Source: Klebsormidium nitens
Taxonomy: Eukaryota > Plantae > Klebsormidiophyceae
Assembly (NCBI GenBank): GCA_000708835.1
Contig: DF238763.1
Location: 1 to 64,000 of the forward strand
Reading direction: 5' to 3'
DNA length: 64,000 nt
Shown here: positions 1 to 64,000 of the stretch, one piece after another
How the letters are laid out: each line of letters starts with the position of its first letter
Position numbering within the stretch: position 1 is the first letter of the stretch
Notes under the pieces: generated by a model
The model's input: the letters and a program-made list of their open reading frames with translations, nothing else
What the model was told of the DNA's origin: nothing
Databases searched by the model: none
Program-made: the position numbers and the translations under genes

Positions 1-139
1 TTATTCTTTTTTACGCCTCTTTTTTGGGTGATTTTTCATATCTTTCAAAAAAAAAAAATGATTTAAAAAGTAAAGTTTTGTATTCTTTTCAAAAAAAAAT
101 GAAAATGAACCACTTTTTACCCTATTGAAAACTTCAATT

Positions 140-210
140 AGGCTAAGGGTGGAATCGAACCACCATTTCAAGATTTGCAGTCTAATACATTTCCTTTATG
201 TTACTTAGCC
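140..210 (-). tRNA. trnC: tRNA-Cys(GCA)
   Basis: Cloverleaf GGCTAAG...CTTAGCC, anticodon loop CT-GCA-AA, T-loop TTCGATT; U28:U42 mismatch in the anticodon stem. Confidence 0.95.
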
Positions 211-521
211 TCTCTCTATAACTTAATAACTACGGTTATAAGAATCTCTTTTATTTTTGAAAAGAATCATAAAGAATTCTTCGTTAAAGTTAACAACGAG
301 CTTCAATGGGGTGGCCACAAAAAAAAAAGTGTAAAAGATTTTTACCAATTGCTTTGCTTTCTTTACTGGTATTGACTCCATTCATTATAGCCTTTAAAAA
401 ACGTTCAGGGCTATCGCCTATCGCCGATTTATTCCATTATTAAAAAAAAAAGAACAAAATTTTGAATGTTAGAACAGTCTTTTATAAGCCCTTAAAGGTA
501 CTGAAAGGAGTTGCTGTGGTA

Positions 522-594
522 TGGGTGCGGCAGGGTTCGAACCTGCGACCATTAGGTTAAAAGCCCAATGCTCTGCCAACTGAGCTACGCACCC
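522..594 (-). tRNA. trnK: tRNA-Lys(UUU)
   Basis: GGGTGCG/CGCACCC acceptor stem, anticodon arm TTGGG-CTTTTAA-CCTAA. Confidence 0.97.
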
Positions 595-1208
595 GTATAT
601 TCAAAATATACGTCTTCATTTGAATGTGTTAGGGTCAGGTGGATTGCTTTACACTATTAACCAAGTGTGGACAATACAAATAACAATCTCCAGTTTAGCA
701 GTGAAGCAGAAAAAAACATACTTTTTATAAGTATAATTGATAAAAGTATAAAAAAGATAAAAAGCATTGAATGCGTTCAAAAAGGTAAGGTTTTGCTTTC
801 TTCAAAAAAAATGAATAAGCGCAGAGTCTACCTAACCCCCCTAGAGGGATTGGATCAAAAACCACACTTTTATAAAATGGAAAGTGCTCTCAATTTATTG
901 GAACTTTGTCTGTTTACGAAAAAGCTTTATTCGATTAGCCTATGGTTATTACCCTCTATTTTGAACCTATCAATTGCTAGCAATTAGAGAAAAATAAGAG
1001 AGCAGGTAAGAGCGGAGCGTGGAATGAGGCCACTCATTTGCTTTTTAGAATGCCTTAAAGAAAATGCTTATTCGGCTGTGGCTTTCTCTTTATTTTGCTG
1101 ATTCAGTTGCTCATCATTTTTATGTTCAGTGAGCTTATGCAACAGCTTTTATTTTTCGATTTTGCTCTAGTCATAAAATAGAGACTCGTTTTTATAAAAA
1201 ACGTTGCT

Positions 1209-1289
1209 TACGGCTAGAGGGACTCGAACCCCCATGGATAACCCGCCAAGTCCTAAGCCTGGTGCGTATACCAATTTCGCCATAGCCGC
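1209..1289 (-). tRNA. trnL: tRNA-Leu(UAG)
   Basis: Class II cloverleaf with long variable arm; anticodon arm CCAGG-CTTAGGA-CTTGG. Confidence 0.95.
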
Positions 1290-1354
1290 TTTCTTTGCTC
1301 ACTTTTTTGATTGACTTTCTTTTTTGTAATTCAAAGTATACCGAAAAAAACAGA

Positions 1355-1426
1355 AGCCTATGACTGGAATTGAACCAGTTCTCTCTCTCTTACCAAGGGA
1401 GCGCTCTACCACTGGGCTACGTAGGC
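1355..1426 (-). tRNA. trnT: tRNA-Thr(GGU) with three C:A stem mismatches (edited or degenerating)
   Basis: Anticodon loop TT-GGT-AA, perfect T arm ACTGG-TTCAATT-CCAGT; mismatches C6:A67, C12:A23, C30:A40. Confidence 0.8.
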
Positions 1427-1496
1427 TTTTAGTCATAATTTTTTCATACTCTTCGATTGCTTTTATTCTTTTTTGGGGTAGGATATTCTTTCCCGT

Positions 1497-1569
1497 TGGA
1501 GACGCCCGGACTCGAACCGGGAGCATCATGCGTGCAAGGCAAGCGTTCTACCAATTGAACTACGTCCCC
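1497..1569 (-). tRNA. trnA: tRNA-Ala(UGC)
   Basis: GGGGACG/CGTCTCC acceptor with the G3:U70 identity pair, anticodon TGC. Confidence 0.96.
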
Positions 1570-1570
1570 T

Positions 1571-1657
1571 TGGAGAGAAAGGGATTCGAACCCATGATAC
1601 AAAAAATTGTATTTTGATTTAGCAAACCAACGCTTTCAGCCACTCAGCCATCTCTCC
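1571..1657 (-). tRNA. trnS: tRNA-Ser(GCU)
   Basis: GGAGAGA/TCTCTCC acceptor, long variable arm, anticodon loop TT-GCT-AA. Confidence 0.94.
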
Positions 1658-2268
1658 TACTAGAGTACAAAAAGTCTTCGTACATACAATAACAAAAAGG
1701 GGATGTTAACCTGTTTGATGCGGTGCAGTGCGCAACCAGCGGGCTTAGTAAGCGAAGCTGTGCCAAAAAAAAAAGGTCTCGCTTTATCACACCCGCAAAG
1801 CGCTAAACTCGCTTAAAGAAATGTACGCACCTGTTGAAAAGAATGAGTTTCTGTTTTCCTACTTTTTATCCACTCTTCTTGGAGAATTATTGAATTTAGG
1901 GGGTTATCGAAGGAACAGCTCCTTTAGCGAAATCATTATCAAAAAAAGGATAATAAAAGAAAAAGAATCAATGAGCGACCGCCAATGAAGCGAATATACT
2001 TCACTTTGCTCAAAAAAAGAATCTTTTTTTAACCTTTTCGCTTGTGTGTACTTGACGCTTTAAGCTTTTCTATTTCTCAGTGGGGGAGGTTCAAAAAATA
2101 TATGGCGGGAACACGAGCGGGAGATAGCCATTTGTTTACTATTGCCTTTAGTATTACAAAATTTTTTTTCTTTGTTGGCCGACTCCTGCCCTGCCTACCC
2201 ACCGGAGTGCACTTCTTAAGCTATAGCTAAATACAATTTCAATTGCGTTTGCAAAAGCAAAAGAAGAT

Positions 2269-2340
2269 CGGGAAAGACGGGATTTGAACCCGCGATCTAT
2301 GACGTGACAGGCCATCGCTTTGCCACTAAGCTACTTCCCC
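2269..2340 (-). tRNA. trnD: tRNA-Asp(GUC)
   Basis: Canonical cloverleaf, anticodon arm ATGGC-CTGTCAC-GTCAT. Confidence 0.96.
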
Positions 2341-2347
2341 TTTGTGC

Positions 2348-2420
2348 TGGGTAATAACGGACTTGAACCGCTAGCCCTCTCGGTGTAAACGAGATGCTCT
2401 ACCAATTGAGCTAATTACCC
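2348..2420 (-). tRNA. trnV: tRNA-Val(UAC)
   Basis: Canonical cloverleaf, anticodon arm TCTCG-TTTACAC-CGAGA. Confidence 0.96.
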
Positions 2421-2735
2421 GAACGTGCGGAGTGGAGGACGGTAGTTCCCCAGCGAAGCCACCCTGTTTGAGGAGCAAATAGTAACCCCTTCGGTAAACT
2501 CCTCGCTCATTCGTCTACCGCCCCCCTTCAATGCGTTTCACTCTCTATCGGGAGTGACTGCGTTAGTGGGGCTAGCGCCCCCCATTTTATTCCACTCCCG
2601 GGGGGGAGTGATTGAATTCAAAAAAATCTCTTTTTTTATTTCATTCCACTCCCGGGGGGGAGTGATTGAATTCAAAAAAATCTCTTTTTTTTTTTCATTC
2701 CACTCTTTTTAAGAGTGACTGCGTTGGTTTTCAAT

Positions 2736-3092
2736 CTATTCCCACTCCAAAGCCCCTTTCTTCCACTCATAAATAAAGCCAATCGTTAGAATCCACAAGA
2801 ACAGCATCATTGACCAAAAACCAAAAAAACCAATTGATTCTAAACAAACAGCCCACGGAAATAAAAAAGTTACTTCTAAATCAAAAATAATAAATAAAAT
2901 TGAAACTAAATAGAATCGAATATCAAACCTACTTCGAGCATCATCGAAAGGGTCAAAACCACATTCATAAGCCGAGAGTTTCTCTGGGTATGACAAATTA
3001 TTTGAAGCGGCAAATAAAAACGAAAGCGCAAGAAGCAGAATCGTTAGTAAAAAACTCACTACGATATAGATTAAAATAGGTGCAAATTCCAT
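2736..3092 (-). CDS. nad3: NADH dehydrogenase subunit 3
   Basis: [17 protein letters not shown] and [12 protein letters not shown] motifs; C-terminal [10 protein letters not shown]. Confidence 0.99.
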
Positions 3093-3300
3093 AAGAGTTT
3101 TTTCAATTCGAATTATAGTATGCGTTCTTTTATAGCTTTTGTTATAAGAAGTTTAAAACGTCATACATTTGAAAGCTTTCTAGTTTTGAAAAGTCTTATT
3201 CTTGACTGCGTTCCAAGAAGCTAAAAAAATTTTTTTTAGCTTTGGGCCTTCAAAACATAACGAAACAATAAGCATGAGATCCTACTGAATTTATCAAAAT

Positions 3301-3373
3301 AGGGGAGTATTTTCAACGGTAGAATAGTGGTCTCCAAAACCAAAGGTTAAGGGTTCGAGTCCCTTCTTCCCTG
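3301..3373 (+). tRNA. trnW: tRNA-Trp(CCA)
   Basis: AGGGGAG/CTTCCCT acceptor, anticodon loop CT-CCA-AA; CCA anticodon indicates the standard code. Confidence 0.93.
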
Positions 3374-3636
3374 TAATGATCCAGCAATGATTAAAAGTAC
3401 GCAGTCAATCGCTCTTCAGATAAGAAAGAGAACGCAACAGTCTTTCAAAAATGCAAGAATTTTGTTCAATTTTGAAAAAATCGCATAAGGCTTGGGCTGA
3501 AAAAAGTGCCAGGTGGAATCATTGAAAGTATTGTTGAAGAGGAGGGCGAGAGTTGATAGGGCTCAAGCCCCCCACTGTGTACCACTCCCTATCGGGATCG
3601 AAGAGACATTCCCCTCCAGGGAAGGGAGTAGAGTGA

Positions 3637-3779
3637 TTTCATTCAAAAAAATCTCTTTTTTTATTTCATTCAAAAAAATCTCTTTTTTTATTTCATTCAA
3701 AAAAATCTCTTTTTTTATTTCATTCAAAAAAATCTCTTTTTTTATTTCATTCAAAAAAATCTCTTTTTTTATTTCATTC
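3637..3779. repeat. Tandem array, 5 x 27-nt unit ATTTCATTCAAAAAAATCTCTTTTTTT (A7/T7 hairpin module)
   Basis: Direct reading; flanked by other modules of the dispersed repeat family. Confidence 0.95.
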
Positions 3780-4091
3780 GTGGCAATGGCGTGCCCCACG
3801 TTGTTCCACTCCCTATCGGGAGTGATTTCACTCGTGGCACTGACGTGCCCCACTTTGTTCCACACTTTTTTACAATATGTCTCTTCGCTACTAAGACTTA
3901 CGCCCTTTAGCTTCCCTAATAAACAATCTTTTTTTTTGCTACTTGGTTGATGGCTTACCGCTACGTTCAAAAAAAATCTCTTTTTGATTTTCGCCCCAAT
4001 CCGCTACGGGAAGCAAAGAGCCACTTCCCATAGCGGATTGGGGTGGCTCTACGCTCGTAAGACTTCTGCGTCTTCTTTTTCACCGCTTTTT

Positions 4092-5543
4092 TTATATGCA
4101 AAGGCAAAGTGCTGCTTGATGGGTTATTAAGAAAAGAGGAGATGGGTATAAAAAAAAGAATAAGACAAAAAAGAATGTAATGCCCAATAAGATTGCTTTG
4201 GCTTGATCCATAGGGCTATATACAACCCATCTCTTAGGTGTCTCAAAGTACATCACTTTTACAAATCGTATATAATAAAAACAGCTTATAACACTTGTCA
4301 ATACACCCACCAATGCTAATAATACTGCACCACAGCCTAGAGCAGCAAAAAACAAGTAGAACTTACTGCAAAAGCCTGCTAAAGGGGGGATTCCAGCCAT
4401 AGAGAACATTGTCATTGAAAGAGTCAAAGCCAACACAGGATTTGTTTTTGCAAGCGCTCCTAAATCTGCAATGTATTTCAAACTTTGCCTTAAGGAGAGT
4501 AAGACTGCAAATAGATTAATACTCATTCCAATATAAATGACTAAAGCAATGAGTAAAGATTGAATACCTTCTACTGTGCCACAAGAGAATCCAATTAACA
4601 GGTAACCTACATGACCAATAGAGCTATAAGCCAAAAATCTCTTGATCTTTTTTTGGGACATAGCTGCTAGGGTGGCAAAGAGCATAGAAGCAAGGCTACA
4701 AACAAAAAAGATTTGCTGCCAAGTTGGGTCATAGATGGACGAAACAAATAGGCGCAGCATGTTTGCTAAAATAGCAACCTTTGGTGCAATTGAAAAAAAA
4801 GCCATAACAAATGTAGGAGAGCCCTCGTACACATCCGGAGCCCACATATGGAAAGGTACTGCTGTAATCTTAAACAAAAACCCTACAGCGATCAATAAAA
4901 TTGCTAAAAAAATGCCCTTTTCAGGGATATCTAATAAAGTAATTTTGGCCAAATCTTCAAAATTTGTGGTTCCTGTAAATCCATAAATAAGAGAGCAGCC
5001 TAACAACAAAATGCCAGAAGAAAATGCGCCTAAAATAAAATATTTTAATCCCGCCTCTGTTGAAAACTCTGAGTTTCGCTTGGAGGCCGCAAGCACATAA
5101 AAACAAAGGCTTTGAAATTCAATCGCTAAATACATTGCAATCAGATCATATGCGCTAATCATTAAAAGCATGCTGCACAAAGATAGAAGCATTAAAATGA
5201 CAAATTCAAAGCTATTGAAAGTCTCCTGTTTGAAATATTCAAGGCTCATCAAGATAACACAAGCACTACTTGCGAGTACAAGAGTCGAGTTCATCAGAGT
5301 AAAATGATCAAAGATCAAGCTGCCATGAAAGCAGCAAACTGCAAAGTTTGGAAATGGGTGAGAAACAGTTAGCAGCAGGGTTATGAGAACAGTCAATAAA
5401 CCTAACCAGCCAATATTACTCGCTAGAGGTGGATATCCATATCTCTCGCTTGTGCTAAAAAAAGCACCATACATTAAGAGTAGGATTGTCGCACAACACA
5501 AAAAAATTTCAGGAAGAATTGCTAACAAATCGTGTATCAACAT
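4092..5543 (-). CDS. nad2: NADH dehydrogenase subunit 2 (ATG at 5543; the ORF extends to a TTG at 5603)
   Basis: STEAGLKYFILGAFSSG, FKITAVPFHMWAPDVYEGSPT and MAGIPPLAGF motifs. Confidence 0.98.
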   Translation of the reverse strand: MLIHDLLAILPEIFLCCATILLLMYGAFFSTSERYGYPPLASNIGWLGLLTVLITLLLTVSHPFPNFAVCCFHGSLIFDHFTLMNSTLVLASSACVILMSLEYFKQETFNSFEFVILMLLSLCSMLLMISAYDLIAMYLAIEFQSLCFYVLAASKRNSEFSTEAGLKYFILGAFSSGILLLGCSLIYGFTGTTNFEDLAKITLLDIPEKGIFLAILLIAVGFLFKITAVPFHMWAPDVYEGSPTFVMAFFSIAPKVAILANMLRLFVSSIYDPTWQQIFFVCSLASMLFATLAAMSQKKIKRFLAYSSIGHVGYLLIGFSCGTVEGIQSLLIALVIYIGMSINLFAVLLSLRQSLKYIADLGALAKTNPVLALTLSMTMFSMAGIPPLAGFCSKFYLFFAALGCGAVLLALVGVLTSVISCFYYIRFVKVMYFETPKRWVVYSPMDQAKAILLGITFFFVLFFFLYPSPLFLITHQAALCLCI

Positions 5544-6015
5544 AAGCGGATCAAACTTTGCCCAAACCCATAACCCTGTTAGAAAACAACCCTTACTGCT
5601 CAAAAGCTTAATAAGGAGTTAAACAAATGATGAAAAAAAAAGATTGTTTTGAACGAAGAACTATTTATAACTTATTCTTTTTGATGCACACAATTCGGTG
5701 GAATAAACGAGAACGGATTGTTCCCGCCCTATAGCGCTTTTTGAATATAGAAGAACTACCAACAAAAGATAGAAGAGCCACCGCCCCCTTCTCGCTATCC
5801 CTTCGCTTAGAGCTTTTGTTGTATAGAATTCTCAAACACTGATAGTTTGACAAAAAAAGAGGTTTTGCTGTAGGTTGTAGATTTATAGGAAACAACAAAT
5901 ATTTTACTCTTTTGATTGAATAAGCCCTAAAGAGGTTAGGAGAAGGAAAAGGGGTGAATTTCTTAATCCATTCATTCTTATTGATTCTATAAACAGCTTA
6001 GTAAAAGCAAAGATT

Positions 6016-6570
6016 CTAATTGCGAATGTGCTTATTTCTATTGAATAGAGCAAAGCATTGCTTTAATTGAATTGGTTGAGCTTTGCGGCCTTTTGAATAA
6101 CTGTACTGAATTTGAGCGGCCTCTTTGAATCCTGTAATTAGACTATGCTGCAATGTGTTGCGATACATTTTTTGAGAGCTCACTAAAATGTTTAATTGAT
6201 TGTCAATCTGTTGCCCTAAAGCAAAGCGCAAAGATTGGTACAATTCTGGCAAATTGATTTGAATTTCGTGGCTTATAGATTCCCCTATCTGTTCGGTAGC
6301 CGGTTGTAACTCATCGGCAATGAACTGCTGGTCGCGGATTGCAGATTGCAGATTGATCTGCTGCAATGTCATATGATGCTGTAACTCTTCTAGAATCGAC
6401 GTACCTCTTGATTGAAGACTGGCACGGATAGTATCTCCAAAACTTTTTTCAACATACAACACAAAGCCAATAAAACTTAGAGCTACCACAATCTCTTCGT
6501 TTAAAATTAAGATCTGTTTGGCGCAAATAACACTGAAAACTAAAACGATTAAAATGATATATCTAGGCAT
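6016..6570 (-). CDS. atp4: ATP synthase subunit b (orf25/ymf39)
   Basis: N-terminal SVICAKQILILNEEIVVALSFIGF signature; directly downstream of atp8. Confidence 0.9.
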   Translation of the reverse strand: MPRYIILIVLVFSVICAKQILILNEEIVVALSFIGFVLYVEKSFGDTIRASLQSRGTSILEELQHHMTLQQINLQSAIRDQQFIADELQPATEQIGESISHEIQINLPELYQSLRFALGQQIDNQLNILVSSQKMYRNTLQHSLITGFKEAAQIQYSYSKGRKAQPIQLKQCFALFNRNKHIRN

Positions 6571-6582
6571 GGATTTTAGAGT

Positions 6583-7185
6583 TTATTTTTTCACTTTTTT
6601 CCCAGAAAACCCACCCACAAAAAAGCCTTGTTTTTGCGCTTTCGTTCGCTTTGCTGTGCTCTTTGGCGAAACATCCTTTTTTTTGGCTTTGTTTGAAAAG
6701 CAACGCCTTAAGCCAATTAGAAATGCAACTTGCTTTGATTGGCTTCTATTCGCTAAAGGCAGTGCCTTTCCTGAAGACAAAAGTTGCGATGTTAATACCT
6801 GCCAAAGGCTTAATTGGCCTAGGAATGCAACACTTTTCTTATGAAGCTTTTGAAATTGCCCCATGTGAATGTTTGAGAGCTGCTGATTGTACCAATCCAT
6901 AGAATATTGTACAGTTTGAGAAAGAAATTCTCGGCTAAGCCGGCACACATCCCAAACAATTCGGCCTGTTAAAAGGACGGTAGGCTTTGATCCTTGTACT
7001 GAAAGTGTTTGAGCATCGGCTTGGGACTCTGTAACTGTAGAGCCAGCTGTAAGCTGTTTGCGAAGCTTTAATAACCGACTAATGCGCGGTAGCGCATTAT
7101 TAAGAAGCAAGATATAATAAGTAAATAAAAAAACACACAGCCAAACAACCTGTGTGAGGTAAGTAAATGAATCGAGTTGTGGCAT
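6583..7185 (-). CDS. atp8: ATP synthase subunit 8
   Basis: MPQLD start, transmembrane helix, [11 protein letters not shown]. Confidence 0.96.
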
Positions 7186-7413
7186 TGTATTAATTTTTGT
7201 TTTGCTAGAAGAAAAAAAATTTGAAAAAAAGCAGAGCCATAAGCTATAGAATCAAAAAATACAGTGACTTTCCTTAGATACACAGTCACTCCCGGTAAGA
7301 GGTGGGGGTGGAAAGGGAACGTTTAAAGGAGAAGAATCGATAGATTGCTTGAAGTATGGGACATAAGCCTTGTTGCCTATCGCCCCCATTTCATTCAAAA
7401 AAATCTCTTTTTT

Positions 7414-7597
7414 GATTTCATTCCACTCCCGGGGAGGGAGTGATTTCATTCCACTCCCGGGGAGGGAGTGATTTCATTCCACTCCCGGGGAGGGAGTGAT
7501 TTCATTCCACTCCCGGGGAGGGAGTGATTTCATTCCACTCCCGGGGAGGGAGTGATTTCATTCCACTCCCGGGGAGGGAGTGATTTCATTCCACTCT
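7414..7597. repeat. Tandem array, 6 x 28-nt unit GATTTCATTCCACTCCCGGGGAGGGAGT
   Basis: Direct reading; each unit carries a CACTCCC/GGGAGTG hairpin. Confidence 0.95.
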
Positions 7598-7990
7598 CTA
7601 TCGGGGCGAAGAACCACTCACTGAAAGCACTTGCTTCTTTTTCCACAGATTTATTGAAGCCATCAAAAAGGGCAGAGAAAGGCGCAACTCCAAGAAGATT
7701 TGACTGAAGGGGATGGGGAGAAAGCAGCCAAAGTGCTTGTGTTGTAATTATGAACAGGTTGAGTCATAGATCCAATGTTCTTTTTTGAATGGGAAAAGAG
7801 GGGGGTTCTTTGGCTCTCACCACATATTAAGGCTTGAAGCAATTTTTTGGTGGCGTCACAAACAATTTTGTTTTTATTCCACAAAAAAAAAGAAAGGAAT
7901 AGAATAAAAGACACGGGACTTTTGCGCCTTAACGCCAAGCAGGCATGGCATTTTTCGCTTAGTACTGAAATGAGAAAGAATTGAACAATC

Positions 7991-10375
7991 ATGCTTATCG
8001 AAACTGGTCATTATTTTTTAGCTTTTAGCGCTTTTCTTCTTTTTACCCAATCTTCTTTTTTTTTAGCATTGACTGCTGTAACATTGCTTTTTTCTTTGTT
8101 TTGCTTATTCGTAAGCTACGCTTGCTCGGACTTTTCAGTAATAAATGTTTTTATAAATTCAAATCATCAACTCCCTGTTTTTTATAAAATTTCAGGAGCT
8201 TGGTCAAATCACGAAGGCAGTATGCTTTTATGGGCTTGGATCTTAAGCTTCTTTTGCATATTGTTCTTAATAAGATCTCGCCTCAGCGCTCAAGCAATAC
8301 ACATCCGACCACAATTAGTATTCAGCTGTATCTTATTCTACTTTTGTATCTTCTTATTTGCGACATCCAACCCTTACCTTAGGCTTTTATTGATTTCACC
8401 AGAAGCTATGGCAGAGCTCAATCCAGTTCTGCAAGATCCTATCTTAGCTATACACCCCCCTCTTATTTATGCAGGATATGTTGCAAGCGCGATTGCATTT
8501 GCGGTATGCTTATCCATTTGTATAAAATCATATAAAACGGGAAAAGATTTTCGCAGCCTTTATAAGCGGAAAGATCGTATTCAAGCAGCGCTCAAAGCAG
8601 TTTCTTCATTTTCCGTGCGCTTGATTCACTCCAAAAAAGGCCAAAACGTTTGGAACAAAGAGCCACTAATGGGGCTGTTGCCCCCTGCTTCGCTGAAAAA
8701 AAAAGTTTTTTTTTTCTCTACGCTCCAATCCCCTTCGGGGAGTAGCTCTTCGCTGAAAAAAAAGTTTTTTTTTTTATCTTCGCTCCAATCCCCTTCGGGG
8801 AGTGGCTCTTCGCTCCACACTTTTAAAAAGTGTGGCTCTTCGCTCCAATCTCCTTCGGAGAGAGGCTCTTCGCTCCCCGAAGGGAAATGGAGCGAAGAGA
8901 AAAAACTTTTTTTTGAACCAAATGAAACAAAAAAAAGAGTCTTTTTTTTGAGTGCAGCGAGGCAACCTGTCAAAGCCATCCCTTTGAGTGAGGCAAAGAA
9001 TCAAGATACAATAGTGTCGGGTTCAGACTTATCAGTCATTAGGGCTTATCAAGATTGGGGGTGGAAAGAGATCCGTATTTGGACTCTGATTTGCTGGTGC
9101 TTCTTAACTGTAGGAATTCTTTTAGGGAGTTGGTGGGCATACCATGAGCTTGGTTGGGGAGGCTGGTGGTTTTGGGATCCTGTTGAGAACGCGTCTTTTA
9201 TGCCATGGGTCTTATCAACTGGCTTAGCCCATTCTATCTTGTATGCCCATTTAAGGCTTTGGACAGTGTTTTTTAGTTTTGCTATATTTCTATTGAGTCT
9301 GCTAGGCACGTTCTTTGTTCGCTCGGGTTTTTTAGCTTCTGTTCATAGCTTTGCAAGTGATTCCAGCCGTGGTCTATTCTTTCTTATCTTTTTAACTGGC
9401 CTTGTGATCCTCTGTACTCTCGTTTTCTACCAATTTTGCTCTTATTCGAAGAGGTTTCTAGAGATAGAGAATAAGAAAAAAATTGCCCAAGCAGCACAGC
9501 AAAAAAAAGGAGTGAAAAAAGCTGAGTCTTTCACTAGGATTCAAAGCTTGTTTGCGCTTATTGTTTGCACTGTAGTTTTGTGTGGAACTGCGGCTCCTGT
9601 TCTTTTTTCACTCATTTTTGGACGCGACGTATCTGCGGGAGCACCTTTCTTTAATGGCACCATACTCCCAATATCAGGCGCTCTTTTGATCCTCTGTATC
9701 TTCGCTCAACTTGACAATCGATCTTTCTTCAATATCCTTTTTTGTCTATTCATCTGTGTTGTGAACACAGTTCTAGCCTATTTCATAGGAGGCCTGCCGA
9801 TTACTGAATCTTTGTTCTTTTCCATTGCTTTTTTGTTATTCTATACGCTTTTATGGAAAAGCCGTACAAGCATGCAGCTTGCTCATGGTGGGTTGTGTGC
9901 TTTTATTGCAGGCATAATCTTTTCAAATCCTTACAAGTCACAAGCAACCCAAATGCTTCAGATAGGTGATCTTTTCTGTATTGATAAGAACACCCTTTTG
10001 ATTTTAAGAGGGATTGATCAGCTCTACGGGCCCACCTTTCAATCAATTTGCGCCAATCTATTTGTACAACCCAATCAATTGGGCTCAAAAACAAATCATT
10101 TCGTTGAAAACAATAGCGGTTTTCCTATATTTCCAGAAAAGCGATTTTATTATTCGCAGACAGATAGTAGCACAACAAAGGTTGCAGTCCAAACAAATGG
10201 CTTTTCTGATGTATATGCGCTCATAGGGAGCGGCAATATTGAAACAGGATGGTATACTACAGTGATCAAATTACCATTCATTGCTTGCATTTGGATTGGT
10301 TTTTTCATATCATCTTTAGGGGGGGGGTTCAGCCTTTCAAAACAATTGAAGATGCCTCATCTTTTTTGGATGTAA
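7991..10375 (+). CDS. ccmF: Cytochrome c maturation protein CcmF (unsplit N+C), with an in-frame repeat-derived insertion
   Basis: WSNHEGSMLLW, LAIHPPLIYAGY, tryptophan-rich WGGWWFWDPVENASFMPW and SVHSFA motifs; C-terminal CcmFC-like LPFIACIWIG. Confidence 0.95.
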   Translation: MLIETGHYFLAFSAFLLFTQSSFFLALTAVTLLFSLFCLFVSYACSDFSVINVFINSNHQLPVFYKISGAWSNHEGSMLLWAWILSFFCILFLIRSRLSAQAIHIRPQLVFSCILFYFCIFLFATSNPYLRLLLISPEAMAELNPVLQDPILAIHPPLIYAGYVASAIAFAVCLSICIKSYKTGKDFRSLYKRKDRIQAALKAVSSFSVRLIHSKKGQNVWNKEPLMGLLPPASLKKKVFFFSTLQSPSGSSSSLKKKFFFLSSLQSPSGSGSSLHTFKKCGSSLQSPSERGSSLPEGKWSEEKKLFFEPNETKKRVFFLSAARQPVKAIPLSEAKNQDTIVSGSDLSVIRAYQDWGWKEIRIWTLICWCFLTVGILLGSWWAYHELGWGGWWFWDPVENASFMPWVLSTGLAHSILYAHLRLWTVFFSFAIFLLSLLGTFFVRSGFLASVHSFASDSSRGLFFLIFLTGLVILCTLVFYQFCSYSKRFLEIENKKKIAQAAQQKKGVKKAESFTRIQSLFALIVCTVVLCGTAAPVLFSLIFGRDVSAGAPFFNGTILPISGALLILCIFAQLDNRSFFNILFCLFICVVNTVLAYFIGGLPITESLFFSIAFLLFYTLLWKSRTSMQLAHGGLCAFIAGIIFSNPYKSQATQMLQIGDLFCIDKNTLLILRGIDQLYGPTFQSICANLFVQPNQLGSKTNHFVENNSGFPIFPEKRFYYSQTDSSTTKVAVQTNGFSDVYALIGSGNIETGWYTTVIKLPFIACIWIGFFISSLGGGFSLSKQLKMPHLFWM

Positions 10376-10958
10376 CTTTACTTGATCTTTCAAAGAGTTG
10401 AATAAATCAAAGAACTTGTTGAATAGAGAATAAGCCCCAAGGTAAAAAATCAAAGCATAAAGTTCTAACCCAGAGATTGAATACAATGATTATTCTAAAC
10501 GCCTATGCTATACCTTAAACCCAATAACTATAGCCCAGAAATGCGCCCCAATAGAGAAGAGCGAGACGAGAGTCATCCAGCAGAAAAAGCAGTTTTATGC
10601 GTCAACACAAAGAAAAACAGCAAAATTTTTAGCTATTCTTTTTTTTGCTTTTTTTACAGAAAAAAAGCTGTAGGCTCAGGCTTAGTGGGATTGTCGATCC
10701 CCATTTTCTATTTGAAAAAGAAACGCGAGCAAGCACGCTGTACTCGGCTCTCTTTTTTTATTGAGGAGGTTGAAGTACCAGGCTGCGCTGAGCAAAAATC
10801 AATTTTTCAGCCTAGCGGGGTTCGAAAAGCTTTTTTTTTTGCATGCGAGAGACAAAGATTCAAGGCTTTCCTTTCTTTCCCACTCACTTCTTCTTTTTTA
10901 TTATCACTCCCAGTTACTTCCATCTTTTTTGGCCGCGAGAGAAAAGCCTGCTACTAAG

Positions 10959-11029
10959 CTGGAGTAAAAGGATTCGAACCTCTGATCACGGTACCAAAAA
11001 CCGATGCCTTTCCACTTGGCTATACTCCA
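10959..11029 (-). tRNA. trnQ: tRNA-Gln(UUG)
   Basis: TGGAGTA/TACTCCA acceptor, anticodon loop TT-TTG-GT. Confidence 0.95.
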
Positions 11030-12108
11030 AAAACGATCAAACTTTAAATGATGATTGAGCACGGAAGATGGGGCGCGACAGCCCTTTAACTCCCCCTTTT
11101 CTACAGTTTTTTGTAAGTGTACGACACTTTGAAAGCTTTTTGCTGTTTGCTTTTCATATTGAAGCAAATGAATTCAAAAATATACAAACGCTATTTTCTA
11201 CGCGCTTTTCTAGAATAACCGTTGGAAATAGAAAAACTAGAACAAAGTGGGGCACGCCAGTGCCACGAATGAAATCAAAAAAGAGATTTTTTTGAATTCA
11301 ATCACTCCCCCCGGGAGTGGAATGAAATCAAAAAAGAGATTTTTTTGAATGAAATCACCCCCTCTCAAGAGTGGAATCAACAGCTATTTGCCCAAAGGAA
11401 TTTTTAGGGAAGAGTTCGTTTCGCTAAAAACAACATTATTCTCGGAAGGGAGTAGAACAACGTGGTAGGCGACAGCCTCACTAATGCAGTCATTTCTTTT
11501 CAATAGAAGTAGAACGAAACCACTCCACTCCCAACCGGGATTTTTGCTCCCAATAGGGAGTGGAACAATGGAAAAAAAGAGATTGTTTTGAGCAAAATCA
11601 CTTCAAATTTGTTGAAAAATGTGGAGTGAAGAGCCACGCTCCGTAGGGGATTGGAGTGAAAAAAAAGAGTTTTTTATTTCAGCGCAGCCCACTTTCTCTT
11701 GGAATTCATTAGTGGCACTGGCGTGCCCCACTTTGTTCCACTCCCGGAGAGGAAGTGATTTCATTCAAAAAAATCTCTTTTTTGATTTCATTCCACTCCC
11801 GGGGGGAGTGATTTCATTCGTGGGCGATCGCCCAAGTAGCAAAGAGAAAAAAAGACTTTCAGCGCAGCTGGAGGCGACAGCCTAAGGAATGAAATCACTC
11901 CCCCCGGGAGTGGAATGAAATGAGAGGCGCTATCCTCACTCACAAAGTTACTACTGGGGTAAGCGCCCACTGCTTCACTAGAAAAACAGTCTGTTTTTCT
12001 AGTGAAGCAGTGGGCGCTTACCCAAACAGCACAGCAAAAAATACTTTTTTTTTTCTTTGTTTTCTAAACAAAATCTCCCCTTTCTCTTTTAAGAATCACT
12101 TCATTTTT

Positions 12109-13098
12109 TTATACAGGCAACCACTCAAAAGCAACAAGGACTCCTGAAACAAAAACAACCCATGCTAAAGAGAAAGGTAAAAACACTTTCCATCCAAGTC
12201 TCATGAGCATATCGTACCTGTAACGAGGAAAAGCAGCTCGTACCCATATATAGCTAAATAAAAAGAAGAGTACTTTTAAACTAAACCAAACACTTCCAGG
12301 AATCCAGTAAAAAATTGCCCAATTGATAGGTGGTAACCATCCGCCAAAAAAGAAAATAGCGCATAGGCTGCTCATTAAAATCATATTTGCATATTCTCCT
12401 AGAAAGAAAAGAGCAAATCCCATACTTGCATACTCCACATTATAACCAGCAACGAGCTCTGCTTCAGCTTCCGGCAAATCAAATGGAGCTCGATTTGTTT
12501 CTGCAAGACAAGAAATAAAGAACAAAACAGCTAGTGGAAACAATGGAATACAAAACCATATCTGTTTTTGCGCTAAAACAATCGCTGTAAAGTTGAGTGA
12601 ACCAACGCATAACAAAACCGTTATAAGGATTAACCCTATCGAAACTTCATAAGATACCATTTGTGCAGCGGAGCGTAACCCACCAAGGAACGCATATTTC
12701 GAGTTACTAGACCAACCCGCAGTAATAATGCCATAAACACCTAAAGAAGAGATTGCAAACATATAAAGAACCCCCACATTGCAGTCAGAGAGTACATGTC
12801 CGTACTCAAAAGGAATCACTGCCCAAGCAATTAAGCTTAAAACAAAAGTCAAGACAGGCGCCATTAAGAAAAGCACCAAATTGGCACTGCTTGGCAACAC
12901 GGGCTCTTTTACAACAAGCTTTAAACCATCTGCTATTGGTTGTAGCAAACCAAAAAGCCCAACAACATTCGGCCCTTTTCTTCGTTGCATAGAGGCCATA
13001 ACCTTGCGCTCAGCAAGAACCATGAAAGCCACTGCTAACAGCAGAGGAACAATAATCCCAAGTATTTGTACGATAGTCGTTATAATGTAAAGTTGCAT
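12109..13098 (-). CDS. nad1: NADH dehydrogenase subunit 1
   Basis: [43 protein letters not shown] and PRYRYD motifs. Confidence 0.99.
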
Positions 13099-13520
13099 GT
13101 TTAATTGAAAGAATTGGCAGCGAATAGCCGCTTGCCTTAAAAAGCAAAAAACCTTTTTTTTGCTGTGCTGTTTGCGCTTAAGCCCAGGGCTTATTTCTTT
13201 TTTACTCTAAGAGGAGAAAGGAGAGTGACTCTGTTCTTTTTGAAGAAAGTGATATGCAGTAGGAAACACCAGCCCTATAAGCAAAGCCAGAAAGACATTG
13301 TTTTGAACACAGTTTCTTTTGCGAGGTATAAAATGGGAACAAATGCTGATGAGACTGAAAAGAGATTTGCATCTCTCATTTTATAAGTTTCTTAATTTTC
13401 TCCAATCCTTTACGCGGATAGGCTCTGCACTCCAACAACATAGCCTCTTTATACCAAGAGTGATTGTGTTGTTTAGAGCAGTACCTTTTTTCGTATACAG
13501 TGCTTGATCTTTTACAAAAC

Positions 13521-13961
13521 TTACCACCATCGATAATGTAAAAAGGCCCGGTTATCTTCGGCTTTTCGATGTAAATCCTCTCTTTTTTTCCGAGCGTGGC
13601 CTTTTCTTTGAGAAGCATTCACAATCTCTGTAATCAAACATCGAGCGATTGTATTATGTCTTTTTCGTTCTTGAATCGCTGACTGTACAATCCATCGAAT
13701 AGCCATAGTCTCTTGTCGTTGTGCTTTGAGGAGGGCAGGAACTTCATACGTTTTGCCCCCAATTCGAACCTTTCGTACCTCTAAAATAGGCTTAACATTT
13801 TCAACTGCACTTGTTACTGAGACTGGCAGGGTTAAAAGAACTTTATACAAAATTGCGCGCGATTTGGCTTTTTTGCCAGAAGTCATAAATAAGTTTATTA
13901 ATTTTTCAATAAGTCTGTCTTCATTTGGGTTAGACAATCGGTTTAAAAACGGGTTTATCAT
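13521..13961 (-). CDS. rps7: Ribosomal protein S7
   Basis: FMTSGKKAKS, VKPILEVRKVRIGGKTYEVP, AEDNRAFLHYRWW; follows rps12. Confidence 0.97.
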   Translation of the reverse strand: MINPFLNRLSNPNEDRLIEKLINLFMTSGKKAKSRAILYKVLLTLPVSVTSAVENVKPILEVRKVRIGGKTYEVPALLKAQRQETMAIRWIVQSAIQERKRHNTIARCLITEIVNASQRKGHARKKREDLHRKAEDNRAFLHYRWW

Positions 13962-14142
13962 GATTTATTCACGTTAGTTGAGTTGTGAGTCCAACAAAAA
14001 GGTATAGAAAAAAAGCTTTATTATGAATCTTTTTTTAGCAAAGAAGTGAAGTTTGCAAATTGACTCTTCCTTTCTTTGTGTTTTTCGTATGTTGCTTGAA
14101 AGAATCATAAGCTTTCATTCACAGATCTTATTGTTACACTTA

Positions 14143-14523
14143 CTAAAAATGACCCTTAAGTCTTTTTGTACCATATTTTGATCGGCCTTGCCGACGAGCA
14201 GGTATGCCATACAAATCTAAAACTCCCCGAATAATATGGTATTTCACTCCTGGTAAATCCTGAACTCTACCACCTCGTAGAAGCACGACAGAGTGCTCTT
14301 GTAATAGATGTCCTTCTCCAGGAATATATGCAATGACCTCTTTCCCATTGCTTAAACGAACTTTTGCTATTTTTCGAAGTGCCGAGTTAGGTTTTTTAGG
14401 TGTTCTTGTAGACACTCGTATACAGATTCCCTTCTTTTGAGGGCACCCCTGCAAAGCTCGAGTTCGGCTTGATCGATGCTTTGGTTTTCGGTTTTCACGA
14501 ATTAATTGATTGATCGTAGGCAT
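14143..14523 (-). CDS. rps12: Ribosomal protein S12
   Basis: [17 protein letters not shown] and [11 protein letters not shown] motifs. Confidence 0.99.
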
Positions 14524-14969
14524 CTTTTTTATAAGTTTAAATATTCAAACAATTCTTGGTAGCAGTTTCTTGGTAGCAGTTAGCCGATGAAAAAAAAAGC
14601 CCTCTTAACCCTCACCTTTCTGTTTATTTATTGCAAAAAGCCATTTGCAAAGAGAAAAAAAAATATCTCTTTGTCAAAATCAAATGGGCATACGTGGATA
14701 GCTTATAGCAATAGGTCTGTTGTTTTTCGAACAATGAATTGCTCGGGATAAAGCATGCTTTCGATTTCTTATATTCTGCCAAGATTGGCGTTTACTCGCT
14801 TTTCTAAAATGCAGTATAAAAGAGCTTATTTTCTTGATTGGTACTCTCAAAATGCTTTGTAGGGGGTTATTTGAGTTGAATTCACAAACAAGACAGAGAT
14901 TTGTAAAAAAATTGTTGTCATTGAATCTTTTTCGTTTTGTGAAAACAAGTTCAGAAAAGCAGACACCAA

Positions 14970-15041
14970 AGCGGAAAAGGGGATTCGAACCCCCGACCTT
15001 AGCTTTGGCAAAGCTACACTCTGCCATTGAGCTACTTCCGC
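14970..15041 (-). tRNA. trnG: tRNA-Gly(GCC)
   Basis: GCGGAAG/TTTCCGC acceptor, anticodon arm TAGCT-TTGCCAA-AGCTA. Confidence 0.96.
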
Positions 15042-15358
15042 GAGCTGTTATTTGAAAAATTTTTTTATAAAACGCAGTCACCTCTAAAACGAGTGGAAGA
15101 AAGTGGGGCACGCCATTGCCACAAATGAAATAAAAAAAGAGATTTTTTTGAATGAAGTGGGGCACGCTAGTGCCACTAATAAAATAGCTACCCCCAAAGG
15201 AGTAAAGCGAAAAGCCACGCTTTTCAAAAGTGTGGTTTTGTGGATTGTTAGCCCAAACACTCTTATGCTATGAATGACAGAAGCTGCTCAGACTTTTAGC
15301 GATTGCTTTGATTGATTTGAATTGATTGTTTTTCGTTTCTCAATAAAACTCAATCAAT

Positions 15359-15432
15359 TGAGCCGAGGCTGACTTGAACAGCCGACTTTACGCTTATCAG
15401 GCGTATACTCTAACCAACTGAGTTACCGGCTC
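15359..15432 (-). tRNA. trnI: tRNA-Ile(GAU)
   Basis: Anticodon arm TACGC-CTGATAA-GCGTA, canonical cloverleaf. Confidence 0.96.
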
Positions 15433-15876
15433 AAATCATTGTTTTTAACATGAATACACGCTAGAATATAAAAGATTGAACGTTGTGTTGGTTTATCTAG
15501 CTCAATGTTAGGCCTAAAATCTTTGAACATTCTTGCACACTCCAATCCCTTATGGAGATTCAAGTAGCTCTTCGCTGGAAAAAGAGATTTTTTATGGGGG
15601 CAACAGCCCCATTAGTGGCTCTTCGCTCCACATTTTCGAAAAGTGTGGCTGTTCCCTCCACCAAAAAGAACTTGTGTAGTAGAGATTGCTCAAATCTTAG
15701 AAGGCAATTGCTCCCATTCTAAAATACTGCTTATTCAAGTTTTTCGGAAAAGGTATAAAGATACAAATAAAAAACGCGGTGAAGAGGTATTGAGGCACTT
15801 CTCTGGAATAATCTTCACTAAATTCAAAAAAGTCACAAAAATTGCAGAATTTTGATTTCAATAAAAAGAATTGAAA

Positions 15877-15948
15877 TATCCCCTACGGGATTCGAACCCG
15901 TGTCGTCGCCATGAAAAAGCGATGTCCTAACCCCTAGACGAAAGGGAC
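15877..15948 (-). tRNA. trnE: tRNA-Glu(UUC)
   Basis: GTCCCTT/AGGGGAT acceptor, anticodon loop TT-TTC-AT. Confidence 0.95.
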
Positions 15949-15950
15949 TT

Positions 15951-16024
15951 GTGCTTGTAGCTCAATTGGATAGAGTGCTAAACTACGAATTTAGATGCTG
16001 AAAGTTCAAATCTTTCCAAGCACA
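15951..16024 (+). tRNA. trnR: tRNA-Arg(ACG)
   Basis: GTGCTTG/CAAGCAC acceptor, anticodon arm CTAAA-CTACGAA-TTTAG. Confidence 0.96.
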
Positions 16025-17028
16025 AATATAAAAACCATTCTTGTGATAACAACCAAGGATCAGAACGCTGATAAAAGAAATAGCAAACTTATAAAGCAAA
16101 GAATAAAAAAAAACAAATCAAAACTTTGCTACTTGTATTTGCTATCTTTCTGTATTCATACACACAATTGATCTTTTTTTTTTTGGTAGCTAGCGCTTTT
16201 TTCACTAGGGTGCAATCTCTGAACTATAGAATTTTAATACAGTAAAATAATCAAATTTTTTACTAAATTCGCTCCCAGTAGAGATCAGGGGTGGTACCTT
16301 TTAGGGGGCAGTAGCCACACTAAATAAGCGAAGCCGTACTTAAAGTATGTAGCGCAATAGGGAGGGCTTAAGTCCACCAAAATCAAAAATCTTTTAAAAT
16401 CGAAAGTTATTTTTTTTTATAAATCTTTTTATCAGTAATTAAAAGAATAAATCCTGGTTTTGATTGAAAAGTATATTGTTTTGAACTGGGTTGAAAATAT
16501 TTTTTCTTTTTTCAAAACACAAAACATCATTAAAAAAATCATTGAAGTGATTGAAAACCTTTTTTCTTGTGTAAAGCTTCAAAGAATGAGTCATTCTTTT
16601 TTTGGGTAGGCGTGAGCCCCTAGCTGCGCTAAAAAAAAGAGTGCTTTTTTTTGCTTCATTGATGGGCTTAAACGACTTACTACCTACGACACTTTAGAAA
16701 AAGACAGCTCTCCGCGACTGGAACTCGCGTTTCTCAGATTCGCTCTATCCTTTGTCAGCAGTTCCTTTTCGTTCCAATCCCCTAAGGAACGAAGTCGCTC
16801 TCCCCCAAGGGGAGTGGAACGAAGTAAAAAAGGGTTTTTTTGAACAAAGTCGCTCGCCCCAAAGGGGAGTGAAACGAAATAAAAAAAAAGATTTTTTTTA
16901 AATAGGCTCTGCGTTCATTTGTTACACTAAAAAAAAGGGGGGGGGGGGGGATTCTATGTTGCTCCCCCCCCCTGTACTCACTTTTTGAAAAGAGTAGCAA
17001 TTCTATTCGAAATTATACAAATCAAACT

Positions 17029-17787
17029 ATGCTTATTTGTAGCCCTCTAGAGCAATTTGCTATTGTGCCGTTGATTCCTATATGGATAGGCAATCTCTAT
17101 CTCTCTTTTACAAATTCTTCTTTTTTTATGCTATTAGCGATAAGCCTTGCTTTGCTTTTTTTTCATATGGTTACCGTCAATGGCGGACATATTGTGCCAA
17201 ATGCTTGGCAATCCGTTGTTGAGATGATTTATGAGTTTGTACTCAATCTTGTGAATGAGCAAATCAGTGGCAATTCCACAAAACAACGATTCTTCCCAAT
17301 AATCTTTGTAATATTTACTTTCTTATTGTTTTGCAATTGTATTGGTATGATCCCATACAGCTTTACTGTAACAAGTCATTTCATTGTTACTTTTGCGCTT
17401 TCTCTCTCAATCTTTATTGGCATTACAATTGTCGGCTTTCAAACTCATGGCCTTCATTTCTTTAGTTTTTTATTGCCTCAAGGTGTACCACTCCCACTCG
17501 CTCCTTTTTTAGTCTTACTTGAATTAATATCTTATTGCTTCCGCGCTTTAAGCTTAGGAATCCGGCTGTTTGCAAACATGATGGCTGGGCATAGTTTAGT
17601 AAAAATCTTAAGCGGTTTTGCTTGGACAATGCTCTCTATGGGTGGAATCATGTATATAGCCTCGTTAGCTCCGTTCTTGATTGTATTTGCTTTAACTGGT
17701 TTAGAATTAGGTGTAGCAGTGTTACAGGCTTATGTATTTACAATCTTGCTTTGCATTTATTTAAATGATGCTATTAATCTTCATTAA
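17029..17787 (+). CDS. atp6: ATP synthase subunit a
   Basis: SPLEQF start region, GMIPYSFTVTSH, catalytic Arg in LGIRLFANMMAGH, LQAYVF. Confidence 0.99.
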   Translation: MLICSPLEQFAIVPLIPIWIGNLYLSFTNSSFFMLLAISLALLFFHMVTVNGGHIVPNAWQSVVEMIYEFVLNLVNEQISGNSTKQRFFPIIFVIFTFLLFCNCIGMIPYSFTVTSHFIVTFALSLSIFIGITIVGFQTHGLHFFSFLLPQGVPLPLAPFLVLLELISYCFRALSLGIRLFANMMAGHSLVKILSGFAWTMLSMGGIMYIASLAPFLIVFALTGLELGVAVLQAYVFTILLCIYLNDAINLH

Positions 17788-18943
17788 GCATCCGATTTAT
17801 GCTTGCTCCAAGAAGCAAGCCTAAATAAAAAGAAGAGTTGGGGTTATTATGACAATATACTTCTCCAAAAACAGTTTTTTGAAGATAGCTTTGCCTGCTT
17901 TTTTGGCTCTAGTGTAGCGTAAAGCTTATCTCCGTAGGGAATTGGAGCGAAGAGTCACACTTTCAAAAAGTGTGGAGCGTAGATAAAAAAAAAACTTTTT
18001 TTTTCAGCGCCAGCGGGGGCGTCAGCCCCAGTAGCAAAAAGCCACTCCCATACAGGAATTGGAGCGAAGAGCCACACTTTTTGAAAGTGTGGAACAAAGT
18101 GGGGCACGTTAGTGCCACGAATTCAATCACTCCCCCCGGGAGTGGAATGAAATAAAAAAAGAGATTTTTTTGAATTCAATCACTCCCCCCGGGAGTGGAA
18201 TGAAATAAAAAAAGAGATTTTTTGAATGAAATCACTCCCCCCTCGGGAGTGCAATGAAATCACTGATGGGGCTATTGCCCCCTGCTCCGCTCCACTCCCC
18301 TCCAGGGAGTGGCTCTTCGCTCCCGATAGGGAGTGGAGCGTAGATTCAAAAAAAACTTTTTTTTCAGCGAAGGGCCACACTTTTTGAAAGTGTGGCTCTT
18401 CGCTCCACACTTTCAAAAAGTGTGGCTCTTCGCTCCACACTTTCAAAAAGTGTAGAGCGAAGCAGGGGGCAATAGCCCCATTCGTGGCTTTTCGCTCCCA
18501 TACAGGGACTGGAGCATAGAGAAAACAAAATCTTTTTTTGTCTCATCTTAATGTTAATAGGGCGTGCAAGAGAATGAGGCTGGTGCCCCGTACTTCAACG
18601 AATCTATTCATTCTTTTATTTGAGTTTTGAGTTTCCAGCTCCGCCTCAAACTTCTTTTCTAAGCAAATGTGGATCTACGCTCATCCATTTCACCCCCCTT
18701 TAGACTTCATTGCACTAGGAGGGCTACAACCCATTTGATTGGTGAGTTTATCGCCTCCAGCTAGGCGCCACTTGCGAAAACCAACACTTTATGAAAGTGT
18801 TCGCTTCAATATCCTCACTCCGCTTTCTCACTGACCTGCACCCCAAAAAGAGCAAAGGGCTTAACACCTTTGATTTCAAAAAAAGGGCTAAGGGTTTAGA
18901 AAGCTTTTTTTCAATAGCCAAACAGAATTTTATCAATCGAAAT

Positions 18944-19573
18944 ATGACAATTGAAACAGTACTCTTCTCTCTTTTTTCTAGCATTGCGTTAATCTCCGGG
19001 CTTATGGTCATACGAGCAAAGAATCCTATTCACTCTGTGCTCTTCTTAATCTTAGTCTTTTGTAATGTATCTGGCTTACTAGTACTATTAGGTGTTGAAT
19101 TCTTTGCAATGATCTTTTTGGTTGTTTATGTGGGGGCAATTGCAGTTCTGTTCTTATTCGTTGTAATGATGCTAAATATTCAAATTGCTGAAATGCAAGA
19201 GAATGTTCTACGCTATCTTCCAGTAGGCGGTATGGTTGGACTGATTTTTTTACTTGAGATTTTTTTAGTGATTGAAAATGATCTCATTCCCGTATTTCAA
19301 TTGACAGATTCTACAGCTCATTCGGCTTTAAACTTTGAAATGTTCGTCAATAAAATCCAATCTATTCCAAACATTGAGGCTATTGGGCAAATATTGTACA
19401 CTCATTCTTTTTACTTTTTTATTTTGGCAAGCTTAATTCTACTTGTAGCCATGATTGGCGCCATAGTGCTTACTATGCATAAGACTACACTTGTGAAAAG
19501 ACAAGAAGTTTTTAAACAGAATGCAATTGATTTTGCAAAAACAATTCATAAGATCCGCTCTGCACAAGAATAA
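18944..19573 (+). CDS. nad6: NADH dehydrogenase subunit 6 (ATG 18944; the ORF extends upstream to 18791)
   Basis: AKNPIHSVLFLILVF, VYVGAIAVLFLFVVMML, LLVAMIGAIVLT. Confidence 0.98.
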   Translation: MTIETVLFSLFSSIALISGLMVIRAKNPIHSVLFLILVFCNVSGLLVLLGVEFFAMIFLVVYVGAIAVLFLFVVMMLNIQIAEMQENVLRYLPVGGMVGLIFLLEIFLVIENDLIPVFQLTDSTAHSALNFEMFVNKIQSIPNIEAIGQILYTHSFYFFILASLILLVAMIGAIVLTMHKTTLVKRQEVFKQNAIDFAKTIHKIRSAQE

Positions 19574-19691
19574 GCTAACACAAAAAATGAGCGTAGCAAA
19601 TCACTCACGCTCTTATTAGAGGGTGGAATGAGCAAAGAGCCACGAATGGGGCTGTTGCCCCCTGCTTCGCTCTACACTTTTTGAAAGTGTT

Positions 19692-19781
19692 GAGCGAAGA
19701 GTCACTCCCCGAAGGGGATTGGAGCGAAGAGTCACTCCCCGAAGGGGATTGGAGCGAAGAGTCACTCCCCGAAGGGGATTG
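19692..19781. repeat. Tandem array, 3 x 30-nt unit GAGCGAAGAGTCACTCCCCGAAGGGGATTG
   Basis: Direct reading. Confidence 0.93.
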
Positions 19782-20136
19782 GAGCGTAGATAATAAAAGA
19801 CTTTTTTTGCAGCTTTTTCACCGTATCTCGGGCCGCTAGCTCCTTTAATCAAAAAAAGATTTTTTGGGATAAAAAAGAGGCAGCTGCCCAATCAACGTAC
19901 GGGTTGGGAGATGAAACTGAAAATTATTCCCAAAAAGAAACAAAGTCATTATAGCTCAGAGAATAAAATCAAAAAGAATTCTGTGGATGAACGAAAAAAA
20001 ATTTCGCCATTTTTTTCTTTTTTATTTTAGAAAGACTTATGATGTTCTTTTTTAGGCAGCAGTTTTTGTTTTTTTAAGGAAAGAAATAGAGATGAAATTT
20101 GTTTTTCATTGACCAATTCTTTACTAAGCTTTGTTT

Positions 20137-20209
20137 TCTCTAGTAGCTCAGAGGTTAGAGCGTGTGGCTGTTAACCACAATGTCGTTGGTTCAAATCCAA
20201 CTTAGAGAG
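20137..20209 (+). tRNA. trnN: tRNA-Asn(GUU)
   Basis: Anticodon arm TGTGG-CTGTTAA-CCACA, canonical cloverleaf. Confidence 0.96.
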
Positions 20210-20643
20210 GCTTCGTAAAGATAATACAAAGTTGCTTGATTGGAAATGAAAAAGATTTTCAAATCATCTTTTATTAAAAAGTTCTATAAAATTTCAAGCA
20301 AAACCAATCCCCTAAGAGATTGGATAGGCTTTTAGTGGGGCGAGCGCCCCCATTTCATTCAAAAAAATCTCTTTTTTTATTTCATTCCACTCCCGGGGGG
20401 AGTGATTTCATTCGTGGCACTGACGTGCCCCACTTTGTTCCACTCCATATCGGGAGCGAAGAACCACTCCCCTGCGGGAAGTAAAGTGACTCTGTATTGA
20501 AAAAAGAAAACTCGTCGTTTTACTCAATACCTTCTTGGGTTAACGGCTCTTCACTCCCTAAAAGTCTTCTCTCGTTTGTATTCCCTCTTTTTGAGCCATG
20601 ATATAAAAATGGCTTGCTTACGAGTAATTCTATAGTTTGCAAA

Positions 20644-21021
20644 ATGACTGACTTTCTTTTTTCTCGAGCATGGATGGATGCGCCAGAAGCGTGGCAATTA
20701 GGATTTCAAGATGCCGCAACGCCAATGATGCAGGGAATTATTGATCTGCATCAAGATATCTTCTTTTTTGCAATCATAATCTTAGTGTTTGTGCTTTGGA
20801 TGTTGTTGAGGTCTTTATGGCATTTTTACTACAGTAACAATCCAATCCCAGAAAGAATTGTCCATGGCACCACAATTGAAATTGTGTGGACAGTTGTACC
20901 TAGTATTATTTTGATGTTTATCGCTATACCATCTTTTGCACTCTTGTACTCGATGGATGAGGTTGTAGACCCTGCAATTACTATTAAGACAATAGGCCAC
21001 CAGTGGTACTGGACTTATGAA
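20644..21021 (+). CDS. cox2: Cytochrome c oxidase subunit 2, exon 1
   Basis: [20 protein letters not shown]...[10 protein letters not shown], ending at GAA before the intron start GGGCG. Confidence 0.96.
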
Positions 21022-21406
21022 GGGCGACCGTGAAGTTGCCAAATGAATTGATCACAGAAGCTACACTCCCTCTAAAATCGAAAGGAAAAAAAGAAAGAAG
21101 GGAGAGGAGCTTCGATCCACTGCAGTTGTCTGCAGTGAAACGGACGCGACTAGTCTGCGGGGTCTCGCCCTGCGGATAACAATAGCATGTCGCGAAAGGG
21201 GAGCTTGAGGTCTGCCAGCCTTAGAGTGCTCCCCGACCGTAGCCTTAATGATGCAGATTAGCGGGTTATTCGCGAAAGTGAGGTGTGTGTGGGTTGTCCA
21301 ACCAGACGCGTTCGGCTAGGCCATTTGGCATCACAGCGTCGTTTTCTTGTGCCACGTTGATTCGTAGCGAAAGGCACCAAGACAGAAAAGAAAACCAGAT
21401 ATCAAT

Positions 21407-23383
21407 ATGATTCTCATAAAGCACCAGAAACTAGTCTGTAGCATTTCTCGATTCATGCGCAATCACTTCGAACGCGTAGGAATAGGCGCATTTGGCAGAA
21501 CCGGTGAACCTCGAACAGTAGGGATTGCTTTCGAGGGACAGAGGGCCAGTAGTACCTGCCTACCCGAAAGGGACCTGGTAACAGGAAAGCGCTCGTTATT
21601 TCGAGCAAAAGGGAAGGGGCCTAAATCGATGGACTGTGGGCAGAGCTACAAAGGCAAACACCTGCAGGACGTCGCATATCGTAAATGGAGCAGTCTTTCT
21701 TTTTCTAGCTCGGATGAGCTTGGGTCGCCGACCTCGACATGGATTGAAAGGCTGTCTACACTTCAGGGGTTGAGACCAGGGGCGAAAGCGCAAAGGCTAT
21801 GGGCCTTGGTCGACGATATCAACCTATGGGTTGCCGCCTATAAGAAGCTTGCCCCTAATCCAGGGTCTATGACCAAAGGAGGGGCAGGGGGAACGATAGA
21901 TGGCACATCTATGCGGTCACTAAAAGCACTACGAGATAGTGTAGTAGAATGCAAATTTCGATTTGGCACGACTCGTCGAGTCTATATCCCCAAACCACAA
22001 GGCGGCAAAAGACCGCTTGGGATTCCAGAGTTCCAAGACAGGCTAGTGCAAGAAGTGGTACGTACCATATTGGAAGCCATATACGAACCAAAATTCTTAC
22101 CGAATTCTCATGGATTTCGACCAGGCAGATCACAACATACTTGTCTAAAGCAAATAAGAAGAGATTTTCGTGGAACAATTTGGTACATAGAGGGGGATAT
22201 ATCCAAATGCTTTGACAGCATCAATCATGACTTTCTTTTAAGAACTCTAAGTTACTCTATCCAAGATCACAAATTTCTAGCACTCATAAAAACGGGTCTC
22301 CAAACAAACACCCTAATGCCGGAGAAGAATATAGAAAAAACGCTGGTAGGCACACCGCAAGGGGGTGTTTGTAGCCCTCTGCTTTCGAATATAATGCTCC
22401 ATGAACTTGATGTATTTCTTGCGAAGCTGAAAAGAATCATAGATCGGGGCAAAGAAAGAAAAATGAGCAGGAAGTACGGGGCGCTTACAAGCTTACGATC
22501 TCGCGCGAAAAAATCAGGGTCGATTCAAAGATATAGAGATTCGTTAAAGCAGGCTAGAAAGGTCGGATATGGCGACCCTCTTGATGTCCATTTTCGAAGG
22601 CTGAATTTTGTGCGATATGCTGATGACTTTCTTATAGGAATCATTGGCCCACGAAAGTTAGCCACGAGAGTGAAGGAACTAATAAGCCGATTTCTCAGTG
22701 CTAAGCTTAAACTGAAGTTAAGCGCTGAAAAAACGCTCATTACTCGCGCAAGAGGGAGCGACATACCATTTCTTGGGTACAAAATCAACCACGGTCCATC
22801 AAATATGTACACGTACAGACGAAGGTACCAAGGGAAATGGAGAACTGTTCGAGTGCGTAGAGCAGGGCATATACGGCTTTTAGTTCAAATGAAAAAAGTG
22901 ATTGGGAGTTTAGCGTCAAAGGGATTTTGTGACCGATACGGTGAACCAAAGCCCAACTTTCATTCCTTCCAAGATCCGCAAAGCTACACTGTGAGCCGAG
23001 TTGGATCCATCTTACGGGGCATAAGTCACTATTATCACTTGGCAGAGACCAAGCGCAAGTGTGTTAGTCGGGTGTCTTCCATCCTTACCCATTCATTGGC
23101 CAAAACCTTTGCTGCCAAGTTTAAGCTGGGCACGAGGAGCAAGATCTTTGCTCTGGCTGGCAAAGACTTGTCAAGGCCATTGAAGGCTAAGCCAGGGAAG
23201 ACTGCCGCAGGCATTACTGACTTGAAATTGACACAATGGGCTATAGAAGCTGGAGGAAACCTCAAGGGCACTCTCAAAGGGATCCCCTATACGAGTGCGC
23301 GAGATGTGAGCAAGCCAGATCTGCTCCCCTTGCGTCCTCAATGGAAACGAAAAAAAAAGATAGGAATTTCCAAGATCCGTTAG
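21407..23383 (+). CDS. Group II intron reverse transcriptase/maturase (RT0-7 and X domains)
   Basis: PKPQGGKRPLGIP, DRLVQE, SHGFRPGRS, EGDISKCFD, GTPQGGVCSPLLSNI, intact YADD, FLGY, TLAxK-like TFAAKFK. Confidence 0.95.
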   Translation: MILIKHQKLVCSISRFMRNHFERVGIGAFGRTGEPRTVGIAFEGQRASSTCLPERDLVTGKRSLFRAKGKGPKSMDCGQSYKGKHLQDVAYRKWSSLSFSSSDELGSPTSTWIERLSTLQGLRPGAKAQRLWALVDDINLWVAAYKKLAPNPGSMTKGGAGGTIDGTSMRSLKALRDSVVECKFRFGTTRRVYIPKPQGGKRPLGIPEFQDRLVQEVVRTILEAIYEPKFLPNSHGFRPGRSQHTCLKQIRRDFRGTIWYIEGDISKCFDSINHDFLLRTLSYSIQDHKFLALIKTGLQTNTLMPEKNIEKTLVGTPQGGVCSPLLSNIMLHELDVFLAKLKRIIDRGKERKMSRKYGALTSLRSRAKKSGSIQRYRDSLKQARKVGYGDPLDVHFRRLNFVRYADDFLIGIIGPRKLATRVKELISRFLSAKLKLKLSAEKTLITRARGSDIPFLGYKINHGPSNMYTYRRRYQGKWRTVRVRRAGHIRLLVQMKKVIGSLASKGFCDRYGEPKPNFHSFQDPQSYTVSRVGSILRGISHYYHLAETKRKCVSRVSSILTHSLAKTFAAKFKLGTRSKIFALAGKDLSRPLKAKPGKTAAGITDLKLTQWAIEAGGNLKGTLKGIPYTSARDVSKPDLLPLRPQWKRKKKIGISKIR

Positions 23384-23607
23384 AAAAGCTCCGCTGGAGA
23401 GGTCTTCGAGGTAGAACCAGCCTTATGGCTACGTGTGCGGTATGTGGCAGCACGGATGAGGTCGAGATGCACCATGTAAGAGCCCTGAAAGATCTAAAAG
23501 GTAGGGACTTCGTAGAGCAACTCATGATCGCTGCCCGTAGGAAGCAGATTCCGCTATGCCAAGAGCATCATTTTCAAGCCCACGGTAGGAGGAAGACGAA
23601 AGAATAA
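23359..23607 (+). CDS. Zn-finger/HNH endonuclease domain of the intron protein, in the -1 frame after an A9 run
   Basis: CAVC...EMHHVRALK...PLCQEHH motif typical of the En domain; frame entered at GAT 23359. Confidence 0.85.
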   Translation, partial: DRNFQDPLEKLRWRGLRGRTSLMATCAVCGSTDEVEMHHVRALKDLKGRDFVEQLMIAARRKQIPLCQEHHFQAHGRRKTKE

Positions 23608-23743
23608 GCAAATTACCTATAACTGAAGATATTACGATTGGTGAGCCGTGTGATGGGCGACTATCTAGCACGGTTCGGAGAGGACTTTAGTATCTCAAAG
23701 AGGTGCTGTATAGGTTGCGCTTTGGGTGAACTTTTCACTCTAT

Positions 23744-24118
23744 TATTCTGATTACAATCAGTCTGATGAGCAATCATTAGCCTTTGATAGTTATATGATT
23801 CCAGAAGAAGATTTAGAGTTGGGTCAGTTAAGATTGTTAGAAACAGACAACCGACTGATTGTGCCAGCAAATACCCATGTTCGTATGATCATTACCTCTG
23901 CAGATGTGCTTCACAGTTGGGCAGTTCCTGCTTTAGGAATCAAATGTGACGCTGTTCCCGGACGCTTAAACCAAAGCTCCGTCTTCATTAAAAGAGAAGG
24001 GGTCTATTATGGTCAGTGTAGCGAGTTGTGTGGCGTGAATCATGGCTTTATGCCGATTGTAGTTGAAGCTGTTTCACTCGATGATTATGTTCAATGGGTC
24101 TCTAACAAGCTTGAATAA
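23744..24118 (+). CDS. cox2: Cytochrome c oxidase subunit 2, exon 2
   Basis: YSDY..., DVLHSWAVP, CuA motif [12 protein letters not shown]. Confidence 0.97.
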
Positions 24119-24371
24119 TAAGAATAACAATCAAGTGTAGTAAAGCAAGGCTACGTTCAAATCAGTCCAATAAAAAATGCGTTAGCCTTTTTTATTGATT
24201 AAGAGAGTTTGAGCTACCAGCTGCGCTGACAAAAATCTTTTTTTCTTTTCACCCTATCCACTCTCTTGAAAGAGCGGCTACGCTGAAAAAAAAATTCTTT
24301 TTTTCTCTTTTCGCTCCACTTCCAAGAGGAAAGTGGTTCTACGCTCCAGCAGCATAAAAAAAACAAGCGCT

Positions 24372-25166
24372 ATGAATTCTCAAAAACATCCTTTTCATTT
24401 AGTTGATCCAAGCCCATGGCCATTGTTTGGTTCCCTTGGAGCTCTTGCAAGCACAATGGGCGGCGTCATGTATATGCATTCTTATACCGGAGGTGGGTCA
24501 CTCCTAAGTTTAGGGCTTGGAATGCTGATCTATACCATGATTGTATGGTGGCGAGACGTTGTACGAGAAGCTACTTATGAGGGGCACCACACTGGTCTTG
24601 TTCAGATCGGGCTCCGATATGGCATGATACTCTTTATTGTTTCAGAAGTTATGTTCTTTTTAGCTTTTTTTTGGGCGTTTTTCCACTCAAGTTTAGCCCC
24701 AACTGTAGAGATTGGAGCAATCTGGCCTCCAAAAGGGATTGAGGTGCTGAACCCTTGGGGAATCCCGTTTTTGAATACTTTGATCCTTCTTTCGTCTGGC
24801 GCTGCAGTGACTTGGGCACACCACGCGATTCTTGCTGGGAATAAGCAGCAAGCTATCTATGGTCTAGTCGCAACGATCTTACTTGCTACGCTTTTTACTG
24901 GATTTCAAGCTATGGAATATGTCGAAGCACCCTTTACAATCTCGGATGGTATTTACGGGTCTACATTTTTTTTAGCCACTGGCTTCCACGGATTTCACGT
25001 GTTTGTGGGAACTTTGTTCTTGCTTGTTTGTTGTATTCGACAGGCAATGAATCACTTTACACCAAAACATCATTTTGGGTTTGAAGCTGCGGCTTGGTAT
25101 TGGCATTTTGTTGATGTAGTTTGGTTATTCTTGTTTGTATCTATTTACTGGTGGGGCGGGGCTTAG
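24372..25166 (+). CDS. cox3: Cytochrome c oxidase subunit 3
   Basis: [41 protein letters not shown]. Confidence 0.99.
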
Positions 25167-25294
25167 TACTAAAAACGAGCAGTGGAAGATCAAAGCCGCT
25201 AGAGGGGTCACAGCAGCTCCAATCCCCTGCGCCGAATGGCTCTTTGCTAAAAAGACTCTTTTTCTCTCTTCTCTTTTTGGGCGAGCGCCCACCA

Positions 25295-25398
25295 ATGAAA
25301 TCACTCCCCCCGGGAGTGGAATGAAATCACTCCCCCCGGGAGTGGAATGAAATCACTCCCCCCGGGAGTGGAATGAAATCACTCCCCCCGGGAGTGGA
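25295..25398. repeat. Tandem array, 4 x 26-nt unit ATGAAATCACTCCCCCCGGGAGTGGA
   Basis: Direct reading. Confidence 0.95.
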
Positions 25399-25655
25399 AT
25401 GAAATCAAAAAGAGATTTTTTTGAATGAAATCACTCCCTCTCCGGGAGTGGAACAAAGTGGGGCACGCCAGTGCCACTAATGAATTCCGAGAAGAAGTGG
25501 GCTGTGCTAAAAAAAAAGACTCTTTTTTTTTATCTACGCTCCACACTTTCGAAAAGTATGTCTTTTCGTTCATTCCAAAAAATATTCTTTGTCTTACTCT
25601 TTTATTAATGCAAAAGAGCGAAATAAATAAGCAATCATACAAAATCAATATCACA

Positions 25656-26252
25656 ATGGCTCAAAATACAGCATACATTCAATCTTTAATTTCAATCGCT
25701 CCGCGATGGATCACTCAGCTTAGGGTTTCAAAGAATGAAATTGTGATTTATACGAAACCAGAGTTTGTTTATGCTTTGCTTACTTTTTTTAAAAAGCACA
25801 CAAGCACACAGTACAAAGTATTGGTAGATATTTGTGCTGTAGATTACCCTTCTAAAGAGCATCGTTTTGAGGTTGTTTATAACCTATTGAGCGTTCTTTA
25901 TAATTCACGCATACGGATCAAAACAAATGTGGACGAGATTACGCCTATTCGCTCTGTTTCGGACTTGTACCCCTCAGCCGGTTGGTATGAAAGAGAAGCA
26001 TGGGATCTTTTTGGTGTTTATTTTTCAAATCATTCTGACTTACGCCGTATTTTAACAGATTATGGCTTTGAAGGGCATCCATTAAGAAAAGACTTCCCTT
26101 TAAGTGGGTACACAGAAGTGCGGTATGATGATTCAGAAAAGCGCGTTGTTTCAGAAAAGATTGAGCTTAGCCAAGAATTTCGCTTCTTTGACTGCACAAG
26201 CCCGTGGGAAGATCAGGCAAATCAGTTGTTTATAAAGCCAAAAAAGGTCTAA
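25656..26252 (+). CDS. nad9: NADH dehydrogenase subunit 9 (ATG 25656; the upstream ORF extension is repeat-derived)
   Basis: [51 protein letters not shown]. Confidence 0.98.
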
Positions 26253-26959
26253 TCTTTTGTAAACTTTGGGGGTCGAGCTATAAAGCAGGGATGAAAAAAA
26301 AGAATCGCTTCAATAATGCACCCCAGTGGGGCAAGAGCTCACTAGCGACCCAAAAGAATAAGCAATTATGGATGTAAACAAAAGAAAAGCAACAAAGTTT
26401 TGAAGTGCAGAGTATCCTCATAAGGCATTGGGGCGAAGAACCACAGTTTTGAAAGGGGTGGTACGTAGTAGGAGGCAATAGCCCCATTCGCGTTCTTTTT
26501 TTTTCTTTTCAGCATTGTAGCGACCCATTTCAATGACAGACGCAAATTCCCCGGCAGCCCCCCATCAGCGTCTGCCCCCGTTCAATCTCGATCGGACTCA
26601 ATTTGTTCACGCATACAATTGCTTTTTTTTGCCATTTCTTGGCCTAGTCAATGAAATTCGCGAGTAACCCGCGTGAGACTGGCGCCTCCCACATCGTTTT
26701 CGTAAGTAAAAGTCTTTTTGAGTACGCTGGGAAGAACGCAAGCTCCGCAAAGTTTTTAGGGGGGTGAATGCCCCCCCGCTATACTACATCACCACTCCCT
26801 CGCAGGAGTGATCTTGTTTTAGTGCAGAGTGACTTCGTTTTTTTAAGAGAGTAGGCCATTCGGTCTTACTCTTTATTGTTTCTTTCTTTTTCTTGTTTTC
26901 AAGAGGGCTAAGAAGCTCGTTGCTGTGAAATAAGCAACATTTTTTATCTTTTATAAACT

Positions 26960-27940
26960 ATGAACTTAAAGTTTACAACGGTAAGAATCCATTCATCCGC
27001 TTTGTTACAATACCGTACTTCAACTTACCAAAAAAAAAGAGCAGAAAATAGTTCATTTGGTTTTGAACTTAATGAGATTAATATTTTACATAGTATAGTA
27101 GGCACACAACTTGGGGGTGTGGCCTCATTGACTTCCGGTCTAGTTTTAATGGCAGGAAGACCCCCTCAAGATCCTTTAGACAAAGGAAAAGGGAAGATTG
27201 AGTGGGTGGAAGAAAAGTCCCAACCACCATCTCTTTACCAGGGATCTGAAGACAAGAGGGAGGAAATGACTTTTGGAACGCCAGAACCATATAACCCAGA
27301 TCGTGACTTTGATGGTCCTACCGATCCGCAATTGGAAAATGCAATGTTGGATTTAGATGAGGGTGGAGTTGTATCAGCAGTTGCGTCTACGGCAAAACGA
27401 ATTCGAAGGGGTTTTTTTGATGCTCCACTTGCCGAGGGGTTGCCATCACAGGGCAGCACCTATTCTCCTAACAATCAAAAGGATATGGAGGAGGAAGATT
27501 TCGTCTCTCCTCCGGGAAAAAACGAGAATTCTAGGAATCCATCGGGCGCTTTAAGCTTCGTTTCAAGTTCAATATCGAATTGCATACGCGATCATGATAT
27601 TGATCAAATTCGGAATGAATGCGTCACGCATATACAAAATTTGTGGGCGTGTTCGTTTGCCCTTTCGATCAATGTGCTTTTGCGCAGAGGACTTCCAACT
27701 CTGCTAAAAAAATTTCCAGAAGGATCACCCTTTGCAATTCAATACCCCCGGCTTTATAGGTGGTTGCAAAACCTTTGTGACACTGTACAAAAAAATGGGG
27801 ATACTGTTATGCTAGTTTTTTCTGCGTATATCGCTTTTTCTGCGTTTCTCTTATGGGCAAATGTATGGTCTTTGGTAAACATTGCTAAAAAGACATACGA
27901 CTTCTATAAGAAATATAAGAAAAACAATCCCAACGCTTAA
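26960..27940 (+). CDS. Hypothetical protein orf326 (acidic/proline-rich middle, C-terminal hydrophobic helix)
   Basis: 981-nt ATG-started ORF free of the dispersed repeats; no recognisable family motif. Confidence 0.5.
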   Translation: MNLKFTTVRIHSSALLQYRTSTYQKKRAENSSFGFELNEINILHSIVGTQLGGVASLTSGLVLMAGRPPQDPLDKGKGKIEWVEEKSQPPSLYQGSEDKREEMTFGTPEPYNPDRDFDGPTDPQLENAMLDLDEGGVVSAVASTAKRIRRGFFDAPLAEGLPSQGSTYSPNNQKDMEEEDFVSPPGKNENSRNPSGALSFVSSSISNCIRDHDIDQIRNECVTHIQNLWACSFALSINVLLRRGLPTLLKKFPEGSPFAIQYPRLYRWLQNLCDTVQKNGDTVMLVFSAYIAFSAFLLWANVWSLVNIAKKTYDFYKKYKKNNPNA

Positions 27941-28343
27941 CATATTTTTTCTTATAGATCAGCAATTTCACTACAAAATGAATGACTTGGCATCACACTC
28001 AAAAAAAGAAAGCCCTGGTTGATAACTGCTTGAATAAAAGCAATGTTTTGCTGTGCTGTTGAGAATAGTAGACCCCAAAGGAAAGAAGGGAGTGGTACAG
28101 GGCAGTGAACTGAAGTTGGGGGCATTTGCCCCCACTCACGAAAATTTCCCTCAATCATTGAATTCAACAAGTGCAATAAGATTTAGGATTCTCAAAAAAG
28201 AAGTAGACAAAAGGAGGCACCCCAATAAGGGGGCTCCTGCTCCCTTATTTGTTTGCTATTTTTTCCTTTGTTTCCACACAAATTTTTTTTTCATCAGGCT
28301 ATAGTTGCTGAAATCAGTAACATTCTTTTCTCTATTATAAAAT

Positions 28344-29879
28344 ATGAAATCTGGAGCAGAATTGTCAAGTTTGTTAGAGCAACGTATCAGTAATTATACC
28401 CAAAGGTTAGAAGTTGACGAAATAGGGCGTGTTGTATCTGTAGGGGACGGGATTGCTCGTGTATATGGCTTAAATAATATTCAAGCCGGAGAGATGGTAG
28501 AATTCTCAACAGGAGTCAAGGGTATGGCGCTCAACCTAGAGAGCGAGAACGTGGGGATTGTGGTGTTTGGGAGTGATACCGCTATCAAAGAGGGTGATAT
28601 TGTGAAGCGAACAGGTTCTATCGTCGACGTTCCAGTAGGCAAAGAAGTTCTTGGCCGCGTTGTTGACGCATTAGGTGTACCCATCGACGGCAAAGGACCT
28701 TTGGGAACAAAGGACAGGCGCCGCGTTGAGGTAAAAGCTCCTGGAATTATTGCACGAAAATCTGTGCATGAGCCAATGCAAACTGGTTTAAAAGCAGTTG
28801 ATAGCCTTGTACCGATTGGTCGTGGGCAGCGTGAGCTTATCATTGGAGATAGGCAGACTGGAAAGACTGCAATTGCTATTGATGCTATCTTAAACCAACG
28901 GATGAACAATAAGGGATCTATTGAAGCTGATAAGCTATATTGTGTTTATGTCGCAATAGGACAAAAGCGTTCAACTGTAGCGCAACTTGTAAGAATTCTA
29001 GAACAAGAAGGTGCTTTAGAGTACACACTTATAGTGGCGGCTACGGCGTCTGATCCGGCTCCACTTCAGTTCTTAGCGCCTTATGCTGGTTGTGCGATGG
29101 CCGAGTATTTCCGCGACAACAAAATGCATTCTCTTATTATTTACGATGATCTAAGTAAGCAAGCAGTTGCATATCGACAGATGTCGTTACTCCTTCGAAG
29201 ACCCCCAGGTCGCGAAGCGTTTCCTGGAGATGTGTTTTACCTCCATTCGAGACTTCTAGAAAGAGCAGCGAAGATGTCAGACGCTGAAGGAGCTGGTAGC
29301 TTAACGGCTTTACCGGTGATTGAGACACAAGCCGGAGACGTATCCGCTTATATTCCAACCAATGTGATCTCGATTACAGATGGTCAGATCTTCTTAGAGA
29401 CTGAGCTCTTTTATCGGGGGATTCGGCCTGCGATTAACGTAGGGTTATCTGTGAGCCGTGTAGGATCTGCAGCACAAATGAAAGCAATGAAGCAAGTTTG
29501 TGGTAGCTTAAAGCTTGAGCTTGCTCAATATCGAGAAGTTGCAGCCTTTGCTCAATTTGGGTCTGACTTAGATGCAGCAACACAATACTTGCTCAATAGA
29601 GGAGGGCGACTTACTGAGGTTTTAAAACAGCAGCAATACAAGCCTATGCGGATTGAACAGCAGGTTGTTGTGATTTATGCTGCTGTCAAAGGGTTCTTAG
29701 ACAAGATCCAAATCTCAGAGATTTCTGCTTATGAGCAGTTGATCTTAAAAACGATTGACCAAGAGATTTTGGCAAAGATTCAAAAAGAAAAGACACTAAG
29801 CCCGCAGCTTGATGAGCAACTTGCAACTTTCTTGAAACAGGTCACCGCAGATTTTATAAGCAGCCATAAGCAAGCATAA
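28344..29879 (+). CDS. atp1: ATP synthase subunit alpha
   Basis: Walker [31 protein letters not shown]. Confidence 0.99.
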
Positions 29880-29888
29880 AAGAAAGGA

Positions 29889-30557
29889 ATGAAAAAATAT
29901 TGAAAAGGAGAAATCAATCAAACTCCAATCTTAGATATCCATCAAGATTCTCTTCCTTTATCGCTCCAGCAACGAATACTCGATCCTGTTATTGATTATG
30001 CCCCCATTGCTTTATCCGTGGTTGCTGGAGCTGTGGGGGTAGACCTACTGCTGTGGTATTTTAGACGTAGGTCAGACCTTGGCAAACCAAGCTTAGACGA
30101 TAGTAAACCTAAGAGTTTTCTCATTGTTTCCGCGGAGAGTAAAAACGAGACGATTGGGAGCCAAACGCCTGCTGATGGAAAAGAAAGCCTAGCCCAAACA
30201 GAGATAACACAACACGTTGTTCATGCTTTTGGGAGATATTCGAAAGGGCACGCAAAACGCATATTTCAGTATAGAAATGATCCGGATCCGGCAACCAAGC
30301 GCGAAAGCGAGGAACAGTATCATTTTCTTGTAGGTGGGAACCGTCTAATTGGGAATATGCGTGAGGGGGGATTTTCTTTAAACTTGTTGATAAAACAATG
30401 TCAAAAAACTCTAAATCCCAGCTCCTCTATTACTGGTTTGTCTGATTTGGATCTTCAAAAGAGCAATATTGTAAACGTCCACTATCAAAAAATGTTTCGT
30501 CAACAGAGCTATTTGCCAGAGGAGCTATTGTTTGAGCGCTTTCATTGGGCTTTTTGA
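29889..30557 (+). CDS. Hypothetical single-TM protein; ATG 29889 is followed in frame by TGA 29901, then the frame is open 29904-30557
   Basis: Open frame of 217 codons with hydrophobic IALSVVAGAVGVDLLLWYF then RRR; start uncertain (GTG 30018 or upstream). Confidence 0.4.
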
Positions 30558-30975
30558 ATATCTTTCCGTAAAGCTTGCTGCCCCTGCATTCTTATGTATG
30601 CCGGTATTGCTCGCTCTTGTGCTTCGCAATAAAGATCGAATCATAGCCTTGCTTTTGCCGCTCTCTCACCCTGCAAGGAGTTTACAAACGTTTCAATGGA
30701 GCCACTGGAAACCCTTTGTTGGATGTTTGAAGTCGTTATTCAAGCTCTGGAAGAAATAAGAAAAGGGTGCAGCAGGGGGCGTCATATCATATTCTTTCGA
30801 ATCAATTCAACAAATGGAGTGGAGAGCCCCATTAGTGGCTCTCTGCTCCGCGTGGGGGATTGGAGTGGGGGGCGCTAGAGCTTTTCTCACCCCTCACCTC
30901 CAAAACTCTCTTTTTTTTTTGTTTAGTTCCCTAGAGGGGGATCGAGCGTACCGTTCACTTTCCATATTTGCACAT

Positions 30976-32151
30976 ATGAGCAGACGATTATCGATTCTAA
31001 AGCAACCAATTCTTTCCGTGGTGAATGATCACTTAATTGACTATCCAACACCTAGCAATCTAAGCTATTGGTGGAGTTTTGGATCTTTAGCCGGCATTTG
31101 CTTAGTGCTCCAAATTGCTACAGGTGTGTTCTTAGCCATGCATTACACTCCTCATGTAGACCTCGCATTTTTGAGCGTTGAGCATATTATGCGTGATGTC
31201 ACTGGAGGCTGGCTACTTCGATACATGCACGCGAACGGAGCAAGCATGTTCTTTATTGTGGTTTACTTCCATATCTTTCGTGGTTTGTATTATGGGAGTT
31301 ATGCAAGCCCACGAGAGCTCGTGTGGTGTGTTGGTGTGGTGATCTTGTTGCTTATGATCATTACTGCCTTTATTGGCTATGTTTTGCCATGGGGGCAAAT
31401 GAGTTTTTGGGGAGCAACTGTTATTACAAGCTTAGCAAGTGCAATTCCAGTTGTAGGGGATACTATAGTCACATGGCTATGGGGGGGGTTCTCAGTAGAT
31501 AATGCAACCTTAAATAGGTTTTATAGTCTGCACTATCTGCTGCCTTTTATTATAGCAGCTGCTAGTATTGTTCACATAGCTGCTTTGCACCAATACGGTT
31601 CAAACAACCCTTTAGGGGTCAACTCTTCTGTAGACAAGATTCCCTTTTATCCTTACTATTATACAAAAGATTTAGTTGGATGGGTTGCGTTTGCACTCTT
31701 CTTTTCAATCTTTATCTTTTATGCTCCAAACGTGCTAGGACACCCGGACAACTACATCCCGGCAAATCCAATGTCAACACCGGCTCATATTGTCCCAGAG
31801 TGGTATTTCTTACCCGTTTATGCAATATTACGTAGCATTCCAAACAAACTGGGCGGAGTTGCAGCAATCGCATTCGTTTTTTTGTCACTATTTGCTTTGC
31901 CTTTTATCAATACTTCTTATGTAAGAAGCTCAAACTTTCGTCCAATTCATAAGAAGTTGTTTTGGGTTCTTGCAGCTGACTGTTTAATCTTGGGATGGAT
32001 TGGTTGCCAACCAGTAGAACCTCCGTATGTGCTTATAGGACAGATTGCAACAGTTGTGTTCTTTTTATATTTTGCTTTGGTTCCTTTTCTTGGCATTTTG
32101 GAGAATCGATTAATAACACACCAAGCAACGTCCTCTGCGCAGGTCGCGTAG
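30976..32151 (+). CDS. cob: Apocytochrome b
   Basis: [29 protein letters not shown] motif. Confidence 0.99.
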
Positions 32152-32543
32152 ACCTGAAATCAAGCCCTGGAAAGGATTGCTGCCTAGTTTGCTAAAAAAG
32201 ATTCTTTTTTTAGCGCAACTGGAAGCTGAAGACCTCTAAATAAAAAAGAATTCTATTTTTTGAATGAGCGAAGAGCCTGTCCCAATCTCCTACGTGGAGC
32301 GAAGAGCTACTAATGGGGCTGTTGCCCCATTAGTAGCTCTTTGCTCCCGAGAGGGAGTGGGTGGTACACACTAGGGGGCTTAAGCTTTATAAGGAAAGCA
32401 AAAAAAAGGTTCTTTTATTGTCTTTTTGAAGGAGGGCGCATGATCTTTATCAATCAGTCTTTCAGTCGCTGTTTCGGTATATTATGAAACAAAAAAGGTT
32501 CAGTGAACCGTTGTGAGACTAAAAAAAATTGTAAGGAAGCAAT

Positions 32544-33734
32544 ATGGGACAAAAAACATCTCCAATCTCAACACGACTTTACGGAAATTGTTGGCCAGAA
32601 TCATGCTGGTATAGTGATGCAAACACTTTCTCTTTATTCTATCAAGAATTCAACCAAAAGCAATTTTTTGATTCAATAATGCCTCCTACCGGTCGTAAAT
32701 TTGGTTTCCGTCCGGCAAGCGTCGTATGCCATCAATTTCCAAAAAAGAACTATATTCATCTCTTTTTTCTTCGTCGCAACCGACGATTCAAATTACGCGG
32801 AAACAAGCGTCGGCGTGTATTTCGATTTGCTAAACATCTAAATAAAAAGACTAGCCGCTTTCAATCAAAAGGCTTACGTATGCCTGTCAATAAGCGCTTA
32901 TCGGTGATTGATGTGGTTGCGATTTATCACCTATATATGAACAAAAATATGCTGTTGACCAAGTTGCTTCCTTTCGCGAATTATGCGAAACAATTACGGA
33001 AGAAACTGTTTTTGAGCAAAACTTGTCTAAACCCGCTCAAAAAGAGTGCTCCATTGGCTGTGACTAGGCTAGGTTTACGCTCCAATAAGGCCTCGTGTAA
33101 CAACTTAGGCACCCAGAACAAAGACAGAAACTCTGAAGAGAAAAAGCAACTTTCTGATACAAAGCCATTCTCACAAAAAAGTGTAGCAAAGCAAAAAAAA
33201 GATTCTTTGTTTATTGCACAGCCACTTCCCTCTTCTTTGCGCCAGCAAAAGATAGACTTTGATGGAACACCATTCGGCCTTCTTGAATCCTCTTCCTTTG
33301 CCTCGAAACGACCATACAATACTCATATGACTGAGTTGCTTCGCTTCACCTCAGGCTCAAACGCTTTCATTGTTCCGCTCAGACTTAATAGTATGATGGT
33401 CAGTGCCTCTTTGATTGCAACCCATATTTGTTCATTGTTGCAGCAGAAAAAGAGGTTTCAATCAATCTGTAAATGGTTGTTTAAGGATATAAAAAAATAT
33501 GAGGCTATTAAAGGGGTCCGTATTAGTTGTTCCGGCCGGCTCAATGGCAAGGCTATTGCTCGAACAGACTTGCGGAAGTTAGGCGAAACCTCTTTACATA
33601 CATTCAAAAAAAAAATTGATTATGCTCAATCTATGGCCATAACACGTCATGGTGTGCTAGGGATTAAAGTTTGGGTGTCTTATTCTATAAAGGGTGACGA
33701 AACTTTAGAGAATAAAAAAAAACGATCAAAATGA
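32544..33734 (+). CDS. rps3: Ribosomal protein S3 (expanded central region)
   Basis: MGQKTSPIS start; C-terminal GVRISCSGRLNG and GVLGIKVW. Confidence 0.95.
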   Translation: MGQKTSPISTRLYGNCWPESCWYSDANTFSLFYQEFNQKQFFDSIMPPTGRKFGFRPASVVCHQFPKKNYIHLFFLRRNRRFKLRGNKRRRVFRFAKHLNKKTSRFQSKGLRMPVNKRLSVIDVVAIYHLYMNKNMLLTKLLPFANYAKQLRKKLFLSKTCLNPLKKSAPLAVTRLGLRSNKASCNNLGTQNKDRNSEEKKQLSDTKPFSQKSVAKQKKDSLFIAQPLPSSLRQQKIDFDGTPFGLLESSSFASKRPYNTHMTELLRFTSGSNAFIVPLRLNSMMVSASLIATHICSLLQQKKRFQSICKWLFKDIKKYEAIKGVRISCSGRLNGKAIARTDLRKLGETSLHTFKKKIDYAQSMAITRHGVLGIKVWVSYSIKGDETLENKKKRSK

Positions 33735-34301
33735 GGCGTAGAGCCACTAATGGGGCTATTGCCCCCTGCTTCGCTGAAAAAAAAAGTTTTTTTTTTCTCT
33801 ACGCTCCAATCCCCTTCGGGGATCTTCGCTGAAAAAAAAGTTTTTTTTTTTATCTTCGCTCCAATCTCCTTCGGAGAGAGGCTCTTCGCTCCACACTTTT
33901 AAAAAGTGTGGCTCTTCGCTCCAATCCTATGCAGGGAGTAGCTCTTCGCTTCCCGTAGGAAAGCGGAGGTCTAATAAGAGGGCTATTGGTCGCCAATAGG
34001 CTAGGTAGCCTCACTTCAAGATAGAAGGTGCTCTTTTTTACTTCGTTCCACTCCCCTTGGGGGAGAGCGACTTCGTTCCTTTTCAATTTTTTTTGCTCTT
34101 TCTTCTTTTGCGAAGCGGAGAGCATTCAAACACCTATTGAAACTTTTTTTTGCCTCAATCTTCACAAGAGCACTCTCCGCTGCGCGGTCTATAAAGAATT
34201 TTTTTCTAGCAAAGAGCCACTAATGAGTGCCACCCCCCCTAAACGGGATTGACGTGGTTTACCAGTGGTATCAAGTTCATTTTTTTAACTTTGGTCAATC
34301 A

Positions 34302-34733
34302 ATGCACTATCCTAAACAAACGAAATTCAGAAAATATCAAAAAGGTTTTGCATCCGGATGCAAACCAGAAGGCAGTAAGCTATCTTTTGGAAAATTTGGG
34401 ATTAAGAGTTTAGAAGCTACCAGGGTCTCATCTCAAGTTATCGAAGCAACACGCCGTACAATTAGCCGAAAGCTGAAAAGAAGTGGGCAGATTTGGGTAA
34501 GGGTTTTTGCCGATATCCCAGTGAGCCAAAAGCCGGCTGAAGTTCGTATGGGAAAAGGAAAAGGACAGCCTTCTTTCTGGATTGCTCGTGTGCAAACAGG
34601 ACAGTTATTGTTTGAGATGGATGGAGTGAGCCTGCAAAATGCACAGCAGGCCGCAATTTTAGCATCTCATAAATTAGGCTTCCGTACCAAGTTTGTGCAA
34701 TGGGTTGAACCCTTGCAAATTCAAAAACAATAA
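34302..34733 (+). CDS. rpl16: Ribosomal protein L16
   Basis: YPKQTKFRKYQKG, KPAEVRMGKGKG. Confidence 0.98.
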   Translation: MHYPKQTKFRKYQKGFASGCKPEGSKLSFGKFGIKSLEATRVSSQVIEATRRTISRKLKRSGQIWVRVFADIPVSQKPAEVRMGKGKGQPSFWIARVQTGQLLFEMDGVSLQNAQQAAILASHKLGFRTKFVQWVEPLQIQKQ

Positions 34734-34740
34734 AATTCAT

Positions 34741-35112
34741 ATGATCTCTGTAGGCACCTTTTGTGAAGTATGTGATAATTCAGGAGTAAAGATTGCTCAG
34801 TGTATTAAAATTCCAGGCCACCTGAACCGTGCAATTGTTGGGCAAATGATTGTGGTTGCGATCCAAAAAGGTCGGCTTAAAAAGGAGAAAGACAGCGCAA
34901 TTAAAGGAAAAGGTGTATATCAAGCAATAATTGTACAAACAAAAAAAGCAAAGAGTCGATTGGACGGGAGTCACTTAAAATGGGACAACAATGCCCTTGT
35001 TTTACTGCAAAAAGGGCTGCCAATAGGAAGCCGCATTCTAAAAGGTGTAGGCCATGAATTAAGAAAAAAGCGATATACTCGTTTCATTTCTCTTGCACCT
35101 AGAATTTGTTAG
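34741..35112 (+). CDS. rpl14: Ribosomal protein L14
   Basis: VCDNSGVK, WDNNALVLL, PIGSRILKGVGHELR; operon position after rpl16. Confidence 0.93.
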   Translation: MISVGTFCEVCDNSGVKIAQCIKIPGHLNRAIVGQMIVVAIQKGRLKKEKDSAIKGKGVYQAIIVQTKKAKSRLDGSHLKWDNNALVLLQKGLPIGSRILKGVGHELRKKRYTRFISLAPRIC

Positions 35113-35690
35113 AGCCCTCAAAATAGCTCAAAACATAGCCATAATTAGGATTTGTTTCAGAGCGGCAAGGCTAGTATTCAACAAAAACGTGTATAAAAAA
35201 GAGTCACGTAGAGAGGCGGAGTTTGCACCGATTAGCAACTCATAATCTTTCAAAAGAATTGAATAAAAGGGATTACGAAGCAAAAGACAGAAGTTTTTCA
35301 AAATCACTCTCCTCTTAAAGAAGAGTGAAGCGCAGCCATGGGCGGTCGCCCAAGCAGCAAAGAGAAAGAAAGTCTTTTCAGCTTAACTGTGAGCATACAT
35401 TATCCAAATCAAAAAAGAGATTCTTTGGTTTGCTACCCAGTAGAGGATGGCAGCCCTCTAAAGTCACTTCTCTCAGCAAGTCAAACGCAGTTAGAGACAT
35501 CAATCTGCCCTAATCATTGCCTTTCAAAAAAGGTTTTCGTCTTTTTTTGTTTGTGCGCACCAAGTCTATCCCCTTTCTCTCCCTTCCCTTTTCCTTCGAA
35601 AACGAATGAAAGAGTGGTTGCTCGATTCCCAATCATTAAAAGGATAAAGGAACTGCTGCTGAAAGCCGCTGAAATTGAGACTCCCCACCA

Positions 35691-36161
35691 ATGAAACATT
35701 ATATTTGGAATGTATTGAATGAAGATCTTGTTTTAAAACAAAATGTTCACACCTTTATGGAATTAATAAGCTATGATTCTGTCTGGGTTCGAATGAAAAG
35801 GTCAAGACAAAGTTATCACGACCAAACGATTGAAATCATTACAGGGCAAGCAATGGGAGGCCATATACGCTTGCGAAAAGACAGGATGTTTCACTTTTTG
35901 CAAAAAATGATGGGAACGCTTCCTATAGATCAACTCCGTTTTGGTTTAGGCAGCGGAAGCATTGATTGTAAGCTAAGCCCTGTGCTTCTCCTTGATTTTC
36001 ATGAAATGCAAGACCATTGGAGTGTTTTTGAAAAAGCTCAAGGTATGCACATTATGATAGCCACTCGTACAAAAACACGTCAGGAAACAGCCTTACTGTT
36101 TAGTGGCCTTTTAGAAAAATCAAATAATAATCCAAATCTATTATGCCATCCAATAGAGTAA
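35691..36161 (+). CDS. rpl5: Ribosomal protein L5 (divergent)
   Basis: HY..V...DL.LK.N....ME N-terminus, EIITGQ, LRKDRMFHFL, GMHIMIAT; immediately before rps14. Confidence 0.8.
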   Translation: MKHYIWNVLNEDLVLKQNVHTFMELISYDSVWVRMKRSRQSYHDQTIEIITGQAMGGHIRLRKDRMFHFLQKMMGTLPIDQLRFGLGSGSIDCKLSPVLLLDFHEMQDHWSVFEKAQGMHIMIATRTKTRQETALLFSGLLEKSNNNPNLLCHPIE

Positions 36162-36445
36162 TCACAGATAAAAAGCGCCGCAAATTAGCATTGAAATACG
36201 AACACAAGCGGAAGGAATACAAATCCATTGCTTATGATCGCAATCTACCAAATGCTATTCGATACGAATATATTGCAAAACTTTCAAAATTGCCTCGGAA
36301 TAGTTCGCTGACAAGAAGCCGTAATCGCTGTGTTGTCACTGGTAGAGCTAGATCTGTTTATCGTTTTTTTCACGTGTCTAGGATCGTTTTACGCGAGCTT
36401 GCTTCTCAAGGGCGTGTATTGGGTTTGAAAAAATCGAGTTGGTAG
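36143..36445 (+). CDS. rps14: Ribosomal protein S14
   Basis: LPRNSSLTRSRNRCVVTGRARSVYRFF, KKSSW end. Confidence 0.98.
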   Translation: MPSNRVITDKKRRKLALKYEHKRKEYKSIAYDRNLPNAIRYEYIAKLSKLPRNSSLTRSRNRCVVTGRARSVYRFFHVSRIVLRELASQGRVLGLKKSSW

Positions 36446-36513
36446 CAGGTTCTTTGCAGACCTATCTCTTATTTTTTTGTACTTTTTGGAAGTCAAAAGT
36501 CTGATAAAAAAGA

Positions 36514-36879
36514 ATGCTTTATATTATGGGTAAAAGAATGGAACCTTCAAAGAGTGTGCACATTGCTTTGCAAGCCATCTTTGGTATAGGGAAAACAAAA
36601 GCTATGTTGATCTGCAAATTAATAGGCCTTAGCCAATCCGTAAAGATCAATCAGCTAAAAAGAATGCATGTAGAACAAATTAGACGTGTTTTGAGCCGTT
36701 ATTTTATAATTGGTTCAGATTTAGAAAGGTTAATCCAACAAGATATTCAATCATTTATAAAGATTGGATGTTACCGCGGATTTCGCCACAACAGTCGCCT
36801 CCCCTGTCGTGGACAACGAACCCATACAAATGCAAAGACTTGTCGACGAGTTCACAACAGTACACCATATAGACGATGA
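36514..36879 (+). CDS. rps13: Ribosomal protein S13
   Basis: IFGIGKTKA, CYRGFRHNSRLPCRGQRTHTNAKT. Confidence 0.97.
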   Translation: MLYIMGKRMEPSKSVHIALQAIFGIGKTKAMLICKLIGLSQSVKINQLKRMHVEQIRRVLSRYFIIGSDLERLIQQDIQSFIKIGCYRGFRHNSRLPCRGQRTHTNAKTCRRVHNSTPYRR

Positions 36880-39161
36880 TACACGCTACACTACAAATGA
36901 AAACAAGCTCTCATCGGGCATTAAGAAAGAAAACCCTGGCCGTAATCAAAGACTCTTCGGGAAAACCTATATTATTTTGTAGCCTTACCCCACGTTCTAA
37001 AAAAAGAAATAAAGGGGCGAAGAGCCACACTTTCAAAAAATGTGTAACACAGTGGGGCACGCCAGTGCCATCAATGCGATTTCTTCCGGTAGAGAGTGGA
37101 GGGAAGAGTCTCTCCCCGAAGGGGATTGGAGCAAAGAGAAAAAAAAGCCTTTTTTTTTCAGTAAAGCCGTGGGCGGTCGCGCAGGGAGTGAAGCAAAAAA
37201 AAGACTCTTTTTTTTCAGCGCAGGGCGGGTCGTTAGCTACCCGAGGTAAATGGAAGCAACAAAGCAAGTCGCTTAATGGAGTGCAGCAAAGATATGCCCA
37301 GAAGCGGACGCAGCGGGGCGTGAAACGAACAGCCGCATCCAAATGGAATGGTTTTGCTCCTTTTTTGGCTCTCCGCTCTTCTAAACCGCAATCCCAAAGG
37401 CGCCGTAGACTTATAGTCTCTTTTTTAAAAGAGCTAGCCTCAAGACAGAGCACTACACTCGCCTACGGGGAGCGAAGAGCCACTAATAGAGCTGTAGCCC
37501 CCTGCTTCGCTCCAATCCCCTTCGGGGAGAGGCTCTTCGCTCCAATCCCCTTCGGGGAGAGGCTCTTCGCTCCAATCCCCTTCGGGGAGAGGCTCTTCGC
37601 TCCCCGCAAGGGATTGAAGTGGCTCTACGCTCCACTTCCAGTCAATCTAGATGCTCTAAACACCAGCAATAAACGCATGACGCATCCCGCGCTGCCACTC
37701 AATCATTACGGTTGCGTGCCTATCCTCTCTCCAGATCAAACCCCTTCAGGCGCTGACCTTTTGAAAACCTTGCGGGGTAATCTTAGCCCTCGCTTGCGGC
37801 ATAAATCTCTTGACTTAGAAGCTAAGCTGCTAGGGTTAAAGTTAGGAAAGGCTTGTATATTCAAAGGCATTCAGAGTATTGATGTTGTAATTCAAGAATA
37901 TACCAAGCCAACTTGTTTGTTGTTACAGGGTTTACGCATGGCTGGAGTTCGATTCAATAGATTACGAATCTTAAGAGCAGCTGATTATAACTATGATGTC
38001 AATTCTGTATCAGACCGCGAAATGAAGCGGCTAGGACTAGCTCGAGAAAACTCGCGCCCTTTCTTTCCGTCGCTTAAAGGGAGTAACTTTGAGAAACTAT
38101 CAACCCCTAATCCGCACGTTCTATTCCCCTTTGAGAAGAGCAACTTTGTTAGTGGGGCTAGCGCCCCCCATATCATTGCACTCCCGGGGGGGAGTGATTT
38201 CATTCCACTCCCGGGGGGGAGTGATTTCATTCGTGGCACTAGCGTGTCCCACTATGTTCCACTCCCTATCGAGAGCAATTTCATCCCGCTCTCAAAAGAA
38301 ACAAAAATAGTTACAGGAGGGAATAGGAGTCATTTTGTTTCTTGGCTGTTAGACGTTAGTCCGAAGAACGAATTGTTGCAAATTTTAGTAAAATCTCGCC
38401 TTATTAAAACATCTACTCGTCATACATTCTGGCAAGCAAGAAGTTTCAAGTATAAGATTGAAAAACTTTTATATAGAAAGAATCGAAGAGGAGCTATAAG
38501 AGAAAGAGTCTATTGTCCTCTTATTCAAAAGAAGGCTGTCAAAAAATGGAAAGCTTTTACTGATTTTAGCACTGCTTTGAAGACAAAAGAGCAAGCTTTT
38601 GTACAGCGCACTCCTTTTTATCGATTGCGCCGCAGTTTTGCTCCTTTTCTTTCAAAAAGCTCCTCTACAACCTATCATTTACTTCCCAAAGCTCGAAAGA
38701 GGGTCAAAAAAAGAGTAGCATGGCTAAGACCTAAAAAATTTCATACTTTTGAAAACTATGGCTCTTCGCTGCAAAAGTCAGGAAGCTTTCAAAAAAGGCC
38801 ACGCTTTCGTGTCAATCAAACTCGTATAATTGCAAACGTTCAAAACACACTCAATAATACAATCATAACAATAACAGATCGCTTTGGAAACACCAAAGTA
38901 TGGTGCTCTTCTGGCTCAATTGGGCTCAAAGCTTCGCGCCGCTCGACAAATTATGCGGCTCAATCTGTTGCAGAAGCTGTGGCAAAGAAATGCAGAAAGT
39001 TAGGAATTCGACGTGTAGAAGTTAGAGTCCAAGGCGTTGGTTATGGAAAACCGTCCGCCTTGAAGGGATTACGAATAGGAGGTCTTCAAATCAAGCGAAT
39101 TGTAGATACAACTCCTAAACCGCACAATGGCTGCAGAGCTCCAAAAAAGCGTCGCGTTTGA
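36876..39161 (+). CDS. rps11: Ribosomal protein S11, 761 aa: canonical domain at the C-terminus, a degenerate split S11-like copy and repeat-derived inserts upstream
   Basis: C-terminal NNTIITITD...RRSTNYAAQ...PHNGCRAPKKRRV; ATGA overlap with the rps13 stop codon. Confidence 0.9.
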   Translation: MIHATLQMKTSSHRALRKKTLAVIKDSSGKPILFCSLTPRSKKRNKGAKSHTFKKCVTQWGTPVPSMRFLPVESGGKSLSPKGIGAKRKKSLFFSVKPWAVAQGVKQKKDSFFSAQGGSLATRGKWKQQSKSLNGVQQRYAQKRTQRGVKRTAASKWNGFAPFLALRSSKPQSQRRRRLIVSFLKELASRQSTTLAYGERRATNRAVAPCFAPIPFGERLFAPIPFGERLFAPIPFGERLFAPRKGLKWLYAPLPVNLDALNTSNKRMTHPALPLNHYGCVPILSPDQTPSGADLLKTLRGNLSPRLRHKSLDLEAKLLGLKLGKACIFKGIQSIDVVIQEYTKPTCLLLQGLRMAGVRFNRLRILRAADYNYDVNSVSDREMKRLGLARENSRPFFPSLKGSNFEKLSTPNPHVLFPFEKSNFVSGASAPHIIALPGGSDFIPLPGGSDFIRGTSVSHYVPLPIESNFIPLSKETKIVTGGNRSHFVSWLLDVSPKNELLQILVKSRLIKTSTRHTFWQARSFKYKIEKLLYRKNRRGAIRERVYCPLIQKKAVKKWKAFTDFSTALKTKEQAFVQRTPFYRLRRSFAPFLSKSSSTTYHLLPKARKRVKKRVAWLRPKKFHTFENYGSSLQKSGSFQKRPRFRVNQTRIIANVQNTLNNTIITITDRFGNTKVWCSSGSIGLKASRRSTNYAAQSVAEAVAKKCRKLGIRRVEVRVQGVGYGKPSALKGLRIGGLQIKRIVDTTPKPHNGCRAPKKRRV
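37505..37603. repeat. 3 x 30-nt unit CTTCGCTCCAATCCCCTTCGGGGAGAGGCT inside rps11 (translated FAPIPFGERL x3)
   Basis: Direct reading; same unit occurs in intergenic spacers. Confidence 0.93.
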
Positions 39162-40004
39162 TAGAAAAGGAGTGTAAAAAGAATGTGTGCCTCTGCTTCC
39201 CCCTTTCTCTTACCAATTTCTTGTTTTCTTTTGAGTCAATTTTGCTGAGATTCACAGTATGGGAGGTGAATTTGGAGAGCGAATCATTTCTTTTATTTTC
39301 AGACACGGCGCATTCTGCTCTTTTACAAATTATTGAATGGCTCTCAACCGAAGTAGTTTGAGAGTCAATAAGACCTAATTTTCTAAAGAAAGTGGTTTTT
39401 TGCTTCAAACTTAGGCGATCGCCTGTAGCTATGCGATTCCACTCCTTCCCGGGAGCGAAAAGCCGCGAATGGTGCTATTGCCCCCTGCTTCGCTCCAATC
39501 TCCTTCGGAGAGAGGCTCTTCGCTCCCGGGAAGGAGTGGAGCGAAGATAAAAAAAAAACTTTTTTTTTCAGCGAAGCAGGGGGCAATAGCACCATCAGTG
39601 ATTTCATTAGTGGGGCTAGCGCCCCCCCATTGCATTGCACTCCCCTTAAAGAGGTTTGTTAGTGGGGTTAGCGCCCCTCATTTCATTCTATTCTCTTTTA
39701 GGCGGGGGTGATTAGGAGACGAAACCAGCTTCAAAAAATCAATCGATTTTCGATTGCATACGTTCATTCTAAAAGAAACAACAAACAACCAATCAAAGGT
39801 CATTCTTTTCCCCTGTTTTGTCGAGTGCCCACGGCTCTAACCTAATTCAAGTTTTTTGAATCGTAGTGAAAAGAAAACACGTAAGACTTTCACAGCATAC
39901 GGTTCAACAATTTTAGAAGCAACTCATTCATATATTCCATGCCTTTTGCTTCTTTTTTTTTATTTCCCAGAACATAGACAAACGGTCTTCTAATTCGAAT
40001 CACC

Positions 40005-41186
40005 ATGGCAAAAACAAAGCAAATAAAGAACTTTACTTTTAATTTTGGCCCACAACACCCCGCAGCTCACGGAGTGCTAAGGCTTGTACTAGAGATGAAC
40101 GGGGAGGTTGTTGTACGTGCTGAGCCCCATATAGGCTTGCTTCATCGGGGTACAGAAAAATTGATTGAGTATAAGACTTACTTACAAGCTTTGCCTTACT
40201 TTGATCGCCTCGATTATGTTTCTATGATGGCACAAGAACATGCCTATTCTTTAGCAGTTGAGAAGCTTTTAAACTGCGAAGTGCCTTTACGAGCTCAGTA
40301 CATTCGTGTTCTTTTTTGTGAGATTACTCGAATTCTGAACCATTTGCTGGCCCTGACCACGCATGCTATGGATGTGGGCGCGCTAACACCCTTTTTATGG
40401 GCTTTTGAAGAGCGAGAAAAGCTGCTTGAATTTTATGAGAGGGTATCTGGCGCTCGAATGCACGCAAGCTATATCCGGCCTGGAGGTGTTGCGCAGGATC
40501 TTCCTCTTGGATGCAGTGAAGACATCTTTCGATTTTGTGAGCAATTTGCTTCTCGTATTGATGAGATAGAAGAGATGCTTACAAACAACAGAATATGGAA
40601 GCAGCGCTTGGTTGATATCGGCACTGTTACAGCCCGGCAAGCTCTCGACTGGGGTTTTAGTGGAGTCATGTTGAGGGGCTCAGGTGTTTCTTGGGATCTA
40701 AGGAAAGCCTCACCGTATGACGTATATGATCAATTGGATTTTGATGTGCCCGTTGGTACGCGGGGAGATTGTTATGACCGTTACTGCATACGTGTTGAAG
40801 AGATGCGACAAAGCTTGCGTATTATTGTACAATGCTTGAACATGATGCCAACTGGCTTGATCAAGACAGATGATCGTAAGATTAGCCCACCCTCACGCGC
40901 TCAAATGAAGCAGTCTATGGAATCAGTCATTCACCATTTTAAATTGTATACAGAGGGTGCGCATGTTCCAGAAGGTGAGACTTATACTGCAGTGGAAGCA
41001 CCAAAAGGAGAGTTTGGGGTCTACTTAGTAAGTAATGGCACGAACCGCCCATATCGTTGTAAGATAAGAGCACCAGGCTTTGCTCATTTACAAGGGCTTG
41101 ATTTTATGTCAAAACATCATATGCTTGCAGATGTTGTAACGATTATAGGTACTCAAGATATTGTATTTGGGGAGGTAGACCGCTAA
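40005..41186 (+). CDS. nad7: NADH dehydrogenase subunit 7
   Basis: [36 protein letters not shown]. Confidence 0.99.
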
Positions 41187-41862
41187 ACTACAAGATTGAA
41201 ACAACAGTTGCCTTCTTAAATGAGGCACAATTCGTAAAGAGAGCACTATTCGAATGCTTTAAAGGGGGAGGAGTAGAATAAGATAGGGCATATAGGATAG
41301 GCATAGTCACCCCTACTTCCTACCGAGAGTGCCATTGGGGAAGTAGAGCGTAGAGCCACCCCAATCTCCTACATGGAGCAAAGAAAAGAGCCACTTCCCG
41401 AAGGGGATTGGAGCAAAGAGCCACACTTTGTTCCACTCCCGGGGGGGTATTTCATTCAAAAAAATCTCTTTTTTGATTTCATTCCACTCCCGGGGGGAGT
41501 GATTTCATTCAAAAAAATCTCTTTTTTTATTTCATTCCACTCCCGGGGGGAGTGATTTCATTCGTGGGCGCTCGCCTAAAAAGCTTATTTTTTTCAGCGT
41601 AGCAAAAAACGAGAAACGTTACGTTTTCTTAGTAAAGCCAACTTTTGAAAAAAGGAGAGCGTAGTTGAAAGGAATCGCCCCACCCAAAAGAATTCATAGG
41701 GTAAAGCCGAGAGCAAACGCTTAAAGCTCATTTTTGCTTCTTTTACTCTCGCAAAGATTGACAAATCTTTTCGCGTATATCAAAGCAGCTTCAATCTTCG
41801 AATAAAAGAGTATAACCCATATTATAAAACCTTACTCAATTGGTCTGAAATATTGAAAAATT

Positions 41863-42486
41863 ATGTATAGGATTCAAATCAAGAGAAGCCGCCGACTGAT
41901 TAGGAATGTCTGGCTAGTCAAAAAGCGTACAAATAGGCAAAAAAGACTCCATAAAAAGATACAACGTGTTAGTTCTAGACGACGAGTCTCCGAGTATTTC
42001 TTAAAGCTTAGAGCAAGGCAGTACATATCACAATTCTATGGACATATCAATTGGAAATCAATTCATCGGCGCATTCCAGGGGCTCCTAGATTAGGAACTT
42101 TTTTTCATTCATTAGAAACACGGCTTGATGTTCTTTTATACCGAATGAAAATCTCCCCAAACTTATCTGTAATCAAGCAATTGATAAGTCATAAAAAAGT
42201 TTTGGTCAATGATCAAGTTGTAAATATTCGCAATTTTTCTATAAGACCAGGTGATATTATATCCGTTCAACCAGAAGCGGCTATTGCACTTCAGAAATCC
42301 GTCTTTCAATTAAGATTGAAAAGGTATTGGCGTAGGCAAAAATTGGTTCGATTTTGTATCAATCGTAAACAGAAAGCTCCACACCTAGAAGTCAATTTCA
42401 AAACAATGAGTGCTGTGCTGTGCACAAAGCCAAGATTTGTGAGGTTACCTTATGTAGATGATTTTAGAAAGATTGATTTTTCTTAA
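41863..42486 (+). CDS. rps4: Ribosomal protein S4
   Basis: LETRLDVLLYR, QLISHKKVLVN, IRPGDIISV (S4 domain). Confidence 0.92.
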   Translation: MYRIQIKRSRRLIRNVWLVKKRTNRQKRLHKKIQRVSSRRRVSEYFLKLRARQYISQFYGHINWKSIHRRIPGAPRLGTFFHSLETRLDVLLYRMKISPNLSVIKQLISHKKVLVNDQVVNIRNFSIRPGDIISVQPEAAIALQKSVFQLRLKRYWRRQKLVRFCINRKQKAPHLEVNFKTMSAVLCTKPRFVRLPYVDDFRKIDFS

Positions 42487-43137
42487 AAATTTACGAATGT
42501 GCGTAGTGGAAAACTGCAATCTTTTAAACTCACTCCACTAAAGACTGAAGAATCAAATCAGTTCTTTTTTTTAAAGAGGTGCGAAGCCCTAAGCGCTACC
42601 CCAAAAAGCGCAGATCAAAAAAATCTCTTTTTGATCTGCGCTCAATCCGCTATGGGGAGTGGGGTTGAGGCCGAACGAAAAAGGGGGGGTGAAAGCCTTT
42701 CATTTTGCAATCAGTTGCTATAATTCAAAACATCAACGTGAGTTATAAAGCGGGAAAAGGAAAAAAAAAGGCACCCCAGTGAGGGGGAGCACCTCATTTC
42801 TTTGTTTTTTCTCCCTCTGTTCACACACATAATTCTTTTTTCTCTTGGGTCAATTGCGTCCCCTCTACTGAGGTTTATTCTTTTTTATTGAATTAAGAGG
42901 TTAGCGCTTCCAGCTCTACACATCGTATTGCCTCTAACATTGTTCTTTGCTCTTCTTTTCTCCGGTAAGTGACTTTGTTTCAACAAATCTCTTTTTTTCC
43001 TTTGTTCTACTCCCTACCGGGGGCGAAGATCCCTGTACGGGAGTGGAGTAACATCGTTAGTGAGGTTAGGTTAGCGCCCCCCTATTTCATTGCACCCCTG
43101 ACGGGGGAGTGATTGAATTCAAAAAAATCTCTTTTTT

Positions 43138-43215
43138 GATTTCATTCCACTCCCGGGGGGAGTGATTTCATTCCACTCCCGGGGGGAGTGATTTCATTCC
43201 ACTCCCGGGGGGAGT
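43138..43215. repeat. Tandem array, 3 x 26-nt unit GATTTCATTCCACTCCCGGGGGGAGT
   Basis: Direct reading; reverse complement of the 25295 unit. Confidence 0.92.
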
Positions 43216-43316
43216 GATTGAATTCAAAAAAATCTCTTTTTTTATTTCATTCGTGGCAATGGCGTGCCCCACTTTCTTCCACTCGCCTTAAAGGCGAGTG
43301 ACTTTGTTCTTTTTGG

Positions 43317-43397
43317 TACTCGCTACCGGACTTGAACCGATAACCCAGAAGGAGCAGATTTTGAATCTGCCGTGTTTACCAATTTCACCAAGCGAGT
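43317..43397 (-). tRNA. trnL: tRNA-Leu(CAA)
   Basis: Class II cloverleaf, anticodon arm GCAGA-TTCAAAA-TCTGC. Confidence 0.95.
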
Positions 43398-43398
43398 T

Positions 43399-43479
43399 TG
43401 CTCACTATCGGACTTGAACCGATAACCTAGAAGGAACAGATTTTAAGTCTGTCGTGTTTACCAATTTCACCAAGCGAGC
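43399..43479 (-). tRNA. trnL: tRNA-Leu(UAA)
   Basis: Class II cloverleaf, anticodon arm ACAGA-CTTAAAA-TCTGT. Confidence 0.95.
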
Positions 43480-44064
43480 AAATATTATTAAAAAGTCTAT
43501 TGTTATAAATTCTATTCTCTTGCTCCAAAAACTATAGAAACTATGTCTTTGTAAAACTTTTATTCAGTGCTTCGTACAAATAACATTTTGTACAGAATCA
43601 ATTGGTTTTTACCCACTAAAGGGTTGGTTTTGATTTGAAAATCGATAAAAGAAACACTTTTTTATTGAATTGACTCTGAATTTTTTTTCGTCGAATCAGT
43701 CTCTATTGAGATATAATTACAGTTTTAATATTTTGTGCAATATTGCGGGGAATAGAAAAAAACAATTCAAAACTTTGCTCTTTTTTTCTGTATTTATACA
43801 TGGAATTGGTTTTTTCTTTTGAATCGGTAATCCTTTTTCTACTCAGGTGCATTCCCAGGGCTATAGCTTAAAAAAACAATGCACTTCCCTATGTGCACGT
43901 TAGAAATAAACAGAGAGCAGGCATATTTGTTCAAACAAAAAAGATAAGAGCACAGCATAATTCTTTTAATGATTTTGAAACCAAATGTTTGATTGACTCA
44001 AAACGAACAAGTCTTTTTTAATCCTTTGATTCTAAAGGTTGTGGTAAGTTTTCTTTCGCTACAA

Positions 44065-44138
44065 TATGCTTGGAAAGATTCGAACTCTCAGCCCCCAAAT
44101 CCGAAGTTTGGTGCTCTATCCAATTGAGCTACAAGCAC
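44065..44138 (-). tRNA. trnR: tRNA-Arg(UCG)
   Basis: Cloverleaf with anticodon arm CCAAA-CTTCGGA-TTTGG. Confidence 0.93.
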
Positions 44139-44439
44139 AGACAATAGTGATTGTTGATTTGAGTGAAAAAAAAGAATGAATAGACAGATAGGCTATTAAT
44201 AAAAAAAAGAAAATCATTCTGTAAAAAGAAAAATGGATTTATAATAAAAAAAGTGTTTTTTCTCTTTGATCCGCTCGCTGCATAAAGTTGCTCTACGCTT
44301 TTTAATGCAGTCAATTTTGTATAAGAGATTGCTGGAAAGCCGTGATCCAACCAAAATTCTCACTAAGTAAAAGAGAGTTGAATAAGCATCGGATTTTAGT
44401 TTTATTCATTTTTTTTTCAACATATTTGTTATCAAATCC

Positions 44440-45430
44440 ATGAATTACAACACTATCGAATTGTGTGCAGGATCTGGGGGTATGAGTAGTGGTTTTATAA
44501 ATGCTGGATTTGTCCCTTTGTTGCTGAACGACAAAGACAAGACATGTTGTAACACCCTCCAAAAGAATTGTCCTAATATTCAAGTGATATGCGAGGATAT
44601 GTCAAAGATCGATTTATCTCAATATAAAAACCGTACCGATGTACTCGTGGCAGGTCTACCTTGCCAGAGTTTTTCAACTGCTGGAAAGAGAGGAGGGCTG
44701 GAGAGTTCTCCAGGGAATCTCGTATATGAGTTTATTCGGCTCGTGAAGGAGGTAAAGCCTCGTGTTTTTTTACTAGAAAATGTGAAAGGATTGCTCTCGA
44801 TTCAGAAGGGGCAAATATTTCAAATGCTTATTGAACTCCTAAGAGTCAACGACAAATACAATGTTTACCACAAGTTGTTGACTTCATTATGGAGTTCCTC
44901 AGAAGCGCGAAAGAATTTTTTTCGTCGGGGTTCGCAATGATATTCCCGAGCTCTATGAATTCCCGTTCCCACTGAATAGAACCACTCCCTTAAGAGATGT
45001 TTTACTGGGCTGTCCACCAAGCCCAGGCTATGAATACCCACAATGGAAGCGTGAGATTATGGATCAAATCCCAGAAGGTGGCTGTTGGATACACCTACCA
45101 CAAGAGATTCAGAAGTCTTACCTAGGTCGTTCTTACGGCGCAGGTGGGGGGCAGCGCGGGGTCGCCCGTAGATTGAGTATGGATGAGCCTTGTCTCACAC
45201 TGACGACAAGCCCGTGTCAAAAACGAACAGAGAGGTGTCATCCTCTTGAGACTAGACCTCTGAATGTTAGAGAATATGCACGAATTCAGACTTATCCCGA
45301 TGATTCCTTCTTTTCTGGATCTCTAGCAAGCCAGTATCGGCAGATAGGAAACAGTGTGCCTGTTAGCCTGGCCTATTATGTTGCATTATCCATTAAGAGA
45401 CTACTCAATGCTAATGCATGTGTGTCTTGA
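44440..45430 (+). pseudogene. dcm: DNA (cytosine-5)-methyltransferase of a Type II R-M system, with one frameshift near 44880-44888
   Basis: Motif I ELCAGSGG, IV LPCQSFS, VI ENVKGL; the shifted frame is open 44882-45430 and holds VIII YGVPQKRERIFFVG, the TRD, IX RPLNVREYARIQTYPD and X QYRQIGNSVP. Confidence 0.92.
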
Positions 45431-45907
45431 GATTCTCTTTTATCACTTGAATAATGCGTTTATAATTGGAATCGGGTGCAAAAATCAATCGTAAAAGAAG
45501 CGTGCCCGACATATATCTTATGCTTCTACTATTTTATCTTCTGCTTTCCCGTTCTGGGCATTTATCACACCATAGATCACTGTATAGTCTGTATGTTGAA
45601 TTGCAAAGGCCTTTCATTTTTGATAATTATGTTTTCTAGCCGATGAATTATCGGTGTTCAATGAGTTTTTTAGCTCTATAACAATCTTTCGCTCGTGATT
45701 GATCAAATCTAGGCCAGACGGATCGCCTTGTTTTCGATTTTGCCATCCTTCTGCACAACCTATAACTCCTTGCCATATCTCCCCAATGCGCATCTGAAGG
45801 TTTTTGACCTTATGACAAATCTGGTATTCACTCTCTGGAATGACTTCGTCCAGCAGTATATCTTTCGTTGAACGTGTTCTTATACGGCGACTCCAAATGC
45901 CTTGCAT
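45411..45907 (-). pseudogene. Type II restriction endonuclease remnant, Eco47II/Sau96I-like PD-(D/E)xK
   Basis: LQMRIGEIWQ...GW...GLDLIN...IVIELKNSLNTDNSS; in-frame TGA at 45616-45614, read-through KAFAIQHTDYTVIYGVIN, frameshift near 45522, then IRYMSGTLLLRLIF to TAG 45411; convergent 20-nt overlap with the MTase. Confidence 0.75.
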
Positions 45908-47083
45908 CAATTTTGAAATCTTTTCTTTAATCTTTTTAAAAAAATCTTCGCTTCTGTCAAACTGACGAGATCTGTTCTGGACTTTTTTTTTTCTATAGTT
46001 CGCTTTTGTTTACGCTTCTTTTTTTCCCATATCCTTAATAAAAAGATTTCATGGGAGCTTTGGTGAGGAGTCTGCTGCTCCCTTCTTCGTTCTTTGAGTC
46101 TTTGAGCTCTTAAAATTGTCGGGCTATTTCCTTTATAATTCATCTTTTGAATTCTTTTTTTATTGAAAAAACATCGATTTTCTGAATTTTTGTATTTCTT
46201 TCTGTAATGAGCCATAAACACATGTCTTGAATAGAGTACAAAAGACTGTACTTTTTTGCGAGAGTGACTCTGTGATATATTCTTATTCGAAAGAAAAAGT
46301 GAATGGATCTAATTCAAAAAGATTGCAGGAACAACGTCACTGCCCCAAAAGAGGAGTAGAACAATGTCACTGATCGAGTTGTTAACCCTGCTGGGCTGAG
46401 AAAAAAAGTCTTATTGAAACGTTAATAAGGTATGGTAGACGAACAATATTTTGAAGGAAAAGCACTCTTTCTCATTCGTACAAGCCTAGATTTCGCTTTT
46501 GAGTTTAAAACAATTCCAATTCATTCAAAGATTCTAGAATCTACACGTGTTGTGAAATCAATTCTATCTTGCTTGAGAAAAAAAACAATCGTTTATTGAT
46601 TCTTTTTTTGAATAAAAAGGATTTGAAAAACAAAGATTTTTGTAAAAGAGTAAAGCAAGTGCCCTCCATCTCATTTGACTCTCGGTTGAGAAGAAGTGAT
46701 TTGGAGTATTGTTTTCCACCGAAAAAAAATCAATTGATTTTTTATTGGATATATTTATTCAAAAAACCTTTGATTAAAAAGCATTCTTTTTATTCAAAGA
46801 ACGAGTAAAATGACTTATGGGGCTAGCGTTCTCTGCTCCGCTCCAATTCCCTTCGGGGAGAGGCTCTTCGCTCCCCCTCTTAAAGAAGATTGGAATGAAA
46901 TCAGGAGAATAAGAGAAGTTTGAGAAGTGAACGAAGCAGCGCACTTGCATCTTATTGCGATGAAAAAAAGAAAGATTGCTTCCTTTCAAATTGAATATGC
47001 TTTTTTCTCTTTAAAAATGATTGATTCATAAAGAAAAGCCATGCCGTTTGATTTCAAATCGAGCTAGCTCTCACTCAGTCAAT

Positions 47084-47157
47084 CGCGGGGTGGAGTAATT
47101 GGTTAGCTTGCCGGGCTCATGACCCGGAGTGTGTGGGTTCGAGTCCTACCCCCGCAC
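47084..47157 (+). tRNA. trnfM: Initiator tRNA-fMet(CAU)
   Basis: C1:A72 mismatch and GGG/CCC pairs at the base of the anticodon stem. Confidence 0.93.
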
Positions 47158-48504
47158 AATCGAATGCGAGCGTATTGAGAGCAAAGAATTTCGAATAAAA
47201 CGAGAGCAAAATTATTGCCTTTCTTTTTGAAATAAAAAGCCAATTTTCTCTATTCTTAAACAAATTCTGCATACAACTGTCAATGTATTGAATTGTATAA
47301 TATTCAATCCAAAAGCATTCTTTTTTTTGTTTACAAAATAATAAAGATCAACTTTTTATAACTATCAATTGAAATTTCATCGAATTCCAATAAATAGAAG
47401 ATGCTAATTGTTCCATCTGTTTGAATAAAATAAAAAGTCTTTTTATTATTCAAAACAAAATTTTTTTTTCTTTTTTCATTTTTTTAGAATAACGGCGTTA
47501 CGCAGTTAGGAGCAACAGCTGCATTCACGTAGCCACTCTCTCCCGAAAGGAAAGGAAGGAACCGCACTTTTCGAAAGTATAGGGGCAAAAATCCTCCCCC
47601 TAACGGGGAGTGAGATTTGTTGAATTTTTTTTCAATTCTTTTAGACCATTCAAAAACTTTGTTTTTGAATAGAAAAGAAAGAGCGAATTGTATCCAAAAA
47701 AATGAGTTTGATCCTGGCTCAGAATGAACGCTGGCGGTATGCCTAACACATGCAAGTCGGACGCTGTGCTCTTTTGCTTTATGCAATTGCATTCGGCGCA
47801 AAGAGGCACGGGGTGGCGAACGGGTGAGGAACGCGTGAGAATCTACCAAGCAGACGGGGTCAATCCCCCCTAGCCTTCTTGAATCGAGAAGAAAAAAGCT
47901 TCATTCGAAGCATGCTTGAATCTTGTTCCACTCCCTTTTGGGAGTGACTTTGTTCCAAGAGGAAGTTTACTTCGAACAGCGCTGCTTGATGAGCTTGCGT
48001 CGGATTAGGTAGTTGGTAAGGAAATGGCTTACCAAGCCAACGATCCGTAGCCGGCCTTTTCGGGTGATCGGCCACACTGGGACTGAGATACGGCCTAGAC
48101 TCCCACGGGAGGCAGCAGTGAGGAATCTTGGACAATGGGCGAAAGCCTGATCCAGCAATACCGAGTGGGTGAGACGAAGGCTAATTAGGTCGTAAAGCCC
48201 TTTCGTCGAGAAGAGACAATGACAAGACTCGAAAAAGAAGCCCCGTCTAACTCCGTGCCAGCAGACGCGGTAATACGGGGGGGGCTAGTGTTATTCAGAA
48301 TAATTGGGCGTAAAGGGTACGTAGGCGGTCAGATTGAGCTCAGACCTAAGCCATAGGCTTAACCTATGGACGGTCTTGCAGCTGTTCTGTCTTTGAGTTG
48401 GATAGGGAAGAGTGGAATTTCTAGTGGAGAGATTAAATTCATAGATATTAGAAGGAAGGCCGGCGGCGAAGGCAACTCTTTAGATCCAGACTGACGCTAA
48501 GGTA

Positions 48505-48539
<35 letters not shown>

Positions 48540-48777
48540 AGTAGTCCACGCCGTAAACGATGAGTGCTCGCCTTTGGTCTTTCGATCAGGGGCTTAGCAA
48601 ACGCGATAAGCACTCCGCCTGGGGAGTACGATGGCAACATTGAAACTCAAAGGAATTGGCGGGGGCCTGCACAAGCGGTGGAACATGTGGTTTAATTCGA
48701 AACAACGCGCAAAACCTTACCAGCCCTTGACATAGAGCACAGCGCCCTCTGAGAGGGGAGGCACTATACAATGCTTT

Positions 48778-48819
<42 letters not shown>

Positions 48820-48939
48820 CGGGTTAAGTCCTATAACGAGCGAAACCCTCGTCCCTAGTTGCAAAGTGCGGCTTGTTCATCAAGCTGTTCACAGAACTCT
48901 AGGGAGACTGCCGGCGATATGCCGGATGAAAGTGGGGAT

Positions 48940-50177
48940 AAAACAAAAGGCGCGAAAAGCAACTCCCACTAGGGAGGAAAGCGAAAAGCTCAAAAAAAGA
49001 GTTTTAGCCAGAGCAATCAACTCTTTTTTTGAGCAAGGCCACGCGCCCTTACTTGACATTGTCCCCGTGCATGGTAACATGCAAGAACAAAACTGGGTGA
49101 ATTGCAAAGACAACCTTCTACAGCTTTCTTATAGTTGCTGAGAAGGTCAATCTGCAGCGAAGCATACCGAACGGAAAAGGCCTTATGGTTCATTTGTGAA
49201 CCGTAGGCTTATAGGAGTAGGTTTGAACGTTCAACGACTAGAGAGTGAGGATATCCTACCAATAAACTCTCCACGAGCGCCCGGCAACTCTTACAAAAAA
49301 CAACATAGCAGAAACGGAAAGCTAAATGAGATCTTTTTTTCACCCTTCTTGTTCCTAATACGCCCCGCCATACATACAGTATACTCGCTTTCTTTTCATT
49401 CATAACGCATGATATACAAAACACCACCCTGGATCTTAGGTACATTATTAGGAGATGGTCATATAGACCCCTTTGGTCGCCTCTTTATTGAACATTCAAC
49501 CAAGCAAAAAGCATACTTCTTTCATAAATTTTTCAAGCTGCAGCATATGAAGGAATGAAATAAAAAAAAAGTTTTGCCTGCAAATTACAAAGGAATTGAT
49601 AGGACACAAATTCATAGGAAAACAAAGAAGGCATATACAACTTTTTGTGTACGATCACAGCGTGTGTTTCAAATTGAGCGAAAATCGTTTTATCCCGAAA
49701 AAGAAAAATGAATAAAATCAAAAAACACATTTTTTTGGATTCAATGGGGGGCGGTCGCCCCACTCATTCCTCTAGGCATTGAACAATGGCTCAATGAAGA
49801 GGCACTGGCGTTTTGGTATATGGATGATGGCGGTCGTAATAGTCAATATGGGGCTGGAATGGTTTTTGATCTTCTTTTTCAGAGAATGACCGCGCTACTT
49901 TAGCACAAGTATTGAACAATCGATTTGATCTTGCAACGAGTTTTCATAATAGGGCTGAAAAGAACGTAAAGCTTTATATCCGTACTAGTAGTGCACAAAG
50001 ATTTTGTGATCTTATTAGACCATTCGTTATTCCAGAAATGTTGTATAAGCTTACTAAACCACTTCCGGCAGGAGGTGACTCCGTTCCACCGACAACGTAA
50101 GAGTTGATGAAATAGTCTGACCTTTGGGGTAACCTAAAGAAATAAGAGATAAAGAGCTCTTAGAATAACAACAAATG
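48940..50177 (+). mobile_element. Group I intron in rns after E. coli-equivalent U1189
   Basis: Exon ends GGGGAT (U), intron ends in G, exon resumes GACGTCAAG; P7 pairing GACTA (49236-49240) with TAGTC (50113-50117); Q-like AATCTGCAGCGAAG. Confidence 0.9.
49409..50100 (+). pseudogene. Degenerate double-motif LAGLIDADG homing endonuclease
   Basis: Motifs GTLLGDG and ALAFWYMDDGG, tail LIRPFVIPEMLYKL; broken by stops, frameshifts and a repeat insertion near 49711-49765. Confidence 0.85.
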
Positions 50178-50313
50178 GACGTCAAGTCCTCATGGCCTTT
50201 ATGGGCTGGGCTACACACGTGTTACAATGGCAAGCACAGAGGGAAGCAATGCCGCAAGGCGGAGCGAATCCTTAAATCTTGTCCCAGTCCGGATTGCTCG
50301 CTGCAACTCGCGA

Positions 50314-50350
<37 letters not shown>

Positions 50351-50636
50351 CGCCGCGGTGAATATGTAACCGGGCCTTGCACACACCGCCTGTCACATCC
50401 TGGGAATTGGTTGTGTCTGAATAAGGTTCAAACGTCATTGATTGATAAGGCTTGCAATGCTCTTGCTGAGCAAGGCTTGCACGCAAAGGCGGCTAGATCT
50501 TACACGGCACGGTCAGTAACTGAGATGAAGTCATAACAAGGTGGCCGTAGGGGAACCTGCGGCCGGAATGACCCTAAGATGTTTATGGTTCAAAAAAAGA
50601 AAGATCCGTTGCGACGTAAGAGTACACTCTTCAAAA

Positions 50637-50755
50637 CAAAGGGGCGATACAATAGAATAGGCAAACACCCGATCCCATACCGAACTCGAATTGTGAAACG
50701 ATTCTATGCCTTATGTACTGATTTTTATCTTTCGGGAGACGAGGTCCCCCTTTGT
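50637..50755 (+). rRNA. rrn5: 5S rRNA (ends approximate)
   Basis: Loop C motif CCCGATCCCATACCGAAC, terminal helix AAAGGGG/CCCCTTT; lies directly after rns. Confidence 0.85.
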
Positions 50756-50808
50756 TTTGAAGAGTAGAGCAAGCATATGCTCAGCACAAAGATTCGGCTC
50801 AGTTCGTT

Positions 50809-50881
50809 GGCGGAATAGTTTAGTTGGTTAGAACAGCGGAATCATAATCCGCATGCAGGGGTTCAAATCCCTTTTCCGCTA
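50809..50881 (+). tRNA. trnM: Elongator tRNA-Met(CAU)
   Basis: Anticodon arm GCGGA-ATCATAA-TCCGC; lacks initiator features. Confidence 0.88.
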
Positions 50882-51016
50882 TTCTTTCTATCTATTCTCG
50901 CATTTTCAGCTGAACTGGATCAAAATCCCATAAACGACCCATTTTTATTCAAACTTTTTTTTTGAACACAGTGGGAGGACAAAAAGAAAAATCGGAGTGT
51001 ATTGCGTCAGCTGTGC

Positions 51017-54000
51017 ACCTCAAATCAAATGCATTGGATGGATGCCTCGGCAGAAAGGAAAAGAAGGGACGAACTAAATCTCGAAAAGCCGTAGAACAGG
51101 TGATGCCCTAAAACCTACGGATCTCCCATCGGGAAACCGCATGCGTCGATCAGAAACCAAAAGGTGGAATGTTCGACAGACTACTTGGCCAACTGAAACA
51201 TCTAAGTAACCAAAGGAAAAAGAAATCAACCGAGACTCCGTAAGTAGTGGCGAGCGAACGCGGACATTGCTAGCTCTTATTCAACCCCTTAAGAGGCTGA
51301 GAAGCCTTGCCATAGAAGGTCATAGCCCTGTAAGGGTTGAATATTCTGAAGATTTACCAATCTTGAATGAGCAAAGAGCCCATCCCCATAGGGGATTGGA
51401 GCTCATTTTATTTGAGGGGGGACCACCCTCCAAGCAAAGTAATCCTTCTGACCTATAGTGCAATAGTACCGCGAGGGAAAGGTGAAAAAAACTCTGGAAA
51501 GAGGGTGAAAAGATCTGAAATCCAATGCAGACAATCAGTTGAAGGCAATTGCCATATTGGGCAGTGCATGAGTGAGAGCCAGGATTGGCTTGAATCCATT
51601 CTCAATTGCTTACAGCGTACCTTTTGTATAATGGGTCAGCGAGTCAATCTTTACAGCAAGCTTAAGCTCTAAAGTGTAGGCGCAATGAGAAACCATACCA
51701 GTTGTAAGGATTGGACCCGAAATCGATTGAGCTAGCCATGGGCAGGTTGAAGCGGCGCCCGACAGCACGTGGAAGACCGAATTCGTTACTGTGGCAAAAG
51801 TATGAAATGACCTGTGGCTAGGGGTGAAAGGCCTATCAAAATCGAAGATAGCTGGTTTTTTGCGAAATCTATTTAGGTAGAGCGTTCTTCAGCAATCGTG
51901 TTTGTAGGGGGTAGAGCACTCGATGGGCTAGGGTGGCCCAAAGCTTGACCGATCCCAAGGAAACTCCGAATACCTACAAACAATAGAGTGCCCTATTCTC
52001 CTAAAAGAAGCTTGGTAACTTCTTATTGCTATGAGTTCCAATCCCCTAAAGGGATATTCATTTCAATTCAAGAGAGAATAGAGGCCATACGCTGAAAGCA
52101 GACAGACTTTGGGTGATAAGGTCCAAGGTCAAAAGGGAAACAGCCCAGATCGTATGCTAAGGTCCCAAAGCAATCACTTAGTGGAAAAGGTGGTCGCTAG
52201 GCGATTACAACCGGGAGGTGGGCTTGGAAGCAGCCATCCTATTATGACAGCGTAACAGCTCACTGGTCTAGCTTAGCGGCGCCTAAAATGAACCGGGGCT
52301 CAAGTGATTCACCGAAGCAACGAAATTGAATCGAGGGAGCTGATACGATTTTGAAGAATTGTACCGATCTGCGACCCCATTCAATTGGTAGCAAAACGTT
52401 CTATAAGCCCTGTGAAGGCAACTCGTAAGAGATGCTGGAGGCATTAGAAGTGAGAATGCTGACATAAGTAACGATTAATAATGTGCAAAGCATTATCGCC
52501 GAAAGTTCAAGGGTTTCATTGTTCAGTCAATCTGCAATGAGTCAATAAGGCCCCTAAGTTTCATGCTGAAGAGCATTGATCGATGGGTAGGCTGGGAGCG
52601 ACGAAGAGATCGCTGATGGGGCTATTGCCCCCTGCTTCGCTCCACTCCTCTCTGGGGAGTGGGGCTCTGCGCTCAATCATCTTTCTGATACAGAACACGC
52701 GGCAATCGCGCCTTGCAGGAGTGATTTGATTCGAGACAATCCTTTTCCTAGAAACAACTCCAGCCACAACTATACCTTACCCCAAACCGACACAGGTGAA
52801 CAAGTAGAGAATACTAAGGCGTTGGGACAATCACCTTGAAGGAACTCGGCAAAATCACTCCGTAACTTCGGGAGAAGGAGGGCTCTCAAGAGAGAGTGGC
52901 ACAGAATAGGGGGTGGCGGCTGTTTATTAAAAACACAGGACTCTGCAAAGTACCAATACCATGTATAGAGTCTGACACCTGCCCGGTGCTGTAAGGTGAA
53001 TAGGAGAGGTAAGTATGCTTCGAATGAAAGCCCCAGTAAACGGCGGCAGTAACTCTAACTGTCCTAAGGTAGCGAAATTCCTTGACGTATAATTAACGTC
53101 CTGCATGAATGGTGTCACGACTGCCCCGCTGTCTCCAAGGTGAGCCCAGTGAATTTGAATTCTCCGTGAAGATGCGGAGTACCAGCGGCTAGACGGTAAG
53201 ACCCCGTGCACCTTTACTATAGCTTTGCACTGGCCACCCCGGTATGATGTGTAGAATAGGTGGGACCATACAATTGGGATCGTGAAATACCATCCTTTAT
53301 TCTGGGGGGGTCTAACTATAAGAATGTAGGACCTTGCATAGTTGGTAGTTTCCCTGGGGAGGGGTTCTCCTAAAGAGTAACGGAGAAGTGTGAAGGTAAG
53401 CTCAAGCTGTGCTTGCGCGCAGCTGTAGAGCGTAATGGTACAAGCTTGCCTGACTGTAAGACCTACAAGTCGAACAGAGACGAAAGTCGGCCATAGTGAT
53501 CCGGGGGCCCCGTGTGGAAGGGCCCTCGCTCAACGAATCAAAGGTACGCCGGGGATAACAGGCTAATGACCCCCAAGAGCCCATATCGACGGGGTCGTTT
53601 GGCACCTCGATGTCGACTCATCACATCCTGGGGGTGAAGAAGCTCCCAAGGGTTCGGTTGTTCGCCGATGAAAGTGGTACGTGAGTTGGGTTTAGAACGT
53701 CGTGAGACAGTTTGGTTCCTATCTACCGTTGGAGGAACATCATAGCTGCAGAGCCTTCCCTTCAAAAGGTGGCTCATTGTGCGCTGTTGATGAAAAAAGA
53801 ATTGAGAGGCGCTGCCCTTAGTACGAGAGGACCGGGGCAGGTAAACCTCTAGTGTACTGACTGTCGCACCAGCGGCATCGCCAGGAAGCCACGTTTGCAC
53901 GGGAGAACTGCTGAAAGCATATAAGCGGGAAACCTTTCTCTATACAAGTTCTTAGAATCGGTGAAAGACTCTCACCTTAATAGGCGCATGGTGCAAGTGC

Positions 54001-54040
54001 TGAAAGGCACGAAGCTTTTGCGTACTAATCTGATCGAATC
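51017..54040 (+). rRNA. rnl: Large subunit rRNA (ends approximate; no intron seen)
   Basis: GGATGGATGCCTCGG, GAAACATCTAAGTA, GGGATAACAGGCT, sarcin-ricin loop CTTAGTACGAGAGGACC. Confidence 0.96.
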
Positions 54041-54399
54041 CAATAAAAAATTCAAAATCGTATAAGATCTTTCTTTCAAAACAATCGAATGAAATAAAAA
54101 AAGAGATTTTTTTGAATGAAATCACTCTCAAAAAGGAGTGCAATGAAATCACTGATGGGGCTATTGCGCCCTACTTCGCTCCAATCTCCTTCGGAGAGAG
54201 GCTCTTCGCTCCACTGCCAGAGAGTGGCTCTTCGCTCCCTCTCGGCAGTGCAATGAAATGGGGGTCTAACGCCCCACTAAAAGTCATAAAAAAGATTCAA
54301 ACTGGGTTTGGATGGTTTTCTTTCAATCTATCCTTTTTTGGGATTGAAAGCAACCCCTCGTTCGGCTTCTTCAATCATTTCTTTGAAAGAAAAAGAGAT

Positions 54400-54567
54400 C
54401 CAAACTTTTAATTTTAAAAAGTGTGGCTCTTCGCTCCAAACTTTTAATTTTAAAAAGTGTGGCTCTTCGCTCCAAACTTTTAATTTTAAAAAGTGTGGCT
54501 CTTCGCTCCAAACTTTTAAAAAGTGTGGCTCTTCGCTCCAAACTTTTAAAAAGTGTGGCTCTTCGCT
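54400..54567. repeat. Tandem array, 3 x 36 nt plus 2 x 30 nt (CCAAACTTTT[AATTTT]AAAAAGTGTGGCTCTTCGCT)
   Basis: Direct reading. Confidence 0.93.
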
Positions 54568-54666
54568 CCAAATAGAAGATTGCCCATTCCCGGCATCCCC
54601 GCCGCATATAAGCAACCAATCAAAGGTCATCGTTTTCAAAAATTGACAATCAATAAAAAAATTCAA

Positions 54667-54891
54667 ATGTTAGAAGGAGCAAAATTAATCGGAGCAGGCT
54701 GTGCAACTATTGCATTAGCCGGAGCAGCAGTTGGCATTGGAAATGTGTTTAGTTCTCTAATCACTTCAGTTGCTAGAAATCCTTCATTGGCGAAGCAGTT
54801 GTTTGGGTATGCAATCTTAGGATTCGCATTAACCGAAGCTATTGCTCTTTTCGCTCTAATGATGGCTTTCCTAATCTTATTCGTATTCTAA
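54667..54891 (+). CDS. atp9: ATP synthase subunit c
   Basis: [11 protein letters not shown]...ARNP...LTEAIALF. Confidence 0.99.
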
Positions 54892-56167
54892 ACCGGGTAC
54901 CTTTAAGGTATTGAAGACAAGAAGGAAAGCTTCTTCTTGAAGCACTCCTCGCAATACAAAGAATTCATTTCTAATTTGCAAAAGCTCTCTCAACGCTTTT
55001 TTAAACGGGGTTGCACAACGTCTAACTCCCTGCAGTTGTATTTCTGTTGTGCAACCCTCCCTTCATAGGGTTGATTGTATCGAAAGACCCACCCTATTCC
55101 CATTCAATTTTTTAACAGCGCACAAGAAAAAGCCTAATCTTTCAAAAAAGGGTAAGGCGAATTACTTGAGTTGTCCTTCTCTTCTCTATCAGCCACGGCA
55201 TGCCTTTACAAGAGCGTTCATTCTTGAATACGCTTGCCTATTAGAAAAACTTTTTTGTTTAGACTGACTAAGCTCTAATGGATTCTCCTAAAATTGCTTT
55301 TTCTTTGCCCGCTCTTTCTTGTTTGCATTGAATTTTTTTTAAACTTTGAGAATTGAGAGAAAACAAGATTTTGTTCACCTATCTGGTGTTCCGTTTTCTC
55401 TTTTTATATTAAAGCGTATTACTGATGCATTTAGATCCAATACCTTTTGAAGCCTTATTAATAAATTACTGGCAGTCGCTAAACATAAGGCTTTAATAAG
55501 AATTGAGGAGCGAAGATAAAAAAAAAAACTTTTTTTTCAGCGAAGAGCCTCTCTCCGGAGGATTTTCTGTTATTCCATACTAAAAGAGGGTTAACCTTTT
55601 TTCATTTGACTCTATTGTATACCAATCAAAATGTTATAGAGGGAAGTGAATGAAAAGAAAAATGGCACATAAATCACGAAAACAAAGTTTCAACAAAAGA
55701 AAGCAAGGTTTCAACAAATGAAGGGAAGGAGCCGCATGCAAGGTTTTGTGCGAGTGGCAGAGAATGAAAGTTCAACAAAGGTAGATTCAGCCAAAGAATA
55801 TTTCAAAGCTTTAAACGCTCGTATTTATACTGCAACAATTCCCGAGCTTCTGAAGTGGCTGTTTCAACAAAAAAATCGTTCAATAAGATGGTTTCTAAGC
55901 ACATTTATTTTGCTATCTTAAGAAATGCATTGTTTTGAACGAGTAAGGGTGAGTGGAAGGTTCCAAACCCCTACGGGGATAGGCTCTTAGTGGGGCTAAA
56001 GCCCCCCATTTCATTTGACTTCCTGCCGCGAGTGACTTCGTTAGTGGAGCTAGCGCCGCCAATTTCATTCAAAAAAATTTCTTTTTTGATTTCATTCCAC
56101 TCCCGGAGAGGGGGTGATTTCATTCAAAAAAATCTCTTTTTTTATTTCATTCCACTTTCTTTTTGGA

Positions 56168-56257
56168 GGAGCGAAGAGCCTCTCTCCGAAGGAGATTGGA
56201 GCGAAGAGCCTCTCTCCGAAGGAGATTGGAGCGAAGAGCCTCTCTCCGAAGGAGATT
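56168..56257. repeat. Tandem array, 3 x 30-nt unit GGAGCGAAGAGCCTCTCTCCGAAGGAGATT
   Basis: Direct reading. Confidence 0.93.
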
Positions 56258-56971
56258 GGAGCGAAGATAAAAAAAACACTTTTTTTTCAGCGAAGAGCCA
56301 CTGCCCTCCAGGGAGTGGAGCGGAGCAGGGGGCAATAGCCCCATCAGCGATTCTATTCCTTTTTTAAAGGCTACTTGCAAACTTTTTTCAACCCGCCTTC
56401 TTATGAAAGATGAAAGCAAGCCAACGCATCAATCATTTCTACGACGGCTGATCCTTCGATGAAGGCAGACTCTGTTTCCATGTTTAGGATGAGTCTTTCT
56501 TAAAAAAAGCAATGCTCACTCGGTCAATTTTTCAATCATTCTAGCCTTTCAATCGGAAAGAGTTTTATAAAAAAAAATTCTTTCTCTTTATTGATTTGAA
56601 AATTTTTGTAGAAGTCTGCTTTCTGAGCCAATAAAAACTTGCCGCTACGATTAGGGTCGAAGAAACTATTGGTGAACCAATCCTTTCGAGAATGATAAAA
56701 AATGATCAAGTTTGCCCTTTCCGCTCTTTGTTTTTTGAATAATGAGAGAAAGAGAATCAGTAACCCCCGCGGTTTTTTTTGAACCGCCCAGGGTTTAAGC
56801 GAATTAGGGCGCTGTTTCTATCTAAACCACAGGTTTTTACATAACGCTATAGTTGACGGGTACTCAATCTAGTGGTTTGCTAAAAGCTGTGCTTTACGTT
56901 CTTGTAGCTTATTGACTAAAGCTGGGCATTTGAAGAGCTATTAAAAACTACATCCTTTAGCTACTAACTAT

Positions 56972-57012
56972 AGCAATCATGCCTTTTAAGGCTTCTTAAA
57001 GGCATGATTGCT
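56972..57012. terminator. 18-bp inverted repeat AGCAATCATGCCTTT(T)AAG-gctt-CTTAAAGGCATGATTGCT just downstream of the recombinase gene
   Basis: Near-perfect stem with one bulged T; function as terminator or processing stem is inferred. Confidence 0.4.
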
Positions 57013-57074
57013 TTGTTTAATTGATATAGAATGTATCTTGTTGAAACTTTTAAATAACTTGGCGCTCTTAGCTC

Positions 57075-57794
57075 TTATTCGGTAGGTTTGACAGACTTTT
57101 GATTGTCTTTATTGTTTGTGTTTAAAGCCGTTTCTACAATTTGGCTAATGGCTTTTGGATCTACAACGAAACGGTCATAACGTTCAGTAGTTCTTATGTC
57201 TTTATGACCTACAATTGTTTTGACGTTTTGCAATGGGACAACCCTTAAAAGTCTTGGAATGGAATTGATCCGGAATGAATGACTCGTTAAAATGAGATTA
57301 AACTTTGAAATTGCAGGTTGCATAAAGCGATTAATGGAGCGAATCCACTGATCTTTGCTTATTTGTTTTGTTGAATTCTCGGCGCTAGCGAGTGGTTTAT
57401 TATATTGCTGCCTAAAGACTGTTTGAATATCAAGGTCGAGCTTTTCTAGCATTTCTTTTGCGCTTTTTGTGAGAACAACAACCCTATACTTGCCGGTTTT
57501 TGATTGGGAAACCTGAAATGATCCGTGTCGCAAACCAGATTCAATATCTTTGAGTGTAAGCGACGCTGCATCGCTAGCACGTAAGCCTAAAAATCTTAAA
57601 AGAGTAATAGCTATTCTAGCTCTTGCCCAAACATATCTATTAATGTACAACGCTCTTTTCAAAGACATTAAGAAGTCATAAACAGACTCTGAAGCAGGAT
57701 CCCGCAATGGCATTTCTTTCCGAACAGTTCGCTTTGGTTTTGTTTCCAATCGTTGCTGTATTTGTTCTAAACGATTGATTCTTTTATCATTCAC
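57075..57794 (-). CDS. Tyrosine recombinase/integrase, apparently intact (GTG start)
   Basis: GLRASD (Arg), KTGK (Lys), HSFR (His-x-x-Arg), VGHKDIRTTERY (His, catalytic Tyr). Confidence 0.92.
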   Translation of the reverse strand: MNDKRINRLEQIQQRLETKPKRTVRKEMPLRDPASESVYDFLMSLKRALYINRYVWARARIAITLLRFLGLRASDAASLTLKDIESGLRHGSFQVSQSKTGKYRVVVLTKSAKEMLEKLDLDIQTVFRQQYNKPLASAENSTKQISKDQWIRSINRFMQPAISKFNLILTSHSFRINSIPRLLRVVPLQNVKTIVGHKDIRTTERYDRFVVDPKAISQIVETALNTNNKDNQKSVKPTE

Positions 57795-58116
57795 TCCCTT
57801 TTGTTTTATAGCTCTCGGAGCTGCTTGCTATAGCTGAATAACGCTTTGTTTTTCTTAAACGATTCTTAGGAGACCTATTTGTTGGTTCCCACGCTTCAGT
57901 AGCTTCTTTCTTCAATTTATGGATTTGAGTTGAAAGAATGTGGGGAACTTCACCTTTCTTTCTATTCCAATGAGCAACAACTTTAGGTGCTTTATGCTTT
58001 TGTTGTGTTAGTGCTAAGTGCAATTGAGTAGGTGGGACATTTTGAAGTGTAGTTCCTTTCAAATCCTCATTAAAGGAATGTATCTTTTCTTTTAAGAAAT
58101 TATCTGCTTGCCTCAT
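57787..58116 (-). CDS. orf109; resembles the tail of an rve integrase and is probably the detached 5' part of the recombinase gene
   Basis: NFLKEKIHSFNEDLKGTTLQNVPPTQLHLAL aligns by eye with SFVQQAIEKYNSKPHRHLEGLSPNQMEEAL of the opposite-strand gene. Confidence 0.45.
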   Translation of the reverse strand: MRQADNFLKEKIHSFNEDLKGTTLQNVPPTQLHLALTQQKHKAPKVVAHWNRKKGEVPHILSTQIHKLKKEATEAWEPTNRSPKNRLRKTKRYSAIASSSESYKTKGSE

Positions 58117-58176
58117 AGATTGAAATGTTAGCGTCCACTTGCCCGCCTTTCTAATTTGCTATTTGAATGTTTTTAA

Positions 58177-59696
58177 ATGACTATTCAAATGAATGAAAAC
58201 AAAAACGAAGTTAGGAACTTAATAATGCAAAAGTATATCTCGATTCGTACAAATTATGCTATTTGTATGGATATAACGAATTTAGGCGTCTATGGTCAAT
58301 TGGTTGTAGCAGTAGATATGGCAGCAAGACATATTGTAGGCCATTGGTATCATAATGAGGCGATTACTACTGAGCATGTTTGTCAGACTCTAACACAACT
58401 AACCAAAAAAAGAAGTTTTTTGCCTAAGATAGAGATTATACAAACGAACCGGGGATCTATTTTCACTAACCCAGAGTATTATGATTGTATAGATCAATAC
58501 AAAATACTAAAGAGTAAAGGATCTTCTAAGGGACATCAAAATCAAGTAGTTGAAAGACTTTTTAGAACCCTTCAAAGCATACTGCGCGTGCTCATTTGTC
58601 CTGGTTGGAAACAAAAAGACCCAGATCCACTCAAGCAACTCCAGTTCTCTTCCCAAGAGATGGCTTCCTTTGTTCAGCAAGCGATTGAAAAATATAACTC
58701 AAAGCCCCATAGGCACCTAGAGGGGCTTTCACCCAATCAAATGGAAGAAGCTCTCTTTTTAAAGCATGGTAACGAACACCCCCAAGAGCCTACCCAATTG
58801 ATTGTAAAAAATGAGAACTCTTTGCTTGCTCAAGAAGCCATCGAATATAGAAGGCAGGTTGCTCAGCAATTGAAAGGTGACTGGTTACGCTTTTTTATAG
58901 AATGGAAAAAGGATCAAGAGAAACTTCAAAAACAAGTTATAAACCAAATTGAACAAAGGAAAGAGCAAGTTATTGCCCGCCTTACCCAAACCGCCAAAGA
59001 AGCTGAAGCACGTGCCGAAGAGATTCAAAGCCAATACAAGGTCTCGTAAACATCTCGAGACACAGCAAAAAATTCACTACTTAAGCGAACAAGCTCAAGC
59101 TGCGCAACGAGAAAAACAAGAGAAAGAGCAAAGAAAGCTTAAAAAGAAGCAAGCTAAAAAGCAAGAAATAAGGCAAACCGTCTCCGCTGAGGAGTTTGAG
59201 TTTATTATAACTCTTGTTAAGTGTAGGGGAAATGCTAGACCTCGAAGGCGCTTAGCACTCGTACTCCTTTTTCTTACCGGATTAAGAGTTTCTAATTGAC
59301 TTCTCTTTAAAGTAGCCCATGGCAGTGAGTTATTCGAAAAGGGCAACACCCACATACCCCTTATTAAAGGCGGCGAAACTCAATATCCACTTCAATTAAG
59401 CGCTAAAGGGAGCAAAATGCTGCTTCAGTTTAAAGACGATTTTCTTGAGCTTTCTAAGCATAAAAGTGGTCATATGCTCCTTTTCACTACAGCAAAAGAC
59501 TTTAGTAAACCTATTGCTAGGGAAAACTTTGATAAAGAGCTCAATAAGATACTAGCCATAGCTTCTGCTCAACTTGAAAAGCATCTTAGAACTCATAGTT
59601 TTAGAGCGACTATTATTGCTAAGTTATTAAAGTATACGGAAAGGCATGTCGTGGCTTCTATGAGACACTAGTCCCAGTACACGCGTTTATGTGTAA
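58177..59696 (+). pseudogene. Fused DDE (rve) integrase - coiled coil - tyrosine recombinase gene, decayed
   Basis: rve core MDIT / TNRGS (D to N) / VVERLF and YN..PH..L..SP; frameshift near 59040; TGLRVSN then TGA 59297; HSFR; TAG 59669 and a frameshift before STRVY (catalytic Tyr at 59688). Confidence 0.85.
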
Positions 59697-59882
59697 GGCG
59701 CTAGTCTTCCCAAAACCCTCCCGAATAACGTTTTCAAACGGGTAAATACCCCTCAATAAATTATCCAATTGTGATACGTTTTCGCGGGTTTCGTTGAATC
59801 TCGTCGATTTTTAGGGGTAGTGGGTGCATATTTTCAATAAAGCCCGAGAAGAAACGAAACCTTAATAATTTTATAAAAAAAA

Positions 59883-61110
59883 ATGAGCAGACCTTTATAT
59901 AACACATACAATGAGAATAGCTTTGAGCGCCTAGGATCATCGAATTCGCTAATTGATACATTCTCAGAACTTGAAGTGGGTCGGGAGGTGTACTTTCGTA
60001 CCTACGTAAAGTTTCGTCGTCCTTTGACGCTAGTCCATAGTCAAATGTTCACCCCAGAGTTGGGCGCGCTGTCGTTGTTGGAGTTAAGCAGCGATAGCGA
60101 CTGCTTATTTACTTCGTTAGTAAACGCGGGGTTGGGGAGTCAATTGATTAATCATTTTGCCGAATGTGAAAGCTCCGGGATGGATTCTACCGATTTAGAG
60201 ACTGGCGATGTGCTAATGGAAAGAATTTTTCGGAATGTTAATCAAGGAAAGGGAGGTCATTTGTCTGAGAAAGGTCTTTGTTCAGAGTCAAACACCCTTT
60301 ACAAGTTGAAAAGCGGTATAAGAGATTTGCATCGTGTTTTGAAATTCGATAAAAAGTTTTTGGCTAACATTCTTGAGGGTCTTAAGTCTGGGTTGTGTAA
60401 GCTTGCTCGGGTGGATCTATGTATAGACCTAAGCGAGGACATTATGCCTTACGTTTCCCATGGCATAAAAACGGGTCAATATAAATGGGCGGCACCCCTT
60501 TGCTTTCGGTTGGTTGGCGGGTGAACGGGTAGAGGGCGCTGCGGGGCGCAATAGTAAACTTTTTAAAGATTTTGAGAATAAGCAGTTGATTCTAGATTCG
60601 GTATATTTTGGCAATTCTAGAAAAAGCGATGAAGTTGCTGTGTTTTATAACAGGCGAGAGGAGCGTAAAGACAGAGCTGAGTCGAGCTGGGCGCCAAGAA
60701 GTAGGGTAGAAGTTCGCATATATCCTCGCACAGAAGAAACTGAGAAGGTCGCAATCTCAATTTTGGAAAGTTATTTGGATGAGACAAATGGTTGGCGCGC
60801 ACGAATCCCGCACTTTGGAGAAGTGCTTTGCCGATGCGTAATGTTTACTACAAAGAGGCGCCCCGCATCCCCGCTAGACTTGAAAGATGTGGCTCCCTGG
60901 TGGCAGTTGCTTTTACGTACGCTGATGGTTGGTTCAAAAGACTTTGAGTTTCCAAATGAAAAAGGCTTGTTAGAGTCCAATACTACGCAGCGGGGGGTTA
61001 CGGGCTTTCTGCCTACCATAGAAATGCCTAAAAAGGGCAGGGGGCGCCTTAAAAGTTCAAAAGACAAAAACACACGTAAGTCAGGCTCAGGCCGCAAAAA
61101 AAATTTCTAG
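59883..61110 (+). pseudogene. Rep_trans-like rolling-circle replication initiator/relaxase with one frameshift near 60486
   Basis: LARVDLCID (RxDLAxD-like), DSVYFGNSRKS (TxYxGSRxS-like), FYNR (catalytic Tyr), W...RVEVR. Confidence 0.6.
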
Positions 61111-61500
61111 ATAGACACTCGATTCAAGCATATAACTGATTCTTCTTTTGAAAGTGGGCTTTATAAAAGATTCTATAAAAAAAGGAGGAAAGCGATAGTC
61201 TTTTTTGTAAGAGGGATAGTCTTTCTTGAGCGCCTAACAAAATGATTTGAAGAAAATTTTGATGAAAACCCTTGCAAAAAGGATAGTCTATATGTTTAAA
61301 ACGGGTAGTCTATCTGATTTTAGTCGCGTAAACCATTTCATCCTTTTTCTTGTTTAATAGTAAAACCTTAATAGTTTTCAGTAGCTAAAATTGGATGAAT
61401 TTTTTAGGCGGGATTGTCTTTTAGAAGATGCCCTTCATTTACGGGTGTAAAAAAGCAAAGTTGATTGTAATTTCCCTAACAAGATTCGTTTATTTGGAGA

Positions 61501-62013
61501 TTAGTAGATTAGTGGATAAAGGTGGTGTAGCTTCTTTCCTTGTATCCCTTGAATAGGGGAGAGGGTGCAGGGAGGGGGCGCTCCTCTTCCCCGCGCGGGT
61601 TGGTTGATTGTGTAGTTCCTCGTTAACTTTCCTAGAAGCTTCAATAAACTCGTTTCTTTCTTCTTGGTTGTATGGGGGGTTGCTTGCGCATCGGGGGTGA
61701 GGGGGTGCAAGAGAGATGAGGGGTGACCCCCTCCTACCCCCCACCCTAGTGAGTGGTGAATTATTAAAAAAGAGAGCAAGGGTTTGATTGTGGTGCCTTG
61801 AACCGCGAGGGGTGTTTCGCTTGTCGCCCGGGGGGCTTGCTCTTCTATATAGTTTCTGGCTGCAAGATCTGGGGCAGGGTATAGACGAACTACCTTGTTT
61901 CCCATAATAATAGCCTGGTCAGGTTTGAACTGCTCAAACGAGGGGTTGTTTCTCGTTGCTGGGTCTATCGTGTAAACTCCGCAATCCAAATCACACTTTT
62001 CATTTGAAGCCAA
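61501..62013 (-). CDS. Hypothetical protein orf170 (TTG start, GC-richer island DNA)
   Basis: 513-nt ORF with no recognised motif. Confidence 0.3.
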   Translation of the reverse strand: MASNEKCDLDCGVYTIDPATRNNPSFEQFKPDQAIIMGNKVVRLYPAPDLAARNYIEEQAPRATSETPLAVQGTTIKPLLSFLIIHHSLGWGVGGGHPSSLLHPLTPDAQATPHTTKKKETSLLKLLGKLTRNYTINQPARGRGAPPPCTLSPIQGIQGKKLHHLYPLIY

Positions 62014-62384
62014 GAGGCTAAAAAAACAACATTCTCCCTTTCAAGTTTGCACGTTGTCGTAAACAATTTTTCAATTCCTGAGCCTACAGCCTAATTGTCA
62101 AAATGCTTTTGAACAAAAGAATAAAGAATCCGTTCGATTTTTATGAATACTATGTTCCGTGTTTTTCAAGGTATTAAAAAAAGAACATGCTTTCTATGGT
62201 TTTATAAAAGATTAGAACTATGGCTATGCGAAAAAAGAACAAGATTCTCCTATCAATTGAAAACAACGGCAGGCTATGCGTGTAATAAAGATAGCACTCT
62301 TCTAATTCTTTTATTCAATAATCTAATTGCATTTTATTCAATTCAATTAGAGTCTTCTCTATCATAGATTTTGAAAATACAGAC

Positions 62385-62457
62385 TAGGCCTAGTAGGGCT
62401 CGAACCTACACATTCACCGTTATGAGCGGTGTGCTCTACCAGTTAAACTATAGGCCT
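62385..62457 (-). tRNA. trnI: tRNA-Ile(CAU), lysidine type
   Basis: Anticodon arm CACCG-CTCATAA-CGGTG, characteristic of Ile2; fMet and eMet are already accounted for. Confidence 0.88.
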
Positions 62458-62649
62458 ATGCTGAATAAAATTGCAAGGAGTGAATTGCAACGTTATGGGC
62501 GCTCTCCCAACCATCGCAGCAAAAAAAGACTCTTTTTTTAGCAAAAGGGCATGCGTCTTATTGGAGGGGCGGTAACCACTCAATGAAAGAAAGAGGTGCA
62601 ACCTAAGAGTCCCCCCCAACGAGGAGCTATGCTCACCAATTTGTTTGAG

Positions 62650-62769
62650 GTGGAACGAAGTCGCTCTCCCCCAAGGGGAGTGGAACGAAGTCGCTCTCCC
62701 CCAAGGGGAGTGGAACGAAGTCGCTCTCCCCCAAGGGGAGTGGAACGAAGTCGCTCTCCCCCAAGGGGA
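62650..62769. repeat. Tandem array, 4 x 30-nt unit GTGGAACGAAGTCGCTCTCCCCCAAGGGGA
   Basis: Direct reading. Confidence 0.95.
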
Positions 62770-62994
62770 GTGGAACGAAGTAAAAAAAGAGATTTTTTTG
62801 AACAAAGTGGGGCACGCCAATGCCGCTAATGAAATCAATCCACTCCCCTTCGGGGAGTGGCTCTTCGCTCCCGATAGGGAGTGGAAGGCAGAGGAGGTGA
62901 AAGGAATCTGGTGGTTAAAGGGGGGGCGAGGGTTTTGAGCTTGTTTCCCCCAAAATTGGCTCATCCCCCCACTTATAGCCTCTCTGATTCTTCA

Positions 62995-64000
62995 TTATAT
63001 ACGGCTGTGTTCAATACAATGCATGACCGAATCGTGCATAGTGTCAAGAAATATTTGAGGATAAATTCCCATCCAAATTACAACAATTACAAAAGGTAAG
63101 AACATAAAAAATTCTCTTCGGTTACAATCAGAGTAGGTGGCAAGAAAGTGAGGCTTTAAGTTTCCAAAAGCTACACGATTGTAAAGCCATAAGGAATAAG
63201 CTGCTCCTAGCACCATTCCTGTTGCAGCAAGAGTCGCAACAAATGTATTGCTTTGAAAAGCACCTACAAGAATCAAAAATTCGCCTACAAAACTACTTGT
63301 TCCAGGCAGACTCATATTCGCCAACGTAAAGAACAAGAATATTGCGCAAAAGACTGGCATTGTATTTGCTAATCCTCCGTAATAACGAACAAGTCTTGTG
63401 TGATGCCGGTCATAGAGCACACCTACACATAAAAAAAGCGCAGACGATACAAATCCATGGCTTAACATTAACATTAAGCTTCCTTCAATTCCTTGCGGAT
63501 TGAGGCTAAACAAACCAATGGTTACAAAATTCATATGAGCCACAGATGAGTACGCAATAATCTTTTTTAAATCAACCTGGCGCAGTGTAGTACAAGAGGT
63601 GTATACAATTGCAATCACAGAGAGTGTGAAGATCAGTGGCGTAAAATAAAGCGTAGCATCGGGAAACATTGGAATAGAGAAACGTAAAAAACCGTATGTG
63701 CCCAATTTGAGTAGGATTCCAGCTAAGATCACAGAGCCTGCGGTTGGTGCTTCAACATGGGCTTCTGGCAACCATATATGAACTGGAACCATTGGTACTT
63801 TTACCGCAAACGAGGCAAAGAAAGCAAGCCATAGCAAAATCTGACGGCGTTCGCTAAATTCAGTCGTATACAAGATTTGTATATCCGTAGTACCTGTTTG
63901 AAAGAAAAGAAAAAGAATGCCTAGCAGCATAAAAACAGATCCAAACAATGTATATAAAAAAAATTGATAAGCCGCCCGTATCTTTCTTTCTCGTGAGCCC
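62995..64000 (-). CDS. nad4: NADH dehydrogenase subunit 4 (5' part lies beyond the window end)
   Basis: VKVPMVPVHIWLPEAHVEAPTAGS, DLKKIIAYSSVAHM, SLPGTSSFVGE. Confidence 0.98.
   Translation of the reverse strand, partial: GSRERKIRAAYQFFLYTLFGSVFMLLGILFLFFQTGTTDIQILYTTEFSERRQILLWLAFFASFAVKVPMVPVHIWLPEAHVEAPTAGSVILAGILLKLGTYGFLRFSIPMFPDATLYFTPLIFTLSVIAIVYTSCTTLRQVDLKKIIAYSSVAHMNFVTIGLFSLNPQGIEGSLMLMLSHGFVSSALFLCVGVLYDRHHTRLVRYYGGLANTMPVFCAIFLFFTLANMSLPGTSSFVGEFLILVGAFQSNTFVATLAATGMVLGAAYSLWLYNRVAFGNLKPHFLATYSDCNRREFFMFLPFVIVVIWMGIYPQIFLDTMHDSVMHCIEHSRI

Follow-up and report, generated by a model that had tools for sequence, protein, structure and literature searches.

The 64,000-nucleotide stretch of Klebsormidium nitens DNA analysed here (the window) carries a C5 cytosine methyltransferase gene and an Eco47II-family endonuclease gene that converge on each other, and both are broken. 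Judged by its sequence, the pair appears to be a real type II restriction-modification (R-M) system in streptophyte mitochondrial DNA (mtDNA), dead in the window copy and whole in relatives. Our main reading, held with a probability of roughly two in three, is that the pair was derived from a giant virus, has GGNCC as its predicted target, is whole in some relatives, and would have worked in the mitochondria long enough to purge its sites.

The gene pair and its mitochondrial setting

The window is mitochondrial genome in the standard code, with nad, cox, atp, cob, ccmF and ribosomal protein genes as well as 21 tRNAs. As listed in Table 1, the pair lies between two native tRNA genes, and the gene order rps4, trnL, trnL, trnR(ucg), ORF, trnM, rns equals that of the published Klebsormidium map, given as rps4, trnL, trnL, trnR(ucg), orf209, Mf, rns in the accessible part of the source (PMC3814193). 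Physical linkage to the mtDNA genes was also found in independent data: a contig of run X5 (43937-44501) links trnR(ucg) to the methylase start, one contig of run X6 (44794-47300) links both genes to trnM(cat), and trnR(ucg) lies upstream of the methylase in the independent metagenome contig L001 too. Furthermore, a Klebsormidium flaccidum record encodes a 200-aa protein with 100% identity over 97 aa to a piece of the window nuclease. A contaminant, a misassembly or a nuclear copy is largely refuted by these joins, by a cassette depth equal to that of the flanks and by the same place on the independently sequenced Klebsormidium map, and has become barely credible, even though no single contig or long read examined spans 43200-47300 and the whole copies described below come from low-depth metagenome contigs. 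The published mtDNA maps of Entransia, Chlorokybus and Chara are without the cassette.

Table 1. Coordinates of the gene pair, its flanking tRNA genes and the second foreign island in the window
Feature	Position	Strand	Remarks
trnR(ucg), native mitochondrial tRNA, left flank of cassette	44064..44139	-	ARAGORN
C5 cytosine methyltransferase pseudogene	44440..45430	+	PF00145 on both pieces; whole relatives 331 aa
Tail-to-tail overlap of methylase and nuclease genes, 20 nt (stops overlap)	45411..45430	.	Sequence; convergent also in 38/38 viral loci with close nuclease
Eco47II-family PD-(D/E)xK endonuclease pseudogene, entire	45411-46143	-	Convergent with methylase; 2 frameshifts and 1 stop
Nuclease core, catalytic GLD...ELK motif kept	45411..45907	-	Pfam PF09553, 5.8e-9
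Nuclease N-terminal extension, about 79 codons from ATG at 46143	45908..46143	-	In frame with core in 8 relatives
trnM(cat), native tRNA, right flank	47084..47157	+	ARAGORN; Mf on published Klebsormidium map
Tyrosine recombinase	57075-57794	-	Phage_integrase, 8.3e-15
rve integrase/transposase	58177-59049	+	Second foreign island
Second integrase fragment	58949-59299	+	Second foreign island
Two ORFs of second foreign island	59883-60524, 60514-61110		No Pfam or PHROGs match

The GC contents of the two genes are 44% and 39%, and those of the flanks 31% and 34%. The pair is indeed less AT-rich than its flanks, as claimed in the preliminary description, but this contrast is a weak sign of foreign origin because the cassette GC is close to that of most other 1-kb bins (36-51%). 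The cassette is free of repeats, as had also been noted, with 0 masked bases in 44440-46143 (7318 of 64000 in the whole window). No direct or inverted repeats marking an insertion were detected in the cassette flanks, and promoter-like sites were at chance level (7 vs. 5.3). In two runs guessed to be RNA, the depth was patchy (1-6) and genes and spacers were covered alike.

Several other features of the window were recorded. A second foreign island follows rnl/atp9 at 57075-61110 and contains 0 GGNCC in 4036 bp; its two terminal ORFs carry motifs that presumably recall replication-initiation proteins. Integrase genes are located downstream of rnl in Roya and Chaetosphaeridium as well, according to the accessible text of PMC3814193. 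A 761-aa ORF (36876-39161) has an rps11-like domain at its end and a long repeat-filled N-terminal part, and rps3 and ccmF have long insertions too. The ORFs at 26960-27940 (326 aa) and 30018-30557 (179 aa), which flank atp1, gave no convincing Pfam or PHROGs match.

The methylase gene is split by a 5-bp deletion after 44881, a single frameshift, into pieces of 166 aa and 182 codons, whereas runs X6, X12 and X13 as well as L001 contain the missing 5 bp. Both halves match Pfam DNA_methylase (5.7e-43 and 9.7e-24), and the quoted motifs CAGSGG, PCQ, ENV, QKRERIF, the TRD, RPLNVREYARIQ and QIGNSV were all recovered in the translations; their motif numbering is assumed. Whole relatives of 331 aa are P0001 (98% identical) and P0002 (92%). 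Based on the profile matches of P0001 (PF00145, 2.2e-75; TIGR00675, 228 bits with a cut-off of 101; PADLOC MTase_II, 4.5e-92), this is a separate C5 methyltransferase gene with conserved motifs, split in the window.

On the opposite strand, the nuclease ORF matches RE_Eco47II above the cut-off (5.8e-9), and its translation includes QMRIGEIWQ, GLDL and IELKNSLNTDNSS. The D, E and K of the catalytic centre are invariant in the nuclease alignment A3. The whole 166-aa core of P0163 matches PF09553 at 1.1e-13, and P0164 keeps the catalytic residues and matches PADLOC REase_II at 2.4e-7. These matches identify an adjacent, separate endonuclease gene with a PD-(D/E)xK centre. The convergent nuclease and its overlap with the methylase agree with what was first described. 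Sau96I likeness of the pair is presumed as well. A model of the whole core (pLDDT 76) shows a restriction-enzyme-like alpha/beta layout. Foldseek of the nuclease model gave no PDB match at E<=0.001, the top one being EcoO109I (E 2.5e-3, above the threshold of 1e-3), and otherwise only weak viral PD-(D/E)xK matches. No solved relative was found by sequence, and NCBIfam and PHROGs hold no model for the nuclease.

The nuclease extends further than first drawn, because an extension is in frame with the core in relatives (P0151, P0152, P0153, P0155, P0160, P0164, P0166 and P0168) and because the 15-20 extension residues next to 45907 align with the first helix in unplaced homologues. Its gene is thus predicted to start at the ATG at 46143, 236 bp beyond the limit of 45907 given earlier. 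The extension is basic, is absent from the five unplaced relatives aligned, shows in-frame indels in the eight relatives above and is out of frame in P0162/P0163.

Three lesions interrupt the nuclease, namely a TGA at 45614-45616, a 4-bp deletion after 45522 and an out-of-frame A-tract at 45983-45992. Read-through of the TGA was considered and ruled out: the trnW anticodon is CCA, and rps3 and rps13 end in TGA. The A-tract varies in length and interruption among the copies; the frame is on in P0151, P0160 and P0164 and off in the window and P0162. This variation may reflect a switch that works by slippage, or no more than a mutation hotspot. In five relatives, some of them more diverged from the window than P0164, the nuclease ends at the codon corresponding to 45614-45616 (NYQK/NSQK), where a true stop and a contig end are not told apart. 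The shared end codon hints at a recurrent loss at one A/T-run.

Lesions, whole copies and selection

In a DNA run that likely derives from the source sample, 44257-46248 was recovered as one contig with 0 differences at a depth of 75, and seven neighbouring listed contigs had depths of 57-84. Because this source-like run is identical, contains the locus in one contig and has a depth like its neighbours, the four lesions are real and not assembly slips. Neither reading frame is whole in the window genome, and the earlier term "complete" cassette has to be replaced by a double pseudogene.

Whole frames were found in relatives. P0001 (331 aa) and P0164 (256 aa, from the extension through the C-terminus) are each encoded on a 72,522-bp ENA contig, their pairing on one contig being deduced from this equal size. 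Eight runs (X4, X5, X6, X7, X11, X12, X13 and X14) were compared with the locus, and coverage gaps of low-depth runs were not counted as absence. Run X12 gave one 1556-bp contig (44477-46023, depth 3.3) that has none of the three core lesions, although its listed differences leave the nuclease extension out of frame, and X13 carries the same repairs on short contigs. Run X6 is without the methylase frameshift and the 4-bp nuclease deletion, with the TGA and the A-tract unchanged from the window. In X11, 1.2 kb including the whole nuclease is gone. No repair was seen within the parts covered by X4, X5, X7 and X14. Taken together, these copies can be read as a natural series among Klebsormidium: whole, nuclease-dead, both dead, and deleted.

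The methylase relatives form two close clusters with 15 members, and 9 of them have 331 aa. Among the 14 Klebsormidium-type nuclease proteins, one (P0164) has an uninterrupted frame running from the extension to the C-terminus. Among equal-sized contigs, several also combine a whole methylase with a nuclease that is broken (P0131/P0154 and P0132/P0168). An orphan methylase could leave such a record: only the methylase would have been kept working, with the nuclease as a passenger and GGNCC lost by mutation at the methylated C or by selection against methylated sites. The uneven counts (9/15 vs. 1/14), the mixed contig pairs and the end codon shared by five relatives fit this explanation. It is nevertheless unlikely in view of the low nuclease dN/dS reported below, the in-frame indels of the extension, the whole P0164 with its catalytic residues kept, and deamination products that are not in excess.

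Contig L001 contains trnR(ucg) and the same pair, broken otherwise: 4 bp are lost in the TRD, and the nuclease has repeat insertions, deletions and stops. Between the window and L001, dN/dS was 0.17 for the methylase (327 codons, dS 0.39), 0.23 for the nuclease core (152 codons) and 0.32 for the extension (65 codons), with dS of 0.32-0.42 overall. Since both copies are pseudogenes, these values overstate the ratio while the genes worked. Being well below 1, they show a signature of purifying selection on both genes. For dating of the loss, 27 X12 differences and 10 X6 differences were polarised with L001 and gave too few changes.

It is improbable that the viral DNA was inert cargo which never worked in mtDNA, the GGNCC scarcity being an unrelated compositional trait of the lineage. 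Such cargo would agree with the breakage of both genes in the window and in L001 and with the loss in X11. However, dN/dS of 0.17-0.32 over a dS of 0.3-0.4 at an orthologous mitochondrial locus and the persistence of whole copies argue against inert cargo, and further evidence on both sides comes from the word counts below.

Origin of the pair

Homologues were searched with an alignment as the query, P0001 alone having found nothing in viral contigs. The methylase is 50-59% identical to its best 80 viral loci, of which 24 are GVMAG-named, and 46-54% identical to its best 80 prokaryote loci from a scan of 9 of 64 parts; cultured phages reach at most 36% and plasmids up to 49%. A nuclease neighbours the methylase in 63 of the 80 viral and 42 of the 80 prokaryote loci. 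All 38 nuclease neighbours with at least 100 bits are viral, and all are convergent as in the window; the prokaryote layouts are mixed, with 17 of 42 convergent. The nuclease profile of this neighbour search included five unplaced kin of the query, and plain BLAST agrees, with best scores of 107 bits (viral) vs. 62 bits (prokaryote) for the nuclease and 419 vs. 340 bits for the methylase. A 381-bit "prokaryote" methylase match, L082, groups with viruses. This 3.2-kb contig, binned as an actinobacterium, holds a convergent viral-type pair and is probably misbinned. In another viral contig (L033:5001-6776), a methylase and an Eco47II-like nuclease are contained in one 592-codon ORF.

The nuclease tree comprised 65 rows, for which 34 of the 50 viral nucleases and 22 of the 41 from prokaryotes were picked at random. 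The Klebsormidium nuclease fell in a clade of 23 viral and 7 unplaced rows with a support of 99, and its grouping with prokaryotes was rejected (AU p 0.004). The methylase was placed on the viral side both in a 185-row FastTree and in a 51-row IQ-TREE, the latter with 20 of 77 prokaryote rows and L082 omitted; a position next to prokaryotes was not rejected (AU p 0.63). Both genes sit on long stems of 0.6 changes per site, and no direct sister of the Klebsormidium pair was present among the viral and prokaryote loci scanned. The neighbours of two GVMAG hits include genes for a RING finger protein, a dual-specificity phosphatase, a dNK and an ATP-dependent ligase. Klebsormidium spp. are known to carry nuclear NCLDV genes (accessible part of PMC5294986).

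Hence the donor of the pair was likely a giant virus, which is favoured over a bacterium; of the earlier suggestion of a capture from a virus or bacterium, the horizontal capture itself is supported. Direct donation of the same system by an unsampled bacterium or archaeon is highly doubtful. The methylase AU value, the long stems of both genes, the convergent layout in part of the prokaryote loci and the mostly unplaced top database matches (P0003-P0030) leave room for such a donor, but the nuclease AU test, the short nuclease type and higher methylase identity on viral contigs (53-59%, many of them GVMAG-named, vs. 46-52% in prokaryotes), and the genes beside the two GVMAG hits point to a virus.

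GGNCC sites and comparison with known systems

Eco47II cuts GGNCC, as stated in the accessible part of PMC10305163, and GGNCC had been named in advance as the test word in the preliminary description. All word and site counts refer to the 64-kb window, not to the entire mitochondrial genome. In the whole window, GGNCC was seen 34 times against 79 expected, the lowest of 256 XY-N-ZW words (next ratio 0.74), with GGWCC (0.48) and GGSCC (0.47) equally low. The unique intergenic DNA (26.8 kb, repeats masked) had 3 sites against 22.4 expected (ratio 0.13, next 0.74; Poisson 4e-7), and none of 200 dinucleotide shuffles went down to that count. Synonymous shuffling of 26 core gene pieces (19.5 kb) gave 18.6 expected sites against 8 seen, with 1 of 1000 shuffles as low; half of these 8 sites are forced by Gly-Pro. 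In coding DNA only, GGWCC was seen 2 times vs. 8.7 and GGSCC 6 times vs. 9.9, the latter with the 4 Gly-Pro pairs forcing sites. GGNCC was the lowest of 256 words in the window, intergenic and coding sets alike. Its frequency was close to normal in the rRNA region (0.82), and neither the cassette nor L001 contains a single site. A reverse-transcriptase/maturase-like ORF in two frames lies in the cox2 intron (21407-23607), where 6 GGNCC sites occur in 2 kb; its retained GGNCC would fit a later arrival.

Control mtDNA was sought in viral contigs, where an atp1 query gave none and a cob query gave 77 loci, 1 of them mitochondrial. Over these 77 petB/cob loci of similar GC, GGNCC was seen 738 times vs. 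754 expected, and the lowest single ratio was 0.48 among the 29 loci with an expectation of at least 10. The mitochondrial control is one fragment, L262 (7 vs. 6.4), and none comes from a sister genus. Of the cytochrome b loci in IMG/VR (L197-L273), 76 of 77 are without any other gene of mitochondrial type; the exception is L262, a mitochondrial fragment with cox2, cob, nad7 and rps4 from a GVMAG-named record. GGNCC was the lowest word also in 79 prokaryote loci with related methylases (0.47). In the 31 viral loci whose nuclease is closest, GGNCC was only mildly depleted (0.81), and CCNGG had a lower value (0.59).

Under the dinucleotide model, GGCC (19 vs. 57.9) and CCNGG (29 vs. 45.8) were low too in the unique intergenic DNA. 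GGCC was normal in coding DNA (36 vs. 34.7). The somewhat low counts of these two words in intergenic shuffles, and mitochondrial controls that include no sister genus, would be compatible with inert cargo, but the most depleted of the 256 words is the target of the Eco47II family itself. No surplus of GGNTC/GANCC, the signature of 5mC deamination, was observed (133 vs. 126.7). The GGNCC scarcity is likely a scar of past enzyme activity. Together with the PF09553 match it supports the proposed Eco47II/GGNCC family call, and past activity on mtDNA, which had been suggested, gains apparent support from the scarcity and from dN/dS of 0.17 and 0.23.

Returning to the viral R-M reading, an ancestor of Klebsormidium would have received a convergent viral pair in its mtDNA, next to trnR(ucg), and have expressed it. 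The methylase would mark and protect GGNCC on mtDNA, and the nuclease would cut unmarked GGNCC in methylase-less mtDNA copies, or in foreign unmethylated mtDNA or viral DNA. Cutting of unprotected copies may maintain the pair through addiction, and might serve as a defence in which foreign DNA is destroyed. Selection would then have removed the cuttable sites, and with few sites left the nuclease would be lost first and the methylase later, repeatedly, lineage by lineage. This order is proposed because the series from X6 to the window and the counts of whole methylases and nucleases fit it.

A bolder version is tentative, and we hold it somewhat below even odds: some living Klebsormidium strains may run a working giant-virus-derived mitochondrial R-M system which purged GGNCC genome-wide and is selfish or defensive among mtDNA copies, and whose nuclease may be switched on and off by the A-tract. 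If true, and as far as could be found, no such system would have been known before from the green-plant lineage, nor a restriction-avoidance footprint from any organelle genome. Mitochondria very rarely acquire working genes, and the only mitochondrial R-M system tested so far is bacterial in origin and comes from an uncultured protist. The Klebsormidium pair is carried by a model relative of land plants that can be cultured, in which enzyme-directed 5mC in plant-lineage mtDNA, the persistence and death of an addiction module in a multicopy organelle, and the arrival of viral DNA in the mitochondrial matrix are all testable. In addition, a methylase with a history of function in streptophyte mitochondria could be turned into an organellar tool.

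The methylase half has been published before. Turmel et al. (2013) described a methylase alone in Klebsormidium mtDNA, orf209, and suggested a vestige of viral infection (PMC3814193). Orf209 is a C5 methyltransferase that resembles bacterial and phycodnavirus enzymes and occupies the map position of the window methylase; in the accessible part of that paper it is a lone gene of 209 codons, and neither a nuclease partner nor a 331-aa form, strain polymorphism, selection or a loss of target sites is mentioned. In our literature search, which left most subscription papers outside, no report was found of the Klebsormidium nuclease, of intact pairs or of organellar GGNCC avoidance. Among such rare systems, the pair stands out by its likely viral donor and by a predicted target that has become scarce across the genome.

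Lone organellar DNA-modifying genes have been described as dam/dcm in Aureococcus mtDNA (PMC7936722) and as methylases or nucleases in plastids of Bryopsidales, Pedinomonas and Microthamnion (PMC5888179, PMC4524492). As far as the accessible parts of these sources go, such genes are foreign and often split or strain-variable like those of Klebsormidium, but are unpaired and of separate origins. Giant-virus R-M pairs are covered by PMC12700378 and PMC13196603, whose accessible text does not name GGNCC or Eco47II. The giant-virus pairs (chlorovirus systems; GVMAG loci L017, L027, L052 and L057) are convergent, with a nuclease about 40% and a methylase 52-59% identical to those of Klebsormidium; their loci show little GGNCC avoidance, and the Klebsormidium pair differs by its residence in an organelle genome. 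In bacterial Eco47II-family R-M systems, the same two Pfam families (PF09553 and PF00145) are adjacent as in Klebsormidium, and a plasmid example has an annotated Eco47II nuclease beside a methylase 48% identical to ours. The bacterial nucleases have 230-280 aa and are 30-37% alike over part of their length, whereas the Klebsormidium nuclease belongs to the shorter viral subgroup and bears the basic extension.

Paired organellar R-M genes are rare, as the preliminary description held, but have a precedent: Milner et al. (2021) described an HpaII-type pair of flavobacterial origin that works and is encoded by the mtDNA of katablepharids (PMC8099122). In the accessible part of this source, in which Klebsormidium is not mentioned, the katablepharid HpaII/MutH-type systems likewise combine an mtDNA type II nuclease with a cognate C5 methylase and are horizontal, patchy and degenerating. 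Their own target is absent from the cassette as in Klebsormidium, which is reported for the 2,240-bp cassette only. The katablepharid systems are flavobacterial, have CCGG and GATC targets, and are active in E. coli and yeast (PMC8099122), while the Klebsormidium pair is of the predicted Eco47II/GGNCC type, likely came from a giant virus, resides in a streptophyte and is accompanied by a genome-wide loss of sites.

Follow-up and report, generated by a model that had tools for sequence, protein, structure and literature searches.

A probable fossil of small organellar plasmids, with broken rolling-circle initiator and recombinase genes, beside a mitochondrial tRNA gene of a green alga

How did a cluster of replication and recombinase genes come to lie beside a tRNA gene in the mtDNA of Klebsormidium nitens, and can it still leave? 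The window, i.e. the whole 64,000-nucleotide stretch of DNA analysed here, has the identity of green-algal mtDNA, with the end of atp9 at 54891 and the start of nad4 at 62995, and the cluster forms an island between these two genes. An earlier note had taken the island for one foreign CTX/ICE/IME-like unit, possibly still excisable via an intact recombinase. The foreign mobile origin holds, as does the presence of a Rep_trans rolling-circle initiator, but the single excisable unit is not supported: the genes are damaged, sequencing depth is flat and the position is shared with another species. Most probably, several organellar minicircle plasmids of ~2 kb, each with a single gene, inserted beside trnI and survive there as a fossil co-integrate that has since been inherited vertically. 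The island itself is of a known kind, namely decaying plasmid DNA in algal mtDNA.

Genes and borders of the island

The island carries one Rep_trans gene and two types of fusion gene in which a DDE (rve) domain is joined to a tyrosine recombinase (YR) domain, all of them as broken copies (Table 1).

Table 1. Features of the island and of its flanks (window coordinates).
Feature	Position	Strand	Remark
12-bp direct repeat TCTTCTCTATCA, left copy	55180-55191	+	Abuts element motif at 55191-55207
Element motif AAAGGCATGYCGTGGCT, copy A	55191-55207	-	~60 nt downstream of decayed gene end
Decayed 3' end of rve-YR fusion gene	55267-55462	-	Corresponds to P0002 residues 489-552
Host dispersed repeats	55507-56325		In older, left part of island
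Hairpin / inverted repeat	56972-57012		17-bp arms (16/17), 7-bp spacer, AAAGGCATG twice
YR1, tyrosine-recombinase catalytic domain	57075-57827	-	C-terminal half of type-1 rve-YR fusion
Upstream remnant of YR1's fusion	57823-58176	-	End of rve domain and linker; other frame; stop codon
rve(DDE)-YR fusion type 2, pseudogene	58177-59638	+	Broken member of otherwise intact fusion family
Element motif, copy B	59640-59656	+	At truncation point of type-2 gene
Rep_trans-family rolling-circle initiator, pseudogene	59883-61110	+	Frameshifted; divergent; AT-hook-like C-terminal tail
Two short direct repeats, GGATAGTCT core	61205-61222 and 61272-61289	+	Downstream of rep
orf170	61501-62013	-	Probably no gene
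12-bp direct repeat, right copy	62353-62364	+	20 nt past tRNA 3' end
CAU-anticodon tRNA	62384-62458	-	ARAGORN; 3' end faces island; host gene bounding island

YR1, which the earlier note called intact, is so in its active site but not as a gene. It matches Phage_integrase (PF00589) over 57075-57794 with an E-value of 8e-15 and keeps all six catalytic residues (R-K-H-R-H-Y), a counterpoint to reading the island as a fossil. It is 83% identical to P0051, 68% to the rve-YR protein P0053 and 44% to a Roya integrase, and it groups with the Roya proteins (support 1.0), which are the ones among the orphan organelle integrases that were compared with YR1. The upstream remnant aligns by tblastn with P0051, P0053 and P0055 (58-69%), and the N-terminal rve part of the type-1 fusion is absent from the island; by these alignments YR1 represents the 3' half of another rve-YR fusion gene that is likewise broken.

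Catalytic-domain-only tyrosine recombinases such as FimB are active, and this precedent, together with a frame of 212-250 codons that stays open amid broken neighbouring genes, could speak for domestication: the island would be a fossil, but YR1 a stand-alone recombinase that resolves or rearranges mtDNA. According to PMC3814193, the mtDNAs of Roya and Chaetosphaeridium retain stand-alone integrases of its clade, in a gene context common to both. Against this, the catalytic Arg is lost in the YR1 relatives P0051 and P0055, and P0052, P0053 and P0055 end early; past HxxR, the window copy carries a 7-residue deletion and two substitutions, the latter within an otherwise conserved helix; and in organism B the gene differs at many positions and has two stretches that do not align. 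We thus regard domestication as quite improbable. Note that no contig is listed over YR1 in X5, a presumed RNA run, which is not evidence of silence.

The type-2 copy, whose decay the earlier note had recognised, matches rve over 58177-59049 (E 6.5e-8) and carries (i) an Asn in place of the second Asp of the DDE triad; (ii) a 5-nt deletion near 59040, a metagenome contig having 5 extra letters across 59019-59166 relative to the window; (iii) a TGA at 59297; and (iv) a 3' truncation that removes the catalytic His and Tyr. It is also a mosaic, its last ~65 residues being nearer to a different subtype. The part missing from this copy is what the decayed remnant further left corresponds to (tblastn identities of 43% and 57%, E 6e-7; interrupted by stops and by a frameshift), and with this third rve-YR remnant the island extends left to about 55,180. 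Sequencing error at the gene breaks was rejected: contigs from the source run match both breaks with zero differences, and a run from another study matches the window across the break at 59040.

The claim of a frameshifted Rep_trans-like gene is upheld in both its parts. The window copy has a 5-nt deletion near 60486, the conserved N-terminal Asp is replaced by Gly and the Lys of YxK by Arg; programmed +1 frameshifting was rejected because relatives reveal the deletion. PF02486 is matched at E<=0.01 by 24 of the 49 Rep family members (best 7.7e-11); the match is weak for the window halves alone (E 0.15, below cut-off), and the closest seven relatives give E 1e-4 to 0.02, all below cut-off. The motifs described for Rep_trans proteins in the relevant part of PMC4797284, i.e. 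R140-x-D142-x-A-x-D146, T176-x-Y178-x-G180, Y191-x-K193, R212-x-E214 and the metal ligand D46, are largely present: among 49 rows, the first motif has R in 30 and its two D in 36 and 44; T/S, Y and G occur in 49, 48 and 49; Y and K in 46 and 47; R and E in 45 and 47. An N-terminal D, presumably equivalent to D46, is found in 38 of 42 ungapped rows, and the equivalent of R189 is not conserved. For the Rep model (pLDDT 38), the top six Foldseek rows are 4CWE, 4CIJ and 4CWC (E 0.016-0.049), and structural comparison (VIA) gives Z 5.1 and rmsd 5.2 over 156 aligned positions; a profile built from the 49 rows matches a single PDB entry, 4CIJ (E 0.079). PDB searches with a single sequence or nine rows returned chance matches and an AT-hook peptide only; when A1 was aligned by hhalign with one Rep_trans-like ORF from a bacterium, the similarity was not significant (probability 0.1); an Atlas search with a Rep half gave zero usable matches, and scans of metagenome and viral contigs with the Rep family gave zero matches. 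Altogether, the Pfam and motif evidence and, more tentatively, the PDB-profile and fold comparisons support a divergent Rep_trans protein. The family comprises 102 clusters at 50% identity.

As to the borders, three host-repeat motifs are absent from 56318 to ~62650, confirming the repeat-free stretch noted earlier, and a single repeated 15-mer occurs in the whole of 57013-62520. GC content is 37-45% inside the island and alike in the host, so composition gives no signal. On the right, the island is indeed bounded by the 3' end of a CAU tRNA gene, probably trnI rather than trnM. On the left, the proposed hairpin boundary exists as a hairpin (-17.1 kcal/mol with DNA parameters, segment 56960-57025 folded) but not as a boundary, the third rve-YR remnant lying beyond it. 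This hairpin, which a contig of organism B skips by joining across 56760-57096, is a candidate recombinase site or replication origin; it is not terminator-like. AAAGGCATG is present four times within 7.5 kb, where shuffled sequences average 0.12 copies (at least three copies in 0 of 300 shuffles), the motif having been picked post hoc and two of the four copies being the hairpin arms; as a general feature of loci L001-L008 it was not borne out. Downstream of rep, the short direct repeats already noted are present and possibly represent origin iterons. By contrast, orf170, earlier listed as an ORFan, is probably not a gene: it has no match in Pfam, PHROG or Atlas, and the region carries frameshifting indels in organism B.

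The earlier note had found no att duplication. A search for a copy of the tRNA end indeed gave none, its best match being TCTTCTCTATCA, which lies outside the tRNA; this 12-bp sequence, present in two copies only within the window, is a weak candidate for an attachment core, an equally long match being found in 58 of 1000 shuffles. The two AAAGGCATGYCGTGGCT copies agree at 16 of 17 positions, and as one or more pairs of this quality arose in 6 of 30 shuffles, they carry little weight on their own.

Depth and inheritance of the island

In source sample X1, depth is 79-92 over the island and 84-89 in atp9/nad4; in X4, it is 875-1058 over the island and 1024 on the atp9 side. Contigs of organism B cover 57899-59485 (123 differences in 1580) and 59529-60131 (31 differences in 602), and another (61427-62467) reaches into the tRNA gene; contigs of metagenome X15 span both 59638 and the junction between island and tRNA. 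One organism B contig begins just 30 letters from the break in rep. The island lies in place, with identical internal junctions, in a second species and in a metagenome and, since the second species carries it at the same position, we conclude that it has been inherited vertically. Of the two points on which the earlier note had staked its reading, the Rep_trans similarity holds, whereas the region is shared vertically by relatives.

Neither an excised circle, an end-to-end joint nor an empty site is found among the listed joints (contigs of 7 of 24 runs), a search blind to low-level variants; because contigs drop rare forms, low-level excision may still occur. A 'goes back' joint in X4 (62871 to 56045) and several opposite-strand joints were rejected as excision since all lie in host repeats with sides of ~30 letters. 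In the presumed RNA runs X5 and X9, depth is low and coverage extends equally to coding and non-coding parts; these runs are uninformative on expression.

These data bear on the proposal that the island is a single integrative rolling-circle element (IME/CTX-like), targeted to the trnI 3' end and still excisable via YR1. Such an element would account for a Rep_trans gene and a YR gene next to a tRNA 3' end, for a 12-bp repeat at both ends and for the preserved YR1 catalytic residues. However, rep is frameshifted and has lost its conserved Asp, YR1 is without its N-terminal half, depth is flat with zero excision joints listed, and another species has the island in the same position; moreover, the 12-bp repeat is outside the tRNA and matched by chance as stated above, host repeats sit within the span that it bounds, and intact Rep and fusion genes are mostly on separate short contigs. 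We therefore give this proposal very little credence. All three mobile genes are damaged, and the island has the appearance of a fossil, not of an integrative element that still works.

Relatives of the island genes on contigs of about 2 kb

Intact Rep and fusion genes mostly occur singly. The 13 intact rve-YR fusions are 528-621 aa long, and 10 of the 12 with known contig size sit on contigs of 1.9-2.7 kb; all nine members of one cluster are on contigs of 1979-2269 bp, all five of another on contigs of 2139-2250 bp, and nine Rep relatives on contigs of 1.6-3.1 kb. Contigs of 4121 and 32,880 bp seem to carry both fusion types (paired by size alone), therefore multi-gene units may exist. Note that a whole 1.65-kb gene demands a contig longer than the gene, and that repeat-bounded assembly pieces also yield fixed sizes.

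Several observations point to circles. In X15, a 1999-nt contig ends mid-gene at 59529 and pieces of the same depth (12.9) match the upstream gene parts, so that it appears to behave as a permuted circle would, integrated-type contigs having depths of 2.6-3.4; no circle-closing 'goes back' joint is listed for it. Complementary gene halves are found on same-size contigs (P0040 and P0043, 1979 bp; P0173 and P0171, 2271 bp), and in L005 units of ~2.1 kb follow one another in the order A-B-A' and share a non-coding core. Same-size contigs may also be different contigs, and a nonsense change could split a gene. Free copies are in some cases 4-14x deeper than the integrated copy; for the same fusion subtype, depth is 1492-1727 against 76-131 in X10 and 20 against about 5 in X8. 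A plastid or another organism in the run could likewise be a source of high depth. We infer that the ~2-kb contigs are circular; intact members of the source family likely persist as free circles in related algae. The free forms would be mitochondrial, judging from integrated copies in mtDNA-type contigs: five of eight loci (L002-L003 and L006-L008) are rve-YR remnants in other algal-type mtDNA contigs, in two arrangements, and lie near a different, HUH-type Rep.

The fusions are conserved at both active sites. The R, HxxR, H and Y motifs are present in 28 of 28 full-length sequences checked, and 27 of 28 have the D-D-E triad, whose E stands at +35 relative to the second D in each of three sequences examined. 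The top Foldseek matches of the DDE domain are ASV/RSV/HIV integrase cores (E 6e-6, prob 1.0). Canonical Int/Xer/Cre proteins carry a core-binding domain ahead of the catalytic domain; the P0002 model has none, and a single continuous helix (234-325) joins its DDE and YR domains. The fusion would thus conserve two unrelated recombination chemistries in a single chain.

Could the island instead be horizontally acquired bacterial or phage debris, the ~2-kb contigs being assembly fragments or belonging to algae-associated bacteria? The DDE half resembles IS3-type transposases (27-30% identity) and the YR half resembles phage integrases (27-29%), one Rep relative (P0163, 2.6-kb contig) is labelled Acinetobacter sp. 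MAG, and the case for circularity is indirect. Yet a full-length fusion occurs in none of 242 matching plasmid records, none of 10 matching phage records and none of the GTDB and IMG/VR scans, P0053 having five partial GTDB matches (29-38%, rve region only) and P0015 zero matches to plasmids and phages; the named relative (the Roya integrase) and those placed by context (the mtDNA-type loci above) are organellar; and at the DNA level the free subtype shares 93% identity with a stretch of the integrated gene. Bacterial or phage debris is therefore an unlikely source.

For the minicircle co-integrate, we propose the following scheme. One circle type would encode the Rep_trans initiator, which would nick an origin, drive rolling-circle replication and probably also serve Rep-less circles in trans. 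Other types would encode a protein in which a coiled coil of ~90 residues lies between a DDE core of the IS3/retroviral type and a XerC-like catalytic domain; this YR domain would resolve circle multimers and join circles at short inverted-repeat sites. Occasional insertion into mtDNA could occur by the YR, by the DDE domain or by homologous recombination. It is conceivable, though we advance it tentatively, that green-algal mitochondria harbour an undescribed multipartite system of ~2-kb one-gene minicircles, in which a Rep_trans circle replicates the set and partner circles encode a bifunctional recombinase whose DDE and tyrosine active sites both work. Such circles would recombine mutually and with mtDNA, would change their Rep partner (Rep_trans in this island, HUH in other loci) and would be the source of the orphan integrase genes scattered among green-plant organelle genomes. 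If real, the family would explain in a testable way where the 'phage integrase' genes come from that have been described, patchily distributed, in green-plant organelles since 2002, and would place Rep_trans initiators in or near a eukaryotic organelle, for which our literature searches gave no precedent. A small natural replicon with a site-specific recombinase might also become a tool for green-lineage mitochondria, where few exist.

Comparison with known systems

The closest precedent in mtDNA is pUme, a 5.36-kb circular plasmid of Ulva mitochondria that carries a gene for a phage-type RNA polymerase and enters mtDNA through homologous recombination (PMC9389341, in part). As in Ulva, the family here would combine a free high-depth circle with tandem or decayed copies in green-algal mtDNA intergenic regions; unlike pUme, the units here are ~2 kb, carry Rep_trans or DDE-YR genes and are circular by inference, and the main text of the pUme paper has zero mentions of integrase, recombinase or rolling. 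Diatom serC plasmids resemble the presumed minicircles in being small, circular, organelle-associated and endowed with a site-specific recombinase, and several have merged in one organelle insertion that also bears xerC-like genes; they differ in having a serine recombinase, a size of 3.5-4.5 kb, a plastid location and multiple ORFs (PMC8070900, in part), the island family being ~2 kb and mostly single-gene. HthCRESSV1, an ssDNA replicon of oomycete mitochondria, also pairs an episomal rolling-circle replicon with endogenised mtDNA copies, the episomal state being presumed for our family; its Rep is HUH (Gemini_AL1) rather than Rep_trans, and the portion of PMC13499601 describing it mentions no recombinase.

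Orphan organelle integrases are known from Roya (orf235), Chaetosphaeridium (orf202), Prototheca (orf304) and Klebsormidium (orf374), and Spirogyra plastid orf659, with PF00589 and PF00665, already lists the rve and YR pair. The sections of PMC3814193 and PMC4877394 concerned present them as phage-derived genes that stand alone, connected neither with a Rep nor with free circles; supplementary maps and ORF tables may already annotate the region or further fusions. Finally, the best structural match of the island Rep family is to Rep_trans initiators. Like pT181-family RepD, RepSTK1, CTX RstA and the Tn916/ICEBs1 relaxases, as covered in part of PMC4797284, it has RxDxxxD, T/SxYxG, YxK, RxE and the N-terminal Asp; unlike them, it has a hydrophobic residue instead of R189, mostly Cys instead of A144 and an AT-hook-like tail, and is apparently organelle-associated.

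Layout and setting of the island

The stretch between atp9 and a CAU tRNA gene, probably trnI, next to nad4 (the island) is real and foreign. The repeat-free stretch, the recombinase domains and the hairpin at 56972–57012 described in the earlier note are borne out by repeat analysis of the window and by domain matches, and the tRNA on the right side is oriented as first described. In the hairpin, two 17-bp arms enclose a 7-bp spacer; a tyrosine recombinase (YR) site has this layout, so the hairpin is a candidate YR site. The island, first called from 56972, extends at least as far left as the decayed end of a gene fusing a DDE integrase core (rve) to a YR. A 12-bp direct repeat flanks the extended span. 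By itself it is of marginal significance, as 58 of 1000 shuffles did equally well; its left copy starts where a 17-nt motif common to both type-2 copies stops, a suggestive abutment but one spotted after the fact.

Coordinates of features in the window and in metagenome loci (L)
Feature	Position	Detail	Context
ccmF, single ORF	7985–10375	796 codons	matches Cytochrom_C_asm and CcmF_C
atp9	end at 54891	flank of island	window
12-bp direct repeat	55180–55191 and 62353–62364		flanks 7.2-kb span
rve-YR gene end, decayed	55267–55462	opposite strand to type-2 gene	part missing from 58177 gene
YR1	57075–57827 (-)		
YR1 upstream part	57823–58176	other frame, with stop	adjoins start of type-2 gene
type-2 pseudogene	58177–59638 (+)		
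Rep	59883–61110 (+)		
orf170	61501–62013 (-)		
nad4	from 62995	flank of island	window
geminivirus-like HUH Rep with helicase region	L006:7990–9216, L007:8000–9226, L008:7802–9028	uninterrupted 409-codon frame	rve-YR remnants nearby on algal-type mtDNA contigs
geminivirus-like HUH Rep	L002:8688–9668	frame split in L002–L003; helicase region and nearby rve-YR remnants here too	algal-type mtDNA contigs

The extended island also holds unique DNA (55600–56000 and 56330–56970), present with substitutions in a second species (organism B), and a 67-codon ORF (55718–55921) with no family match. Family scans found no relatives of orf170, which carries frameshifting indels in organism B. The GC content of the island is the same as that of the host.

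The window is green-algal mtDNA, as its 21 tRNA genes, atp9, nad4 and ccmF show. It includes trnR(ucg) and a C5 methyltransferase gene near three tRNA genes, both features being on record for Klebsormidium in the accessible part of PMC3814193; judged by this gene content, the source is likely a klebsormidialean streptophyte. The methyltransferase (PF00145, E 8e-43 and 1e-23) is frameshifted, and a restriction endonuclease gene of the Eco47II type (PF09553, E 1e-8), likewise broken, points towards it. Together, at window 44386–46308, they are what is left of a complete restriction-modification pair in mtDNA, of which the same portion of that paper mentions the methyltransferase alone. ORFs of 217 codons (29904–30557) and 152 codons (10499–10957) have no Pfam match above chance. 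The host repeat family, built of tandem 30- and 36-bp units that contain small palindromes, is scattered over intergenic DNA (54112–54580, 56160–56270 and 62640–62780).

Recombinase fusions and the Rep gene

The decayed fusion noted earlier proved to be a member of a real family: rve and Phage_integrase are both present in 13 proteins of 528–621 aa, to which the type-2 gene belongs. A structural model of one fusion predicts a DDE core, resembling retroviral integrase cores, a continuous helix (234–325) and a YR catalytic domain. YR motifs are kept in all 28 full-length fusions checked and D-D-E in 27; no full-length fusion turned up in searches of plasmid, phage, GTDB and IMG/VR records. The type-2 window copy has its second Asp changed to Asn, a 5-nt deletion and a TGA, and lacks the catalytic His and Tyr. 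Most of it is 84–92% identical to the fusion relative P0002, but over the final ~65 residues another subtype is the better match (70–77% versus 62%), which points to recombination between subtypes. As for the recombinase described as intact, YR1 does retain all six catalytic residues. It is nevertheless the C-terminal half of a broken fusion, with 68% identity to P0053, itself an rve-YR fusion, and its upstream part out of frame. It falls in a separate clade with Roya mitochondrial integrases (support 1.0).

Frames 59883–60524 and 60469–61110 form a single Rep gene, whose nine relatives (342–487 aa, 46–84% match) show that 5 nt are missing near 60486. A profile search for the family gave 102 clusters at 50% identity. 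In an alignment of 49 sequences (three close relatives and longer profile matches, shorter fragments omitted), 24 match Rep_trans at E<=0.01 (best 7.7e-11), and the best-conserved columns are the residues named for RepD, a pT181-family initiator, in the available part of PMC4797284. The proposed frameshifted, Rep_trans-like gene is thereby upheld. The profile's only PDB match was 4CIJ (E 0.079), and a poor model (pLDDT 38) ranked three Rep_trans structures first (Z 5.1). An N-terminal Asp, found in 38 of 42 ungapped rows, is probably the third metal ligand; the window copy has Gly there, as do 2 of 18 close relatives. These two have 89% identity to the window copy, an open frame and contigs of 5.1–5.3 kb, so they probably represent the island in a less decayed state.

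A probable source family on ~2-kb contigs

Intact family genes are mostly single on ~2-kb contigs, with sizes tight within clusters; in two clusters the complementary halves of a gene sit on contigs of equal size. In metagenome X15, a 1999-nt contig stops inside its gene and same-depth pieces match the gene's upstream parts, as would be expected of a linearised circle. Its depth is 12.9, versus about 3 for integrated-type contigs; the same subtype reached 1492–1727 versus 76–131 in run X10 and 20 versus about 5 in X8, and it was not seen in source-sample contigs. Several points count against reading the ~2-kb contigs as organellar circles, a reading drawn from their sizes, depths and gene matches: their depth may come from the plastid or other organisms, one of the Rep relatives is catalogued as Acinetobacter, and some contigs apparently carry both fusion types. 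In locus L005 (1–5024), ~2.1-kb units follow one another in the tandem order A-B-A'; every unit has an intact rve-YR gene, and they share a non-coding ~130-bp core that bears a hairpin. The run is either a true concatemer or the product of assembling related circles together. Of the eight metagenome loci, five are contigs of mtDNA type; they fall into two arrangements and carry rve-YR remnants close to an HUH Rep (Gemini_AL1, E 1.7e-6).

Age of the insertion and comparison with known plasmids

The suggestion that the island is still excisable is not supported: in the source sample its contig depth equals that of the flanks, its two ends are not connected by any contig joint other than those in host repeats, and YR1 is only half a gene. 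The island is very probably inactive. Organism B carries it at about 92–95% identity over the head-to-head junction and the 59638 truncation into the tRNA; X15 has the same truncation and tRNA join, yet keeps the 5 letters missing near 59040. By these comparisons, the insertion predates these lineages and is decaying independently in each. Runs X4 and X1 also contain low-depth variant contigs (about 20 versus 1000 in X4) matching island and nad4 positions (window 54600–63900), possibly nuclear copies of mtDNA.

Altogether, we consider it reasonably likely that small organellar plasmids joined into a co-integrate, of which the island is the fossil. What matters beyond it is the proposed source family, whose recombinase combines two chemistries. 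A Spirogyra plastid ORF is already listed with both rve and YR domains (PMC4877394), and stand-alone integrases are reported in several streptophyte mtDNAs (PMC3814193, PMC4877394), with no plasmid link stated in the accessible parts of these papers. The literature accessible, mostly without subscription papers or supplements, yielded no description of such circles (algal mitochondrial, Rep_trans or rolling-circle, with integrase; also Klebsormidium). According to the available portions of PMC9389341 and PMC8070900, respectively, pUme of Ulva and the serC plasmids of diatoms are free circles with decaying organelle insertions; the island family would work in the same way but belongs to neither.
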